This document shows, piece after piece, positions 1-64,000 of a stretch of DNA of 64,000 bases. Numbering within the stretch: the stretch's first letter is position 1; each line of letters begins with the position of its first letter. The position numbers were made by a program, and so were the translations under genes. This stretch comes from Desulfurivibrionaceae bacterium (GTDB lineage Bacteria > Desulfobacterota > Desulfobulbia > Desulfobulbales > Desulfurivibrionaceae), in assembly GCA_041675585.1 (NCBI GenBank), contig JBAYTO010000003.1, positions 21,396-85,395 on the forward strand. Reading direction: 5' to 3'. The notes under the pieces were generated by a model. The model was not told the origin of the DNA. It did no database searches and saw only the letters and a list, made by a program, of their open reading frames with translations.

Positions 1-119
1 TGGATGACACCTCGGTGTCTTAATAATGAAACACACCATGAAACTGGGGACCTTTTCAAGGTCTTCATTTTTCAGAAATAATGAATCCGGCAAGGCCAGG
101 ATTCAACCGGAGGTACAAC

Positions 120-572
120 ATGGAACTCATTTTAAAAGAAACCATTGACACTCTTGGCGAGGAAGGCGATGTTGTTAAGGTAAAGGACGGCTACGGCCGC
201 AACTTCCTGATCCCCCGTCGTCTAGCCGTGCCTGCCACCAAGGCAAACCTCACCAATCTGGAAAGGGAAAAAGCCTCCATTGTCGCCAGAAAGAAAAGCC
301 AGCGCGACGAGGCGGAATCCCTTGCCAAGAAGGTGACTGGAGCCACGGTGGTCATCGCCCATCGTTCCGGCGACGACAACAAGCTCTATGGTTCGGTCAC
401 CTCCGCGGACATTGCGGCAAAGCTGGCCGAGCTGGGCATTGAAATCGACAAGAAAAAAATAGTTCTTGACGAACCCATCAAGACCCTGGGCGTCACCATG
501 GTGCCGGTAAAGATCGGTTTCCAGATTGCCGCGGAAATCACGGTGGAAATCGTGCCATTGGCTGCGGAATAA
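120..572 (+). CDS. rplI: 50S ribosomal protein L9
   Basis: MELILKETIDTLGEEGDVVKVKDGYGRNFLIP is the L9 N-terminus; GGAGG RBS before ATG 120; lies upstream of dnaB. Confidence 0.97.
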   Translation: MELILKETIDTLGEEGDVVKVKDGYGRNFLIPRRLAVPATKANLTNLEREKASIVARKKSQRDEAESLAKKVTGATVVIAHRSGDDNKLYGSVTSADIAAKLAELGIEIDKKKIVLDEPIKTLGVTMVPVKIGFQIAAEITVEIVPLAAE

Positions 573-716
573 TTCCTGGCCCGCAAGAAGAAGGCGGAAC
601 GGGGACCGGCGCGTTATCCGCCGAATCCGTTCCGCTTGCCTTGACCTTGGAATAACGCAGGATAACCGAGTGGGGGCGGGAAATCGCCCCCCATTCATTA
701 CAACCAACGATAATCC

Positions 717-2081
717 ATGGAATCCGGATCAGGCCCTTCCACCACCCACCGTCTACCCCCGCAGAATCTTGAGGCCGAGCAATGCGTTCTCGGCTCAATC
801 ATGCTGCAACAGGGCGCCATGCCCAGGGCGGCGGAGATTCTCACCGAAGAAGACTTTTACCGCGACGCTCATAAGCACATCTTTTTCGCCATGATCACCC
901 TGTTTGAGCGTGGCGAACCTCTTGACCTCATCACCCTTTCCAACCTGCTGAAAGACAACAACCGCTTTGAGGCGATTGGCGGCCCCACCTACCTCGCCAC
1001 CCTCACTGACATCGTGCCGGTTGCCGCAAACATTGCTTATTACGCCAAAATAGTCCGGGATAAAGCCATCCTCCGCAGGCTGATCCAGACCGGCACCGAG
1101 ATCGCCGGCCGCTGCTACGAGGAGCAGGACGACATCGACACCCTCCTTGATGATGTGGAAACGACTGTCTTTGAAATCTCCCGGGCCAAGAGCGGCCAGT
1201 CCTACCACTCGCTCAAGACTGTCATCTCCGACACCTTCAAATACATTGAACAGCTATACGAACGCAAGGAACACATTACCGGCGTTCCCACCGAATATCA
1301 CGATTTCGACAAGATGACCGCAGGGTTGCAGCGCTCTGACCTCATCATTCTGGCGGCCCGTCCCAGCATGGGCAAAACCGCCCTGGCCGTCAACATGGTC
1401 CAGAACGCCGCCCTGCTCCACAAGGTGCCGGTGGCGGTGTTCAGCTTGGAGATGTCCAAGGAGCAGCTCGGCATGCGGATGCTCTGTTCCATCAGCCGGG
1501 TTGATGCTCAGCGATTAAGAACCGGCTTTCTCAAAGAGCAGGATTGGCCCAGACTTACCCGGGCGGTGGCCCAGCTTTCCGATGCTCCCATCTACATCGA
1601 CGACACCCCGGCCATTACGGTGCTGGAGATGAGGGCCAAGTGCCGGCGCCTGAAAACCGAACACAACATCGGCATGGTGGTGGTGGATTATCTGCAATTG
1701 ATGCGGGGCAGAACAAATGCCCAGTCCCGTGAACAGGAAATCAGTGAGATCTCCCGCTCGCTAAAAGCCATGGCCAAGGAGCTCAGCATCCCGGTCCTCG
1801 CTCTTTCCCAGCTTAACCGCAGCCTGGAAAGCCGCCCCAACAAAAGACCGCAGCTTTCCGACCTGCGCGAATCCGGCGCCATCGAACAGGATGCCGACGT
1901 GATCGTTTTCATTTACCGCGACGAGGTGTACAACAAGGCGGAAGACAACCCAAGAAAAGGCATTGCCGAGATCATTATCGGCAAACAGCGCAATGGGCCA
2001 ACCGGCACCGTAGAACTGGCCTTTGTTGACCGCTTTACCTCCTTTGAAAATCTTGCCCGCCATGATTTTCCCACATCTTAA
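717..2081 (+). CDS. dnaB: Replicative DNA helicase
   Basis: PPQNLEAEQCVLGS N-terminus, Walker A ARPSMGKT, DYLQL and SDLRESGAIEQDAD motifs; 454 aa, no intein. Confidence 0.98.
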   Translation: MESGSGPSTTHRLPPQNLEAEQCVLGSIMLQQGAMPRAAEILTEEDFYRDAHKHIFFAMITLFERGEPLDLITLSNLLKDNNRFEAIGGPTYLATLTDIVPVAANIAYYAKIVRDKAILRRLIQTGTEIAGRCYEEQDDIDTLLDDVETTVFEISRAKSGQSYHSLKTVISDTFKYIEQLYERKEHITGVPTEYHDFDKMTAGLQRSDLIILAARPSMGKTALAVNMVQNAALLHKVPVAVFSLEMSKEQLGMRMLCSISRVDAQRLRTGFLKEQDWPRLTRAVAQLSDAPIYIDDTPAITVLEMRAKCRRLKTEHNIGMVVVDYLQLMRGRTNAQSREQEISEISRSLKAMAKELSIPVLALSQLNRSLESRPNKRPQLSDLRESGAIEQDADVIVFIYRDEVYNKAEDNPRKGIAEIIIGKQRNGPTGTVELAFVDRFTSFENLARHDFPTS

Positions 2082-2173
2082 TAAAAATAGCTGATACCGG
2101 AATCCAGGCCGCCGAGAATTGACTTCACGGCGCCTTACCCACCCTCAGCACTGAAAAACCCGGACTAACGAAT

Positions 2174-4648
2174 ATGAAATATGATTTCAAGGCCATCGAA
2201 GAGAAATGGCGCAGCTTCTGGCTGGAAAACAGCACTTACACGGCAAGCGAAGACCCCAGCCGGCCCAAATACTATCTTCTGGAGATGTTCCCCTACCCTT
2301 CCGGCCGCATCCACATGGGCCATGTCCGCAACTATACCATTGGCGATGTGGTGGCACGCTACAAGCGGATGAAGGGCTTCAACGTCCTTCACCCCATGGG
2401 CTGGGACGCCTTCGGCCTGCCCGCCGAAAATGCGGCAATCAAGCACGATACCCATCCTGCCAAGTGGACCTACGAAAACATCGATTACATGAAGCAGCAG
2501 TTGCAGCGCATGGGTTTCAGCTACGACTGGGGCCGGGAAATCGCAACCTGCAACGATAAATACTACCGCTGGGAACAGCTGCTTTTCATCAAGATGTACG
2601 AAAAGGGGCTGGTCTATCAGAAGGTGACCACGGTCAACTGGTGCGAGACCTGCCAGACGGTGCTGGCCAACGAACAGGTCATCGACGGCGCCTGCTGGCG
2701 TTGCGACAATGCCGTGCTGCCCAGGGAGATGAACGGCTGGTTTTTCAAGATTACGGACTATGCCGAGGAGCTGCTGGCCGGCTGCGACCAGCTCACCGGC
2801 TGGCCGGAAAAAGTACTCACCATGCAGCGCAACTGGATCGGTAAGAGCGTAGGCGCCGAGGTTAACTTTCCTGTCGAGGACTCCGGAAAAACGCTGACCA
2901 TCTTCACCACCCGGCCGGATACGATCTTTGGCGCCACTTTCATGTCCATCGCCCCGGAACACCCCCTGGCCCTTGAGTTGAGCGCAGGAACCCCCCAGGA
3001 AACTTCCGTCAAAGAGTTCGTTGCGCGAATCAAGATCGAAAAACAGCGGCAGAGCCCGGAAGACGAGGTGGAAAAGGAAGGGGTTTTCACCGGAGGCTAC
3101 TGCCTCAACCCCTTCACCGGCAAACGGCTGCCGGTGTACGTGGCCAATTTTGTCCTCATGGAATATGGGACCGGGGCGGTGATGGCGGTTCCGGCCCATG
3201 ACCAGCGCGACTTCGAGTTCGCCAAAAAATACGGGATTGAGATCAAGGTGGTCATTCAGCCGGAAGGCGAGCCCCTGGAGCCGGCGGCCATGACCGAAGC
3301 CCACGAAGAGACCGGCACCTTGGTCGACTCCGGGGAGTTCACCGGCCAGTCTTCGGAAAAGGCCAAAAACGCCATCACCGCGGCGGCCACGGAGAAAGGC
3401 TTCGGCTGCCAGCGCACCACCTTCCGCTTGCGCGACTGGGGCATCTCCCGCCAGCGGTACTGGGGCGCTCCTATTCCTATGCTCCACTGCGCCCACTGCG
3501 GGGTGGTACCGGTGCCGGAAGAGGATCTGCCCGTCAGCCTGCCCACCGATATCCAGTTTGACAAATCAGGCAAATCGCCTCTGCACACCCTGGAGAGCTT
3601 CTACCAGACCACCTGCCCGGTCTGCCAAGGCCCGGCCCGCCGCGAAACAGATACCATGGACACCTTTGTCGAGTCCTCCTGGTATTTTGCCCGCTATGTA
3701 AGCCCCCGCTACACCGATGGGGTGCTGGCAAAAGATAAAGCCGACTACTGGCTGCCGGTGGATCAGTACATCGGCGGGGTGGAACACGCCATCCTCCACC
3801 TGCTCTACTCCCGCTTTTTTACCAAGGTTCTGCGCGATCTCGGCTACCTGTCCATAGACGAACCGTTCACCAACCTGCTCACCCAGGGCATGGTTATCAA
3901 GGACGGCACCAAGATGTCCAAATCCAAGGGCAACGTGGTGGACCCCAACGAGCTGGTGGAAAAATACGGCGCCGACACGGTCCGCCTCTTCAGCCTGTTC
4001 GCCGCCCCGCCGGAACGGGATCTGGAATGGAGCGATCAGGGGGTGGAGGGAGCTTACCGCTTCCTGAACCGGGTCTTCCGCCTGGTGGACGAAAACCTCG
4101 GGGTCTTTGATGCGCCCGCCTCCGCCCTGCCGCAGGAGATGAATACGGCAAGCCTTGCCCTGCACCGAAAAACCCATCAGACCATCCGCAAATTCGGGGC
4201 GGATATCGAGGCAAAATTTCATTTCAACACCGCCATCAGTGCGGTGATGGAACTGACCAACACCCTATACAGCCTGGCCGCAGACGAGACGAACGAAGCC
4301 CCGCATCCCACAATAATCCGCGAGGCCATCGAGGCGGTGCTTGCCCTGCTCTCCCCCATGGTTCCGCATCTGACGGCCGAGCTCTGGGAGCTGACAAAAC
4401 ACCCCACCCCCCTTGCCGAAGTACTCTGGCCGGAGTACGATGCCGAAGCGGTCAAGGAGGAGGCGATCACCATCGTCGTCCAGGTGAAGGGCAAGGTCCG
4501 CAGCCAGCTCCAGGTTGCTCAGGGCACCAGCGAAGCAGACCTTGAAGCGATGGCTCTGGCCGATGAAAAGGTGCAGAAATTCCTGGAAGGCAAGCCGGTG
4601 CGCAAGGTGATTGTCGTACCAAACAAGCTGATCAATATTGTTATTTAG
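2174..4648 (+). CDS. leuS: Leucine--tRNA ligase
   Basis: [13 protein letters not shown] (HIGH-like) and KMSKS motifs, TTRPDT editing-domain motif, 824 aa. Confidence 0.98.
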
Positions 4649-4680
4649 GGTGACGAGCCTGATGCAATCGGAGCCTGACC

Positions 4681-5223
4681 ATGAAAAGCCTTCCTCTGAA
4701 AATCCTGAGTCTGCTTCTCCTTCTGCTGCTTGCAGGCGGATGCGGCTACCACAATCCCAACATGCTGCCGCCGGATAAGCAGGGAAAAGTTCGCAAACTT
4801 CATATTCCCATCTGGCCGAACCCGACCACTGAAATCAGACTCGCCTCCGACATCCACAATGCTCTGCAGGACTGGCTCGGCCAGAGCAAACAGTTCAACC
4901 TGGTGAACAGCGCCGGGGAAGCAGATTATGTCTTGAACGGCAAAATCAACGCGGTAAGCTATACCGGCCGGGCCTACGATGCCAAAGACCGGGCTCAGGC
5001 GCTCATTGCCAACCTTAGCGTCAGCTATACCGTGATCGAGACCAGTACCGGCAGGACAGCCTGGCAGTCCACCTTCGCTCTCTCCGAATCTTATTCCCTC
5101 TATACCGATGCCCACAAAAAACAGGCAATAACAACCCTGGTGGACAATCTGGGTGAGGATATTTACATCCGTCTTTACAGCGCCATCTCCCGGTATGAAA
5201 AAAACCAGGACCGAGGGTATTGA
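4681..5223 (+). CDS. LptE-like lipoprotein (LPS assembly)
   Basis: Signal peptide with lipobox LAGGC followed by GYH; position directly after leuS matches the usual leuS-lptE order. Confidence 0.7.
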   Translation: MKSLPLKILSLLLLLLLAGGCGYHNPNMLPPDKQGKVRKLHIPIWPNPTTEIRLASDIHNALQDWLGQSKQFNLVNSAGEADYVLNGKINAVSYTGRAYDAKDRAQALIANLSVSYTVIETSTGRTAWQSTFALSESYSLYTDAHKKQAITTLVDNLGEDIYIRLYSAISRYEKNQDRGY

Positions 5224-5331
5224 GTGCTGAGTGCTGAGTGCTGAGTGCTGAGTGCTGAGTGCTGAGTGCTGAGTGCTGAGTGCTGAGTGCTGAGTGCTGA
5301 GTGCTGAGTGCTGAGTGCTGAGTGCTGAGTG
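5221..5331. repeat. Perfect heptanucleotide tandem repeat (TGAGTGC) x15 plus a 6-nt partial unit
   Basis: Counted directly: 15 exact units from 5221 to 5325, then TGAGTG; the first TGA is the stop codon of the upstream gene. Confidence 0.97.
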
Positions 5332-5440
5332 AAAAAATTATGATTGGCAATATCCCGCAGGGAAAGGTATATAGCAAAGTTTTGTAATCATCCTTACCCC
5401 GACAACACATCATCGCAGAACCAGAACCCGGAGGTCCCCC

Positions 5441-7438
5441 ATGCCATCCCGCAGAGAACTTGCCAATGCCATTCGCGCCCTGAGCATGGATGCCATCCAG
5501 AAAGCCAAATCAGGTCATCCCGGCGCGCCCATGGGCATGGCCGACATCGCCGAAGTGCTGTGGAACGACTTTCTTTGTCATAATCCAGCCAACCCCAAAT
5601 GGGCCAACCGCGACCGCTTTGTCCTCTCTAACGGTCACGGCTCCATGCTGCTCTATTCTCTGCTCCACCTCAGCGGATACGACCTGCCCATTGAAGAAAT
5701 CAAGAACTTCCGCCAGCTGCACGCCAAAACTCCCGGCCACCCGGAATACGGCTACGCTCCAGGTATAGAAACCACCACCGGTCCCCTGGGCCAGGGGATC
5801 GCCAACGCGGTGGGCATGGCCATTGCCGAGAAAACTCTGGCCGGTCAGTTCAATCGGCCGGGCCATGCGATTATCGATCATCACACCTATGTATTCCTGG
5901 GCGACGGCTGCATGATGGAGGGCATCTCCCATGAGGCTTGCTCTCTGGCCGGCACTCTGGGCCTGGGTAAGCTCACCGCCCTGTACGATGACAACGGCAT
6001 CTCCATCGACGGCGAGGTCCAGGGCTGGTTCACCGACAACACCCCCATGCGCTTTCGCTCCTACGGCTGGCATGTCATCGAGGGTGTGGATGGTCATGAC
6101 GGGGAAGCGGTGAAAAAGGCCATTGCCGAGGCAAAGGCTGTTTCGGACAAGCCCTCGCTCATCTGTTGCAAGACCGTGATCGGCTGGGGCTCCCCCAACA
6201 AACAGGGCAAGGAAGACTGCCACGGCGCCCCCCTGGGTGACGTCGAGATCGCTCTGGTTCGTCAGACCATCGGCTGGCCTCACCCCGCTTTTGAGATTCC
6301 GGCAGAGATCTATGTCGGCTGGAATGCCAAAGACCAGGGCGCTGCCCGTGAGGCAGAATGGAATACCCGGTTTGCCGCCTATAAGGCCGCGCACCCGGAA
6401 CTTGCTGCCGAGCTTGAGCGCCGCCTTTCCGGCACCCTGCCCGCCGACTGGCAGGCAAAAGCCGGGGCCTATGTCGATGCGGTCAACGCCAAGGCGGAGA
6501 AGGTCGCTACCCGCAAGGCCTCCCAGAACTGCCTCAATGGTTACGGCCCGCTCCTGCCGGAACTCCTCGGCGGCTCGGCCGACCTGGCTTGCAGTAATCT
6601 TACCCTCTGGGCCGGTAGCAAGGGGATCAATACGGAGACGGGCGGCAACTATATCTATTACGGGGTCCGCGAATTCGGCATGTGTGCCATTGCCAACGGC
6701 CTCGCCCTGCACGGCGGCTTCATCCCCTACACTGCCACCTTCCTGATCTTTTCCGAATACGCCCGCAACGCCCTGCGCATGGCAGCACTGATGAAGCAGC
6801 GTTCGGTATACGTTTTCACCCACGACTCCATCGGCCTGGGCGAAGACGGGCCCACCCACCAGCCGGTGGAGCAGGCCGCTACCCTGCGGCTGATCCCGAA
6901 CATGGGGGTCTGGCGCCCCTGCGACGCAGTGGAGACGGCAATGGCCTGGAAGATCGCCATCGAGCGCAGTACCGGCCCCACCTCTCTGCTGCTCTCCCGG
7001 CAAAACCTGCCCCATCAGCCCCGCACTGCGACACAACTGGCCGACATCGCCAAGGGCGGCTATGTCCTGCTCGATTGCGGCTGCGAGACCCCGGACGCCA
7101 TCCTCATCGCCACCGGCTCCGAAGTCGAGCTGGCAGTGGCGGCAGCCAGTGAGCTTACCGCCAAGGGCAAAAAAATCAGGGTGGTATCCATGCCCAGCAC
7201 CGACTGCTTCGAGAGCCAGAGTAAGGAGTACCGGCAATCCGTGCTGCCGGATGCAGTCCAGGCCCGGGTCGCCATCGAGGCCGGAGTAACCGCCGGCTGG
7301 TACCGCTATGTCGGCACCAGGGGCAAGGTTATCGGCCTCGACCGCTTCGGCGAATCCGCCCCGGCGGAACAGCTTTTCCCATACTTCGGCTTCACCGTGG
7401 AGAAGGTGGTGCAGACGGTGGAAGAGTCACTCAAATAG
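5441..7438 (+). CDS. tkt: Transketolase
   Basis: [16 protein letters not shown]-binding motif and [15 protein letters not shown] signature. Confidence 0.98.
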
Positions 7439-7450
7439 GCTCGAATCCTT

Positions 7451-7507
7451 GTAGGCGCAAGCTTGCTCGCGTTTTTTTACTGATTCGCGAGCAAGCTCAC
7501 TCCTCCC
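7451..7507. repeat. REP doublet (REPIN-like), class A
   Basis: GTAGGCGCAAGCTTGCTCGCG (7451-7471) and inverted CGCGAGCAAGCTCACTCCTCCC (7486-7507); same core as the REPs flanking the RAYT gene. Confidence 0.85.
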
Positions 7508-7517
7508 CCTCAATTTC

Positions 7518-8462
7518 ATGAACATCGGCCCCTTAACTATTACCAGCTCTTTCATCCTCGCACCATTGGCTGGCTACAGCGATCTGGCCTTCCGTCTGCA
7601 ATGCCGGGAGCATGGTGCCGGCCTATGTTTTTCGGAGATGATCAGCTGCCACGGCCTTCATTTCCGGCAGAAAAATACCCTGGACATGCTCAAGACCACG
7701 GCGGCGGAACGCCCGGTGGCCATGCAGCTTTTCGGAGCCGAGCCGGAGATGATGGGTGAGGCCGCGGCCATCATTTCGGAACTGCCCATTGATCTCATCG
7801 ACCTCAACATGGGCTGTCCGGCAAAAAAGGTGATCAAGAAAGGGGCGGGCTGCGCCCTGATGAAAAATCCCGCCCTGGCTGCGGAAATCATCCGGGCCGT
7901 GGTAAAAAACGCTAAAGTGCCGGTTACGGTCAAATTCCGCTCCGGCTGGGATCACCAGAACATCATCGCCGGCGGCTTCGCCAGAATGGCCGAGGATAAT
8001 GGCGCCGCCGCAGTCACGGTCCACGCCCGGACCTGGAGCGATGGCTTTTCCGGCACAGCAGACTGGCGGATCATCAGCCAGGTGAAACAGGCGATTAAAA
8101 TCCCGGTGATCGGCAACGGCGATATTCAATCCCATGCCGACGGCTTGCGGATGCTGGCGGAAACCGCCTGCGACGGGGTGATGATCGGTCGGGGGGCCCT
8201 GGGTGCACCCTGGATCTTCTCCGCCGATGCGCCGGAAAACCCATCCCTTGCCTTCAGACTCACGGCCCTGCGCCGCCACCTGGCCCTCATTGCTAAGCAC
8301 CAGCCCGACACCCCGCCATCGCAAATCAAAAACCACGCGGGCCGTTATTTCAAGGGGGTTCCGGGCGGAGCGGAAATCAGACGCCAGATCTTCAACCAGA
8401 CCTCCTTTGCCGACGTGGCGGAAATCGCTGGCACTTTAGCCAATCTCGCCCTCAGGCTATGA
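7518..8462 (+). CDS. dusB: tRNA-dihydrouridine synthase (DusB-like)
   Basis: LAPLAG, DLNMGCP (catalytic Cys), VTVHART, NGDI and GVMIGRG motifs. Confidence 0.9.
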   Translation: MNIGPLTITSSFILAPLAGYSDLAFRLQCREHGAGLCFSEMISCHGLHFRQKNTLDMLKTTAAERPVAMQLFGAEPEMMGEAAAIISELPIDLIDLNMGCPAKKVIKKGAGCALMKNPALAAEIIRAVVKNAKVPVTVKFRSGWDHQNIIAGGFARMAEDNGAAAVTVHARTWSDGFSGTADWRIISQVKQAIKIPVIGNGDIQSHADGLRMLAETACDGVMIGRGALGAPWIFSADAPENPSLAFRLTALRRHLALIAKHQPDTPPSQIKNHAGRYFKGVPGGAEIRRQIFNQTSFADVAEIAGTLANLALRL

Positions 8463-8499
8463 GGTTATAAGGTTTCAGCCTTCTTATCCCAGCCTTACG

Positions 8500-8528
8500 T
8501 TGACATGATCATCCCGGTTAAGTACACT
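8500..8528 (+). promoter_or_regulatory. Putative sigma70 promoter of the pilus cluster
   Basis: TTGACA (8500-8505), 17-nt spacer, TACACT (8523-8528) upstream of the mshQ-like gene. Confidence 0.55.
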
Positions 8529-8577
8529 GCACTGACCGCAACCAGCAGCTGACAAAAGGATCGATCATGAGATCGTA

Positions 8578-11500
8578 ATGAGCTCAATTACTAAGACCCT
8601 TCCGACACAGAATAATCCCGCGAAACCAGCTGTGTTGCTAGCCGCTGCTCCGGTCAAAATATGGGGAGTGTCCCTGTTTTTATTGGCGTTTGAAACTCGC
8701 CTGCCGCAAATAAGTCCCCAAAAACCACCAATCGTTGACACCCCTGAAAGAATATGGGGAGTGTCCCTGTTTTTTCTCCTGTTTTTTCTGTTTTTCGCTA
8801 TCTTGACCAGCACTCACGTGTTGGCCGCAACTTACTCGTTGCCTGCGGGGATCGGCTCAGGCCCATTTGCCAATTGTTCCCTGACGTCCGGCACAACCTA
8901 TACCTGTAGCGGTAGCGGGAGCGGGAGCGGGGATATAAATCTTGCAAACAACGACATCCTCAATTTCACCGCGTCAATGACACTGTTAGCGACAGACGAC
9001 TTCACCGCAGGGAATACCGTATCCGTAAACAGCAACGGGAACACCGTCACGATTTCTACAAGTGACGACATTACCTTTGGAAACAATTTTGTCGGGACAA
9101 TTAATTGGCAGGCGGGCGATACATTCAATGTTGGTAACGGCGCCACAATCACGGGAAATATTACTGCAGGTGACGATATTAACATCGGAAACAATGTCAC
9201 GCTCAGCGGGAATATGACTTCGGGTGACGACATTTCTGTCGGCAATAATGGCAACATTACGGGCAATGTCGTTGCCGCTGACGAATTGACCCTCCCCGCC
9301 AACACATTTGTCACGGGGAATTGCACACCGACACACAGCCAATGCACGGGTGGGACGCCAGCGGTTATCGCCGAATACCGATTCGACGAATGCTCCTGGA
9401 CCAGCGGGACAAGCGGCGCAGTCATCGATTCAACCGGCAGTTATTCAGGCACCCCCTACAGCACGAACACGGTCTCCGGCGGCGTGGTCAATCGTGCCGC
9501 CGATCTCTCCGCCACAGGCACATCCGACTACATCCACTGGCCGATCTCACTCTTAAACGGGCGCACCAATTTTACCATCAGCTTGTGGTTCAAGACCTCG
9601 AGCCACCCGGACCAACAGGAAATCCTCCACGGTCTGGGTAGCAGTTCGGGAGACGATGAGATAGAAATTTATCTCATCAACACCACGGGGATTCGGGTAA
9701 ACATTCGCGACGAGGGCAACAATTACACTGCTCCTTCGTCCTTTACCAACGGCGCCTGGCATCACCTGGCGGTCACCCGTTCCGGCGCCAGCGTCTGCGT
9801 CTATCTCGACTCGACCGTGCTTGCCTGCAACACCCGCAGCTCAAATGCCTTGTCGATCACCGACAGCAACGCCCTGTTGACTGGCCAGGAGCAGGACTCC
9901 TTCGGCGGCGGTTTCACCAGCAGCCAGGCGCTGGAAGCGCAGCTCGACGAGTTCAAGGTTTTTGCTGCCGCTCTTTCCGCCAGCTCGATCAGCAGCATCT
10001 ATGCCAACGAACTGGCTGGCAACAACTGGGACGGCTCTTCGCGCAGCAACCCCTGTCTTATTACCTCCATGGCCGAATACCGTTTCGACGAAGCCTCCTG
10101 GAACGGCACAAGCGGCGAAGTCGCCGACAGCTCCGGTAACGGCTATGCCGGCACCGCAGCCAGCCTATCCGCCACCAAACCGACCACCGCCGACACAACC
10201 CCGGCGATTGCCGGCAACCCCGGCACCTGCCGTTACGGCGTATTCACCAGGGCCAACAAAGATTATGTCGCCTTGCCCGCCTCCTTCCCTAATCTGGGCA
10301 GCACTGGCCAAGCCTTTACCATTACCGCCTGGCTCAGGACCACCAACAATACCCAGCCCGGCCAGCGCATCCTCATTGACGACCAATCCAACAGCACCGG
10401 CTACGGCTTCAGCCTGGGCGACGGTGGCACAGGCAGATTGCGTTTTTATTCCCGTGGCACTCCCTCCCGGCTCATTCTCGACACCGACAATGTGAATGTG
10501 ATCGCCAACAATACCTGGTACTTCGTGGCTGCGGTGATCGATGTCCCCAACAAGATCAAACGAATTTACGCCTTCAACAGCGCCGGAACCTTGTTGACCA
10601 GTGTGAGCAGCGCGGCCTGGACCGAGGCTTCCTTCGGTTCGGACAGCGGTATCGCCTCCATTGGCGGAGAAACTAACGCCTCCGGGGAAAACAGCAGCAG
10701 CTTCGGTTTCTCCGGCAATCTGGACGAGGTAAATGTATTCACCAGCGCCTTAAGTCAGAGCGACCTTGCCACCATCCTGGCCCGCACCCATCCCTGCACG
10801 GCAACCGTCAATCTCGACCATATCCGCCTCGAACACGACGGTGCCGGCCTGACCTGCATGCCGGAAACCATCACCGTCAAGGCCTGCGCCGTTGCAGACT
10901 GCACCTCGTACTACACCGATACGGTCACCGCCACGCTCTCGCCATCCGGTTGGGTGGGCGGAGACGCCATTACCTTCAGCAGCGGGACGACCACGGCACA
11001 GTTGCGCCACACGACGGCGGAAACGGTGACCCTCGGCGGCTCGGTCACCTCGCCCGGCGCGACCAATTCGACCCGCTGTTTCAACGGTGGCACCGAGTCC
11101 TGCTCGCTGCCCTTTTCCAATGCCGGCTTCATCATCGCTGCGCCCGATCTTATCGCCAACAAGCCGGGTACCGTGACGATCCAGGCGGTTAAACTGGCGG
11201 ACAACGGCATTACCTGTGCTCCGGCCTTCACTGGTTCGCGCACGGTGAACTTCTGGTCGGGATACGAGAATCCAAATACGGGCACGAAGCAGGTAAGCCT
11301 TGGAGGAACACCCATTTCCACGAGCACGTCCGGCACTGGGATCTCCCTAAACTTCAACGCCACTGCCACGGCAAGCATTGCCGTCAGTTATGCCGACGCC
11401 GGACAGATGCGCCTAAATGCGAGCTACACTGAGAGTGGCACCGAGGCTGGATTGGTATTGGAGGGTAACGATCTCTTCGTCTCCCGGCCTGCGGGCCTTT

Positions 11501-12729
11501 GTGTTTTCAGTGGCGATACTGATGCGGCCTGCCCAAGCAACGACCACACCTGTTCGGTTTTCAAAAAGGCAGGGGAAGATTTCAACCTGACGGTCAGGGG
11601 CGTAGCCTGGGAAGTTGATAGCGACACCGATATGTGCAGCGACAATGTGGTGACGCCGAACTACCGGCAGGTCGGGATCGCCCTTGGTCACAGCCTGGTT
11701 GCTCCGAGCGGCGGCTCAGGTGGCAGCCTCGGCCTGACAACCTTAAATCTGGCAGCCGCCGACAACGGCAGCAATACCGTCACCCAGACCATTTCCGAGG
11801 TGGGAGTGTTCAGGTTTACTGCCACCCCACCTACCAACGGCTACTTCACCACCTACACTGTGCCAGCCGGCACCAGTGCGAGCATTGGCCGCTTCATCCC
11901 CGACCATTTCGCCATCTCCCCGAGCGGGATAAACGAAGGCTGCGTTGCCGGGAACTTCACTTATTTCGGCCAGGACGGCTTCAGCACCGCCTTTACCATT
12001 ACCGCCCAGAACACCGGCAACGCCACCACCGCCAACTATACCGGCAACTTTGCCAAGCTTGGTCTGACCGATTGGAATAACTTCGTCTTCACCGCCACCG
12101 GCCTGCCGACCTCGCCGCTTTCGATCCTCGCTGCAAGCGCCAGCACCCTGCCAAGCGGCAGCTGGGCAAACGGGGTGGCCGCTGTTGTGGCCAAACACCA
12201 GGCCAGCCGCCCTACCTCGCCGGTGGCTCCCGCCAGTGTCATGGTCAGCGCCAAGCCGGTGGACAGCGATAGTGTCACTCCGGCCTCGGCCACTGCGGTG
12301 CAGTCGGCAAGCACCGCGCTCCGTTATGGCCGGGCTGTAGTGCAAAATGCCTATGGCCCGGAAAGGGAAACGCACAAAATGCGGCTCTTGACCCAGTATT
12401 ACAACGGCTCTTCCTTTATCAACAACAGCGATGACTCCTGTACCATCTACAATGCTGCCAGCCTTACCTGTAACAACCTTACCGGCCCCATTGCCTGTAG
12501 CGATGTGACCCCAAGCGGCACAGGGATCGGCCACGGCCAGTATTTTCTCCTTACCCCGCTTTCGACAAAGATTGGCCCCCTCCTCTACACCCTGACCGTT
12601 ACCCCCTGGCTGCAATACGAATGGGACAACGCCGGTAACGATTACGATGAAAACCCTTTTGCCCGGGCCAACTTCGGCATCTATCGCGGCAACGACCGGA
12701 TCATCAACTGGCGGGAGATCATCCGCTGA
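8578..12729 (+). CDS. MshQ-like large pilus adhesin: beta-helix-like repeats, two LamG/concanavalin-like domains, C-terminal MshQ (DUF6701-like) region
   Basis: Two YRFDE...W.G...LDE LamG-like modules; DHIRLEH, IGRFIPDHF, ALRYGR..NAYGPE and ANFGIYRGNDRIINWRE resemble MshQ C-termini; followed by minor pilins. Start uncertain (8578 or GTG 8761). Confidence 0.8.
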   Translation: MSSITKTLPTQNNPAKPAVLLAAAPVKIWGVSLFLLAFETRLPQISPQKPPIVDTPERIWGVSLFFLLFFLFFAILTSTHVLAATYSLPAGIGSGPFANCSLTSGTTYTCSGSGSGSGDINLANNDILNFTASMTLLATDDFTAGNTVSVNSNGNTVTISTSDDITFGNNFVGTINWQAGDTFNVGNGATITGNITAGDDINIGNNVTLSGNMTSGDDISVGNNGNITGNVVAADELTLPANTFVTGNCTPTHSQCTGGTPAVIAEYRFDECSWTSGTSGAVIDSTGSYSGTPYSTNTVSGGVVNRAADLSATGTSDYIHWPISLLNGRTNFTISLWFKTSSHPDQQEILHGLGSSSGDDEIEIYLINTTGIRVNIRDEGNNYTAPSSFTNGAWHHLAVTRSGASVCVYLDSTVLACNTRSSNALSITDSNALLTGQEQDSFGGGFTSSQALEAQLDEFKVFAAALSASSISSIYANELAGNNWDGSSRSNPCLITSMAEYRFDEASWNGTSGEVADSSGNGYAGTAASLSATKPTTADTTPAIAGNPGTCRYGVFTRANKDYVALPASFPNLGSTGQAFTITAWLRTTNNTQPGQRILIDDQSNSTGYGFSLGDGGTGRLRFYSRGTPSRLILDTDNVNVIANNTWYFVAAVIDVPNKIKRIYAFNSAGTLLTSVSSAAWTEASFGSDSGIASIGGETNASGENSSSFGFSGNLDEVNVFTSALSQSDLATILARTHPCTATVNLDHIRLEHDGAGLTCMPETITVKACAVADCTSYYTDTVTATLSPSGWVGGDAITFSSGTTTAQLRHTTAETVTLGGSVTSPGATNSTRCFNGGTESCSLPFSNAGFIIAAPDLIANKPGTVTIQAVKLADNGITCAPAFTGSRTVNFWSGYENPNTGTKQVSLGGTPISTSTSGTGISLNFNATATASIAVSYADAGQMRLNASYTESGTEAGLVLEGNDLFVSRPAGLCVFSGDTDAACPSNDHTCSVFKKAGEDFNLTVRGVAWEVDSDTDMCSDNVVTPNYRQVGIALGHSLVAPSGGSGGSLGLTTLNLAAADNGSNTVTQTISEVGVFRFTATPPTNGYFTTYTVPAGTSASIGRFIPDHFAISPSGINEGCVAGNFTYFGQDGFSTAFTITAQNTGNATTANYTGNFAKLGLTDWNNFVFTATGLPTSPLSILAASASTLPSGSWANGVAAVVAKHQASRPTSPVAPASVMVSAKPVDSDSVTPASATAVQSASTALRYGRAVVQNAYGPERETHKMRLLTQYYNGSSFINNSDDSCTIYNAASLTCNNLTGPIACSDVTPSGTGIGHGQYFLLTPLSTKIGPLLYTLTVTPWLQYEWDNAGNDYDENPFARANFGIYRGNDRIINWREIIR
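8658..8774. repeat. Two exact 24-bp direct repeats AATATGGGGAGTGTCCCTGTTTTT
   Basis: Copies at 8658-8681 and 8751-8774. Confidence 0.9.
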
Positions 12730-12732
12730 GCC

Positions 12733-13209
12733 ATGACTATAATCCCTTATTTATACGACACAAACCGGCAGCGCGGCTTCACCCTGATTGAGCTGATCAT
12801 GATCATTATCCTTCTCGGGATTCTTTCCGCCACCATCTACGCCCGCTGGCCAGTAGGCATGGAAGAAGAGGCGGCGGCAAAAGAATTCAAACGGGCGGTG
12901 CGTTATGCCCAACACAAGGCCATGACCAGAGAATACACCACGGCTGGAGCTGCCTGGGGGATTATGGTTAATGCCGATTCCAGCTATACCGTGCAGCGGG
13001 CAAGCGGAGTCGAACAGGCAGAGGCCGGATATGTGAACCGTTGCCTTAACTCCGACAATCCGCCCCCCTGCGATATCCCGATTTCCACTGGCTCTCTATA
13101 TTTCAACGGTCTTGGAGAACCATTGAGTGGAGGTGCTTCTTTCACCATCGGCGTCGCCCCCGACAGCAAAACCGTTACGATAAGCCCGGCCACCGGCTAT
13201 GTGGAATAG
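12733..13209 (+). CDS. Minor type IV pilin (MshC-like)
   Basis: Class III signal RG|FTLIELIM. Confidence 0.8.
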   Translation: MTIIPYLYDTNRQRGFTLIELIMIIILLGILSATIYARWPVGMEEEAAAKEFKRAVRYAQHKAMTREYTTAGAAWGIMVNADSSYTVQRASGVEQAEAGYVNRCLNSDNPPPCDIPISTGSLYFNGLGEPLSGGASFTIGVAPDSKTVTISPATGYVE

Positions 13210-13210
13210 C

Positions 13211-13852
13211 ATGGAACAAAACACCAGGAAAAATGCCGATAGTTGCGGCTTCACCCTTATGGAGATCATCATCACCATTGTCATCCTCGGCTCGGTTGCC
13301 GGGATTCTGGTGCCGTTCTTCAACGCCGTCACCCACAGCCCGGACCCGGTGATCCGGGAACGGGCCATCTCTCTTGGCCAGGCCATGATGGACGAGATCA
13401 TGGCCAAGCGCTGGGATGAGAATACCCCCATGGGCGGCGGGCCTCTGATTACCAGTGAAACTCTGGCCGACGATGGCTCCACATGCACGACTCCACCCAC
13501 CCCTTGCACCGGAAATCGCCTCAACTGTTTTGTCTGCCGGAATCCAGGCTACATACCTGGAACGGCAAGCACCGGATTCAACGATGGCGAATTACGGATA
13601 GACTATGATGATGTGGACGATTACCACGGCCTCAACGAAACCGGCACCTTCACCGACCAAAACGGCAACAGCTTCGCCCTGACCAACTACACCCGCCAGG
13701 TGGCAGTGCTCTACATCGCCAGCTCTGCCAGCCCCATTGACCAAAACACCTTGGCCGCGTCCGGCACCACCGACACCAAGCTGGTGGTGGTAACCGTGAC
13801 CTCGCCCCTGGGGGAAACCTTTTATTTTGTGGCCGTGGCCTGCAACCTATGA
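13211..13852 (+). CDS. Minor type IV pilin (MshD-like)
   Basis: CG|FTLMEII signal; RAISLGQAMMDEI, DENTP and YDDVDDYHG segments resemble MshD. Confidence 0.8.
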   Translation: MEQNTRKNADSCGFTLMEIIITIVILGSVAGILVPFFNAVTHSPDPVIRERAISLGQAMMDEIMAKRWDENTPMGGGPLITSETLADDGSTCTTPPTPCTGNRLNCFVCRNPGYIPGTASTGFNDGELRIDYDDVDDYHGLNETGTFTDQNGNSFALTNYTRQVAVLYIASSASPIDQNTLAASGTTDTKLVVVTVTSPLGETFYFVAVACNL

Positions 13853-14475
13853 AATCACCCCATAAAACAGACCTTCGTCTCCATCTTTCAATGGCATGCG
13901 CAAATAGCATGGTTCGCGAGCTTGCTCGCGAACCCAACTGCGCGGATTACCGTAGGAGCGAGCTTGCTCGCGAACCCGTCCCAAATAAAGCGAACAAAAA
14001 TTCTCATCCTGATCACCCCTTTCATGGCAGCAATCTTCGCAAAAGAAGATACTCCGAATCAGGCCGTCCATACCTGGTAACATCGGTTACCAACCACCGG
14101 CAAAAATTGTTTGCAACCTGGCAAGCAGGCCGCCCGCTTGCTTTAGAGTTCAACTCTCCCTGGCTGCAAAACCGGGCGGAAACCCTCGCCTGGGTAATCA
14201 TGCCCGATCATTTTCATTGGCTTATCTCTTTGCAGGATTATGGTGACCTGCCGGAAATCATGCAAAGGTCGAAATCCCGTTCCGCCATTGCCTTGAATTT
14301 GCTCCAAGGACAAGGGGGAAGGCAGGTATGGCAAAAGGGATATTATGACCACGCCGTACGCGCCGAAGAAGATATTGTTGCTCTGGCCAGGTATGTCGTC
14401 GCCAACCCCATCCGGGCCAGGCTGGTTGCAAAACTCAATGATTATCCCCTGTGGGATGCGGTTTGGTTGCCATGA
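13849..14475 (+). mobile_element. REP-associated tyrosine transposase (RAYT/TnpA-REP, Y1 HUH family)
   Basis: LAWVIMPDHFHWL (HUH), VWQKGYYDHAVR and RYVVANP (catalytic Tyr), DYPLWDAVWL C-terminus; flanked on both sides by GTAG REPs. Confidence 0.92.
13909..13975. repeat. REP cluster left of RAYT core
   Basis: Palindrome GTTCGCGAGCTTGCTCGCGAAC (13912-13933) and GTAGGAGCGAGCTTGCTCGCGA (13952-13973). Confidence 0.9.
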
Positions 14476-15416
14476 TTTATTTACGGAACAAAAGAATTCG
14501 CGAGCAAGCTCACTCCTACAACTGCGCGGAGGACTGTAGGAGCGAGCTTGCTCGCGAACCATACCCATGCACGAAAAACCGGAGGAAATATTTTCTAATA
14601 ACCCACCTCCTTCGTGGAAGACAAAACGGTTTCACCCTGATCGAACTGATCGTGGTCATTGTGCTACTTGGCATCGTTGGGGCCATGGGAGCCGACTTCA
14701 TCAGTCAGGCCTTCAAGGGTTTTTTCGATAGCGATGTCCGCATGGAGATGTATGAAGAAGGCAAGACGGCCTTGGTGCGGATGGAGCGGGAGATTCATAT
14801 CGCCCTGCCAAATGCGGTGCAAGAACCCTTCGACTCAGATGCAGATACCGTTGATGACACCATCAGCATCGGGGTAATAGATGAAAACGCCATGGCCGGG
14901 GTATTTGGCCAATACACAGAGGCTCATCCCAGCGGTGACTTTACGATCACCGACCGCACCGCGGCCCTGCAAGTAAGCAACCCACTGGTTTCCATTTACA
15001 ATACCTCCTGGGCCGATTTTTCCGACAGCAGCCGCATCTATCGGGTGACTTCCGCCTCCGGTGTCAATCCCATGATCCTGAGCGAGACCATCGGCCCGGC
15101 CTCGCCCTATGGCCGCTATTACGCAGTCCGCTCCGAAGCGGTTCGCTTTTCCGTGGCCAGTGGAGTTCTATCCCGGTCAACGACTACAGTGACTGAGGGA
15201 AGCGCCTTGGATGAGACCGATTTTGCAAACAACCAACAAACTCTAGCCAAAAATGTCCAGCCAGCAGTTGACCCATCAAATGCCCCGCTGCCCTATTTCA
15301 CTTACGAACCCGGCACCTCAACCCGCAACAGCGTGGTGGTCATCAATTTCGCCATCAGCCGCAACGAGGAAACGGTTAACTTCCACAAGGAGATCCAGGT
15401 CCGCAATGTGCCGTGA
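14472..15416 (+). CDS. Minor type IV pilin (MshO-like)
   Basis: NG|FTLIELIVVIVLLGIVG signal; LVRMEREIHIALPN and FHKEIQVRNVP resemble MshO; the nearest in-frame ATG is 14472, overlapping the RAYT stop. Confidence 0.8.
   Translation: MIYLRNKRIREQAHSYNCAEDCRSELAREPYPCTKNRRKYFLITHLLRGRQNGFTLIELIVVIVLLGIVGAMGADFISQAFKGFFDSDVRMEMYEEGKTALVRMEREIHIALPNAVQEPFDSDADTVDDTISIGVIDENAMAGVFGQYTEAHPSGDFTITDRTAALQVSNPLVSIYNTSWADFSDSSRIYRVTSASGVNPMILSETIGPASPYGRYYAVRSEAVRFSVASGVLSRSTTTVTEGSALDETDFANNQQTLAKNVQPAVDPSNAPLPYFTYEPGTSTRNSVVVINFAISRNEETVNFHKEIQVRNVP
14498..14562. repeat. REP pair right of RAYT
   Basis: Inverted TCGCGAGCAAGCTCACTCCTAC (14498-14519) and GTAGGAGCGAGCTTGCTCGCGA (14536-14557); spacer CAACTGCGCGGA is shared with the left cluster. 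Confidence 0.9.
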
Positions 15417-15816
15417 ACCGAGTCGCATATTCACCCCCGGCGCGGGGGAACGGGGCATCGCCCTTATCACCGCCATTTTCGCCATTGTCATTCTCGGGCT
15501 GTTCGGCCTGCTCATCGCCCGTTACACCGTGACCACCCAAACCTCTTCGGTCGAAGATTACCTGTGGGCCCAGGCCCTGTACAGCGCCGAGTCCACCATG
15601 CGATTGAATATCCTCGGGGATGATGACGGCGGGGGAATTACTGCGCCTGTAAATCCCACGGTGGGGGGGATAAAAACAGAATTGCTGGAAGTTATCCCTG
15701 GTACTCCCTTTGCCTTCTCTGCTCCAGGCACATATGTAACATTACAGGTCCGGGGCTTTCACGATATAGGAGTCAGCCGCACCGTGGAGGCAAAATATCT
15801 CCTGGCCTCACCGTAA
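15406..15816 (+). CDS. Minor pilin (MshP/PilX-like)
   Basis: RG|IALITAIFAIV (no Glu5, as in PilX/MshP types); ALYSAES motif. Confidence 0.7.
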   Translation: MCREPSRIFTPGAGERGIALITAIFAIVILGLFGLLIARYTVTTQTSSVEDYLWAQALYSAESTMRLNILGDDDGGGITAPVNPTVGGIKTELLEVIPGTPFAFSAPGTYVTLQVRGFHDIGVSRTVEAKYLLASP

Positions 15817-15874
15817 GTTTTTTCACGACTCATCAAGACTTTAGCCGCATAGTGCAATAGACTTCGTAAAGTCT

Positions 15875-15902
15875 TTGACACACGCATAATCTATGCTATA
15901 AG
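15875..15902 (+). promoter_or_regulatory. Putative sigma70 promoter (extended -10)
   Basis: TTGACA 15875-15880, 16-nt spacer ending TGC, TATAAG 15897-15902, in an AT-rich gap. Confidence 0.5.
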
Positions 15903-15968
15903 GAAATAATTTTATTGGTAAAATTTAAAGATTTAATTAAGCACTCCAACCACCGGGGGAGGTGTTCC

Positions 15969-16565
15969 GTGCCCAGACTTGACAATAAAGGCTTCACCCT
16001 CATCGAGCTGATCATCGTCATCATTCTTCTCGGTCTCATCTCCGCCACCGCGATCCCCTACTATCTCAACATCCAGAAAGAAGCGAAGATCTCCGTGGTC
16101 AAGGGCAAGCTCGCCGCCATTCGGGGCGGACTTGAACTGGCCCACGCCAAGATTCTTGCCTCCGGGGTCAACACCGGCCCGGATGGCAACAACCCGGACT
16201 GGCCCACCCTGGAAGAGGTGCAATTCAACGAACTGCGCCTCAGTACCCGTCCCGCCGCCCTGATCGGGTTGCGCATTGTCCGCAGCGACTTTTACTCCAC
16301 CGAACAAAACAAGGCCCTGCCGCTTTGCAACCTGCCTGATCAACCGCCGGGCATGTCCGCCAGCCCCTCCGGCGTTTCCGCAAAATCCCAATTAGAGGCG
16401 CTGGCAAACCCCAGACTGGCGGATGAATCCACGGGCTGGGCTTACTATCCCGGCAATGAACGCGATAGCGCCGGCCGGGGAGTCGACGCCATCTTTTATG
16501 TGAATGATGACCGGACCCTCACCGACAATGTTGACTCCGCCGACAGACGGCCTTCTGAGTGGTAA
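15969..16565 (+). CDS. Type IV pilin (MshB/MshA-like)
   Basis: KG|FTLIELIIVIILLGLISATAIP; GGGAGG RBS before GTG 15969. Confidence 0.8.
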   Translation: MPRLDNKGFTLIELIIVIILLGLISATAIPYYLNIQKEAKISVVKGKLAAIRGGLELAHAKILASGVNTGPDGNNPDWPTLEEVQFNELRLSTRPAALIGLRIVRSDFYSTEQNKALPLCNLPDQPPGMSASPSGVSAKSQLEALANPRLADESTGWAYYPGNERDSAGRGVDAIFYVNDDRTLTDNVDSADRRPSEW

Positions 16566-16573
16566 GCTGACGC

Positions 16574-17236
16574 GTGAGCAGACTTTACAACACCCTCGAA
16601 AAGATTCGCGCCACTGAGCATGGCGCCGCCCCCGGGCAAAAATCCGCGCCGGCCACGGGAACCGGCCAGCCTGCCGGCAAGAGAGGCATGCGTCTATTTG
16701 TTTTCCTGGGCACTTCGCTAGCGCTGTTGCTTGCCTTGCTGATATTTTTTAGCGGGCCAAAACGCAAGAACTCAGTAAGACAACCGGAGAAAACCGCAGG
16801 GGTAACCTCCAGCGCTGTTGCTCCGGCGCCCACCACTGGCCAAGCCCCGGGGCCGGCCCCGAATAGTCAGGCACCAGCAGGCCGGCCGCCGTCAGTCGTC
16901 GCGAGCCCAGGCAACTACCAGCAGCTCAACGACACCGGCCTGGCCCTGATCAAGGATAACCAGCCATGGCGGGGACTCTACCAGCTGGACAAAGCTCGCC
17001 GCCAGCAGCCGGAAAGACCGGAAGCCCTGATCAACATGGCGGTAACCCTGGCGGAAATGGGTCTTTCCGCCCCGGCAAAAAGGCTGTTCCACGAGGCCCA
17101 TGCTCTGGCGCCAAACCACCCTATGCTCCGCAAGAACCTCGATCTGCTGGCCCGGAACGATCTGCTTGACCGCCAATGGCTGTTTTCCCTGAGCGCTGGC
17201 GACTCCGGGCCAAAACAGACCACACCGCCGCAATGA
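16574..17236 (+). CDS. TPR-containing membrane protein (MshN-like)
   Basis: MSRLYNTLEKIR N-terminus, one TM helix, Pro-rich linker, TPR-like helices (EALINMAVTLAEMG...NHPMLRKNL). Confidence 0.6.
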   Translation: MSRLYNTLEKIRATEHGAAPGQKSAPATGTGQPAGKRGMRLFVFLGTSLALLLALLIFFSGPKRKNSVRQPEKTAGVTSSAVAPAPTTGQAPGPAPNSQAPAGRPPSVVASPGNYQQLNDTGLALIKDNQPWRGLYQLDKARRQQPERPEALINMAVTLAEMGLSAPAKRLFHEAHALAPNHPMLRKNLDLLARNDLLDRQWLFSLSAGDSGPKQTTPPQ

Positions 17237-17261
17237 TGCAGACAAAGGGACCTTATTTTTT

Positions 17262-18395
17262 ATGAATTTAAATCTGCCCTTTGGCCAAAAAAATTATCTC
17301 GCGCTGACCGGAGACAGCCAGAACTCCATGCTGGCCACCATTGCCAGATCCAGATCCGGGGCGGCCAACCTGCGTATTCTGGCCAGAACCGACAGCGCCA
17401 TCACTGCGGAGGTCGCCATCCCGAGGTTGCTCGCCGCCGCCGGCAGCATTAAGGGGCAGGTTTCCATGACCCTGCCCCTTGCCTTTTTTGAGCTAGTCAA
17501 CCTGAGCATCCCGGCCATGCCGGATGGCTCGGTGGGCAAGGCCTTGCCTTATCATCTTGCCAGGTCTCTGGGCAGCCCGCTCAATGAATTTACTTACGAC
17601 TGGCAGATAACAGGCCGCTTCAAAGACCGGCTGCAGATCACCGTTTATCTTTTTCCCGTCGGGATATTCCATAAGATCCGCCGTGAGTTCGCCAGAAAAC
17701 AACTCGAACTTGCTTTTTTTGAACCGGATGTCTTTTCGGCCTTCGCCTTTCTGGCCCAGGAAAATATGCTCTCCGAAAACGAAGCTTCACTCTGCGTGCT
17801 GCTCTGGCAGGACAGCATTTCCCTGGCTGTTTACGAAAAAGGCAAGCTCCCCCTGGCCCGCACGGTAAAAGCACCTCAACCCCAGGGAGAAATAAATCTG
17901 CAAGCTCCGGAGCAACAGACCCCCCAAGCAATGCCGGAACCAGATGACGAGCTGCTGATTTTCGAGCAAACTCCCCAGCCAGACAGAGATCACCTTGACA
18001 CCACCTCCATTCTCGCTGATTTTTGCGTACTGACGACTGCTCCTGCCGCCGACCAGTCTCAGGCAGGGTCACCTGCCGCAGCTAAAACCGAAGATATTGC
18101 CGCCTCTCTTGATGAATCAGAAACCGGCGAAACTACCGGCAACTCCTGGGCTGAGTACCTGAACAATATCCCCCTGGAAATTATGCGCACCCGCGATTAT
18201 TACGCCTCAATCCAAAAAGGCGGGACCATCAAGAATATCTTCGTCGGCGGGGCCGATGATTTCTGGCCCGAGTTTACCGAAGCCTGTGGCAGTCTGCTTG
18301 GCCTTAAGTGCAAGCCCCTCACTGTTGCTGGAGCAGGAGAAGATGCTCCTTCCCTGCTGCAGGTCATGGCTATCGGCACCGGGGCAAGGTGGTGA
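17262..18395 (+). CDS. Pilus alignment-complex protein (PilM/MshI-like)
   Basis: Divergent actin-like-fold pattern (EIMRTRDYY, IFVGG, AIGTGAR); precedes pilN/pilO-like genes. Confidence 0.55.
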   Translation: MNLNLPFGQKNYLALTGDSQNSMLATIARSRSGAANLRILARTDSAITAEVAIPRLLAAAGSIKGQVSMTLPLAFFELVNLSIPAMPDGSVGKALPYHLARSLGSPLNEFTYDWQITGRFKDRLQITVYLFPVGIFHKIRREFARKQLELAFFEPDVFSAFAFLAQENMLSENEASLCVLLWQDSISLAVYEKGKLPLARTVKAPQPQGEINLQAPEQQTPQAMPEPDDELLIFEQTPQPDRDHLDTTSILADFCVLTTAPAADQSQAGSPAAAKTEDIAASLDESETGETTGNSWAEYLNNIPLEIMRTRDYYASIQKGGTIKNIFVGGADDFWPEFTEACGSLLGLKCKPLTVAGAGEDAPSLLQVMAIGTGARW

Positions 18396-18398
18396 GTC

Positions 18399-18974
18399 AT
18401 GCTTGAAAGAATCAACCTTGTCCCCCAGCTGCCCCTGTCCGAAAGGATCAGAAAAATCACCTTGCCGGCAACAGGCCTCCTTTTAGCCCTGGTTATCATT
18501 TTTCTTGTCGCCAGCGACCTGACGCTGAAAGCACGAATCAGCTCGCTTGGCCGGGATATTGCCGAGGCAAGGCAACGGGCCGGAGAAATCGCCGTTGTCC
18601 AGGCAAAGGTCGGAATGCTGACCAACAACATCAAGCAGCAGAAAGAAGAAAAAGCGCGTTTAACCGCCGAAGCGGCAAGACTTACCAGCATCCAGGAAAG
18701 GAAAAAACACTTTTCCCTGGCCTTGGCCGCCATTACCAGCGCAATGCCAACGTCTATCCGTTGCGAAAAAATCACCTTTCAGAAAGATGGAGGGCAGATT
18801 TTCGGCAAGGCGCTCCAATACCGGGAACTGCCTGCCTTTGTGAGAACCCTGGGCAGCAACCCGCTTTTTACCGGAGTATTCCTCCACGACCTTGACCGAA
18901 ACCCGGACGCCAAAAAATCGGACTTTAACTTTACCATCTCCTTTCAACTGAACCGGGAAGCAGAGCCATCGTGA
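18399..18974 (+). CDS. PilN-like protein
   Basis: INLVP N-terminal motif, TM helix, coiled coil, ferredoxin-like C-terminus ending F.ISFQL. Confidence 0.75.
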   Translation: MLERINLVPQLPLSERIRKITLPATGLLLALVIIFLVASDLTLKARISSLGRDIAEARQRAGEIAVVQAKVGMLTNNIKQQKEEKARLTAEAARLTSIQERKKHFSLALAAITSAMPTSIRCEKITFQKDGGQIFGKALQYRELPAFVRTLGSNPLFTGVFLHDLDRNPDAKKSDFNFTISFQLNREAEPS

Positions 18975-19630
18975 ACACCCAGCAGCTCACCATAATCAGC
19001 AACAAGCTGAAGGAATGGTTTTTCCTGTTTAAAAGCGACCCGGAAGCCACCGCGGAACTGAGAAAGCTTTGCCTGGGCATGCTGATCTGCGCCGCTGTTC
19101 TTTATAGCGGCTCGGATCTGTTTCTGGCCCCGCAGAAAAAAGTCCTTGCCCAGGAAATCGCCCAGAAAAAAGAAGCGGCGAACACCGCGCCTGCTGAGCT
19201 TGCCGGCATGTTTGCCTCCCAGCTTACCCTGCTTGAAGCAGAGCAAAAGTCTCTTGTGGAAGAAACAGAAACCCTGGCTCTGCAAATTCGTCTTATTGAA
19301 GAACAATGGCAGGCGCTCAGCGACCGCGAACAGTTTTCCAAAACACTTTTTGCCCTGCATGCAGACGCGCCAGTCAACATGGAAGGCCCGCTACGGCAGA
19401 TGAACCAGCTGGCAGACCGCTCGGTAAACGGCTTTACCCTTAGCACCGTCAATCTGGCCGGCGAGGTTCCCTTTCCCGATCTGTACCGGTATCTGCAATA
19501 TCTTGAAAGCCGCCCGGAAATTGGCATTATCGAGGATCTTGCCGTAGAACGTCTAAGCGCCGGCTACGACCAGCAGGCCAAAGTAAAATTCAGCATGATT
19601 GTCGGCAGAACGACCCTGGACAAACCATGA
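18971..19630 (+). CDS. PilO/MshJ-like protein
   Basis: TM helix plus coiled coil; GEVPFPDLYRYLQYLE segment; GTGA overlap with the pilN-like gene. Confidence 0.6.
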   Translation: MNTQQLTIISNKLKEWFFLFKSDPEATAELRKLCLGMLICAAVLYSGSDLFLAPQKKVLAQEIAQKKEAANTAPAELAGMFASQLTLLEAEQKSLVEETETLALQIRLIEEQWQALSDREQFSKTLFALHADAPVNMEGPLRQMNQLADRSVNGFTLSTVNLAGEVPFPDLYRYLQYLESRPEIGIIEDLAVERLSAGYDQQAKVKFSMIVGRTTLDKP

Positions 19631-20124
19631 AAAGAAACCGGCGCCCATCTCACCATAAAAGCTTCTTCCGGATTACGGATTCGCCTCGCCTGGCGGCCGG
19701 CTGCCTTGCTTTGGCGTTGCTGATCCTTGACCAGCCCTTGCCGCTTCAGGCCGAAGAAATCCAGGTTCTCACGGTGCGGCCGGAAAAAGTCAGGGATGCC
19801 ATGGGGCAGAAAAATTCCGGCCAGCCCCTTACCAGGGATCCTTTCAACTGGAGCCGCAAGCAGATCAGCCTGCTTAAGCAGCAAGAGCCGCGAGAAAAAA
19901 GCTCTTCCATCGGCGGCCTGACCATAACCGGAATAATCTGGGATAAAAACAAACCCCAGGCCGTCATCAATGACCGGCTGGTAGGCCGGGGCGACACGAT
20001 CAACGATTCGGTTATTACCAAGATCCTCAAGGATCTTGTCATCTTCGAACAAAACGGGATTTCCCACACCCTGTGGCTTGAGTCCTCGCCCAGGCCTCTT
20101 CCCCTTAAGGATAAAAAACCGTGA
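19627..20124 (+). CDS. MshK/PilP-like protein
   Basis: RDPF motif, LTITGIIW...AVIND..V..GD.I beta-sandwich pattern; precedes the secretin. Confidence 0.65.
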   Translation: MKRNRRPSHHKSFFRITDSPRLAAGCLALALLILDQPLPLQAEEIQVLTVRPEKVRDAMGQKNSGQPLTRDPFNWSRKQISLLKQQEPREKSSSIGGLTITGIIWDKNKPQAVINDRLVGRGDTINDSVITKILKDLVIFEQNGISHTLWLESSPRPLPLKDKKP

Positions 20125-21503
20125 TGCGAACCTTTTCCTTAAACACCCTGATCCTTGCGACCCTGTTTCTTTTGGGACAGATGATCCTTCCGCCTTCCGG
20201 CCTCACCGCCGCCCAGGTAGAACCGGAAAACGAGCTCCCCTTGCTGGATGTGCTGAAAAATTTCCCCGCCTCCATCCGCACGGAAAATCTGCAGGTCTCC
20301 ACCCTGCTCAGGGGCATTGGCCGTCAGGCGGGGATCAACATCCTGGTGGCGGAAAACATCACCGAAACCATCAACTTTGATGTGGAAAACCTGAATCTTT
20401 ACGAAGCCTTCATGGCCATCCTCGATGCCAAGCAGCTGCGCTGCTACCAGAAGAACAATGTCATCATCGTGGAAAAAAAGGCCGCCCAGGGAGAGACGCG
20501 CGATTTTGTCAGTGAACGGTTCTGTACCAAATTCGGCAACGCCACCGCCTATGTAGATCAACTCAAACCACTTTTGGGCCAGAATGGCTCGATTACCGTG
20601 ACCAACCGCGGTAACTGCCTGGTCATTCAGGACCGGGCCGGCAATATCCCACGGCTGCGGGATCTGCTGGGCGAGCTTGACCAGCCGATCCCCCAGGTCC
20701 ACATCGAGGCCCGCATCGTCTCCATCTCCAATGCGGCGAAAAAACAACTGGGCATTATCTGGGGAGATGTGAAATACACCCGTGACAATCTGCCCGACAA
20801 AACAACCAGCCTTGGCGCCGGCATAAACCTTCCGGCCAAAGACCCTTCCACCACCCTGGCCTTTGGCTTCATCCGCGAAAATTTCAACCTGAACGTGGAA
20901 CTGCAGGCCATGCAGTCGGATAATCTGCTGGAAATCCTCTCTTCCCCCAGCGTGCTGGTGCTGGACGGCATGCCAGCCGAAATAAAACAGGGCAAGGAGG
21001 TCCCCTATGTGACCGGGGGGACAAGCCTTACCCCCAGCAACACCTCTTTCCGTGAGGCCAATCTCGGCCTTAAAGTCAAACCCACGGTGCTGCGGGACGG
21101 CTACATCATCCTGGATGTCAATGTAACCAACGACAGTGTTGACGAACAAAGCTCACAAAATTCAAGCGGCATGCTGATCAACAAGCAGGCGATCAATACC
21201 AACCTTTTCCTCGAAGACAACGTCACCGTGGTTATCGGCGGCATTGTCCAGAAGAACAAGCAGTATTCCAACGGCAAGGTTCCCGGTCTGGGCGACATTC
21301 CCCTGCTTGGCAACCTGTTCAAGAACACCAGCAAGTCGGATGAGCAGACCGAGCTGATGGTTTTCATCACCCCCCGCATCGTCAACATGGTGGCACCTAA
21401 AAGAACAAACGAGGCCGCCGGCGTGACAGGGAGAGAAAAAATCACCCCTCCGGCCACGCTTTCGCAAAAAAAACCGGACACCCAGGCAGGATCACAGCCG
21501 TAA
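20121..21503 (+). CDS. Type IV pilus secretin (PilQ/MshL family)
   Basis: QVHIEARIV, SSPSVLVLDG, TVVIGG, KVPGLGDIPLLGNLFK and ELMVFITPRI motifs. Confidence 0.93.
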   Translation: MMRTFSLNTLILATLFLLGQMILPPSGLTAAQVEPENELPLLDVLKNFPASIRTENLQVSTLLRGIGRQAGINILVAENITETINFDVENLNLYEAFMAILDAKQLRCYQKNNVIIVEKKAAQGETRDFVSERFCTKFGNATAYVDQLKPLLGQNGSITVTNRGNCLVIQDRAGNIPRLRDLLGELDQPIPQVHIEARIVSISNAAKKQLGIIWGDVKYTRDNLPDKTTSLGAGINLPAKDPSTTLAFGFIRENFNLNVELQAMQSDNLLEILSSPSVLVLDGMPAEIKQGKEVPYVTGGTSLTPSNTSFREANLGLKVKPTVLRDGYIILDVNVTNDSVDEQSSQNSSGMLINKQAINTNLFLEDNVTVVIGGIVQKNKQYSNGKVPGLGDIPLLGNLFKNTSKSDEQTELMVFITPRIVNMVAPKRTNEAAGVTGREKITPPATLSQKKPDTQAGSQP

Positions 21504-22534
21504 TGAATCATCTTGATTTTTTCGGCCTGCGGGAAGACCCTTTCCGCCTCACGCCGGACCGCAATTTCTACTTCCCCACCCGAGGCCACACCGCCTTGGG
21601 CGAAGTTATTCGTTACGGGCTCGAAGAGGGTGAGGGGTTCATCATCATCACCGGCGAGGTGGGCTGCGGCAAAACCCTCCTGCTACGCCTGATGATGGAT
21701 CAGATTGACGACAACCGTTTTGAAACCGCCCTGATCCTTTCCCCGCACCTCTCCCCACGTGAACTGCTGTTCGCCATTCTGCATGATCTGGGGCTGCCCG
21801 CGGCAAAACACAGCAAGGCTAGCCTGTACACCCTGCTCCGGCTTCTGAACGACCACCTCTCCACCCTGGCCCAACAGGGGAAAAAACTGCTCATCGTCAT
21901 TGACGAGGCTCAGAATCTTCCGGATAAAAGCCTGGAACAGCTCCGGCTGCTCTCAAATTTTGAGACCGACACCCAGAAACTTCTGCAAATCGTGCTTTTC
22001 GGTCAGCCGGAGCTGCGCACCAAACTGGCCCAGGCCAGTCTGCGCCAGTTTGTCCAGCGGGTGAGCATCATGGAAAATCTCACCCCTCTGACCAAGGGAG
22101 AAATGTCCGGTTATATCCGGCATCGCCTCAAGAAAAGCGGGGGCAACGAAATACCCTTCAGTATTTTCGGCGCCCATCTCCTCTGGCGCCACACCAGGGG
22201 CTACCCAAGACTGATCAACAAAGTCATGAGCCGGGCGCTCATGGTGGCCTGCGCCGCAGGGAAAACCACCCTTTCCGGCAGGATTATCCGGGAAGCGGCC
22301 GCCTCGTTCAACACCCCGGAAAGGTTCATCCTACCGGGAGGAATTAAGTTTCGCCGCTCCGCCGTCCTGATTATGGTCCTGCTCTTGCTCCTGGCCGCGG
22401 CCGGTATCCCCGACTGGCTTAAAAGCCGCGACGTGACGAGAATAACCGCGGCCGGCACCACCCCGGCCGGCGCAGCAACAACAAGCCCGGAGCGTACCGC
22501 AACCGCCGGCTTCACCTTGAAAAATCAACCATAA
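21503..22534 (+). CDS. ExeA/MshM-family AAA ATPase
   Basis: FFGLREDPF, GEVGCGKT, IDEAQNL, LQIVLFGQPEL; C-terminal TM helix. Confidence 0.9.
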   Translation: MNHLDFFGLREDPFRLTPDRNFYFPTRGHTALGEVIRYGLEEGEGFIIITGEVGCGKTLLLRLMMDQIDDNRFETALILSPHLSPRELLFAILHDLGLPAAKHSKASLYTLLRLLNDHLSTLAQQGKKLLIVIDEAQNLPDKSLEQLRLLSNFETDTQKLLQIVLFGQPELRTKLAQASLRQFVQRVSIMENLTPLTKGEMSGYIRHRLKKSGGNEIPFSIFGAHLLWRHTRGYPRLINKVMSRALMVACAAGKTTLSGRIIREAAASFNTPERFILPGGIKFRRSAVLIMVLLLLLAAAGIPDWLKSRDVTRITAAGTTPAGAATTSPERTATAGFTLKNQP

Positions 22535-22541
22535 CGACCTG

Positions 22542-24191
22542 ATGAGTACTCAACTCCCAAGAAAGAGATTTGGCGACATCCTGGTGGAAAGCGGCCTGAT
22601 CACCGCCACCCAGCTGCAACAGGCCCTTGCTTATGGTTCCGAGCGAGATATGAAGCTTGGCGAGGCACTGCGCGAATTGGGCTTTGTCACCGATATCGCC
22701 GTGGCCAACACCATCGCCACCCAGTTGAAGATCCCCTTTATCGATTTCAGCCGGATCGTGGTTGATCCGGAGGTGGCCCGAATAATTCCGGAAGCCATCG
22801 CCAGAAAGCACAAGGCCCTCGCCCTGGGCAGGCGCCCCGGCGAGGTGCTGGTAGCCTTTGCCGACCCCCTCAACATCTTCGCCGTTGACGAGGTAGGCCG
22901 CTATATCAAAGAAAAAACGATAATCTGCGTTGGCATCGAATCGGAGATTGTCAGCGCCGTTGCCCGCCTGTACACCTCGACCACCAGCGCCAAAGGCCAG
23001 ACGCAACGGACGGAAGAATCCGGGGAGGAGTCAGCCACCGTCACTGCGGTCAACGATATCCTGCTTAAAGCTGCCAGACAGGGGGCCAGCGATATCCACC
23101 TCGAACCTGACCACGATGGGGTCAGGGTCCGCATTCGGGTTGACGGCATTCTCCGGGAAATAGCCAAATTCCCCCTGGAAATGCACCCCAACCTGATCTC
23201 CCGTCTTAAAATCATGGCGCATCTCGACATCGGCGAGCGGCGCAAGCCCCAGGACGGCCGCTTTGAACTGCCCATCGCCGGCAAGGAATTCGATGTGCGC
23301 GTCTCCATCCTTCCCCTGAACGCCGGGGAAAAGGTGGTGATGCGGTTGCTGGACAAAAGCAGAGTCAGCTTCAGCCTGAAGGATCTTGGTTTTGAAGCTT
23401 ACCAGCGGTCAACTTTCATGGGCCATCTTGCCAGGCCCCACGAGATCATTCTGGTAACCGGCCCCACCGGCAGCGGCAAAACCACCACCCTTTACGGCGC
23501 TCTTAACCACCTCAACTCGGTGGACAAAAACATCATCACCGTAGAAGATCCGGTGGAATACGATCTGCTCGGTATCAACCAGGTACAGGTAAACCCCAAG
23601 GCCGAACTGACCTTTGCCAGCGCCCTGCGCTCCATTCTCCGCCAGGACCCGGACATCATCATGATCGGGGAAATCCGGGACACGGAAACCGCCGAAATCG
23701 CCATCCAGGCAGCGCTCACCGGCCACCTGGTACTTTCCACCCTGCACACCAACGACTCGGCCGGGGCGATCACCAGACTCATCGACATGGGCATTCAACC
23801 ATTCCTTATTGCCTCGGCTGTGGGGTTGGTGGTGGCCCAGCGCCTGCTGCGCATGCTTTGTCCGAATTGCAAGGCTACTTTTACCCCGCCGGAAGAGCTC
23901 CAGGAAGCCCTGGACCTGCCCTATGACCCCAACCGTATTTTTTACAAACCGGTGGGCTGCGATAAATGCGAGGGCTCCGGCTTCAAGGGCCGGGTAGCCA
24001 TTTACGAAACCATGGAGATTTCCAAGGCCATCGAAGAGCTGATTATCAAGCGGGCTTCCAGTCATGACATCTTCCGCCAAGCCCAGGCCGAGGATCTTGT
24101 CTCCCTGCGCCAGGCCAGCATCGCCAAGGTAATCAGCGGCCAAACCTCGGTGGATGAGGCCTTCCGGGTAACCATGGAACTGAAGGAGTAG
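22542..24191 (+). CDS. Pilus extension ATPase (MshE/PilB/GspE family) with MshEN-like N-terminus
   Basis: GPTGSGKT, LRQDPDIIMIGEIRD, AALTGHLVLSTLHTN, CxxC...CxxC zinc site. Confidence 0.93.
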   Translation: MSTQLPRKRFGDILVESGLITATQLQQALAYGSERDMKLGEALRELGFVTDIAVANTIATQLKIPFIDFSRIVVDPEVARIIPEAIARKHKALALGRRPGEVLVAFADPLNIFAVDEVGRYIKEKTIICVGIESEIVSAVARLYTSTTSAKGQTQRTEESGEESATVTAVNDILLKAARQGASDIHLEPDHDGVRVRIRVDGILREIAKFPLEMHPNLISRLKIMAHLDIGERRKPQDGRFELPIAGKEFDVRVSILPLNAGEKVVMRLLDKSRVSFSLKDLGFEAYQRSTFMGHLARPHEIILVTGPTGSGKTTTLYGALNHLNSVDKNIITVEDPVEYDLLGINQVQVNPKAELTFASALRSILRQDPDIIMIGEIRDTETAEIAIQAALTGHLVLSTLHTNDSAGAITRLIDMGIQPFLIASAVGLVVAQRLLRMLCPNCKATFTPPEELQEALDLPYDPNRIFYKPVGCDKCEGSGFKGRVAIYETMEISKAIEELIIKRASSHDIFRQAQAEDLVSLRQASIAKVISGQTSVDEAFRVTMELKE

Positions 24192-24194
24192 CCG

Positions 24195-25439
24195 GTGCCG
24201 CTTTTTCGTTATGAAGCCATCAACTCCGCGGGCCGGGTGATTTCCGGGGCCCATCAAGCCGAGGTCATGCAGGAGGTGGAGGACTGGCTGCAGAAAAACA
24301 GCTTAAGCCCGATCAACATCCAGGTTATTTCCGAGCAACTTGCCCAGGCCGCCGGTACAGGCGAAATATCTGCCACCCTGCGCGAGCGGCTGTTCGGGGT
24401 AACCCTTGACGACAAGATCCTTTTCACCCGGCAACTGGCAACCCTGCTCTCCGCCGGAGTAAGCATTATCGAAGCCTTTGCCATTCTAGCCCTCCAGGTG
24501 AGCAACCCCATTCTCCGGGATATTTTGGTTGCGATGAATGCCGAGGTGGAAGGCGGCGCGAGCCTCAGCGAAGCGATAAGTCGGCATCCCAAGGTTTTCA
24601 ATCAGCTTTTTTTCAACATCGTCAAGGTTGGCGAGGAAACCGGCTCCCTGGACCGGGCCTTTGCCTACCTGACCTCGCTCTTTGAAAACGAAAAGGCCAT
24701 CAGGGAAAAGGTCAAATCCGCCACCCGCTATCCCAAGCTGGTGATCATCGCCCTGGCTGGCGCGGTCTTCTTCCTGATGAGCTTTGTAGTGCCCAAGTTC
24801 GCCAAGCTTTTCAGCTCGGCCAAGGTCGAGCTGCCTTTCGCCACTCGGGCGCTCATGGCGATAAGCGGCTTTTTCGCCGAGCATACCCTGGGGATCGTTG
24901 TCGCGGTCATCTTGCTGATCATGGCCTACCGGCTGGCCTTGAGCTCCCCGGGATTCGTCTATTTCCGCGACCGGCTGCTGCTCAGGATGCCGATTTTCGG
25001 CCCCCTTTCCACCAGGATTTTCATGGCCAGGTTCTGCCGGGTATTTTCCGTCTTGAACCGCAGCGGCATAGACATCATCAAAACCTTGCGCCTCTCGGCC
25101 AACGCTCTGGAAAATATGGTGCTGTTCACCATGATCACCGAGATTATCGCCGAGGTGGAAGAAGGGGTGAGCCTGCACGAAGCCATGGCCAGACACAAGG
25201 CCATCCCGCCCATGGTTCCCCAGATGCTCGCGGTGGGCGAACAATCCGGCCGGCTGGATGAAATGATGGAAAAGGTGGCCGACTACTACGATCTGGAAAG
25301 CGACTACATCATCAAAAACCTCGCCACCCTGATCGAGCCGATTCTTTTGCTGTTCATGGGCATCATGGTGGGCCTGATGGCCCTGGCCATTTTCACCCCC
25401 ATGTGGGATATGATGAACGTGATGCGCGGGCCTCGCTGA
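24195..25439 (+). CDS. Pilus platform protein (MshG/PilC/GspF family)
   Basis: FTRQLATLLSAG, GEETGSL, ATRYP, GEQSGRL, LIEP motifs. Confidence 0.93.
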   Translation: MPLFRYEAINSAGRVISGAHQAEVMQEVEDWLQKNSLSPINIQVISEQLAQAAGTGEISATLRERLFGVTLDDKILFTRQLATLLSAGVSIIEAFAILALQVSNPILRDILVAMNAEVEGGASLSEAISRHPKVFNQLFFNIVKVGEETGSLDRAFAYLTSLFENEKAIREKVKSATRYPKLVIIALAGAVFFLMSFVVPKFAKLFSSAKVELPFATRALMAISGFFAEHTLGIVVAVILLIMAYRLALSSPGFVYFRDRLLLRMPIFGPLSTRIFMARFCRVFSVLNRSGIDIIKTLRLSANALENMVLFTMITEIIAEVEEGVSLHEAMARHKAIPPMVPQMLAVGEQSGRLDEMMEKVADYYDLESDYIIKNLATLIEPILLLFMGIMVGLMALAIFTPMWDMMNVMRGPR

Positions 25440-25551
25440 GCCTGATGCGCACAAAGGATAAAAAGATAAACGCAGGGAAAATTGTTTGACTGTTCACCGA
25501 CAAAGGTAGTAAGAATAACTGCATAATCATTTTACCAAAAGGAGATGAGAG

Positions 25552-26022
25552 ATGAAAGTGATGGGCAATGAAAAAGGCTTTACCTTGATTGAGCTGATCG
25601 TGGTTATCGTTATATTGGGTATCCTGTCTGCGGTGGCAATTCCCAAGTATGCTGATTTTAAAACTGATGCACAAAAAGCTGCGGCAAACGGGGTGCTTGG
25701 CGGCGCACAGGGAGCTTCTGCCATGAACTTTGCCGCAATCATCATGGGTAAAGCAGGCTTTACCGCGATCACCAATGCGACAACCCTTGTGGGCGCTTTG
25801 GATGGAGGGTTGCCCAGCGGCTGGGCGTTACAAGATACCGGCGCTACATGCTTGGCAGCAAAGGGGGTGGCAGGAGCAGCCGTAACTACTTCGGTTGGCT
25901 GTCTATACCTTGACGTTGATGGAACGGCCGGCCTTTCAGCCACGGATTATATCGTCAACATTAATACTGCGGAAAGCGCTACCGCGAAAGCGGTATTGTC
26001 AAAATTTGGTGCAGCCTACTAA
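25552..26022 (+). CDS. Probable major type IV pilin (MshA-like)
   Basis: KG|FTLIELIVVIVILGILSAVAIPKY; strong AAGGAG RBS; last gene before a terminator. Confidence 0.85.
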   Translation: MKVMGNEKGFTLIELIVVIVILGILSAVAIPKYADFKTDAQKAAANGVLGGAQGASAMNFAAIIMGKAGFTAITNATTLVGALDGGLPSGWALQDTGATCLAAKGVAGAAVTTSVGCLYLDVDGTAGLSATDYIVNINTAESATAKAVLSKFGAAY

Positions 26023-26049
26023 TAGAATTGTCAGGGGAATATCCTCTCG

Positions 26050-26089
26050 CCCCGTGCGCTTCTTTGCTGAGCGCACGGGGTATTTTTTT
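26050..26089 (+). terminator. Rho-independent terminator
   Basis: 11-bp perfect stem CCCCGTGCGCT / AGCGCACGGGG followed by TATTTTTTT. Confidence 0.88.
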
Positions 26090-26149
26090 ATTTAAAAATA
26101 ACCCAAGAAAGAGAACATGGTGAGATCCCCCTCTGGTTTCATTCACCAC

Positions 26150-26207
26150 TAAAGCTGAGTTGCGCAGCTTCCCTGCTCAAACGAAACTTATGCCCCCTTG
26201 GGTATAA
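26150..26207 (+). repeat. 56-58 bp two-hairpin dispersed repeat, copy A
   Basis: TAAAGCTGAGTTGCGCAGCTTCCCTGCTCAAACGAAACTTATGCCCCCTTGGGTATAA; related copies at 31165-31220 and 59313-59368. Confidence 0.88.
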
Positions 26208-26209
26208 GA

Positions 26210-26467
26210 AGCCGTCCTCTCTCCGCTTCCGACACTATCAAATTCGTCCGGGACAGCTATCTGTACCCGCCATGAAACCCAATCTTCGAACTTGTCGGAC
26301 AGAGTAATTCTCCAACCGAGTCACCAGACCAACGGCTTTCCAACCTTGGCAATGATGAAGGAATCACCCTTTACCCTCTGTTCCATCAACCGCGACAGAT
26401 CTGCTTTGGCTTCTATATATTGATCCGCAGGGAAACCCCGGAAGACAGCCCGGGCGACAGTCATCAT
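26210..26467 (-). pseudogene. Degraded Phd/YefM-type antitoxin
   Basis: Minus-strand fragments EAKADLSRLMEQRVKGDSFIIAKVGKPLV, then after a stop and frameshifts RRLGFMAG and IAVPDEFDSVGSGE. Confidence 0.7.
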
Positions 26468-26521
26468 TTTTTACTAAAAACCGCCTTTGATAAATTGACT
26501 TTCCCGAGGTTTCCTTATACT

Positions 26522-26537
26522 TTTAGACATTCCTAAA
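26522..26537. promoter_or_regulatory. Candidate DtxR/MntR-family operator
   Basis: Palindrome TTTAG-ACATTC-CTAAA just downstream of TTGACT...TATACT promoter-like hexamers and upstream of the DtxR-family gene. Confidence 0.4.
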
Positions 26538-26589
26538 CATATTTATCTCTGGAACAGGCGACCGATACCCTCTGGGAGTAGACATCCTT

Positions 26590-27099
26590 ATGCCAAGCAA
26601 TCAGCCCATGCCCATCCCAAAAAGGCTCAGCGCCAGCCTGGAAGACTATCTGGAAACCATCTTCCACATCATCGCCGAAAAACAAGTGGCCAGAGCCAAG
26701 GAGATCGCCAGCACCCTCAAGGTCAGCCGCTCCTCGGTGACCGAGGCCTTCCGCTCCCTGGCCCAGAAAGGGCTGATCAACTATGCCCCCTATGAGGTCA
26801 TCACCCTCACCCCCGCCGGGCGGGAAATGGCCAAGGATGTCATCCTCCGTCATCGGGCGCTAAAGGATTTCTTTATCAAGGTTCTCGCGGTCGAGGAAAA
26901 AATTGCGGAAGAAGGGGCCTGCAAGATTGAACATGCGGCGCCTAGGGAGATCATCGACCGGCTGACCCAGTTTGTCAGTTTTCTCGAACAATGTCCTCGG
27001 GGCGGCAGCGATCTGATCACCGGCTTCACCAAGTACTGCCAGACTGGGAAAACCGACAAGAAGTGCAAGGATTTTATTTCCCACTGCCTGGAGAAGTAG
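26590..27099 (+). CDS. DtxR/MntR family metal-dependent transcriptional regulator
   Basis: LSASLEDYLETI, HTH, SVTEA, LTPAG, RH..L..F, ACKIEH metal-site motif. Confidence 0.92.
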   Translation: MPSNQPMPIPKRLSASLEDYLETIFHIIAEKQVARAKEIASTLKVSRSSVTEAFRSLAQKGLINYAPYEVITLTPAGREMAKDVILRHRALKDFFIKVLAVEEKIAEEGACKIEHAAPREIIDRLTQFVSFLEQCPRGGSDLITGFTKYCQTGKTDKKCKDFISHCLEK

Positions 27100-27151
27100 C
27101 AATAGGCAGGCGGGGTTACAATGATAAACCATTTGGGAGACACACAGGCAC

Positions 27152-27346
27152 ATGGACGGCACATATACTGAAGGCTGGTTTACCCACCCCAACCAGGGAC
27201 TGATCAAGATTTTTCGCAATGAAACGGGTTGGTATTACCGGTGCTACACAAAAAACGGCCAGAAGGCGCTCTCCAAGGAGCGCCCTCTGGACAACTGGAC
27301 CTGGGCCTTGAGCGAGGCGGCCAGCCAGGATTTCGCCCCAGGCTGA
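27152..27346 (+). CDS. Small hypothetical protein (64 aa, aromatic-rich)
   Basis: Fills the gap between the regulator and the convergent aminotransferase; protein-like composition. Confidence 0.6.
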   Translation: MDGTYTEGWFTHPNQGLIKIFRNETGWYYRCYTKNGQKALSKERPLDNWTWALSEAASQDFAPG

Positions 27347-27355
27347 ACCGCTTGC

Positions 27356-28564
27356 CTAAGAAAGTTTCCCCAGGGCCTCGGCCAGCCTCCTCATGCCCTC
27401 TTCGATGGTCCCCATCCCGGTGGCAAAGGAGAAACGGATAAAGGCATCCGCCCCGAAAGCCGCCCCCGGCACCGTGGCCAGCAAGGCCTCGTCCAGCAGA
27501 TAATCCGCCAGATCAAGCGAGTTCGCCATCACCTTCCCCTTGAAACTCCGGCCATAATAGGCGGAAACATTGGGGAACACGTAGAAAGCGCCTTTGGGCC
27601 GCACGCAGGTAACGCCGGGGATCTTGCCCAGGGCGGTCATGATGAAATCAAGGCGCGGGACAAAGGCGTCCCGCATCATGGTCGGGAAATCCTGGGGCCC
27701 GCTTACTGCGGCCAGCGCCGCCTTCTGGGAGATGGAACAGGGGTTGGAGGTACTCTGGCTCTGGATCTTGTTCATGGCCGCGATGATCCGCTTGGGCCCG
27801 GCCGTATAGCCGATGCGCCAGCCGGTCATGGCAAAGGACTTGGAAACGCCGTTCAGCACCAGGGTCTGCTCGGCGAGCCGCTTGTCCACATTGAGGATAT
27901 GGGGCAACTTTTCCCCACCGTAAACGATGGTGTCATAGATATCGTCGGAGATGATCAGCCATTTATTGGCCAGGGCCATCTTGGCCACCGCCTCAAGCGC
28001 CTGGGCGGAAAACACGGCGCCCGTCGGGTTGGAGGGGCTGTTGAGGATGATGGCCTTGGTCTTCGGCGTGGCGTAGCGGGTGAGCAGTTCCTCGCTCAGG
28101 TCAAAGCCGTTGACCTCGGAGAGCGGCACCTCCACCGGGGTTCCGCCTGCCAGCAAAACGATGGGCGGATAGGAAACCCAGTACGGGGTCGGGATCAGCA
28201 CCTCGTCGCCGGGGCCGAACAAGGCCTGGGCCATGTTGTAGAGCCCGTGCTTGCCGCCGCAGCAGACCTGGATCTGATCTGGCTCATAGCTCCAGCCCTT
28301 GTCCTTGGCCAGCCGGTTGGCGATGGCCTCCCGCAGCTCCGGAATCCCAGGCACGGCGGTGTAGCGGGTAAAGCCCTCGTCGATTGCTCTTTTCCCGGCC
28401 TCACACACATGGGGGGGGGTGTCGAAATCAGGCTCGCCCACACTGAAATTGAGGATATCGGCGCCCGCCGCTTTGAGGGCCTTGGCCTTGGCGTTCACTG
28501 CCAGGGTTGGCGAAGGCTTGATCTGCTTGACTCGTTGCGCAAGAGCAATAATTTCCGCTTCCAT
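27356..28564 (-). CDS. PLP-dependent aminotransferase class I/II (aspartate aminotransferase-like)
   Basis: GEPDF, NSPSNPTG, SDDIY, GVSKSFAMTGWRIG (PLP lysine). Confidence 0.93.
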   Translation of the reverse strand: MEAEIIALAQRVKQIKPSPTLAVNAKAKALKAAGADILNFSVGEPDFDTPPHVCEAGKRAIDEGFTRYTAVPGIPELREAIANRLAKDKGWSYEPDQIQVCCGGKHGLYNMAQALFGPGDEVLIPTPYWVSYPPIVLLAGGTPVEVPLSEVNGFDLSEELLTRYATPKTKAIILNSPSNPTGAVFSAQALEAVAKMALANKWLIISDDIYDTIVYGGEKLPHILNVDKRLAEQTLVLNGVSKSFAMTGWRIGYTAGPKRIIAAMNKIQSQSTSNPCSISQKAALAAVSGPQDFPTMMRDAFVPRLDFIMTALGKIPGVTCVRPKGAFYVFPNVSAYYGRSFKGKVMANSLDLADYLLDEALLATVPGAAFGADAFIRFSFATGMGTIEEGMRRLAEALGKLS

Positions 28565-28630
28565 TATCCTTCCTTGTAATGGCGTTTGCTTTAAAAGCTC
28601 CGACAGTCATCCCCACGAAGCCGACAAAAA

Positions 28631-29557
28631 TCAGTACAAAACACTCATCAGGGTCAAACCCTTGGCGGGCGCGGTTGCCCCAGCCTGGGACCGATCCCGG
28701 GCCGCCACGATCTCCTGAAAATCAAGAGGGGTCAATCGCCTGCGACCCACGGCAAACAAGGTGCCGACAATATTGCGCACCATATGCCGCAGAAAACCAT
28801 CCCCGACGAAGGTCAACCGATACACCGCCCCACCGTTTTTCTCATCCTCGGCAAGGCTTGCGGCAAAGATGGTCCGCACGGCGCCCCTGCCCCCGGAAAT
28901 GGACAAATCACGGGAGCCGGTTGCCTCAAAGCTGCTGAAATCATGGGTCCCGATCAACATCGGCAGACAGAGCCGCACGGCGGAGCAATCGAAAGGAATC
29001 CTGACCTGGGCAGCATACAGCCGCAGACAGGGCGGCATGGTCTCCGTGGCCATAAAGATGTATTCATACACCTTGCCCGTGGCGTTATAGCGCGCATGAA
29101 AATCGTTGGCAACATTTTCAGCAGCAAGCACCCTGATTGCCTCGGGCAGCATGCTGTTCAATCCCTTCACCAGGCCGGAAAGCGGGATGAGCGACTCGGT
29201 CTGAAAATTGGCCGTCATCCCCTCGGCATGGACCCCGGCATCGGTTCGGCCAGCCCCGTGGAGAGTGACAGGTCCCTGGGTGATCAGGGCAAGGGACTCT
29301 TCCATGCTCTGCTGGATGGAGGGCTGACCCAGCTGCCTCTGCCAACCGGCGTAACCGGTCCCGTCATAAGCCAAAACAAGCTTGATGTTTCGCAAGCGTT
29401 CACCGGGCACCACATCTTGAGGCGATCGGCCAGGCTCACGTACCTGAGGTACGCATCGCCGTCCCGCTTGCCGCAACCTGCACCACCCTGTGCCCGCTTG
29501 TTCGTCGGCTTTCCCTGTTTTGCGGCTCACCCCGTGAACGGTTACGATGTTTCGCAC
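28631..29557 (-). CDS. truA: tRNA pseudouridine(38-40) synthase; start at GTG 29557 (with 54-codon insert) or TTG 29395
   Basis: AYDG..Y.GWQ, GAGRTDAGVHA, FHARY, GFLRHMVR and TAPAKGLTL motifs. Confidence 0.95.
   Translation of the reverse strand: MRNIVTVHGVSRKTGKADEQAGTGWCRLRQAGRRCVPQVREPGRSPQDVVPGERLRNIKLVLAYDGTGYAGWQRQLGQPSIQQSMEESLALITQGPVTLHGAGRTDAGVHAEGMTANFQTESLIPLSGLVKGLNSMLPEAIRVLAAENVANDFHARYNATGKVYEYIFMATETMPPCLRLYAAQVRIPFDCSAVRLCLPMLIGTHDFSSFEATGSRDLSISGGRGAVRTIFAASLAEDEKNGGAVYRLTFVGDGFLRHMVRNIVGTLFAVGRRRLTPLDFQEIVAARDRSQAGATAPAKGLTLMSVLY
29392..29545. mobile_element. MITE-like element with imperfect terminal inverted repeats and target duplication
   Basis: Ends GCAAGCGTTCACCGGG / CCCCGTGAACGGTTAC (13/16 complementary); GATGTTTC duplicated at 29384-29391 and 29546-29553. 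Confidence 0.8.
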
Positions 29558-29563
29558 CGGTCT

Positions 29564-30595
29564 TTACGGAAAAAGAGGAACGATTCGAAGTCCGGTATTT
29601 TCCGGAAAGCCGCACATGAGATTCATGTTCTGCACCGCTTGCCCGGAGGCGCCCTTAACCACATTGTCTATGGCGGAAAGGATGACAACCCGGCCGGTGC
29701 GCGGATCAAACCTGGTGCCGATATCGCAGTAATTGCTGCCCCGGAGATATTGGGTCGCCGGATACTGCCCTGCCTGGCAGACCCGAACAAACTCCTCGTC
29801 CCGGTAATAATCCTGGTAGAGCTCGGTCAAATCCGGAAGCGGCTTGCCGGCATGCGCGTAAATCGTGCTGAGAATGCCGCGCGACATCGGCACCAGATGC
29901 GGGGTGAAAGACACCGTTACCGGCCGGCCGCACAATCCGCTCAGCTCCTGTTCGATCTCCGGGGTATGCCGGTGCTCACCCACCTTGTATGCCTTGAAGC
30001 CGTCGGCCACCTCGCAAAACAGCGCCCCGGTCTGTGCCGCCCGCCCTGCCCCGGACACCCCTGACTTGGAATCGATGATGATGGTTTCCGGCTCGACCAG
30101 CCCGGCTTTGAGCAGTGGCGCCAGCCCCAAAATAACACTGGTCGGGTAGCAGCCGGGATTGGCCACCAGCTGAGCCTTGCGGATCGCCGCCCGATGCAGC
30201 TCGGGCAGACCGTACACCGCCGTGGCCAGCAAATCTTTGGCACTGTGGGCCTGGTACCATTGCTCATAGACCTGCGCGTCATGGAGGCGGAAGTCGGCGG
30301 ACAGATCAACGACCTTCTTGCCTGCGGCCACCAGCAACGGCACGATATCCATCGCGGTCTGATGGGGCACTGCGGTAAAGAAAAAATCAGCCCGGTCAAC
30401 AAGGGCCTCGACCGGAAGATCTTCGCAGACAATGTCCGCCCTGCCCTGCAGGCTGGGAAAAACCTGGGAAAGCGGTTTCCCCGCATACTGCCGGGAGGTC
30501 GCCACCGTCAGCTCTACCTCGGGATGATTGCACAGAATCCGGGCAAGCTCCGCCCCGGTGTAACCGGATGCCCCTACAATGGCGATTCGTATCAT
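29564..30595 (-). CDS. argC: N-acetyl-gamma-glutamyl-phosphate reductase
   Basis: [16 protein letters not shown] (catalytic Cys), [21 protein letters not shown]. Confidence 0.97.
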
Positions 30596-30730
30596 CTTTA
30601 TCTCCACTCACCCAAGAAAACAACAGGCCTGATTAAGGCCAAAAAAAATCAGGGGAAGAGCGATAGGCGCCTTCCCCTGATGAGATAACAATGGTGTCGA
30701 TGATATTGACCAGGCAATACCAGGCAACGA

Positions 30731-31126
30731 TTAACGCTTGGAGAACTGGAACCTTGCTCTGGCGCTCTTCTGACCATATTTTTTCCGCTCCTTGACACGC
30801 TGATCACGGGTCAGAAAGCCCGCTTTTTTCAGGGTGACCCGGTGCTCGGGATCAACAACCAGCAAGGCGCGGGAAATCCCGTGCCGCAAGGCTTCGGTCT
30901 GGGCAATCTTGCCGCCGCCGGTCAGGGTGGCGAGGATATCAAACTTTGCCGCGGTATCGGTCAGGGCCAGAGGTTTGGAAATCTTCTGCAGGTAGTCAAA
31001 TCCACCGCCGAAATAATCCGGCACGCTCATCTTGTTGACCAGGATGTTGCCGGAACCAGGCTTCAACCACACCCTGGCTATAGCGGTTTTTCTTTTTCCG
31101 GTCGCGTAAAAACTATTATCTGCCAT
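30731..31126 (-). CDS. rpsI: 30S ribosomal protein S9
   Basis: [12 protein letters not shown] and [22 protein letters not shown]. Confidence 0.98.
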
Positions 31127-31164
31127 GTTCAAGCTCCAATATCCTGTTTAAAAGGGGCAGGATT

Positions 31165-31220
31165 TTATACCCAGAGGGCATAAGTTTCGTTTGAGCAGGC
31201 AAGCTGCTCAACTCTGCTTA
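31165..31220 (-). repeat. 56-bp two-hairpin dispersed repeat, copy B
   Basis: Minus strand TAAGCAGAGTTGAGCAGCTTGCCTGCTCAAACGAAACTTATGCCCTCTGGGTATAA; begins at the rplM stop codon. Confidence 0.88.
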
Positions 31221-31646
31221 TAATTCCAGAGACTGAGGCTGCTGGGCGGAATGGGGATGGTCCGCTCCGGCATATACCTTTAATTTCTTCAGTTGATTTC
31301 GCCCCAGAGTGTTCTTGGGCAACATGCCGCGGACAGCCTTGCGCAATAATTCTTCCGGCTTTTGCTCCAGAAGCACCTTGGCTGTTTTTTCCTTCAAGCC
31401 GCCCATAAACCCGCTGTGATGGCGATAGACCTTGTCATCCCACTTCTTGCCGGTCAGACGAACCTTGTCCGCATTGACCACGATGACAAAATCACCTACA
31501 TCCATAAAGGTGCAGTAATTTGCCTTGTGCTTGCCGCGCAGACGCGTGGCAATCTCGGAAGCCAGACGGCCAAGCACCTTATCTTGCGCATCAACGATCA
31601 ACCACTTGCGCTCAATATCTTTGACCGGGGTCAAATATGTTTTCAT
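31218..31646 (-). CDS. rplM: 50S ribosomal protein L13
   Basis: LGRLASEIATRLRGKHK, GDFVIVVNA, VRGMLPKN and HPHSAQQP. Confidence 0.98.
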   Translation of the reverse strand: MKTYLTPVKDIERKWLIVDAQDKVLGRLASEIATRLRGKHKANYCTFMDVGDFVIVVNADKVRLTGKKWDDKVYRHHSGFMGGLKEKTAKVLLEQKPEELLRKAVRGMLPKNTLGRNQLKKLKVYAGADHPHSAQQPQSLEL

Positions 31647-31778
31647 TTCCAAGCCCTCGCAAAACTCAATAAAGAATATATCTATATAAGTCAAAATGGC
31701 CCGTTCTGCCATGAAAAAATGCAGACGGGCTGTCGATCGATGCAAACAGGCCCACAGGTTCTGGCCTAGGTCAAAATG

Positions 31779-31853
<75 letters not shown>

Positions 31854-32183
31854 TCATTTTCAGGATGTGAAAAACGCCAGATGTATAACAATGCAGGAAG
31901 GGGTTGTCAACAAAAAACCGGGATACCAGGGATAATTTTATCCCCTTGCCCGTTCATGCTCTCCGTTCTCTTTGCGGCGAGAAGATCATGGATATACGCC
32001 CGACTTTACAAACCATACCTGACGTGGCATAGTGCAAAAGTTTTATTTACAATTGGTGCAGCCAGATCAGGCATAGCTTCATCCCACCTTTAAGGTAATG
32101 AACAGACGGCTTAGTGATGCATTTTCAGATCGGCCGCCGTATGACCCAAACCAAAACCCACGAAGTCAGCAAAGAGGCTCAAG

Positions 32184-32702
32184 ATGGCCAAAAAGATAGG
32201 AAGAAATGACCCCTGTTTCTGCGATAGCGGCAAGAAATTCAAAAAATGCTGCCTGGGCACCGGCGCCAGCGCCCCGGCCCGCCTCGCTCTCCCCTCAATA
32301 AAAACTGAAGTTGAAAAAATCCAGGAAAGCGCCGGCGCCGGGAAAGCTGCCGTGCTGGCCATGGGTGTTTTCGTGTTCTTCTCCACCTCCGGCGGCGACG
32401 CCTGGCTCCTGGAGGTCACGGACATGGATGCCATCCAGGTAGCAAAGGGTGGGGAAAAGCTGGCGGTGGAGATCGAGGAGAATCCCGAGACCATCGAGAT
32501 CAACTGGACCCATAAATTCGAGATCAAGAACAAACAGTTTATTCTCACCTCATACAAGGACGAAAGCGAAGAGGCTCGAGAAGACTATCCGGCCCATGCC
32601 ATTCTTTCCTTGGTGAAAAAAATCCGCAGTCGTATTCCGCCCGAGTTGCTCAGCACCCTTCACCTGGACAGCAGCGAAGAAGCCCGAACCCTGGCAGGTT
32701 GA
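32184..32702 (+). CDS. SEC-C motif-containing protein
   Basis: IGRNDPCFCDSGKKFKKCC at the N-terminus; remainder unrecognised. Confidence 0.85.
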   Translation: MAKKIGRNDPCFCDSGKKFKKCCLGTGASAPARLALPSIKTEVEKIQESAGAGKAAVLAMGVFVFFSTSGGDAWLLEVTDMDAIQVAKGGEKLAVEIEENPETIEINWTHKFEIKNKQFILTSYKDESEEAREDYPAHAILSLVKKIRSRIPPELLSTLHLDSSEEARTLAG

Positions 32703-32761
32703 GGCCGAACCGCCCACAATGAACTGTTGCGGCATCACCCTCTGAAAACAGCGCGCGCCAC

Positions 32762-33535
32762 ATGAGCTACCTCATCATCTGCACCGTAGCTCTGCTGGCC
32801 TCGGGCCTGACCCTCTTCTCCGGCTTCGGCCTTGGCACCTTGCTCATGCCGGTTTTCGCCATTTTTTTCCCGGTCGAGGTGGCCATTGCCCAGACCGCGC
32901 TGGTCCACTTTGCCAACAATCTGTTCAAGGTCTGGCTCTTCAGCCGGAGGGCGGACTGGCATACGGTGCTGCTTTTCGGCCTGCCCGCCTTTCTGGCGAG
33001 CTTCGCAGGCGCCAGGGTACTCCTCTGGCTGGCTGACCTTGCCCCGCTTTACACTTATCTTCTCAATGGCCGGCAGCTTGCGATCCACCCGGTCAAACTC
33101 GTCGTTGCCATGCTTATGGCCGGGTTTTCCGTGCTCGAATTATTTCCTGCCACCAAACAGCTCGCCATCAGCCGAAAATACATCCCCGCCGGGGGACTCC
33201 TGAGCGGTTTTTTAGGAGGGCTCTCCGGCAATCAGGGCGCCTTTCGCAGTGCCTTTCTCCTCAAGAGCGGTCTCAACAAGGAGGCCTTCATCGGCACGGG
33301 CGTGGTCATCGCCGCCCTGGTTGATTTTTCCCGCCTCACCGTCTATGCTGACCTTCTCGGATCAACAGAGGTCATGGGAAACCTGCCCCTCATCCTGATT
33401 GCCACTCTGGCCGCCTTTACCGGCGCATTCTGGGGCAGCCGCCTGATCAGGAAGGTGACCCTCCGCAACGTGCAGGTGCTGGTGGCGGTCATGCTTGTCC
33501 TGATTGCCATCCTGCTAGGCAGCGGGATCATTTAA
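32762..33535 (+). CDS. TauE/SafE (TSUP, DUF81) family membrane protein
   Basis: SGFGLGTLLMP and GFLGGLSGNQG internal repeat; about 8 TM helices. Confidence 0.85.
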   Translation: MSYLIICTVALLASGLTLFSGFGLGTLLMPVFAIFFPVEVAIAQTALVHFANNLFKVWLFSRRADWHTVLLFGLPAFLASFAGARVLLWLADLAPLYTYLLNGRQLAIHPVKLVVAMLMAGFSVLELFPATKQLAISRKYIPAGGLLSGFLGGLSGNQGAFRSAFLLKSGLNKEAFIGTGVVIAALVDFSRLTVYADLLGSTEVMGNLPLILIATLAAFTGAFWGSRLIRKVTLRNVQVLVAVMLVLIAILLGSGII

Positions 33536-33607
33536 ACGATTCTGGTACTGTCAAATTTGCGGATCTTCCAGCAAGAACGGACACTACTTAAAAAGAAGAA
33601 AATAACC

Positions 33608-33967
33608 ATGAATCTGCTCAGGCTGTTCCCCGTGATTTTCAGCATGCTGCTTCTCACCGCCCATTTTTACCGGGCAGGGTATCTCCTTCTTGCCGGCGGC
33701 TCCTTGCTTGCTCTCGGACTGCTCTTCATCCGCCGGCCACTGGCGGCCAGGCTCATGCAAGGGCTGCTCGTGGCAGGCGCGATGGAATGGCTCGCTACCG
33801 CAGGTCGGCTTGTTATCTTCCGGCAAGCCCAGGGACTTCCCTGGCTGCGCCTCGCGATGATTCTCGGGCTGGTCGCCCTCACCACTCTGCTCTCCGCCCT
33901 GGTCTTCCGGACAGGCGGTCTCAAATCCCGGTATCATCTTTGGCAAAAGGAACAGGAGAAGGGCTAA
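33608..33967 (+). CDS. Hypothetical membrane protein
   Basis: Four hydrophobic segments; LLTAHFYR and PWLRLAMIL segments. Confidence 0.7.
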   Translation: MNLLRLFPVIFSMLLLTAHFYRAGYLLLAGGSLLALGLLFIRRPLAARLMQGLLVAGAMEWLATAGRLVIFRQAQGLPWLRLAMILGLVALTTLLSALVFRTGGLKSRYHLWQKEQEKG

Positions 33968-34086
33968 TTATCGATCAGGCCATTGCGCGGCAGCAAATTT
34001 TAAACTGGACAAAGATTAAGAAAAGACTTAAATTACATTCATCCATGGAATCGCGAAACCGACTATAAATCTTCCCGGAGACCGCC

Positions 34087-34302
34087 ATGCCCATCTATGA
34101 ATACCGCTGCCAGGAATGCAAGGCGCTGTTTGAAGCCATTGTCACCTCGACGGAGAACGCAACCGAGGTGAGCTGCCCGAAATGCTCCAGCCGCAGCGGC
34201 AAAAAAATCATCTCCGCCTCAAGCTTCCGGATCGCCTCCGGCTCAAGCGCCATCCCCGCAGGAGCGCTCTCGGGCTGTGCCACTAAATCGGGTTTTTCCT
34301 GA
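34087..34302 (+). CDS. FmdB-family zinc-ribbon protein
   Basis: MPIYEYRCQECKALFE...CPKC. Confidence 0.9.
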   Translation: MPIYEYRCQECKALFEAIVTSTENATEVSCPKCSSRSGKKIISASSFRIASGSSAIPAGALSGCATKSGFS

Positions 34303-34355
34303 GCCTGAAAACATTGCGGCCGGTCCGGCCGCACCACATATTTTTTCCAACCTTT

Positions 34356-35879
34356 CTAATCTTTGAATCGCTCATAAGTAGCTGCGAACTCTGCGGTATT
34401 TTCCTTGAATACCGCCAATACCCGAGGATCGAAATGGCCTGGCATGGTCCGGCCGTCACCATCGATGATGATGCCGCAGGTGGTGGCATGGTCATAGGCG
34501 GGCTTGTAAACCCTGGCATTGCGCAGGGCGTCATACTGGTCGGCAAGATTCATAATCCGTGCGGAAAGAGGTATCTCTTCGCCGGCCAATCGATTGGGAT
34601 AGCCGCCGCCATCCCAACGTTCGTGGTGCGCCAAGGCGATCTCAGCCGCCATGGTAAGGCGCGGGTGAGCGCCGAGGATCTTGACCCCGTAAAGCGGGTG
34701 CTGCTTTATCTGGGCAAACTCATCGTCGGTTAATTTGCCGGGCTTTTTCAACGTCTCCGGGGGGATATGGATCTTGCCCACATCATGCATCATGGCCTGC
34801 AAGCGGACAATGGAGACAAACTTATCTGACAGGCCGAGTTTGCCGGCGAGGAGGGCGCAGTACTCCCCCACCCGCAGAATATGGTTGCCGGTATCTTCGT
34901 CATTGACCTCGGAAGCTCGGGCCAAAGCAGAAACCGTATAGGCGAAGGCATCGTCCGTTTCGCGGATCTGGGCGGCAATGGAGTTCAAGAACAGGGTCTG
35001 GGTCACCAGGCTCTCGATTACCGAGGCATCGTATCTGGTAACCTCCCGACCGTAGTTGATCGCCAGCACGCTGATGTCCTTACCCAGATAAAGGACAAGA
35101 TTGTGTACAGGGATACCGAGCGCCTCCAGCTTGTCCAGGCAGACATTTTTCGTTCCCTTCCCTGCCGCAAGCGCAATCTGGTTGTAAAAAACTATTTCTT
35201 CCCCGTCCCGGGCAAAAAAATCAGGCCGTGGATCAAAGGCCAGCGAGGTTCGGCTGAGGGCGCCGGCCACCACCTCGTACCGGTACCAGCCGCCTCTCCC
35301 CACGTTCCCTGGAAGGTGAACCAGCATCGTCTGGGGACGATCCCGCATCCCCTCTTCTTGCCTGATGATCTGGCCGACCATGCTGTCAATCGTGTCCAGC
35401 AGATTGAACTCCAGCGGTCCAAAGGTCTGGACTAGCTGCCGGGCAAAAGAGGTCATGGCAAGGATGCTGGCGTAACTGTGCTTGAGCCGGTCCTTAAGTT
35501 CTTTAACTTTTAAGAGCATCCGGACCCGGGCTATCACCTCAACCCGATCGAAGGGCTTAACCAGATAATCATCAACCCCGGCCTCTATGCCCCGGACTCG
35601 ATCATTTTTGGAAGAAAGAGCGGTAATAATGACCACGGGGATGTCCCGAAACCCCTCATCCCCCTTGAGAATGCGGCAGAGTTCAAAACCGTCCATCCCC
35701 GGCATAATCACATCCAAAAGCACCAGGTCCACGGACGACTCTTTCAGTTTGGCCAGAGCCTCACAGCCGTTTGTCGCGCCCAGCACTTCATAACCCTCGG
35801 GCGACAGAATCGCCTCCAACAACCTGATATTGACAAGCTCGTCATCAACGCAAAGAATTCTGACCTGCTTACTCTCCAT
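34356..35879 (-). CDS. Response regulator with HD-GYP (c-di-GMP phosphodiesterase-type) output
   Basis: Receiver VDD...LLDVIMP...KP; HDVGK and HHERWDGGGYP intact. Confidence 0.92.
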   Translation of the reverse strand: MESKQVRILCVDDELVNIRLLEAILSPEGYEVLGATNGCEALAKLKESSVDLVLLDVIMPGMDGFELCRILKGDEGFRDIPVVIITALSSKNDRVRGIEAGVDDYLVKPFDRVEVIARVRMLLKVKELKDRLKHSYASILAMTSFARQLVQTFGPLEFNLLDTIDSMVGQIIRQEEGMRDRPQTMLVHLPGNVGRGGWYRYEVVAGALSRTSLAFDPRPDFFARDGEEIVFYNQIALAAGKGTKNVCLDKLEALGIPVHNLVLYLGKDISVLAINYGREVTRYDASVIESLVTQTLFLNSIAAQIRETDDAFAYTVSALARASEVNDEDTGNHILRVGEYCALLAGKLGLSDKFVSIVRLQAMMHDVGKIHIPPETLKKPGKLTDDEFAQIKQHPLYGVKILGAHPRLTMAAEIALAHHERWDGGGYPNRLAGEEIPLSARIMNLADQYDALRNARVYKPAYDHATTCGIIIDGDGRTMPGHFDPRVLAVFKENTAEFAATYERFKD

Positions 35880-36255
35880 CAGCCTTTCCCTCGCCAAGAT
35901 GTCTTTTGATCGTTGCCATCAACTCCAAGATATCCACGGGCTTGCTGAGATAATCATCACAACCGGCCTGTAAAGCCTTCTCCTTGTCCCCTGCCATGGC
36001 AAAGGAGGTTACGGCGATGATCCTCAGGCCATGCAACCCGGGATCGTGGCGCAAGATATTGACGGCGGCAAAACCATCCAGCACCGGCATTTGCATATCC
36101 ATCAGGATAAGGTCCGGACGCTCTTCCCGGGCCAAGCGCACACCTTCCTCGCCATTTCTTGCCGTTAACACCGCATAGCCGTGATATACGAGGATATCCC
36201 GCATGAGGACCAGATTTTGTTCATTGTCTTCCACCACCAGAATTTTGGGGGCCAT
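35869..36255 (-). CDS. Single-domain response regulator (DivK-like)
   Basis: VEDN, ILMDMQMP, VTSFAM.GD, SKP. Confidence 0.92.
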   Translation of the reverse strand: MAPKILVVEDNEQNLVLMRDILVYHGYAVLTARNGEEGVRLAREERPDLILMDMQMPVLDGFAAVNILRHDPGLHGLRIIAVTSFAMAGDKEKALQAGCDDYLSKPVDILELMATIKRHLGEGKADGE

Positions 36256-36271
36256 TGTCTTTTCTCCCTTA

Positions 36272-36308
36272 CAACCGTTCAACCGTTCAACCGGTCACCC
36301 GGTCAACC
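36272..36308. repeat. Imperfect octanucleotide tandem repeat
   Basis: CAACCGTT CAACCGTT CAACCGGT CACCCGGT CAACC; spans the kinase stop codon. Confidence 0.65.
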
Positions 36309-38956
36309 ACGGCAATGAACTCCTCCCGGTCGAGCCTGCCCTTTTCCAGCACCGCCTGAGCCCCATGCCTGAGCAACCGGCCCCTTTCCTCCCCGGGCAA
36401 CTCCATGGCGGTCAGAATGATAACCGGCACCTCCGTGGTGTTTTCCCGAGAACGCAGCGCGCCAAGCACCTCAAAGCCGTTCATCTCCGGCAGCATAAGG
36501 TCCAGAATAATCAGTCCCGGCGGATTTTCCTGAGCCGCCGCCACCCCTTCCCTGCCGTTGACCGCCGAGCGGACCACAAAGCCCTCGCCGACAAGGGCGG
36601 CCTCCACGATTCGCGAGGCGTCCTGATCATCTTCGATAATCAGAGCGGTCTTTTCCCTCGCCCCCCCCCGCCTCCGAACCGCCTGTTCCGGGGCTGACTG
36701 TGCCTGACCGGGCTGCCGGACCGGAATGGTGAAGATAAAGCTGCTGCCCTTGCCCTCCTCGCTTTCCACCCAGATCCTGCCGCCGTGCAGCTCCACCAGC
36801 TTCCTGGTCAGGGCCAGACCAAGGCCGGTGCCCTCATATTTTTTGGCATAAGGAGATTCAAGCTGAGCAAAAGACTGGAAAAGCCTGCCAATATTTTCCT
36901 GACTGATGCCGATGCCGGTATCCGCCACGGTAACCCTGAAAAAATCCCCTTCTTGCTCAGCTGAGAGCCGCACCGAGCCGCCATCGGAAGTAAATTTCAG
37001 GGCGTTGCTTAATAGGTTGAAAAGAATCTGTTTAAGTTTTCTGGCGTCCGCTTCGATGATCGTCTCATTCAGGGCAGAATCAAGATCGAGTTCCAGGGAG
37101 ACGCCGTGTTTAAGCGCTTTCTCCTTGAACATGATCATAGCCGCGTCCAGCAGGGTCTTCAGAGTAAAACGGTTTATCTCCAGGATCATCTTGCCAGCCT
37201 CGACCTTGGCCAGATCGAGAATCTCGTTGATCAGCTCCAATAAATGCCTGCCGCTGCCCAGAATATAACTCACATACTCCTGCTGCTTTTCGTTTAGGTT
37301 GCCGAACATTTGCTCCTGCAAAACCTGCGAAAAACCGAGGATTGAGTTGAGCGGCGTGCGCAGCTCGTGACTCATGTTGGCCAAAAAATCGGACTTGGTG
37401 CGGGATGCTTCCGCCAACCGCTGATTGAGCAGAGTCAGCTCCTGCTGCTGGGCTTTGAGCTCCTCGTTTGCCGCCTGATATTCCTCGTTGGCCTTGGCAA
37501 GCTCCTCGGAAATCCTGGCCTTTTCCAGATTGTCGGCCAAAATTTGCACAGCAACACCAAGCCGGGGGGCAATGCGCTGAATAATCTGCCGGTCCATATC
37601 GCCCAGGCCATGAATGCAAGCCAGTTCAAGAACCCCGATGGCTTTGCCCTGATACTCCAGGGGGACAACCAATATCTCTTTTGGAGAAAACGACCCCACG
37701 CCGGCATGCAGAATCAAATGCGATTCCGGGGCAATTTCGACCAGCTTGACCGTCTTGCCCTGGTCCAGACAAGCCTGGGCCAGGCCATCAGACTGCAATG
37801 GCTTGGACACGCCAAGAGCCGCGTACGGGACAACCTGCCCCTCCAGACCGAGATAAAATACTCCGGCCTCGGCGCAGGTTGCCTCGCAAAGTTTGCGCAA
37901 CGCAGCCTGGCCCAACTCTTCCAGACCGCTCCAAGACAGATTGAGCAGGGCCAGGAAATCGCCGTAGGCCTTTTCCGTCGCTTCTTTTTCCGCCAGCTCC
38001 CGGTTGAGCCGGGCGCTTCCGGCAAAAAGATCAGCGCCCTTGTAAGCTGAAAAACCGCCCAGCAAAAGCATGAAACCAGCAAAACCGATGATACCGTAGG
38101 CAAGACGCCGGAATGGGGCCAGGGCTGCATACCGGGAATCATAGAGGACCACCCCCCAGCCGACCTTCTCCACCTTGGCGTAAGCGATGATTTCCTGTTC
38201 CTTATGAATATCGCAAAAGATGATTTCTGTTCCTTCTTCTCCCCGCAGCAACCGTTGCACGCCAGGACGGGTGGAAAAATCAACCAGGGCCTCAGCCATT
38301 TTCAGCTCGGAATGAAAAATCAACCGGCCCCTGCCGTCCACCACATAGGCATGCCGCCCGTTCCCGGCAATCTGGGGCATGAGGGTGGCGAGATAATCAT
38401 CCTTGGGCTGCATGACCAGAATGCCGAAAACCTTATCGTCTTTGTCTTTTATCGGTACCGCGATGGCGAAAAGAAGACGCTGGGGCCTGGCATCCCTGAG
38501 ATAGAACTCCGAGACATAGGGCTGCCAGTTCCTGGCCACGCCAAGATACCAGTCCCGATGGGAAAAATCCTTGCCCAGGGTGGCGGGGTCTTCGGGAAAG
38601 GCGGCCAGTTGAATCCCGGCTTGCGAGGTGATGAAGGCCCGCTCGATGTTCGGGGCATTTTCAATCAGGTTCTTAAGATGTTTGTCCAGTTCCCTTTTGT
38701 CGCCGCGCTGCAATCCTTCAACCAGATAAGGCCTTGCTGCATAGGCCATGGAAAAGGCGGTTTCACCGGCCAAACGCTCCTTGATCCGACCGGCGACGAA
38801 TCTGGCGATCTGTAAATTGTTGTCCATGACCATTCCTGAGATGTGACTCTGGATTTCCTGAACAACAAAAACGGCAAGAAAAACGGTGGGGGTGACGACC
38901 AGCATGATGCCTGCCAGGATAATCCGCCAACGGCGCGCGACAAACCAGTTAAGCAT
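36287..38956 (-). CDS. Hybrid sensor histidine kinase (Cache-like periplasmic domain, GAF, coiled coil, HisKA, HATPase, receiver)
   Basis: Two TM helices; MSHELRTP H-box, NLLSNALKFT, DTGIGI, GTGLGL; C-terminal LDLMLP receiver. Confidence 0.92.
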   Translation of the reverse strand: MLNWFVARRWRIILAGIMLVVTPTVFLAVFVVQEIQSHISGMVMDNNLQIARFVAGRIKERLAGETAFSMAYAARPYLVEGLQRGDKRELDKHLKNLIENAPNIERAFITSQAGIQLAAFPEDPATLGKDFSHRDWYLGVARNWQPYVSEFYLRDARPQRLLFAIAVPIKDKDDKVFGILVMQPKDDYLATLMPQIAGNGRHAYVVDGRGRLIFHSELKMAEALVDFSTRPGVQRLLRGEEGTEIIFCDIHKEQEIIAYAKVEKVGWGVVLYDSRYAALAPFRRLAYGIIGFAGFMLLLGGFSAYKGADLFAGSARLNRELAEKEATEKAYGDFLALLNLSWSGLEELGQAALRKLCEATCAEAGVFYLGLEGQVVPYAALGVSKPLQSDGLAQACLDQGKTVKLVEIAPESHLILHAGVGSFSPKEILVVPLEYQGKAIGVLELACIHGLGDMDRQIIQRIAPRLGVAVQILADNLEKARISEELAKANEEYQAANEELKAQQQELTLLNQRLAEASRTKSDFLANMSHELRTPLNSILGFSQVLQEQMFGNLNEKQQEYVSYILGSGRHLLELINEILDLAKVEAGKMILEINRFTLKTLLDAAMIMFKEKALKHGVSLELDLDSALNETIIEADARKLKQILFNLLSNALKFTSDGGSVRLSAEQEGDFFRVTVADTGIGISQENIGRLFQSFAQLESPYAKKYEGTGLGLALTRKLVELHGGRIWVESEEGKGSSFIFTIPVRQPGQAQSAPEQAVRRRGGAREKTALIIEDDQDASRIVEAALVGEGFVVRSAVNGREGVAAAQENPPGLIILDLMLPEMNGFEVLGALRSRENTTEVPVIILTAMELPGEERGRLLRHGAQAVLEKGRLDREEFIAVVDRVTG

Positions 38957-39827
38957 CTCGGCTCTCCTTGATGAATATTTTGGCATTGGGCAGTATTTCT
39001 TTAAATCCGGGAAACCCTTCCGGCAAGGTTTCGGCCTCGCCCAGCACCAAAGCGCCGCCTGGATGCAGACAACCGGCCAAGGTGGTCATAACCCGCCGCT
39101 GGCTCTCTCGTTTAAGATAAATCAAGACATTGCGACAAAGGATGAGGTTATAGCCGGAAAACACTCCGCCGCTGGGTGGCCGGTCGGTCGTGACATCGTG
39201 GCGAGCAAAGGCGACCATTCCCTTTATCTCCTCATGCAGGCGGTACCGGCCCTGCTCCTGAATGAAATAGCGGTCAAGCAGATTCTTCTTCACCTCGGCC
39301 ACACCCTCCTCCGGATACACCGCCTCCCGCGCCGCCAGAAGAGATTGCTCGTCTATGTCCGTGCCCAGGATAAAAATCGGAGGCGCAACCTGGTTACGGC
39401 CAAGCAGCTCCCGGAAAAGAATAGCCAGGGAGTAAGGCTCTTCCCCGCGGGCGCAACCAGCGCACCAGACCCGAATCGGTTCTGGACCGACGGCGAGCAG
39501 CCGAGGCAGAATGAGGGCGGCGAGCGCCTCAAAGACAAAGGGATTTCGGAAGAACCTGCTTACCTTGATGGTAAGAGAGTCAATCAGCGCCTCTATTTCC
39601 TGATTGTTTTCCGTGAGGTAACGATAATAGGCCGGGTAGTCCGGAAGGTTAAGAGCTGCCATCCGCAGAGCCAGCCGTCTGTTGGTGGCGCCGGGCTGAT
39701 AGGCCTTGAAGTCCAGCCCACGTCTCTCGCGCACATAATGGAGGATTCGGATGAGATCATCCGCATCGCCATCAGCAAGGGATCTTTTAAAAACCAGGCC
39801 GCTTCCGTTCTCCATAAGACACCCCAT
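38949..39827 (-). CDS. cheR: CheR-type protein-glutamate methyltransferase
   Basis: VSRFFRN, WCAGCARGEEPYSLA, ILGTDID, LILCRNVLIY, LVLGEAE. Confidence 0.9.
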   Translation of the reverse strand: MGCLMENGSGLVFKRSLADGDADDLIRILHYVRERRGLDFKAYQPGATNRRLALRMAALNLPDYPAYYRYLTENNQEIEALIDSLTIKVSRFFRNPFVFEALAALILPRLLAVGPEPIRVWCAGCARGEEPYSLAILFRELLGRNQVAPPIFILGTDIDEQSLLAAREAVYPEEGVAEVKKNLLDRYFIQEQGRYRLHEEIKGMVAFARHDVTTDRPPSGGVFSGYNLILCRNVLIYLKRESQRRVMTTLAGCLHPGGALVLGEAETLPEGFPGFKEILPNAKIFIKESRDA

Positions 39828-39937
39828 GGTGCAACCTTTACAAACGGGTCTCTGGCAACATTCCGTCAATCGTAACTAGAATATCACACCGGCAGCCCTT
39901 CTAACAAACAAAAGTTTCGCAAATAAAAAAAGGGGCA

Positions 39938-41179
39938 TCAATAGTACCCCCGCAACGACCAAAGCAAAGTAGTAGGCAGGATCCCCAATTCCGAACCGAT
40001 GGCGCCGCTTTCAGCCTTATCCCCCCAAGGAATGGACAGAGTGACCGCCAGCTCCGCCTCGTCGGAGAGCGAGTACACCCCGTTGAGACTCAGCAGCTGG
40101 GACTGATCGCTCCAGTTGGCAATAAGCAGGGCCTGCCCGGTCAACAGGGGAGAAAACTCATAGCCAGCACCCAGGGCGGTGTAGTCCCGCCCGGTGTAGC
40201 CTTCCCGCAGGCAACCCGCGGCCAGAGCCTGGTTCAGGGCCGAGCTGGAGCTGTATCCCTGGCCATGGTGGAACTGTTCCAACCGCAGCTCCAGGCTGTT
40301 GGCAAAACGATGTTCGATCCCCACGCTCACTTCGGTGCCGCCGGAAACCCCCTCCTGTTCCGGGGCCGCGTAATGCCCCTCCGCCCGGACGCCCAGCCAG
40401 TCAAACAGTTCGCCTTGCAAAGAAGCGCCGGTGATCCGCTGGTCGCGCACCAAGCCGGCGAGCAGCCCCCATTCCCAATCGTGACGGTTGACGGCCAGCC
40501 TGGCCAGCAGGGAGTTCCGGCTCCAGTCGGGCCGGTTTCGCCACTCGGTATCGGTATCGCTCTCCGCCGAATAGCCCAGCACCCCGATAAGGCTCAGCTG
40601 GGCGAGATTTCCAAGGCGCACCTCGGCCCGGCCACTGTCCACCCCAGGTTTGTAGGCCCGGTAAAAGGTTTGCGCCGCAAAGGGCGCAAAAAAATCATTG
40701 GGGGAAAAATACATGGTGGTGGCCAGATTAACCGGCTGCCGGCCCAGGCTCCACTCGATATTCCGGTGTACATAATGGAAGGCGGCGGTGTCCACGCTCA
40801 AGCTGGCCTCCGAGTTGGTACTCGCATGCTGCTGCCAGAAAAGCAGCCCGCTCCGCTCCGTCCCGACCGGTCTGGCGCCAAGACCGGGATTGGGGGCAGT
40901 GCGGATACTTTCCAAAAGGTTCAGGTCAAAACGAATATTCTCCCGATAATTTGCCGCAACCAGAAGCCTTTGCTCCAGATCCCAGAACAGATCTTCCCGG
41001 CGGTCATAAAACGCTGCCGCCTCGGGATTGCGGCTGTAAGCAGCGCTCAGGCCGGTAAACCCCCGCAGGCTAACGGAACCCTCCTCGAACTGCCGTTCGG
41101 AAAACGCCGGAGCGGGCGCAGGCAAAAGGAACAGCGCCCCCAGGCAAACCGCGGCCAGCACCAGCCCCCCCCTTCTCAC
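39938..41179 (-). CDS. Hypothetical exported, probable outer-membrane beta-barrel protein
   Basis: Signal peptide, alternating beta-strand pattern, RAYKPGVDSGR segment, aromatic C-terminus (LRGYY); GTGA overlap with the ABC ATPase stop. Confidence 0.65.
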   Translation of the reverse strand: MRRGGLVLAAVCLGALFLLPAPAPAFSERQFEEGSVSLRGFTGLSAAYSRNPEAAAFYDRREDLFWDLEQRLLVAANYRENIRFDLNLLESIRTAPNPGLGARPVGTERSGLLFWQQHASTNSEASLSVDTAAFHYVHRNIEWSLGRQPVNLATTMYFSPNDFFAPFAAQTFYRAYKPGVDSGRAEVRLGNLAQLSLIGVLGYSAESDTDTEWRNRPDWSRNSLLARLAVNRHDWEWGLLAGLVRDQRITGASLQGELFDWLGVRAEGHYAAPEQEGVSGGTEVSVGIEHRFANSLELRLEQFHHGQGYSSSSALNQALAAGCLREGYTGRDYTALGAGYEFSPLLTGQALLIANWSDQSQLLSLNGVYSLSDEAELAVTLSIPWGDKAESGAIGSELGILPTTLLWSLRGYY

Positions 41180-41871
41180 CCGCGCACCTCGTCGCGCTCC
41201 AGCCTGCCATCCCGGAGATGGATAAGCCGGTGCGCCCGATCCATAACCCGCTGGTCGTGGGTGGAAAAGAGAAAAGTTATCCCCTGTTCCCGGTTAAGTT
41301 TCACCATGAGATCGAGGATCGCATCGGCCGTGGCCGAGTCCACATTGGCGGTGGGCTCATCCGCCAGAACAATAGCTGGATGGGAGACGATGGCCCGGGC
41401 AATGGCCACCCGCTGCTGCTGGCCGCCGGAAAGCTCATCGGGCCTGCGCTCGGCCAGTTCGGCCATGCCCACCTCGGCCAGTACCGCCATGACCCGCCGG
41501 CGCCGCTCAGCAAAGGGGATGTTCTGCAGGGCCAGGACGAACTCGGCATTCTCGCAGGCGGTCAGCACCGGATTGAGGTTGTAAGACTGAAAGACAAAAC
41601 CGATGCGGTCGCGCCGCAGCCGGGCCAGACCGCTACGCCCCAGCTCAGCGAGATCACGCCCCTCCAGCCGCACCTTGCCAAGAGTCGGCTCATCCAGGGC
41701 GCCGATCAGATTGAGGATCGTCGTTTTTCCGGAGCCGGACGGCCCGCAGAGTACGCTGAATTCCCCGGCCTGCACCTTTAGGGAAAACTCCGTCACCGCA
41801 GCGACCTGCACCTTGCCCTGCTGGTAAATCCGACTGACATTTTCAAGCTGCACAAGCGGGGTGTTGTTCAT
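41176..41871 (-). CDS. ABC transporter ATP-binding protein (LolD/MacB-like)
   Basis: GPSGSGKT, LSGGQQQRVAIARA, ADEPTANVD, FSTHD. Confidence 0.93.
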   Translation of the reverse strand: MNNTPLVQLENVSRIYQQGKVQVAAVTEFSLKVQAGEFSVLCGPSGSGKTTILNLIGALDEPTLGKVRLEGRDLAELGRSGLARLRRDRIGFVFQSYNLNPVLTACENAEFVLALQNIPFAERRRRVMAVLAEVGMAELAERRPDELSGGQQQRVAIARAIVSHPAIVLADEPTANVDSATADAILDLMVKLNREQGITFLFSTHDQRVMDRAHRLIHLRDGRLERDEVRG

Positions 41872-41935
41872 GGTTTGCTCTTCCATCCTGATAAAATAAG
41901 AGAGTTCTTTGTTTTCATATGCAGTTAAAATCCCA

Positions 41936-42117
41936 TTGGCCCGCAGCCGAGCACCGGAGAGGCTGCCGAAAAAGGGCTTTGCACTGTTTGAGGCGCAGCC
42001 GAGTTTGCAAAGCCCCGGCAGCATCGAGGAGCGCAAGGTATCCCGCCCTCGGCGGGACAAGGGACACAGGGGGCCCTTTCTTTGGTTCGTTTCTTTGGGC
42101 AAGCAAAGAAATGAACA
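41936..42117. repeat. Highly palindromic intergenic element (MITE/REP-like)
   Basis: Stems GGGCTTTGCA/TGCAAAGCCC (41974-42015), TCCCGCC/GGCGGGA (42041-42057), GTTCGTTTCTTTG/CAAAGAAATGAAC (42085-42116). Boundaries approximate. Confidence 0.6.
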
Positions 42118-42136
42118 AATGGTAATTAATACGTAT

Positions 42137-43378
42137 TTACCCCTGCTTCAAATTCTCCACCGGCGTAGTCCTCCCCGCCTTGAAGGCCGGAAAGATCCCG
42201 GCCACCAGCGTCAGGGAAAACACCGCCCCGGCAATCCACAGGGCGCTTTCCCTGTAGAGCCGGAACTTCATCACCGGGTCGACGAGAACCCCGCCGGCGC
42301 TGTAATCCTCCCCTATCTGCCTGCTGAAATCAAGGCCGACCGTGGCCATGTAGAAAAACCAGGGGGTGGTGATGATCACCCCCAGAATCAACCCCAGAAT
42401 CCCCAGCCAGCAAGACTCCAGCAGCACCAGCCGCACCACCTGACCCGGCATCATCCCCAGGGCCATCATGACCCCGAATTCCCGCCGCCGCTCCATGACG
42501 CTCATCAACAGGGTATTCATGATCCCGGCGGCGATGACCAGACCAACGAGAAACTGAAGCAGATAGTTGAACAGCCGGTCCACCTTGATAAGCCCGGCCA
42601 GATCCGGCTGGCTCTCCTGCCAGGTGAGTACCCCGATATCCTGACTTTTTACCCACAGCCGGGCCAACGTGGTCTTGATCGGCACTGCCTGCCGGTGATC
42701 GGCAAGAAAGATCGCCACCAGGGAAGCGGCGCTGGGCTCATAGCCGAGGGCTTTGCGGACCAGAGCCAGGGGCAACAGGACAACCGTCCCGTCCACCGAG
42801 TCGTCCCCGGTCTTAAAAATACCGCTCACCCGGCCCAATTCGCTGACCAGCTCCCCATCCTTGTCGGTCATGGTGAAGATCAGCTTCTTGCCCAGACGCA
42901 GGTTCAGCTTTTCCGCCATCTTTGCCCCGACCACCACTCCGTGTTCCTCACCGGCGGAAAAAAGCCGCCCCTCCATCAAGGTACGCAGGAAAATATTGTG
43001 GGCCGGGGTTTCCCGGGCCGGATCGATGGCAATGAAGGCGCCACCAACGCTCTTGGCGCCGCTGGCGAACATGGCCTGCCCCATGATGCGGACCTGAGCG
43101 GCGGTAACCCCGGGGATTTGCAAGGCCTTCTGTTGCACGGCTTCTGCATCAAGCAGCCGCTTGTCCAGGGTCGGGGTATCCTGGTAGTCCTGATGCTCCA
43201 CGCTCAGATGCCCCAGCCCCATCACCGCGCTGGTGTTGATCATGTTGGTGTAGGCATAGTCGCCGGAGGCGGTAAAGGTCACGGAGAGCAAAACACCGAA
43301 GGCCACGGAAAAGGCGGTGATCACGCTCCGCCGTTTGCTGCGCATCAGGGTTCGCCAGGCCATGGTCGCAAGCTGCAT
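42137..43378 (-). CDS. ABC transporter permease (LolE/FtsX-like)
   Basis: MAWRTLMRSKRRS, large periplasmic domain, SVMERRREFGVMMALG. Confidence 0.9.
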   Translation of the reverse strand: MQLATMAWRTLMRSKRRSVITAFSVAFGVLLSVTFTASGDYAYTNMINTSAVMGLGHLSVEHQDYQDTPTLDKRLLDAEAVQQKALQIPGVTAAQVRIMGQAMFASGAKSVGGAFIAIDPARETPAHNIFLRTLMEGRLFSAGEEHGVVVGAKMAEKLNLRLGKKLIFTMTDKDGELVSELGRVSGIFKTGDDSVDGTVVLLPLALVRKALGYEPSAASLVAIFLADHRQAVPIKTTLARLWVKSQDIGVLTWQESQPDLAGLIKVDRLFNYLLQFLVGLVIAAGIMNTLLMSVMERRREFGVMMALGMMPGQVVRLVLLESCWLGILGLILGVIITTPWFFYMATVGLDFSRQIGEDYSAGGVLVDPVMKFRLYRESALWIAGAVFSLTLVAGIFPAFKAGRTTPVENLKQG

Positions 43379-43388
43379 CAATACACTC

Positions 43389-44612
43389 CTAGCGGTGGTA
43401 GATGGCGGCAAGAGGCTTGAGCATCGCCGCCTTGAGCGCGGGATAGAGGATGGCCAACCCCGCGACCAGATAGAGGAAAATGACGGGCAGCACCACACTG
43501 TTGACGGTTACGACACAATACCATTTCGCATCCAGGGCGACCCCGGCAATGGTGGATGACGATTGAACAAAAGACGAAAAATCAATGGGATGGATGGCAA
43601 AATAAAAGGAAAGTGGCAACCCTGCGGCCAAAGCCAAAAACACCGCGACGGTGACCTGAAGCATGCTCTCCACCACGATCATGGCGAAAAGCCCCCAGGG
43701 AGAAAAGCCCAGGGCCTTCATGACCCCGAATTCGGGAATCCGCTCAAAGACGCTCATCAGCAGGGCGTTGAGAGTCAGGATGCCCACGGCGGCATAGGTG
43801 ATGAGCAGCATGATCACCAGGGAGACATCGCTCATCTCAAAAAGCCGGGCCAGTACCGGCTGGAGCTGTCGCCAGTTGCGCACCTCATAGCAGGGCAGCA
43901 AGCGGGCCAGCCGTCCGGTCGCCCGAGTCAGATCTTCGCTGGCCTGCCGGCGCTTGACCACGATCTGCTGCACCCCCTGCGGCACGAGCATCAGTCGGCG
44001 AAAGGCGGCAGCGGCGAGGAAAAAGCCGCCGCGATCCACCCCTTCGGACACCGATTTCAGGATGCCCCGCACCCGAAAAAGCTCATTGGCCATGGAGCCG
44101 TCCGCAGCCTGGGCCACCACCACCACTTCGTCTCCCAGCTTCAGCCCCAAAATCCGGGCCAGCTTGCGGCCAACCACCACCCCGGCCGGATCATCCTCGG
44201 CAAGCCATTGCCCCTGCCAGACATGCTGATGGATGTCGGTAACCAACGGCTCCCGCAGCAGATCCACCCCTCGCAGCTCGATGCCGCTTGAGGCATTACC
44301 CGCTGCGGCCAGGCCGCTGGCGTACAGCCTAGGGGCCGCGACAAAACCCGCCCGGTCGAGTTGGGCCAGCACCTCCTCTTCCCCAGCAATGCGTTTATAG
44401 AGATCCGGATCGGCGCGATAGCCTCGGGCGTGGACCTGGAATTCGCCAAGATCCATGCCCACCGCGTTTTTCTCCATGCCGGCGAGCCAACCTTCCAGCA
44501 GGCTGGCATAGAAGATCATGATCGCGCAGGCAAAGGCCATGGCTGCCACGGTGATCCGGGTTCTGGTCCGGGCGCGGTTAAAATTTCTGAAGGCAAAGGA
44601 AACAATCAGCAC
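43389..44612 (-). CDS. ABC transporter permease (LolE/FtsX-like)
   Basis: AFRNFNRARTRT and SVFERIPEFGVMKALG. Confidence 0.9.
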   Translation of the reverse strand: MLIVSFAFRNFNRARTRTRITVAAMAFACAIMIFYASLLEGWLAGMEKNAVGMDLGEFQVHARGYRADPDLYKRIAGEEEVLAQLDRAGFVAAPRLYASGLAAAGNASSGIELRGVDLLREPLVTDIHQHVWQGQWLAEDDPAGVVVGRKLARILGLKLGDEVVVVAQAADGSMANELFRVRGILKSVSEGVDRGGFFLAAAAFRRLMLVPQGVQQIVVKRRQASEDLTRATGRLARLLPCYEVRNWRQLQPVLARLFEMSDVSLVIMLLITYAAVGILTLNALLMSVFERIPEFGVMKALGFSPWGLFAMIVVESMLQVTVAVFLALAAGLPLSFYFAIHPIDFSSFVQSSSTIAGVALDAKWYCVVTVNSVVLPVIFLYLVAGLAILYPALKAAMLKPLAAIYHR

Positions 44613-44622
44613 GTTTCACCTC

Positions 44623-45414
44623 TCAGCGGCGGCGCAACTCCAGCAGGGAAAAAAGCGACTCCGGCAGCTCCAGGTCAAAACGCAGGGATTCGTAAACCAG
44701 CTCCGTGTATTCGCCGGGCTTGTCCGTGGGCACCACCTTAAGCAGGGCAGGCAGGAGGCGCCCCCCCATGTTCGTGACCTCGCTGAAATAGATGGTGCGG
44801 GCCAGGACATTGTCCTCGTCGTAGTAAGTAGCAAGCAGAGGCAGGTGACCCTGAGCCGTGACGGTCATGACGATCCGGCCCCAGACCACGGCGGCGTCGG
44901 GGTGCGGCAGCAGGGTGAATTCGATGATCTCCCTACCCTCCCTTTTCCCCTTAAAGCTGATCCTCGGCTCATAATCCTCGGCCAGCCGCGACTCCTTGAC
45001 CAGATCGTCGTTGGTGAAATGGCTGCCCATCCAGGAGCTCATCATCATGCTGGAGGTTAGGCGGATGGTGCGGTCGGTTTTGGAAAGATAGGTGTACATG
45101 GTGTTGCCGGTTTTCAGGCTGGCGGTATCTTTTTCCTTAAGCGGCGAGATGATACGGACCAGGGATTTGTCCTTGCCCTTGGACCACATCTCCATGCGCA
45201 TACTCCGGGTGTAGTTGGCGGTTTTCACCTGCATTCGCACCGTGCCCTGGGAACTGGTGGCGCGCCAGAGATCGTCGATCTCCAGAAGAATGGCCCGGGC
45301 CTCCTGCTCGTCCGAGGATTGGGCGGAAAGGGCGGTTCCCGTCTGCAAAAAAAGACCGGCGCAAAGAACCAGCAGAGCCAAAAAGATGCGGGCAAGAGAG
45401 ACCGCCCGGTTCAT
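44623..45414 (-). CDS. Outer-membrane lipoprotein-sorting (LolA-like) protein
   Basis: Signal peptide; WMGSHFTNDDL and FSLLELRR patterns typical of this family; heads the permease operon. Confidence 0.75.
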   Translation of the reverse strand: MNRAVSLARIFLALLVLCAGLFLQTGTALSAQSSDEQEARAILLEIDDLWRATSSQGTVRMQVKTANYTRSMRMEMWSKGKDKSLVRIISPLKEKDTASLKTGNTMYTYLSKTDRTIRLTSSMMMSSWMGSHFTNDDLVKESRLAEDYEPRISFKGKREGREIIEFTLLPHPDAAVVWGRIVMTVTAQGHLPLLATYYDEDNVLARTIYFSEVTNMGGRLLPALLKVVPTDKPGEYTELVYESLRFDLELPESLFSLLELRRR

Positions 45415-47672
45415 AAGAGGGTGCCTGTATAGTTGAAGGTTCTTAGCCTGCTCCCCCCCCGTCCTGACTGGCCGGACTGGCGAAAGACGGCGAACAGTTC
45501 GTCCGGCCGGGGCCGCAGGTGGGAAAGATCAACCACCCCGTAAGCAACCCCCCGAGCGGCAAGCTCGGTGCTGTGCACCACCAGGGAAAAGGGCTGGTCG
45601 GCCACGGCCACGGTCTGGCCCCAGCACTGCTTAAGGACGATCACCTCGCCCTTGGGGCTGACCAGGGGCTGGTCGTATTTGAAAAACGGCGAGGCCAACC
45701 GGGCGGTGAAGAGCGGGGGCAGACCGTAAATGGTCAGGCCCACTGGCAGCGCGTTTGCATGGCCGAGAAGATCAAAGAGATTCTGCCGGTCGGTTTCAAT
45801 GGCCAGCTGGGCGTTGCTGAGCCCCAGTCCGGCCAGGGCTTGGACGCTCAGGCTGTTCAAGACGTTCAGGGTATAATCGCCAAAAAGAAGCAACCTCTCG
45901 GTCGGAGCCTGCCCACCCCTCCCTTTTTTGCGGCCGGGAGACGCACTTTCCCCGCCCGCGTCAACCGGTGCCTGGGCATCCGGCGCAAAAAGCAAGCGCT
46001 GGCCGATGTGGCCGATCTGCCAGGCGTGGTAACCGCTCTCCCGCAGATGGGCGATGGCCTCACGGTAAAAGGGCAGATCCGCCTCCAGGATCACCGGCGG
46101 CAGGGCCCAGACCAGCCGCCGCCGATACGGGGTCAGCCGTTTCTGCTGGCGTCCGTATTGGGCAAAGGTCCGGCGGGAGAGGGTAATGACCAGTCGCGAG
46201 GGGGGGGTGGGCAGCTGCACCTTGAGCGATTCAAAATCGTCGATTTTGAGCCACCATTCCAAGGGCAACTGCACCTGGGATAGGGGCCGGCGGCCTTGGG
46301 TTTGACCATGCGCCTGGCCGCGGACGGGCCTCTCCTCCCTGCTCCTGGCCGCGGCTGGCCTGCTGGCCGGTTTTCCCAAAAAATGGGCAATCTGGGTGAG
46401 CTTGCGGGGATCAACCAGATTGGCTATCTTTTTGCTGAACAGCCCCGGCTCAATCCCCTTTTTGCCTGCCAGTCGACGGCGTTCTTCCGAGTCCACCTTG
46501 TAGAGGCTGTCGCCCCATTGCGCGCCCGGCGGCAGATCGAGCTGCACCTTGCTGCCCATCGCCGCCTTGTCCAGGTCCACCTTGCCCTGCCACAGACCTT
46601 TCAGGGTAAAGGACTGCCGCTCGCCCGAGCCTTCCTGGTGGATACGCAGCCGGTCACCGGCCCGGAGCGGTTCTTTCAGGGTCATCCAGGCGCGATTGGC
46701 CGTGACCTTTTCGATCTTGCCCAAAAACAGGCCGATGTTGCCAGAGTGCTGCGGAGCGATGATGTCCGTTGGCTGCCCCTTTTTGAAATAACCGAGCGAG
46801 GGTTTGCGGCCCATGGCCTGCTCCAGCAGCTCTTTGCCCTCGGCCAGCACCGCCGGGGTCGCGGGATTATCCAGGGCCAGCCGGTAGGCCTTGACCACCG
46901 AGCCCACATACTGAGCGCTGCGCATCCGTCCTTCGATCTTCAGCGAGCTGACCCCGGCCTGCCGCAGCTGGGGAATCAGCTCGAGCCCGGCCAGATCGTT
47001 CATCGAAAAGAGATAGCCCGCCGGGCTCCCCTGGCTGCGCCCCTTGCCGCCCCAGGTGTAACGCCTCCGGCAGGGCTGGACGCACCTCCCTCTGAGCCCG
47101 CTTTTGCCGCCGAGATAGCTGCTGAACAGACACAGCCCGGAATAGGCGAAACACAAGGCCCCATGGACAAAGACCTCAAGCTCCACCGGGCATTGCTGGT
47201 GGATCAGACCTATCTCGCCTAAGGTCATCTCCCGGGCCAGCACCACCCTTGTAAATCCCATTTCGGCAAACTGGCGGACATTGAGGGAGTTGTGCGCGCC
47301 CATGAGGGTGCTGGCATGCAGGCGCAGGCCGGGGAAAAACTTGCGGGCCAGATAGGAGATACCGAGATCCTGGACGATGAGGGCATCGGCCTTGAGCGCC
47401 TCCAGGGCGGCCAGCTCCTCCACCGCCTTGGAGATCTCCTCTTCCTTCATCAGGCTGTTCATGGCCAGATAAACCCTGACCCCGTTTTTGTGGGCATGGT
47501 CGATCATCGCCGCCACCTCGGCCAGGGAGAAATGGCGGGCCAAGGCCCGGGCATTAAAGGCCGGGGCCCCGATATAGATGGCATCGGCGCCGCTCTCCGC
47601 CGCCGCCTCAAAGGCCTCGATGGTGCCGGCCGGGGCAAGCAGTTCCATGTTTGGTGCGGATTGTTTTTCCAT
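45411..47672 (-). CDS. U32-family protein (RlhA-like RNA hydroxylase, long form)
   Basis: ELLAPAG, GADAIY.G, FNAR, HASTLM, EVFVHGALC..YSG.C, RG.C.QPCR, LKIEGRMR. Confidence 0.85.
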   Translation of the reverse strand: MEKQSAPNMELLAPAGTIEAFEAAAESGADAIYIGAPAFNARALARHFSLAEVAAMIDHAHKNGVRVYLAMNSLMKEEEISKAVEELAALEALKADALIVQDLGISYLARKFFPGLRLHASTLMGAHNSLNVRQFAEMGFTRVVLAREMTLGEIGLIHQQCPVELEVFVHGALCFAYSGLCLFSSYLGGKSGLRGRCVQPCRRRYTWGGKGRSQGSPAGYLFSMNDLAGLELIPQLRQAGVSSLKIEGRMRSAQYVGSVVKAYRLALDNPATPAVLAEGKELLEQAMGRKPSLGYFKKGQPTDIIAPQHSGNIGLFLGKIEKVTANRAWMTLKEPLRAGDRLRIHQEGSGERQSFTLKGLWQGKVDLDKAAMGSKVQLDLPPGAQWGDSLYKVDSEERRRLAGKKGIEPGLFSKKIANLVDPRKLTQIAHFLGKPASRPAAARSREERPVRGQAHGQTQGRRPLSQVQLPLEWWLKIDDFESLKVQLPTPPSRLVITLSRRTFAQYGRQQKRLTPYRRRLVWALPPVILEADLPFYREAIAHLRESGYHAWQIGHIGQRLLFAPDAQAPVDAGGESASPGRKKGRGGQAPTERLLLFGDYTLNVLNSLSVQALAGLGLSNAQLAIETDRQNLFDLLGHANALPVGLTIYGLPPLFTARLASPFFKYDQPLVSPKGEVIVLKQCWGQTVAVADQPFSLVVHSTELAARGVAYGVVDLSHLRPRPDELFAVFRQSGQSGRGGSRLRTFNYTGTLL

Positions 47673-47763
47673 GAAGTTAATGTACCAGATCAAAAGCCGG
47701 TCCGCTTCCGGCAAAATCAGCGGAATCAGCCCGGGAAGACAAAAATGATGGGAGGTTAACCGC

Positions 47764-48453
47764 CTAATTTCTCTCGCCGAACAGGGCCGTACCCACCCGC
47801 ACCAAGGTGGCGCCTTCCTCGATGGCCACCTCGAAATCCCCGGACATCCCCATGGAAAGCTCCACCGGGCCGTGGAGGCCGAGCAACCTTTTGGCAATGA
47901 AGCTTTCGGACAACAGGCGCAATTGACGGAAAAAGGGGCGGGCCGCCTCGGGTTGGTCGAAAAAAGGCGGCATGGTCATCAGCCCCCGCACCTGCAGATG
48001 CTGGCATTGGGCCATCTCCCGCAACAACATCTCCGCCGCCTCCGGGGCAACCCCTGCCTTTTGCGGCTCGCACCCCACATTGACTTGAATCAGCACCGGC
48101 AGGGCCCGGCCTGCCGCTTCCCCCTGCCGGTCGAGCAAGCGGGCCAACTTTAGGCTGTCCACGGTCTCCAGCATGGCAAAAAGGTCGGCTGCCTCACCGG
48201 CCTTGTTGCTTTGCAGATGTCCGATGAAATGCCAGGTGAGTTCCGGCGGCAAGAGGGCAATCTTCTCCTTGGCCTCCTGGAGATAGTTCTCCCCGAAAAG
48301 ATTCTGCCCGGCCGCCACTGCCTCGGCGATTCTTGCAACCGGTACCCGCTTGCTCACCGCCACCAGGCGAACCTGCTCCGGCGCCCGCCCGGCCCGCCGG
48401 GCCGCCGCCGCCATCCGCTCGCGAATCAGGGCCAGGTTATCGGCAATACTCAT
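47764..48453 (-). CDS. yggS: PLP homeostasis protein (YggS family)
   Basis: LVAVSK, FGENY.QEA, WHFIGHLQSNK, LSMGMSGDFEVAIEEGATLVRVGTALFG. Confidence 0.95.
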   Translation of the reverse strand: MSIADNLALIRERMAAAARRAGRAPEQVRLVAVSKRVPVARIAEAVAAGQNLFGENYLQEAKEKIALLPPELTWHFIGHLQSNKAGEAADLFAMLETVDSLKLARLLDRQGEAAGRALPVLIQVNVGCEPQKAGVAPEAAEMLLREMAQCQHLQVRGLMTMPPFFDQPEAARPFFRQLRLLSESFIAKRLLGLHGPVELSMGMSGDFEVAIEEGATLVRVGTALFGERN

Positions 48454-49280
48454 GCCCGGCACTCCGCCAATCTGAAAAGCCTTTCCGCATTGGCCGTGGT
48501 GGCCTGCGCCAGTTCGGCCAGGGAGACCTCTTTCAATTCCGCGACTTTAAGGGCGGTATGGAGCATGAGCGCTGGCTCGTTGCGCTTGCCCCGCCTGGGC
48601 ACCGGGGCGAGAAAAGGACCGTCGGTTTCGAGCAGCAGCCGGGAAAGCGGGACCTGGCGCACCGCCTCCTGCATGACTTGGGCCTTGGGAAAGGTCACCA
48701 CCCCGGGGATGGAGATATAAAAGCCCAGGTCCAGCACCTCCTCGGCAAAGGCAGCATCGCCGGAAAAACAGTGCATCACCCCCCCGGCCTTAAGGGGCAG
48801 GGCGGCGCGCAAAACAGCCAGGGTGTCGGCATGGGCTTCACGGTCGTGGATGATGAGGGGCAGAGCCAGCTTGCGGGCCAGGTCTACCTGACGGGCAAAG
48901 TGCTCCTGCTGCATGGCTCTGGGCGAATACTCCTTCACATAATCCAGGCCGATCTCCCCATAGGCCACCACCCGTGGATGCGCGGCCAGTTCGCGCAAGC
49001 GGCCGTAATCTCCGGCGCCCAGCTCCCGGACATGGTGCGGATGTACTCCAACCGTGGCAAAAAGCGCGACATCGCGGGCGGCAAGCTCGACCGCCGCCTG
49101 CGAAGTGGCAAAGTCGATGCCCACGGTAACGATCCGGCTGACCCCGGCCTGGCGGGCCCGGCTGAGTACCTCCGCCAGATCCTCCTGGTAATCGGGGAAA
49201 TCAAGGTGGCAATGGGTGTCGATCAGCACCACCCCCTCTTCGGTCACCGGCAAAAAATCTTCTTTCTTTCCTTGGGTCAC
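48450..49280 (-). CDS. TatD-family DNase
   Basis: DTHCHL, GVHPH, GEIGLDY, IHDREA, HCFSG, ETDGP. Confidence 0.93.
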   Translation of the reverse strand: MTQGKKEDFLPVTEEGVVLIDTHCHLDFPDYQEDLAEVLSRARQAGVSRIVTVGIDFATSQAAVELAARDVALFATVGVHPHHVRELGAGDYGRLRELAAHPRVVAYGEIGLDYVKEYSPRAMQQEHFARQVDLARKLALPLIIHDREAHADTLAVLRAALPLKAGGVMHCFSGDAAFAEEVLDLGFYISIPGVVTFPKAQVMQEAVRQVPLSRLLLETDGPFLAPVPRRGKRNEPALMLHTALKVAELKEVSLAELAQATTANAERLFRLAECRA

Positions 49281-49508
49281 GCAAGCCTCTCAAGAATCAG
49301 TGTTTAATGGTTTGGGTCATTTCCGGCCTTGAGCCGGATAGTTACGAATCAGTTATGTTCGCCGGATTGTAGCGCAATGGATCATCAAGCGCCAGCTTTC
49401 AGGAAACCTTTTGACAAACCTGGGGGCACCGGCTATGTTTTTCTCGAAATTTCGGGATCTTCCGGACAGGCAACCTGCCGGCGCAACCATAACACCAGCG
49501 ACAAGCCC

Positions 49509-50018
49509 ATGCCTTCCCCAGTCCTAGACGCCATCAGAACGCGGCGCAGTATCCGAACCTTCACCGAGCAACCGGTGGACTCCGCCGTACTCCACGAAAT
49601 TATCCAAGCCGGGGTCTGGGCGCCTTCCGGCCTGAACAATCAACCCTGGCGCTTCGTCATTGTCACCGATCCGGCAATCCGCGCCCGACTGGCCGAGCAG
49701 ACCAATTATCGCCACATTGTCCTCGGGGCCCCAGCCCTGATCGCCGTATATCTTGACAGAGAAGCCATGTATGATGATCTTAAAGACGCGCAATCAGCCG
49801 GGGCCTGCATCCAGAACACGCTGCTGGCCGCCGAGGCCCTTGGTTTGGGCGCGGTCTGGCTGGGGCAGATTTTAAAAAATCGGGGAAACGTCGGCCTGAT
49901 TCTCGGCCTTGCCGGCAAACTGGAGCTGATGGCGGTGATTGCCGTCGGCCACCCGAGCCGACACGACCAGCAGTCACAGAGAAAACCATTGGCGGAATTC
50001 ATCGTCAAAGAGTTATAA
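49509..50018 (+). CDS. Nitroreductase family protein
   Basis: IRTRRSIR, APSGLNNQPW, LAAEALGLGAVW. Confidence 0.92.
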   Translation: MPSPVLDAIRTRRSIRTFTEQPVDSAVLHEIIQAGVWAPSGLNNQPWRFVIVTDPAIRARLAEQTNYRHIVLGAPALIAVYLDREAMYDDLKDAQSAGACIQNTLLAAEALGLGAVWLGQILKNRGNVGLILGLAGKLELMAVIAVGHPSRHDQQSQRKPLAEFIVKEL

Positions 50019-50028
50019 CCATAATATC

Positions 50029-50179
50029 GTAACTATCCAGCTTAATGCCGGGAATGACTCGAACCGCTAAATCGTAACTATTCAGCAGTGCCGTAGCTGC
50101 TAGGCAGAAGCCTGCGAAGTGTGCTGGTGCCCATGAGCAGGTTGATAACAACGCAGATGCGGTGCTGCTGGATAGTTAC
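50029..50179. mobile_element. MITE-like element with GTAACTATYCAGC ends (nested left ends)
   Basis: Left ends at 50029 and 50074 (GTAACTATTCAGCAGTGCCG); right end GCTGCTGGATAGTTAC at 50164-50179; flanks CATAATATC / CATAATGTC. Confidence 0.65.
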
Positions 50180-50216
50180 CATAATGTCTTGCATCCCATT
50201 ACCCCAGGAGGACTTC

Positions 50217-50741
50217 ATGACCACGCCACGCAAATCTTTTCGCACCGCTATCCTTTCTACCGTTCTTGCCCTGACCTCCCTTGTCGCCTTCAGCGGCTGC
50301 GCGGGAATGGGCCTGGGCGGCAGCAGCGACCAAGGACCCTCCGCCTCTTCTGCCACCACGGAAAACCAGCCCTATCGCGCCAACGAATTTTCCGATCTGC
50401 TGATTCCCGGTGAACTTTCCTGGGACCGGGAGAAAAGCATGCTCGTCCGAACCGAGTCCTTTGCCGGCGGGGTGATATACTATTCAGGCCGGGTCGATAT
50501 CGCTTCGCTGGCCGATTTCTTCACTAATAGCATGGGCAAAAACGGCTGGAAACTTGCAGGCTCCGCCAAGTACAAAAATATTCTCCTCGCCTTTGTCAAA
50601 CCGAACAAGACCTGCACCATTGTCCTCTCCGAGGATAAGCTGCTCATGCGGACCCTGGTCTCCATCTATCTAGCCGAGGACACTACGGCATTGGGTTCTG
50701 GCGGCATGAATCAAACGGATCCCTTTGGTTATCGCAAGTAG
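50217..50741 (+). CDS. Hypothetical lipoprotein
   Basis: AGGAGG RBS; signal peptide with lipobox FSGC. Confidence 0.8.
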   Translation: MTTPRKSFRTAILSTVLALTSLVAFSGCAGMGLGGSSDQGPSASSATTENQPYRANEFSDLLIPGELSWDREKSMLVRTESFAGGVIYYSGRVDIASLADFFTNSMGKNGWKLAGSAKYKNILLAFVKPNKTCTIVLSEDKLLMRTLVSIYLAEDTTALGSGGMNQTDPFGYRK

Positions 50742-51979
50742 TGATTGAGGCTGCGAACATCATGCCTCTTCTGACCGACAAAAAAATACTGCTCGGGATT
50801 ACCGGCAGCATCGCGGCCTACAAGGTGGCGGACTGGATTCGCGCCCTGCGCCGGGAAGGATGCCGGGTAACCGTGGTCATGACCGAGGCCGCCTGCCGGT
50901 TCATCACCCCCCTGACCATGGCGGCCCTTTCCGGCAATCCGGTGCACACCGGCATGTTCGCCGCCGAGGCGCCGGAAACCATTCCGCACATCAATCTGGC
51001 CCGGGAACATGACCTGCTGGTCATTGCCCCGGCCTCGGCCCAGACCATCGCCCGCCTGGCCCATGGCCTGGCCGACAATCTGCTCGCCACCGTAGCCCTG
51101 GCCTTCTCCGGGCCGGTCCTGGTCTGCCCGGCCATGAACAGCGCCATGCTCCAGCATCCGGCCACCCAGGCGAACCTTGCCACCCTAAGGTCTTACGGGC
51201 ACATGGTTCTCGAGCCGGATTGCGGCAAGATGGCCTGCGGCGAAGAAGGTCCCGGCCGCCTGCCCGAATGGGAAGACGCCCGGCAGGCCATTATCACCGC
51301 CTTCGCCCCCCAAGATCTTACCGGCGAGCAGGTACTCATTACCGCAGGACCGACCAGGGAATACTTTGATCCGGCCCGGTTCCTCAGCAACCCCTCAACC
51401 GGCAAGATGGGCTATGCCCTGGCGGCTACAGCCGGACAACGTGGGGCAACGGTCACTCTGATCAGCGGGCCGACCGCCCTGCCCGCCCCGGCTGGAGTAA
51501 GGTACATCCAGGTAACTTCTGCCGCCGAGATGCAGGCCCAGGTCATGGGCTGTCTCACGGCGGCCACCATTATCGTCAAGGCCGCGGCCGTTTCCGACTA
51601 CCGGCCCGCCGAGCCCCAGCCCCACAAGGTAAAAAAAGGCCAAGCCTCTTTATCGCTGCCCTTGGTCGCCAACCAGGACATCCTCAAGGAGCTGGGAGCG
51701 CGCCGGCGGACATCAGCGAATTTCCCTCTGCTCATCGGCTTCGCCGCGGAAAGCCGGGATCATTGGGCGGAAGGGAACAGAAAACTCAAGGAAAAGAATC
51801 TTGATCTGATCGTGATCAACGATATCAGCGGAACGGAAACCGGTTTTGGTGCCGACACCAACCGAGTCACCCTGCTTGACCGCAATGGCGGGCAGGAAGA
51901 AGTGCCATTGCTGAGCAAGGAAGAAACCGCCCACCGGATCTGGGATGCGGTGACCAGGCTAAGAACGGGCCTTAACTAG
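50741..51979 (+). CDS. coaBC: Bifunctional phosphopantothenoylcysteine decarboxylase/ligase
   Basis: GITGSIAAYK, PAMN..M, TAGPTRE..DPARFLSNPSTGKMG, AAVSDY, GFAAES. Confidence 0.96.
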   Translation: MIEAANIMPLLTDKKILLGITGSIAAYKVADWIRALRREGCRVTVVMTEAACRFITPLTMAALSGNPVHTGMFAAEAPETIPHINLAREHDLLVIAPASAQTIARLAHGLADNLLATVALAFSGPVLVCPAMNSAMLQHPATQANLATLRSYGHMVLEPDCGKMACGEEGPGRLPEWEDARQAIITAFAPQDLTGEQVLITAGPTREYFDPARFLSNPSTGKMGYALAATAGQRGATVTLISGPTALPAPAGVRYIQVTSAAEMQAQVMGCLTAATIIVKAAAVSDYRPAEPQPHKVKKGQASLSLPLVANQDILKELGARRRTSANFPLLIGFAAESRDHWAEGNRKLKEKNLDLIVINDISGTETGFGADTNRVTLLDRNGGQEEVPLLSKEETAHRIWDAVTRLRTGLN

Positions 51980-52017
51980 TCTCAAACATGAACAGCCAGC
52001 CAGGCCGCCGGCTCACG

Positions 52018-52491
52018 TCATCGCCTGCCGCGCCGCTGCATCTCCTCATGTAACTCCGGATACAGTTTTTTGCTGCAATCGGGGCAAATGCCATGGCTGA
52101 ACAGGGCATTGGAATGCTTGCTGATATATTCCTCTATCTGCCGCCAGTAACCGGTATCATCCCGTATTTTTTTGCATGAAGCGCAGATGGGCAGAAAGCC
52201 GCTCAAGACCTTCACTTCTTGTATAGCCTTTTGCAACAGGGCAATGAGTTGCTCTTTTTCCACCTCTGTCCGTTTGCGTTCTTCGATTTCGCGAACAAGC
52301 TCGCTGTTTGCTGCGTCAAGATCTTTGGTTCTCTCCTGGATCCTGTGTTCCAGATTGAGATAAATATCCAGATATTTGGCGGTAGCCTCCTCATACTCTT
52401 CCCTGGTCAAACGAAGCTCATTGACAAGATGGCGCACTTGGGTTTCAAGTTCTTGTATTGGTTGTTCGAGGTCCTGGTCGCTGTTGCTCAT
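52018..52491 (-). CDS. Hypothetical coiled-coil protein with C-terminal Cys/His motif
   Basis: GFLPICASCKKIRDDTGYWRQIEEY...FSHGICPDC, a C-terminal module often seen on signalling proteins. Confidence 0.75.
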   Translation of the reverse strand: MSNSDQDLEQPIQELETQVRHLVNELRLTREEYEEATAKYLDIYLNLEHRIQERTKDLDAANSELVREIEERKRTEVEKEQLIALLQKAIQEVKVLSGFLPICASCKKIRDDTGYWRQIEEYISKHSNALFSHGICPDCSKKLYPELHEEMQRRGRR

Positions 52492-53372
52492 GCAATGAGG
52501 TATCCTTTCTCTTCGATTTTCCCCATTTCTTCCTTGACCAGCTCAACGATTAGACGCAAGGCATACCACTGCAGGCCAAGATCCCTGATGTACATATGAA
52601 GAATCTCCCGATCGGGAAGCGGCATGGCAACATAGCCATATCCCTGCTCAAACATGAGATAGTCGGCGACAAAAATTGTTTTCACAAACAAACGGTGTTC
52701 TTCGCTGGCATTCTCGGGATTATGGTGAAACCCTATGCCTTCCCTGAGTTCAGCCGGAAAATTCCAGTTTCCTGCCAGGGCCATGCCTACCAGACCATGG
52801 TTGTAGCCCAAAAATGAGGTCTCGCAATCGGTCAGGGCCTGAGGCGTATCCGCCATACTCTGCATCAGCTGCATGAATTCCTGATGCAGGATCTGGTCTT
52901 CAACAATAACCCCGATATCGTGCATCAACCCGGCAGCATAGGCATTATTTCCCTTTTCGCCAAATTCTCGTCGGTAAATATTCTTGGCGAGAAGGGCGAC
53001 CGCCAGACTGTGCCGCCACAACTGGAGGCGGGAATAGCCGAGAAAGGGCGTGCCGCCACGGTATATTTCGCTGATCTTCTGGGTAAGAATTATTTCCTTG
53101 AGGGTATCAAAACCTATCCAGATCAGAGCCTGATTGATATCGCTGATGTCTTTTGCGGTAGAATAGTAGGCTGAATTGGCAACCCGGAGGATCTTTGCCG
53201 CCAGCGGAGGGTCAACCTCGATAAGCCGGATCAGCTCAGAGGAACTAACGGCAGGATCGCTGATAATGGACAGTATCCTGCTGACCGTCCCTTTGATGGA
53301 GGCGAGAGGCGATGTCTCAACGAGTTCCAGCAGCCCGGCCAGAGAAATATCGGAATTTTTCACACCATCCAT
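52488..53372 (-). CDS. HDOD domain protein
   Basis: DPPLAAKILRVANSAYY, WRHSLAVA, AGLMHDIG, NHGLVG..LA.NW.FP. Confidence 0.92.
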   Translation of the reverse strand: MDGVKNSDISLAGLLELVETSPLASIKGTVSRILSIISDPAVSSSELIRLIEVDPPLAAKILRVANSAYYSTAKDISDINQALIWIGFDTLKEIILTQKISEIYRGGTPFLGYSRLQLWRHSLAVALLAKNIYRREFGEKGNNAYAAGLMHDIGVIVEDQILHQEFMQLMQSMADTPQALTDCETSFLGYNHGLVGMALAGNWNFPAELREGIGFHHNPENASEEHRLFVKTIFVADYLMFEQGYGYVAMPLPDREILHMYIRDLGLQWYALRLIVELVKEEMGKIEEKGYLIA

Positions 53373-53476
53373 GGAGCATCGCCTTCTCTGAAAATTTCAG
53401 ACGGCAGAACAACGGCATTAACTCCTGACAGATCCCTCTTTCCCTTTCCAGAACACAACGATGACAGTAACAGGTT

Positions 53477-54535
53477 TTACATAACCGGCGGTCCGACCAC
53501 ATCGCCCCGGCGCACTTCGTGGGCGCTCCGTTTCGTTACCACGGCAGCCGCGGTGTTTGCCGCAACCCGCAGAATCATGATCTCTCCGGAAGTCCTGACC
53601 GCAGCCTGATCAGTCCCGGCCACCGACAACAAGTCTCCAGGGACAAGCCCCTGATTAGCGCCGATATTCAGATAGACAATATCACCTGGTCCGGCAAGCT
53701 GGCGCTTGAAATGAAACGCCACCACCGAACCATTTGCCGTGGCCGTCCCTGCCTGGAACGGACGCGGAGAAACTTTGGTCCGCTCCTGAACCCGGCCCAG
53801 AACGTCACCGGTTTTCACTTCGGCAAAAGCCTGCCTGATAACCGCCCGCTGCCCGGAGGCATCCGAAGCGACAATCTCGACAATAGCAATGTCCGCCAGC
53901 AGATGGCCGGGACTTGTCCCATAATAACTGAGGGAATCAACCTTGCCCATATCCCGGTATACGCCAAACTGCCGGCCAACCGGCGCGCCAGGGGCAGAGA
54001 TGAGGATGACCTCGCCGACAGCCGCACTTTGCCAACCCTGTTGGGTATGCAGCACCTGTCCCTCGCTGGGGATCTCGTTGGTGAGCATGCCGATCCCCTG
54101 GCCATAATCCAGGGCCGGGACTCCCTCATAGTTCGCCTTTCCCTGTACCTCGTTCTGAAGCTGATCTTTTTTTACCATGATAAGGGGAAGCGGTTCGGAA
54201 AATGACGCCATGCCAGCCTTTGCCAGAGCCGAGGAATTCGAAGCCACGGGGCCGACACCATTATCCGCGGATTTATCCATGGCCAAAGTACTTCCCTGGC
54301 CTGGAATCTTGACGAGTTGGCCAGGGTAGATCCAGTGGGGGTTGGCAATCCCTGGGTTGATGTTCCAGATTTTCGGCCAGAGCAGTGGATTATCGAGATA
54401 ATTTCCGCTCAAATCCCAGAGGGTGTCCCCCTTTTTTACCGTATGAATGGATGTATTTTTCGCCAGAATTTCCTTGCCGCCAAAGACTCCGCAGGCAGAG
54501 GCGATAATCACCGCCGTCGCAACAATTTTCCTCAT
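53477..54535 (-). CDS. LysM peptidoglycan-binding protein (TsaP-like)
   Basis: Signal peptide; [36 protein letters not shown]. Confidence 0.85.
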
Positions 54536-54752
54536 GGGATGCTCCTCTTAATCCGGACAAATCAAAAAAATGGTATACACTCCTCAAACCCCATGGCCAT
54601 TGCTATTATCTACGCAAGATTTATAAAAATTGTCAAGAAGATGCTTGACTGTGGCCTGTTAAATTAACCTGACCAAAAAGGGCCGCAGTGCTGGAAGCGT
54701 TGGCAGCCTGACGGAATGGCCGATAAAACAGCGATGCTTTTTCCAGCACCGG

Positions 54753-57254
54753 TTACGCGTTACGGCTCCTGAAGAACCGCAGCCGCAGGGCATTGGAGAC
54801 CACGGAAACCGAACTCATGGCCATGGCCCCGCCGGCGAGCATGGGATTTAAGGTCGGCCCGCCGAAGAGATGCAGAACCCCGGCCGCCACCGGAATGCCG
54901 ATGATATTGTAGATGAAAGCCCAGAAAAGATTCTGCCTGATATTGCGCATGGTGGCGCGGCTTAAGGAAAGCGCGGTGAGCAGGCCGGAAAGATGGCCCT
55001 TCATCAGCACGATATCTCCGGCCTCGATGGCCACATCGATGCCGGTGCCCATGGCAATGCCGACATCGGCCCTGGCCAGGGCCGGGGCGTCGTTGATGCC
55101 GTCGCCCACCATGGCGACCCGGAACCCTTCGGCCTGCAAAGCCGCCACCTTTTCCACTTTCTGGTCCGGCAGCACTTGGGCAAAGACCTCGCCGATCCCG
55201 GCCTGGGCGGCAATGGCCCGGGCGGTAAGCTCGTTGTCGCCGGTGAGCATGAAGATCTTGATCCCCATGCGTTCCAGAGCGCGGATGGTCGCGGGCACCT
55301 CCGGCTTAAGCCGGTCGGCAATGGCGAGCAGAGCGATAAGCCTGCCATCGGCCGCACAGTAGAGCGCGGTCTTGCCCGCCCCGGCAAAGCCCTGGGCGAT
55401 TTGCGCAACCGCCTCCCCAAGCCCTGCCACCTCCTGCTCCACCATGAACTCCCGGTTGCCGAGCAGCACCTTCTCGCCTTGAACCATGGCCCGGATCCCT
55501 CGGCCGGAAACTGCCTCGAAATCAGCAACCTCTGCCAGGATCAGTCCCTTTTCCCTGGCCGCCTTGACAATGGCTTCGGCCAGGGGATGCTCAGAGCCGC
55601 TCTCGGCGCTGGCCACCAGGGAGAGGATCCGGTCACCATCCATCTTCGGGGATAGCGGATGCAGGTCGGTCAATTCCGGGCGGCCATGGGTCAGGGTGCC
55701 GGTCTTGTCAAAGATGATGGCGTCAATCTTCTGGGCCATCTCCAGGGCTTCGCCGCTCTTGACCAATACCCCCAGCTGGGCGCCGCGTCCGGTGCCGACC
55801 ATAATCGAGGTCGGGGTGGCCAGACCCATGGCGCAGGGGCAGGCAATGACCAGTACGGCGATAAAGATCCGCAAGGCAAAGGGAAACTCGGCCTGACCGA
55901 GGAAATACCAGGCCAGACCGGCAATAACAGCCAGGCCGATAACAGTGGGCACGAAATATAGGCTGATCCGGTCAGCCAGATTGGCGATGGGCGCCTTGGA
56001 GCCCTGGGCCTCGCGGACCATGGTGATGATCCGGGCCAGCACCGTGTCCTGCCCCACCTTCTCGGCCCGTACCTGCAGGAGGCCGTTCTTGTTCAGAGTG
56101 GCGCCCACCACCGGATCGCCAACCTCCTTGGAAACCGGCAGGGATTCGCCGGTGAGCATGGATTCGTCCACACTGGAACGGCCCTTGACCACTGAGCCGT
56201 CCACCGGGATGCGCTCGCCCGGCTTGACTAGCAGGATATCGCCGACCTCAATCTCGGCCACCGGAATTTTTTTCTGCCCCTCAGCCCCGGCCACCACCAG
56301 GGTTGCCTCTTCAGGAGCCAGGGCCATAAGCTGGCGAATGGCGTCAGAGGTGCGCACCTTGGAGCGGGCCTCCAGATACTTGCCCAGGGAAACCAGGGCG
56401 ATCAGCACCCCGGCCGACTCAAAATACAAATCCATAACCCTGGCCATGACCTCGATGCCCAGGCCGATCTCGATCAAGCCCCAGGTGCTGTAGACAAAGG
56501 CGGCCCCGGTGCCGATGGCGATGAGCGAATCCATGTTGGGCGCCCTGCGCCAGAGAGCCGGGAAACCGAGGAGATAAAAATTCCGGCCCGACCACATGAT
56601 CGGCAACACCAGAAAAAACTGGACAAAAGCAAAGGTGAAAGGCGCCTGATGGGGAGCCAGAAACGAGGGCAACGGCAGCCCGGCCATCTCGCCCATGGAA
56701 AGAAGCAGCAGCAGAACGGCAAAAGCAAAAGCCGGATAGAGCCGCCTTTCCATGGCAGCAAGCCGGACGAGGGCTTCCTCCTGCTGGCGCTCGAAGTCCG
56801 AACGACCTGCCCCCCCGGCCACCCTGGCCTTAAAGCCAAGCCGCTCGATGGTCTCGCGGATCTGCCTTTGGCTGACCAGTTCGGGAGCAAAAACCACCGC
56901 TGCCGATTCCGAGGCCAGGTTCACCTGGATACTCCGCACCCCAGGCATCCCCCCCACCACCTTTTCGATCCTGGCGGAACAGGAAGCGCAGGTCATGCCG
57001 GAAATGGCCAACGCCAGCCGGACTTCCTTTTCCGGCAGTACCAGCTCGGAACCAAGCCCCTTGACGATCCCGGCAATAGCCGCCAGGCTGAGCTGAGCAC
57101 CATCCCACTCCACCTCCAGGCTCTCGGCGGCAAGATTCACCGTAGCCGTCCGGATGCCCTCGGTGGCGGCCAGCACCTTTTCGATGCGGGAGGAACAGGA
57201 AGCGCAGTGCATGCCCCGGATAGCGAACCGTTGTTTTTCGGTAGACGGTGCCAT
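54753..57254 (-). CDS. copA: Cu(I)-translocating P1B-type ATPase
   Basis: Two GMxCASC HMA domains, [33 protein letters not shown] and MAMSS motifs. Confidence 0.95.
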
Positions 57255-57480
57255 GGATATCCCCTTGCTTGCCCAGAACCTTGGGCTTATAAAAAATCTT
57301 TGCGCCGGCCAGCAATTTAGGAGCCGTTCAGAAACAACATGGCCATTCATGTTGCCTTACTATACGGCTCCTTATGCCATCTGGCTGACTGAAACGGACT
57401 ATGTTATAGTGTAACAATGGCTTAGTTTTTAATATAATCGTTTAAATCCTTCAACCACAACCCCGACCAAGGAGTTTCCC

Positions 57481-57681
57481 ATGCCAACCATCCGGATCAA
57501 GGGTATGCGCTGCGGCCACTGTGTGGCCTCGGTCACTTCGGCGCTCAACGCCATCGACGGCATCAGCGAGGTGAACATCTCCCTCGAAAAAGGCGAGGCC
57601 ACCTTCAAGCAGAGCAAGGAGGTGCCGATAGCCGCCATCAGGCAAGCCATCGCCGCCATCGGCTTCGAGGTGGTTGATTAA
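57481..57681 (+). CDS. copZ: CopZ-like heavy-metal chaperone
   Basis: GMRCGHC HMA motif, 66 aa, divergent from copA. Confidence 0.85.
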   Translation: MPTIRIKGMRCGHCVASVTSALNAIDGISEVNISLEKGEATFKQSKEVPIAAIRQAIAAIGFEVVD

Positions 57682-57719
57682 AACCGGGCTGCGCCGTAGA
57701 ACCTCTTCCGCCCCGCGGC

Positions 57720-58046
57720 CTACAGCACCAGGACCACCGCCGGATGCCCCTTGAAGGCATGGTACTGGGCCTCCCGATCCTCGGTGCTGGCCACGACAAG
57801 TTCCACCTCCAGACAAAGATACTTGCCGCCGCTGCTCGAATTGGACAGGGAGACCAGACATTCCCGCGCCTGAACAACCTCGGCGATGGCTCCCCGCAGC
57901 TCCTCCTGCTCCCGGCCGATGAGCTTATAAACCCACGGGCAGGGGTAGACCAGCTCGACCTTTTGCTTGCAATCATTCAACAACACGAGCAACCTCCGTA
58001 TTTTTCTCTCGTTCGCCACGGGAAGAAAATCCCGTAAGCCTATCAT
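57720..58046 (-). CDS. DUF493/YbeD-like protein
   Basis: YPCPWVYKLIG, SNSSSGGKY; start uncertain. Confidence 0.75.
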   Translation of the reverse strand: MIGLRDFLPVANERKIRRLLVLLNDCKQKVELVYPCPWVYKLIGREQEELRGAIAEVVQARECLVSLSNSSSGGKYLCLEVELVVASTEDREAQYHAFKGHPAVVLVL

Positions 58047-58230
58047 ACCAGAGCCGACCTCCCATCGCCAACAGGATCAGGGTAAGCGGTCACAAAGTTT
58101 TTATCCTTTTATTTCAGAATGTTGCCTTAGCACCTCTGCATCTAGGCGTTACGTTTTCAGTTGTTCCACGATCATAATCGTGGCAGTATAGTAAAAAATT
58201 TCCCCAACCCCATCTCCACAGGAGTTCTCC

Positions 58231-59172
58231 ATGAACAAAACAGCACCCTATGACCTTATCATCATCGGCGGCGGGCCAGGCGGCTATACCGCAGGAATCT
58301 ATGCCCAACGGGCCGCCCTGAAAACAGTCCTCATCGAAAAAGGCATCCCCGGCGGCCAGTTGAACAATACCGGCGAGGTGGAAAACTGGCCCGGCACCGA
58401 AAAAATCAGCGGCTCGGATCTGGCTCTGAAATTTTCCCAACATGCCGCCGCCTATGGCCTTGAGATAATGAATCGCGAGGTTGTTGGGGTTGAGCCGGGG
58501 CTTGATTACCATACCGTCATTTTGGATAACGGGGAAAGTTTTTCGACCCACGCGGTTATCCTGGCCACCGGCGGCAGCCCGCGAAAATTGGGAATTCCCG
58601 GGGAAGACCGGTATTATGGCCGGGGGGTTTCCTACTGCGCCGTATGCGACGGCTTCTTTTTCCGCGACAAGACCGTGGTGGTGGTGGGCGGCGGCGACAG
58701 CGCCCTGGAAGAAGCCCTGTATCTGGCCAAACTCGCAAGGCAAGTCTACATTGCCCACCGGAGGGACGCCTTCCGGGGCGGGATGATCCTGCAAAAAAGG
58801 GTGCTGAACGAAAAGCGGATTACCGTGCTCTGGAACACGGTTCTTGCCGAGATTCAGGCGGATGAGCAGGGGGTGAACGGAGTGAGTACCAAAAATACCC
58901 TGGATGGGACAACCTCCGCCCTGGCCACCGACGGAGTCTTCATCTTTATCGGTTTTGAACCGAACAATTTCCTGGTGCCGGCGGGCACCAGGATGAATGC
59001 CAACGGCTATGTGATTGCCGATGATAAATGCGAAACCAGCACCCCGGGCATCTTTGCCATCGGCGATCTGAAGGAAAAATACGCCAAGCAGATCGTCACT
59101 GCCGCAGCGGATGGCTGCACCGCGGCCCTGGCCGCGGCCCATTATGTCGAGCACAAGAAAAACGGCTCTTAG
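58231..59172 (+). CDS. trxB: Thioredoxin-disulfide reductase
   Basis: GGGPGG, GVSYCAVCDG redox site, GGGDSALEEA, FAIGD. Confidence 0.96.
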   Translation: MNKTAPYDLIIIGGGPGGYTAGIYAQRAALKTVLIEKGIPGGQLNNTGEVENWPGTEKISGSDLALKFSQHAAAYGLEIMNREVVGVEPGLDYHTVILDNGESFSTHAVILATGGSPRKLGIPGEDRYYGRGVSYCAVCDGFFFRDKTVVVVGGGDSALEEALYLAKLARQVYIAHRRDAFRGGMILQKRVLNEKRITVLWNTVLAEIQADEQGVNGVSTKNTLDGTTSALATDGVFIFIGFEPNNFLVPAGTRMNANGYVIADDKCETSTPGIFAIGDLKEKYAKQIVTAAADGCTAALAAAHYVEHKKNGS

Positions 59173-59237
59173 GCAAAAAAGATCCACTATCCGGATGGTG
59201 CCGATTGTATTGCAAAACGACAATCACCTTAAGAAAC

Positions 59238-59294
59238 GTAGGCGCCGCTTCAGCCGCGATGTCTTGCAATTCCGCGGCTGAAGCCGCTCCTCCC
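59238..59294. repeat. REP doublet (REPIN-like), class B
   Basis: GTAGGCGCCGCTTCAGCCGCG (59238-59258) and inverted CGCGGCTGAAGCCGCTCCTCCC (59273-59294). Confidence 0.85.
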
Positions 59295-59312
59295 AGTCCT
59301 GTCGTTATAAAA

Positions 59313-59368
59313 TTGCACCCACAGGGTATAAGTTTCGTTTGAGCAGACAAGCTGCTCAACTCAGCTTA
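59313..59368 (-). repeat. 56-bp two-hairpin dispersed repeat, copy C
   Basis: Minus strand TAAGCTGAGTTGAGCAGCTTGTCTGCTCAAACGAAACTTATACCCTGTGGGTGCAA; supplies the rhomboid stop codon. Confidence 0.88.
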
Positions 59369-60065
59369 CCCCCCCCACCTGCCCTGCCACCTTCCCGGGG
59401 CTTTGCTTGAAGAAATACAACAGGCATACCCCAGTTATAAAGCCGCCAACATGGGCCCACCATGCCACCCCGCCTTCGGCCACCCCCACCATCGCCTGCT
59501 GGGCGGCGCCTTGCAGAAACTGCATGAGAAACCAGAAGCCGATAAAAAAGTAGGCCGGGATTTCCACCAGATAAAAAAGGATGAACACGGGGATAAAAGT
59601 AAGAATCCGGGCGCGGGGATAGAGAAGAAAATAGGCGCCCAGCACCCCGGCAATGGCGCCGCTCGCCCCGATCATCGGCACCTGGGACTGAGGGTTGGCC
59701 CAGAATTGGGCAAAAGCCGCGCCTGCACCACAAAGAAGATAAAAAATCAGGTAACGGCCATGCCCCATCCGGTCTTCCACGTTATCGCCAAAAATCCACA
59801 GCATCCACAGGTTGGAAAAAAGATGCAGCAAGCCGCCATGGAGAAACATGGCGCTGAAAATCGGGCGATAACGGCCAAAAGAGATACCATTCCCCGCCTG
59901 TTCGGCGGCAAAACGAACCGGGACAAAACCATGGCTGACGATAAACCCTTCCAGCTCCGGGCCAAGACTCGACTGATAGACAAAACAAAGGATATTGACG
60001 ATGATAAGCCAGAGATTGACCACCGGAAAATGGCGGGATGGGATATTATCTTTTAGGGGGAACAT
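59361..60065 (-). CDS. Rhomboid family intramembrane serine protease
   Basis: MFLHGG..H...N, FGDNVED..G, GASGAIAG (Ser), AWWAHVGG (His). Confidence 0.95.
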   Translation of the reverse strand: MFPLKDNIPSRHFPVVNLWLIIVNILCFVYQSSLGPELEGFIVSHGFVPVRFAAEQAGNGISFGRYRPIFSAMFLHGGLLHLFSNLWMLWIFGDNVEDRMGHGRYLIFYLLCGAGAAFAQFWANPQSQVPMIGASGAIAGVLGAYFLLYPRARILTFIPVFILFYLVEIPAYFFIGFWFLMQFLQGAAQQAMVGVAEGGVAWWAHVGGFITGVCLLYFFKQSPGKVAGQVGGVS

Positions 60066-60082
60066 GCCTCGCCAATTCCGCG

Positions 60083-61483
60083 TCAGGCCTGGACAACGGG
60101 GAGGTTGTCCGGCTCCGGCAGAGGCAGGATGAAATAAAAGTTGTTCCCCTCTTCCGTGGCCTCGTAGCCTGCCGCGCCGCCATGGATCTCCACCACCTGC
60201 TTGACAAAAGTCAGGCCATGCCCGGTGCCGGGCCGGGACTTGCCCCGCTCTCCCCGGACCCCTTCGTGAAAAACCGTCTTCGCCTCGACCTCGGAAAGAT
60301 GCTCACCGGTGGTAAAAACATTAAATTTAACCCCCGGCTTGCCTGGGCCGAAATAATCGGCAAGCACTTCGCGGCCATAGGCCATGGCCTTTCTGATCTT
60401 CCCATTCCGGTTCGTTATTTCCCCGGTGTACTTAACCGCATTGGAAAAAAGATTGGCATAGACTTGCGAGAGCAATCCCACATCCACCCGCAGGAAGATT
60501 TCTTCCCCCTGCATATCCGCGGGCTTTTCCACCGCTATCCCCCGAGCCCCGAACCTGCTCAAGAAATGGTCCAGCTGCGGAGAAACAATCTCCCGATCAA
60601 TGGCGCATTTTCTCAGGCGCAGGACAAAACGGCCCTGGGCAAAATGATCCCGCCGGAACAGGCTCTCCAGGAAAAGGCTGTAATTGGCATGATGCTCCAG
60701 CAACTCCCGATGATTCTCAAGCAGGCCCCGGTGCAGGTCACTGACCTTGCCGGCCACCAGGTCAAAACTCGCGGCGGGGACACCTTGGGAACCATTTAAT
60801 CCGGCAAACAGTTTCTCCAGCTCGGCAGTCTCCTCGATCCGGGCCTTGAGCTGATTGAACAGATGCTTGAAATACATGTTGGGGGTGATGACGTTGTGTT
60901 CAATGTCCATCACCAGATTGTTGATAAACTGAAGATGCTTGATATTCTCGTGGGCAATCAAACGGTTATGCAGATTGTAGCCGATTCGGTTCGTGTACTT
61001 GCGCAGAAAAAAACGATCGGCCTTAGATATTTTTTCAAGGGGATATACTTCAAGAACCCCCAGGATCTGAGGATTGAACAGTTGCCTCTCGCTGTCCTGC
61101 GTATCGAGAGATGGTTTGCGATGAATCGGCACCAGAAGTGAATGCTCGCTCTCGTAACTTTTAAAGCTCAACCGCACATGGTCCGGGGCCGGGAGCGGTT
61201 TCAGCAACAGCCCTTTTCTGCTTTCACAGACAAGACAGAGTTTCTCATGCTCCTTGTCAAAAAGATAAAGTCGGCTGTGCAGGCCGAGAAATTCGAAGAG
61301 GGCCGCCACGCAAACCCTGTAAAAATCCTCGTTGGAGTCGAACTCCTGGGCAAGATCGAAAAAGGTGCGCAACAGATCGTTCTGGGCAGGGCTTAGGTTA
61401 TAACTCGCGTAGCTCCGCTGCTTTTCCTTGATTCGCAGCCTGATCTGCTGCAAGTCCTTGCCTGAATGGGGTTCCTGGCTCAT
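60083..61483 (-). CDS. Soluble sensor histidine kinase (GAF-like domain plus HATPase)
   Basis: NLFSNAVKY N-box and GTGHGL G2-box; atypical H-box IEHNVITP; no TM helix. Confidence 0.8.
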   Translation of the reverse strand: MSQEPHSGKDLQQIRLRIKEKQRSYASYNLSPAQNDLLRTFFDLAQEFDSNEDFYRVCVAALFEFLGLHSRLYLFDKEHEKLCLVCESRKGLLLKPLPAPDHVRLSFKSYESEHSLLVPIHRKPSLDTQDSERQLFNPQILGVLEVYPLEKISKADRFFLRKYTNRIGYNLHNRLIAHENIKHLQFINNLVMDIEHNVITPNMYFKHLFNQLKARIEETAELEKLFAGLNGSQGVPAASFDLVAGKVSDLHRGLLENHRELLEHHANYSLFLESLFRRDHFAQGRFVLRLRKCAIDREIVSPQLDHFLSRFGARGIAVEKPADMQGEEIFLRVDVGLLSQVYANLFSNAVKYTGEITNRNGKIRKAMAYGREVLADYFGPGKPGVKFNVFTTGEHLSEVEAKTVFHEGVRGERGKSRPGTGHGLTFVKQVVEIHGGAAGYEATEEGNNFYFILPLPEPDNLPVVQA

Positions 61484-61567
61484 GATTCCCCCGGGCGGCA
61501 AGCGCTTGCCGCATAGTTCCTGACTTCCAGAAAAAATCCTCTCACCTGGGGCGGCACTGCGAAAAAA

Positions 61568-62101
61568 CTAATGCCGGCCGACCAGCACGATTTCGTCGGC
61601 CCCGCTCTTTTCAGCAAGGCGCACATGCACATGCTCATCGGCCTTGACCGGGATGTCCATGCCCACGTAGTCCGGCTGAATCGGCAGCTCCCGACCGCCC
61701 CGGTCAACGAGAACGGCCAGCTGGATGCACTTCGGCCTGCCGATGTCCATCAGGGCGTCCAGAGCGGCCCGAATGGTGCGGCCGGTAAAAATAACATCGT
61801 CCACCAGAACCACGACCATCTCTTCCATGGGAAAGGTGATGCTGGTTTTCTTGACGATGGGATTCTGGCTGGCCAGGCTCCAGTCGTCCCGGTAGAGCGT
61901 TATGTCCAGGGTGCCGGTGGGCAGCACAATATTTTCCCGGTCCTGGATCAGCTTCTGAATCCGGTCGGCGAGAAAAACCCCGCCGGTATGGATGCCGATT
62001 ATGGCCAGATTGGCAACCCCGTGGTTGTTCTCCACGATCTGCAGGGCCATCCGGTGCAGTGACCGGTCGATATCCTCTGCCGACATGATCCGTTTTTCCA
62101 T
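61568..62101 (-). CDS. pyrR: PyrR bifunctional regulator / uracil phosphoribosyltransferase
   Basis: LDITLYRDD, VLVDDVIFTGRTIRAALDAL, LVDRGGRELPIQPDYVG. Confidence 0.95.
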   Translation of the reverse strand: MEKRIMSAEDIDRSLHRMALQIVENNHGVANLAIIGIHTGGVFLADRIQKLIQDRENIVLPTGTLDITLYRDDWSLASQNPIVKKTSITFPMEEMVVVLVDDVIFTGRTIRAALDALMDIGRPKCIQLAVLVDRGGRELPIQPDYVGMDIPVKADEHVHVRLAEKSGADEIVLVGRH

Positions 62102-62139
62102 CTCTTTTCCTCCGAAATTAGAAGATCCCACCCGACTGG

Positions 62140-62715
62140 TTACAACCAGAAAGAATCAATGCCCCGGTCTGCCACCATGTTGATCGCCTCGGGATAGGCC
62201 TCGCATTCGGCCGCAAAAACCCGGTGGGCAATGTCGTCCGGGGTATCGGCCTCGTCCAGGGGTACGCAACGCTGGACCACGATCGGCCCCTCGTCGTACA
62301 CCTCGTTGGCAAAGTGGACCGTGCAGCCGCTCACCTTGACTCCCCGCCCCTTGACGGCCCGGTGTACCCGCATGCCGTACATCCCCGCCCCGCAAAAGGA
62401 CGGGATCAAGGAAGGATGGATGTTGAGCACGGCCCGTTGCAGGTTAGCCGGTGGCTGATAAAGCTTGAGATACCCGGCCAGCAGCACCAGCTCGATCCCG
62501 TACTTCTGCAGGATACCGTTGATGGCCCCGTTGTCCTGGGCAGAAAAAGCCGGGTAGCCGTATTTTCTGGCCTTGGTCAAACCGAGGGCGTCGGGCAGGT
62601 TCGAGATCACCACCTCGATGCTCCCTTGCATGGTGCCGGCGGCAATCCGCTCATGAAAGTTGTCCAGGGTCCGGCCGGAGCCGGAGAGCAATACCGCCAT
62701 CTTCATCGGGGCCAC
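62140..62715 (-). CDS. purN: Phosphoribosylglycinamide formyltransferase
   Basis: SGSGR, LAGYL, LNIHPSL, SGCTVHF, YDEGPI. Confidence 0.92.
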   Translation of the reverse strand: MAPMKMAVLLSGSGRTLDNFHERIAAGTMQGSIEVVISNLPDALGLTKARKYGYPAFSAQDNGAINGILQKYGIELVLLAGYLKLYQPPANLQRAVLNIHPSLIPSFCGAGMYGMRVHRAVKGRGVKVSGCTVHFANEVYDEGPIVVQRCVPLDEADTPDDIAHRVFAAECEAYPEAINMVADRGIDSFWL

Positions 62716-63330
62716 CTACTTGAAATAGGGGTTGGCATCGACCGCCACCGTCTTCAGCCAGTTGACGATGGCGGTATCGTAGGCGCTGGTCAGGGCAAAA
62801 ACCTTTACCGCCAGATAAAAGCGGGTTTTGAGGGTGGTATTGCCGGTGGCCTTGATCTCGGCGAGTACCTGCGGGTAATCGGACGGATCGACGATCACTG
62901 TGACATCCTGAAAATTTTTGGCGCTGGAGCGCAGCATGGTGGGGCCGCCGATGTCGATATTTTCGATGGCCTCCTCCAGGGTGCAGGCCGGATTGGCCAC
63001 GGTTTTCTCGAAAGAATAGAGATTGACCGCCACCAGATCGATGGGTTGCAGGCCGTGTTCCGCCATCTGCCGCACATGGTCCGGGTTGGTTTTCTGGGCC
63101 AGGATGCCGCCGTGCACCTTGGGATGCAGGGTCTTTACCCGGCCGTCGAGCATCTCCGGAAAGCCGGTGAATTCGGAAACATCCTTGACCATGATGCCGT
63201 GTTCGCGCATCTTTTTGGCGGTGCCGCCGGTGGAGAGAATCTCGATCCCCAGCTGTGCAAGTTCCCTGGCAAACCCCTCGATTCCGGATTTGTCGGTCAG
63301 ACTGATCAATGCCCTTTCCATCTTTCTCAT
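62716..63330 (-). CDS. purH: Stand-alone IMP cyclohydrolase (PurH N-terminal MGS-like domain only)
   Basis: [42 protein letters not shown]; ends after about 204 aa with no AICAR transformylase domain. Confidence 0.88.
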
Positions 63331-63736
63331 GCTCTTTTCCTTGATTTCTGTTGGTTCCGGTCTGCCCGGCAATGGCGCAGGCAAACGACTGTTCGTCATA
63401 AGGGAATGTACCCCGAAGGACTCCGCGAATGCAAGAACACTCGCGCATCTTTTCTTAAAATCCCTGCCTGCACGTCAAGCGTCAACAACCATTTTTCTGA
63501 AATGGCCTTCAAGTTGGCCGCGCCTCAAGGGAGGGGGATGATGAGGGCGGCGGGTTGGCCCAAACTCAATCTTCCGTGACGGGATATACCGAAGACGACA
63601 AGTGGATGTCTGGTCGCCGGATCAGCCGACGGACCACAAGAAGAGATTTAAGAAGCTTGGCCGGGAAGAAGGGCAACACATAAGGTTGTCGGATGACAAC
63701 CGGGAGATCGACGGGAAACCTACGTTTTCCCTTTGA

Positions 63737-64000
63737 CTACTTATCATGGCTGTTCCGGTTTTCTTCTAGTATTTCTGCGTACCTGAAGCAATCCACCGTG
63801 TGGTCGTTCACCATGCCGACGGCCTGCATGAATGCGTAGCAGATGGTCGAGCCGACGAAGTTGAACCCCCTGCGCTTCAGCTCCTTGCTCATCATATCCG
63901 ACTGTTCCGTCCTGGCCGGCACCTGCTCCAAAACGGTCCAGCTGTTTTGCCGGGGGGCGCCGCCAGCAGAGCGCCACAGAAAATCGCTGAAGGTTCCGAA
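63737..64000 (-). CDS. tag: DNA-3-methyladenine glycosylase I, 3' part (5' end beyond the window)
   Basis: SKELKRRGFNFVGSTICYAFMQAVGMVNDH..DC C-terminal signature; frame open to the window edge. Confidence 0.93.
   Translation of the reverse strand, partial: FGTFSDFLWRSAGGAPRQNSWTVLEQVPARTEQSDMMSKELKRRGFNFVGSTICYAFMQAVGMVNDHTVDCFRYAEILEENRNSHDK

Follow-up and report, generated by a model that had tools for sequence, protein, structure and literature searches.

In a Desulfurivibrionaceae genome, a 64,000 nt stretch (the window, meaning here the whole of the DNA that was analysed) carries a REP-RAYT-REP unit of the Pseudomonas-type GTAG family inside the leader-peptide coding region of an mshO-like minor pilin gene. 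Judging from the reading frames and their conservation, it is probable that translation of the RAYT begins at the old mshO start, that MshO reinitiates at the RAYT stop, and that its 52-residue leader, encoded in part by REPs, is removed by prepilin peptidase. The features concerned are listed below, numbered from the first nucleotide of the window.

7451-7506, unstranded: REP doublet (REPIN) belonging to the same family, partly decayed and dispersed, extragenic in the tkt-dusB spacer.
8500-8528, + strand: candidate operon promoter, a sigma-70-like consensus match (TTGACA-17-TACACT) just 5′ of the mshQ-like gene.
8578-12729, + strand: mshQ-like giant protein (DUF6701, PF20419, 8.2e-135; LamG/pentaxin, PF13385, 4e-34).
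12733-13209, + strand: GspH/mshC-like minor prepilin with a short leader, MTIIPYLYDTNRQRG/FTLIEL, cleavage before F (PF07963, 1.7e-7).
13199-13852, + strand: mshD-like minor prepilin, stop TGA at 13850-13852 (PF07963, 2.2e-5).
13849-13908, + strand: ancestral mshO start, ATG 13849, and remnant of the leader codons (MKSPHKTDL...), overlapping the mshD stop (ATGA).
13849-14475, + strand: RAYT ORF, 208 aa, core at about 14020-14472, single-copy gene.
13911-13934, + strand: left REP 1, headless (no GTAG), a perfect palindrome, GGTTCGCGAGC-TT-GCTCGCGAACC, with ATG 13909 at its foot.
13952-13976, + strand: left REP 2, GTAGGAGCGAGCTTGCTCGCGAA(CC), the 23 nt REP being 13952-13974, read in frame as RSELARE.
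14209-14217, + strand: HUH motif H121-F-H123 within MPDHFHW, invariant in the alignment and facing LPEHMHC of 4ER8.
14392-14394, + strand: Tyr182 within ARYVVANP, the putative catalytic tyrosine, R181-Y182 being invariant, aligned with Y115 of 4ER8.
14472-14627, + strand: present mshO leader, ATG 14472 and 51 codons through the right REP doublet, ending ...RGRQNG.
14497-14519, - strand: right REP 1, reverse, one mismatch, read in frame as REQAHSY.
14536-14560, + strand: right REP 2, exact, the 23 nt REP being 14536-14558, read in frame as RSELARE.
14567-14731, + strand: out-of-frame 54-codon ORF starting ATGCAC just past the last REP; the independent assembly agrees.
14628-15416, + strand: mature mshO-like minor pilin, G/FTLIELIVV, 74-75 % identical to the orthologue of congener G010, in which the site is empty.

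The mshQ-like gene marks the locus as the structural operon of an MSHA-type pilus. The names mshD and mshO follow the gene order beside the DUF6701 (MshQ-like) gene; no Pfam or NCBIfam model specific to MshD or MshO matched. The C-terminus of mshD, ...FVAVACN(I/L/F) and stop, is conserved among congeners. The site at 8500-8528 is the sole + strand sigma-70-like match upstream of the pilin genes, although matches in the region are no more numerous than in shuffled sequence.

The ORF at 13849-14475 is a RAYT. It matched the NCBIfam equivalog REP_Tyr_transpos (NF047646) at 136.4 bits (cut-off 80) over residues 64-202 and Pfam Y1_Tnp (PF01797) at 5.7e-9 and 36.6 bits (cut-off 23). TnpA-REP (PDB 4ER8) aligned with residues 65-201 in a weak phmmer match (E = 3e-8, 37 bits). 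In an alignment of 17 homologues (A1), H121, H123 and R181-Y182 are invariant; the counterpart of Tyr182, Y115 of TnpA-REP, is reportedly the catalytic residue. Residues 1 to approximately 60 are a non-family N-terminal extension, made up of the mshO leader remnant and REP-encoded residues, and in an AlphaFold model pLDDT is <50 at residues 1-66 and about 85-90 in the core. A tblastn search of the genome found one RAYT copy, plus two distant Y1 genes. An autonomous IS200/IS605 element was considered and rejected, based on the single copy, the same locus in diverged lineages, and the IS200 equivalog score of 24, under its cut-off of 55.

The 23 nt REP, GTAGGAGCGAGCTTGCTCGCGAA, has a GTAG head followed by an imperfect palindrome. 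With up to three mismatches allowed, four matches were found in the window, against none expected in shuffled sequences. Two REPs stand on either side of the RAYT, and in five other lineages it is likewise flanked on both sides. Left REP 1 participates in a predicted mRNA hairpin of -43.8 kcal/mol (z = -5.5), and the two right REPs form a REPIN-like hairpin with 24 nt arms (-46.6 kcal/mol as RNA, z = -6.8). The 13 bp inverted repeat bounding 13909-14562, ATGGTTCGCGAGC (13909-13921) and GCTCGCGAACCAT (14550-14562), is exact; it is merely the outer REP stems with ATGG/CCAT added, an extension absent from the other lineages. The RAYT or mshO ORF runs in frame through all four REP copies of the cassette, and in this sense none is extragenic. 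A genome-wide count gave a small population of about 9-10 REP-like sites on three contigs, doublets included; inverted doublets lie at 14497-14558, at 7451-7506 and twice more on another contig (C55). Congener G022 also has a REP doublet in the tkt-dusB spacer.

Comparison with congeners G010 and G018, in which the junction is empty, places the left end of the cassette. In both, the mshO ATG overlaps the mshD stop in the context ...GCCTGCAACATATGAAAA... (MKTKDLAQHAKKQSGFTLIEL in G010), as at 13849 in the window, and the window's junction ...GCCTGCAAC(A/C)TATGAAA... recurs in both. This identifies ATG 13849 as the ancestral start of mshO and puts the cassette inside the mshO leader-coding region, not between genes: the RAYT has taken over the initiation site of mshO, whose leader the cassette divides in two. 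The stretch 13849-13908 is now the 5′ end of the RAYT frame, which is open from the mshD stop in 5/6 lineages. The only ATGs in this frame are 13849, 13891 and 13909, and no GTG, TTG or near-cognate start was found in it between the left REPs and FHGSNLRK. The family's habit, though not a strict criterion, is an extragenic position with a translation start of its own; this RAYT has neither.

At the right end, the RAYT stop (TGA, 14473-14475) overlaps ATG 14472, again as ATGA, and this ATG is in frame with GFTLIEL at 14628. In the window both frames are stop-free across the REPs, and the other two frames hold 1-5 stops. A start codon overlaps the RAYT stop in 6/6 lineages (ATGA, or TGATG in L123), and from it to GFTLIEL the frame is open in 6/6, with stops in the other frames. 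No other in-frame mshO start lies ahead of GFT in the window or in lineages L022, L026 and L119. The RAYT-mshO spacers (111, 111, 117, 156, 180 and at least 252 nt) are each a multiple of 3, and in L122 the REPs are repeated in tandem with periods of 48 and 51 nt; expansions therefore preserve the frame, and a phase switch driven by REP copy number was rejected on these grounds. Each of the three frames of the reverse REP is used in one lineage or another, so selection acts on openness and not on the peptide.

Most of this layout had been anticipated by a sequence-only reading of the region, made before any comparison. Its Y1/HUH RAYT with GTAG REPs on both flanks, its inverted repeat, its ATGA overlaps, its stop-free frames through the REP palindromes and its lack of an ATG between the left REPs and the RAYT N-terminus are all borne out. 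It had placed the cassette between mshD and mshO; the empty-site junctions put it within the ancestral 5′ end of mshO. It had also said that an internal promoter or a frameshifted RAYT would count against translation chained to mshD and mshO. No + strand promoter-like site (sigma-70-like consensus) was found in the cassette, and the RAYT frame is intact and conserved. The layout in six lineages, four of them without an alternative mshO start, together with purifying selection, makes the coupling far more credible.

The present mshO leader has 52 residues from ATG 14472, against 10-17 aa in congeners without the insert. Prepilin leaders are usually short and positively charged, from a few to about 30 residues, and this one is not short; we know of no characterised type IV pilin with a documented leader above about 30 residues. 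The class III signal (Gly-1, Phe+1, Glu+5 and a hydrophobic helix) is present, PF07963 matches the mshO ORF at 1.9e-8, TIGR02532 also matches, and the genome has a prepilin peptidase gene (PF01478, 88 bits, G000:C9:20588-20914). Two other candidate starts were rejected: ATG 14567 is in the wrong frame for GFTLIEL, and downstream of a GGAGGA (14581-14586) the only in-frame candidate is ATA 14598. The ATGCAC at 14567 is homologous in position to the proximal mshO start of L123, which is in frame there, and thus the window appears to have lost that start. Leaders of this locus hold repeats elsewhere too: REPs are in frame in the mshC-like leader of L119/L124 and of L022, and in G005 and G007 a second, unrelated palindromic repeat family is in frame in the mshO leader.

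The order mshD-REPs-RAYT-REPs-mshO, with an identical 23 nt REP, was found in five further lineages: Desulfobulbaceae UBA2213, three metagenome lineages, and GCA_042563835. Their RAYTs are 61-72 % identical to that of the window. A metagenome scan gave one additional close locus, L124, which belongs with L119 to one lineage. Twenty-four congeners lack the RAYT. In G031 the mshD-mshO spacer retains a REP doublet with no RAYT. Identities of the RAYT rank like those of MshC, MshD, MshO and MshP, and synonymous sites are saturated (dS). The acquisition is therefore not recent, and by these comparisons the arrangement is old: it has diverged in step with the msh genes of several Desulfobulbales lineages, and most congeners have lost it. 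The RAYT (dN/dS 0.11-0.14) and mshO (0.17-0.25, a range also given by two empty-site species compared with each other) are under purifying selection, as estimated from these ratios, which argues that both proteins are made.

The six lineages share ancestry and are therefore not fully independent replicates. In the MshO tree the occupied loci do not group together, and the window pairs with the empty G010 (support 92/91), so that ancestry with repeated loss is inseparable from exchange of the segment by recombination. UBA2213 may belong to a different family, as its list of relatives overlaps family f17. Its best DusB match is 58 %, possibly a paralogue, and no tkt was found in its bin. When whole contigs are compared, synteny is confined to the msh cluster, at 34-66 % identity.

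A fairly recent horizontal acquisition from a gammaproteobacterium, with pilus co-expression as an adaptive link between REP mobilisation and surface attachment or pilin dosage, is quite unlikely. The sequence-only reading had proposed a possibly horizontally acquired RAYT and a resemblance to Pseudomonas. The resemblance stands: the 23 nt REP is identical to REPs flanking the RAYTs of Pseudomonas canadensis and other Pseudomonadota, and in the phylogeny the msh-RAYT clade sides with the Pseudomonas/Thermithiobacillus type, apart from other Desulfobulbales RAYTs (41-51 % identical to the window RAYT). The RAYT GC content of 52 %, against 57 % for the window, and the 24 congeners without it point the same way. 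However, the deep nodes of the tree are poorly supported (80-88), Pseudomonas RAYTs are just 46-59 % identical, the nearest relatives all occupy the same msh site on Desulfobulbales contigs, and their divergence follows that of the pilins, an outcome that the sequence-only reading had itself named as contrary to horizontal origin. The G031 doublet, together with the REPIN that the window shares with G022, indicates old residence and loss. What is plausible is a deep cross-phylum origin of the Pseudomonas-type RAYT/REP system, in either direction. A chimeric join of a Pseudomonas-like fragment to a Desulfobulbales contig can practically be set aside. The genome is a metagenome-assembled draft of 82 contigs, and REPs are abundant in the co-sampled metagenomes, but the source run, from a landfill metagenome, has an independent Logan assembly that crosses 13600-14656 with 0 differences at even depth, and these junctions recur in five more lineages that come from other samples. 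The identical assembly also rejects a frameshift or assembly error as the source of the frames.

Independent initiation, with the RAYT starting at ATG 13909 or 13891, mshO using an unrecognised start or internal promoter, and the ATGA overlaps incidental, is unlikely. The public gene call (P0001) does start the RAYT at 13909, giving a 188 aa product, the RAYTs of L122 and L123 keep a proximal ATG of their own, L119 has an in-frame TTG past the REPs, and a GGAGGA lies ahead of mature mshO. Nevertheless, ATG 13909 has no Shine-Dalgarno sequence and sits at the base of the -43.8 kcal/mol hairpin, the GGAGGA is followed in frame by nothing better than ATA, three other lineages have no start codon of any kind between the REPs and GFT, the overlap at the RAYT stop recurs in every lineage, and the cassette holds no recognisable promoter on the + strand. 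It is very improbable that the cassette is a dead scar, with the RAYT, mshO or both unexpressed and the frames open by chance. Chance openness is not rare, as REPs are without stops in 5/6 frames and, with the REPs held fixed, an open frame has a chance of 0.14 on the right and 0.18 on the left (excluding the additional 1/3 for the correct frame), and the REP population is very small (9 copies). Yet dN/dS is approximately 0.12 for the RAYT and 0.2 for mshO, the catalytic motifs are intact, the frames survive indels in six lineages, and UBA2213 has 26 REPs over many contigs, most of them exact or near-exact.

In the favoured reading, that of translation relayed through the RAYT, the pilin genes would be transcribed as a single polycistronic mRNA. 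A search of RNA runs found none that contains this stretch. Ribosomes ending mshD would reinitiate at the overlapping AUG 13849 and read approximately 57 codons through the left REP hairpin, giving a RAYT whose first 60 or so residues form a disordered tail. On reaching the stop codon of this frame, they would reinitiate at the overlapping AUG 14472 and read 52 codons through the right REP doublet, giving a pre-MshO with an unusually long, partly REP-encoded leader. The prepilin peptidase of the genome would cleave after Gly-1 (RGRQNG/FTLIEL), and mature MshO would therefore not differ from that of relatives without the insert; being discarded, the leader may offer a permissive harbour. With proximal start codons lost, RAYT translation would have become a relay needed by mshO, entrenching the cassette. 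The RAYT, still selected, presumably keeps the small population of dispersed REPINs (9 copies) going. The ATGs kept by the L122 and L123 RAYTs and by L123 mshO indicate that coupling is not obligatory in every lineage.

That the coupling is itself functional, with the RAYT ORF and in-frame hairpins as fixed elements that relay and attenuate translation of the MSHA minor-pilin operon, is a further step and a doubtful one. If so, the RAYT would be made only during translation of the pilus genes, tying single-stranded DNA mobilisation of REPINs to pilus activity, and selection on MshO and MshP would guard the RAYT from loss, an addiction through translational coupling. Hairpin mobile elements could then have a general niche in prepilin leaders, which might also serve as a control point. 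The locus offers a case for the entrenchment of a domesticated mobile-element gene, as an essential pilus subunit would suffer polar effects from damage to the RAYT frame, and a natural test of the longest leader that prepilin peptidase accepts (52 to at least 84 residues). It also carries a caveat for annotation, since gene callers start the RAYT at 13909 and assign odd starts to mshO.

Among known systems the nearest is the REPIN-RAYT system of Pseudomonas (PMC3116915; PMC5581495), which has GTAG-1 REPs and Group 2/3 RAYTs (Bertels & Rainey, 2011; Bertels et al., 2017). Both have a single-copy RAYT flanked by cognate GTAG REPs, dispersed doublets, one stable locus with vertical-like co-divergence under purifying selection, and few or no REPs in relatives that have lost the RAYT. 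The present host is one of the Desulfobulbales, and REPs number 9-26 copies instead of 337-711. RAYTs and REPINs have been described as extragenic residents (10.1101/2021.07.10.451892), whereas a coding region encloses the window RAYT along with the REPs on its flanks; this RAYT has no start codon of its own and is ATGA-chained into a pilin operon. Among the papers searched, none connects RAYTs or REPINs with pilins; what appears new is a RAYT without its own start inside a discarded pilin leader, as a link in a stop-start chain conserved across diverged lineages. The finding also extends the Pseudomonas-type REP/RAYT to the Desulfobulbales with the 23 nt REP unchanged, which bears on the constraint that a RAYT places on its REP. 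E. coli TnpA-REP, of the REPtron (4ER8; Messing et al., 2012, PMC3479197), belongs to the same Y1 HUH fold family, its HUH motif and C-terminal-helix tyrosine align, and it is REP-flanked; the N-terminal extension of approximately 60 residues, partly REP-encoded, sets the window RAYT apart.

Genes can tolerate in-frame palindromic repeats, above all at N-termini that are dispensable (Di Nocera et al., 2013, PMC3733652), and Rickettsia palindromic elements are a further case (Ogata et al., 2000, as cited in PMC3733652). The REPs in frame in the mshO and mshC-like leaders are comparable, but here a transposase gene is also inside the 5′ coding region of the host gene, and mshO now consists of a captured start codon and, apart from it, a reinitiated body. 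Misannotated starts, an explanation raised in PMC3733652, are excluded here by the comparative data. Lastly, ATGA- or TGATG-coupled minor-pilin operons of type IV pili and type II secretion have the overlaps seen at both cassette junctions; gene calls on related contigs overlap among the mshC-like gene, mshD, and mshO-mshP, and empty-site relatives join mshD directly to mshO. Unlike those operons, the chain described here has a foreign enzyme ORF as an extra link.

The ORF at 13849-14475 (forward strand, 208 aa) is a REP-associated tyrosine transposase (RAYT). Its residues 64-202 score 136.4 bits against the NCBIfam equivalog REP_Tyr_transpos (cut-off 80). It also matches Pfam Y1_Tnp and 4ER8, the structure of E. 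coli TnpA-REP, and its HUH motif (H121-F-H123) and Tyr182 align and are invariant in 17 homologues. The core is confidently modelled; residues 1 to ~60 are not covered by the family profile and stay unmodelled, with pLDDT below 50. The gene is placed between the second and third prepilin genes of an MSHA-type pilus structural operon (8578-16565, forward strand), flanked by REPs, which are 23-nt GTAG-type hairpin repeats.

Prepilin genes and REPs around the RAYT in the window.
First in operon, forward strand: mshQ-like protein, DUF6701/LamG, 1383 aa
12733-13209, forward: prepilin with N_methyl motif
13199-13852, forward: mshD-like prepilin with N_methyl motif
13911-13934: headless palindromic REP copy
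13952-13974, forward: REP GTAGGAGCGAGCTTGCTCGCGAA
14497-14519, reverse: REP GTAGGAGCGAGCTTGCTCGCGAA
14536-14558, forward: REP GTAGGAGCGAGCTTGCTCGCGAA
14451/14472-15416, forward: mshO-like prepilin with N_methyl motif
15915-16565, forward: prepilin with N_methyl motif

The sole promoter-like site on the forward strand is upstream of mshQ (weak evidence), and a prepilin peptidase gene was found in the genome. Within the 5′ end of the mshQ-like gene there are also two identical copies, 93 nt apart, of a 17-nt hairpin-plus-T-run (ATGGGGAGTGTCCCTGT TTTT; 8661-8677 and 8754-8770), which code for a duplicated hydrophobic segment, ...IWGVSLF(L/F)L....

Four REP matches are present in the window, against none expected. 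The description from the sequence alone is exact for the 13-bp inverted repeat, for the two ATGA overlaps and for the frames that cross the REPs without a stop, and a second, independent assembly of the source landfill-metagenome run shows no difference over 13600-14656.

From a homologue search of 5.8 billion proteins, the five closest RAYTs (61-72 % identical) were located on their contigs. Their sources are Desulfobulbaceae UBA2213, GCA_042563835 and three metagenome lineages; each of the five occupies this same site, in the order mshD-REPs-RAYT-REPs-mshO, and has a 23-nt REP identical to that of the window. In pairwise comparisons the RAYTs rank in identity as their neighbour genes do: 82 % between the traced loci L022 and L119 (MshO 78 %), 71 % between the window and L022 (MshO 68 %), and 62 % between the window and L123 (MshO 51 %), with MshC, MshD and MshP ranking broadly alike. 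Between the window and the other lineages, synonymous sites in the RAYT have reached saturation or a dS of about 1.6-1.7; where dN/dS could be measured it is 0.11-0.14. The REPs are letter-identical between lineages in spite of this divergence, indicating concerted turnover or a constraint that the RAYT imposes. Judged from these comparisons, the arrangement is conserved and old.

The sequence-only reading had placed the cassette between two genes; it sits instead inside mshO. Fourteen congeneric species have an mshD-mshO junction without the RAYT, in which the mshO ATG is abutted or overlapped by the mshD stop and the leader is 10-17 residues. In the empty-site congeners G010 and G018 the junction (...GCCTGCAACATATGAAAA...) matches the window at 13849 (...GCCTGCAACCTATGAAAT...), which makes ATG 13849 the ancestral start of mshO. 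The MshO of G010 is the closest, at 74-75 % identity, and its MKTKDL... is similar to MKSPHKTDL... in the window. The far end of the old leader (...RGRQNG/FTLIEL) is now ~780 nt downstream, past the cassette.

On the right side, six of six lineages have a start codon that overlaps the RAYT stop (ATGA; TGATG in L123) and shares its frame with GFT, at the cleavage site of pre-MshO. Spacers to GFT measure 111, 111, 117, 156, 180 and at least 252 nt, each length being divisible by three, and the linking frame is stop-free, with stops in the other frames. The reverse REP translates as REQA(R/H)SY, FASKLAPT or SRASSLL, depending on the lineage, and local frame shifts by indels have therefore been compensated. 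No further start is found ahead of GFT in the window, L022, L026 or L119, and mshO has a dN/dS of 0.17-0.25, the same purifying selection as in species without the insert. From the open frames in all six lineages, the lack of another start and the selection on mshO, we infer that MshO is translated from the overlapping ATG; its leader, 52 residues in the window, would be in part REP-encoded.

On the left side, five of the six lineages have a RAYT frame that runs uninterrupted from the stop of mshD. The RAYT does lack a start after the left REPs, as had been proposed: in-frame ATGs occur only at 13849, 13891 and 13909, with no later GTG, TTG or near-cognate codon, and ATG 13909, the public gene call, is at the base of a hairpin of -43.8 kcal/mol. 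With the REPs fixed, the single-lineage chances of the two open frames are 0.14 and 0.18, each multiplied by a further 1/3 for the correct frame.

The lineages apparently form an evolutionary series toward lost proximal starts. In L123, the most divergent, the RAYT has its own ATG and mshO a proximal ATGCAC start, and the upstream frame is open too, despite these starts. The RAYT ATG is retained in L122 and the proximal mshO start is not; both are lost in the window, L022, L026 and L119. The ATGCAC persists out of frame at 14567 in the window, opening a 54-codon ORF (14567-14731) directly after the last REP, at the position of the in-frame mshO start of L123, and is probably a relic start codon. 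At locus L210 of G031, from another family of the order, a clean REP doublet without a RAYT lies in the mshD-mshO spacer (G031:C59:4995-5068), with mshO having its own ATG 11 nt past it; either it was left behind when a RAYT was lost, or a REPIN, an inverted REP doublet, inserted there independently.

Tandem REP arrays flank the RAYT in L122, a single metagenome lineage (L122:228-394 and 905-1119). The left array has one reverse copy and three direct copies with a 51-nt period, and the right has no fewer than five, with a period of 48 nt. Each period is divisible by three and the arrays are read through in frame, so that the mshO leader reaches at least 84 residues here. The opening 60 nt of L122 appear to be chimeric, a duplicated RAYT N-terminus fused to the 3′ end of mshD.

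Prepilin leaders harbour repeats elsewhere as well. In-frame REPs (e.g. MAKPEGASLLAKITGNEDNSAGEILREQARSYRNTRCVAGKGRSELARENHSPHASGFTLIEL) occur in the leader of the mshC-like pilin, the first minor pilin of the operon, in two other lineages: three copies in L119 (2425-2559) and L124 (1491-1625), which are one lineage, and one in L022 (3870-3892). An unrelated palindromic family, GTCATTCCGGCG(A/C)AAGCCGGAATCCAG, occupies the mshO leader, in frame, in G005 (L012) and G007 (L011) and lengthens it to 60 residues or more. These two genomes have 53-55 copies each, often paired as inverted doublets with 45 nt between them, against seven in the window's genome (e.g. G000:C1:73495-73521) and none in G010. 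In-frame REPs within genes have been described previously (PMC3733652).

As to origin, horizontal acquisition had been suggested for the RAYT. A recent acquisition is not borne out: its closest relatives are at the same msh site, identities track the neighbours, and dS is near-saturated. A deep cross-phylum transfer, in either direction, is plausible from the RAYT tree, in which the fully supported msh-embedded clade (100) lies beside Pseudomonas/Thermithiobacillus-type RAYTs using the same REP and other Desulfobulbales RAYTs (41-51 % identical) are found elsewhere, with weak deep nodes (80-88). In the MshO tree the occupied loci are not united, the window pairing with the empty G010, and UBA2213 seems to belong to another family. 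Two histories are therefore plausible: an ancestral cassette that was lost in frame several times, or recombination that exchanged the mshD-RAYT-mshO segment.

With up to three mismatches tolerated, there are nine REP matches in the window's genome (four mismatches add one site), 26 in UBA2213, none in most congeners, and 337 and 711 in two Pseudomonas genomes. The congener G014 has 12, and despite these neither mshO nor the RAYT was found in its draft assembly; its REP-rich msh region may be unassembled, and the cassette could exist there as well. A partly decayed REP doublet lies between the transketolase-like and dusB-like genes of the window (7451-7506), and a doublet is found in that spacer (G022:C33:21819-21869) in G022 as well, a congener that has no such RAYT; this REPIN is therefore older than their split.

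A RAYT/REP cassette with reading frames linked to mshD and mshO, as read from the sequence, is confirmed and is strengthened by the six-lineage comparison. Taken jointly, it is likely that the RAYT has taken over the start site of mshO. MshO would reinitiate at the RAYT stop, behind a long, partly REP-encoded leader that is later cleaved off; this leader would be a safe harbour because it is discarded, and loss of the proximal start codons would have entrenched the cassette. Published RAYTs are single copy at a fixed locus, with REPIN decay once the RAYT is lost (PMC5581495; 10.1101/2021.07.10.451892). The REP population and its history here fit this behaviour, and the cassette is a variant of the known REPIN-RAYT systems.
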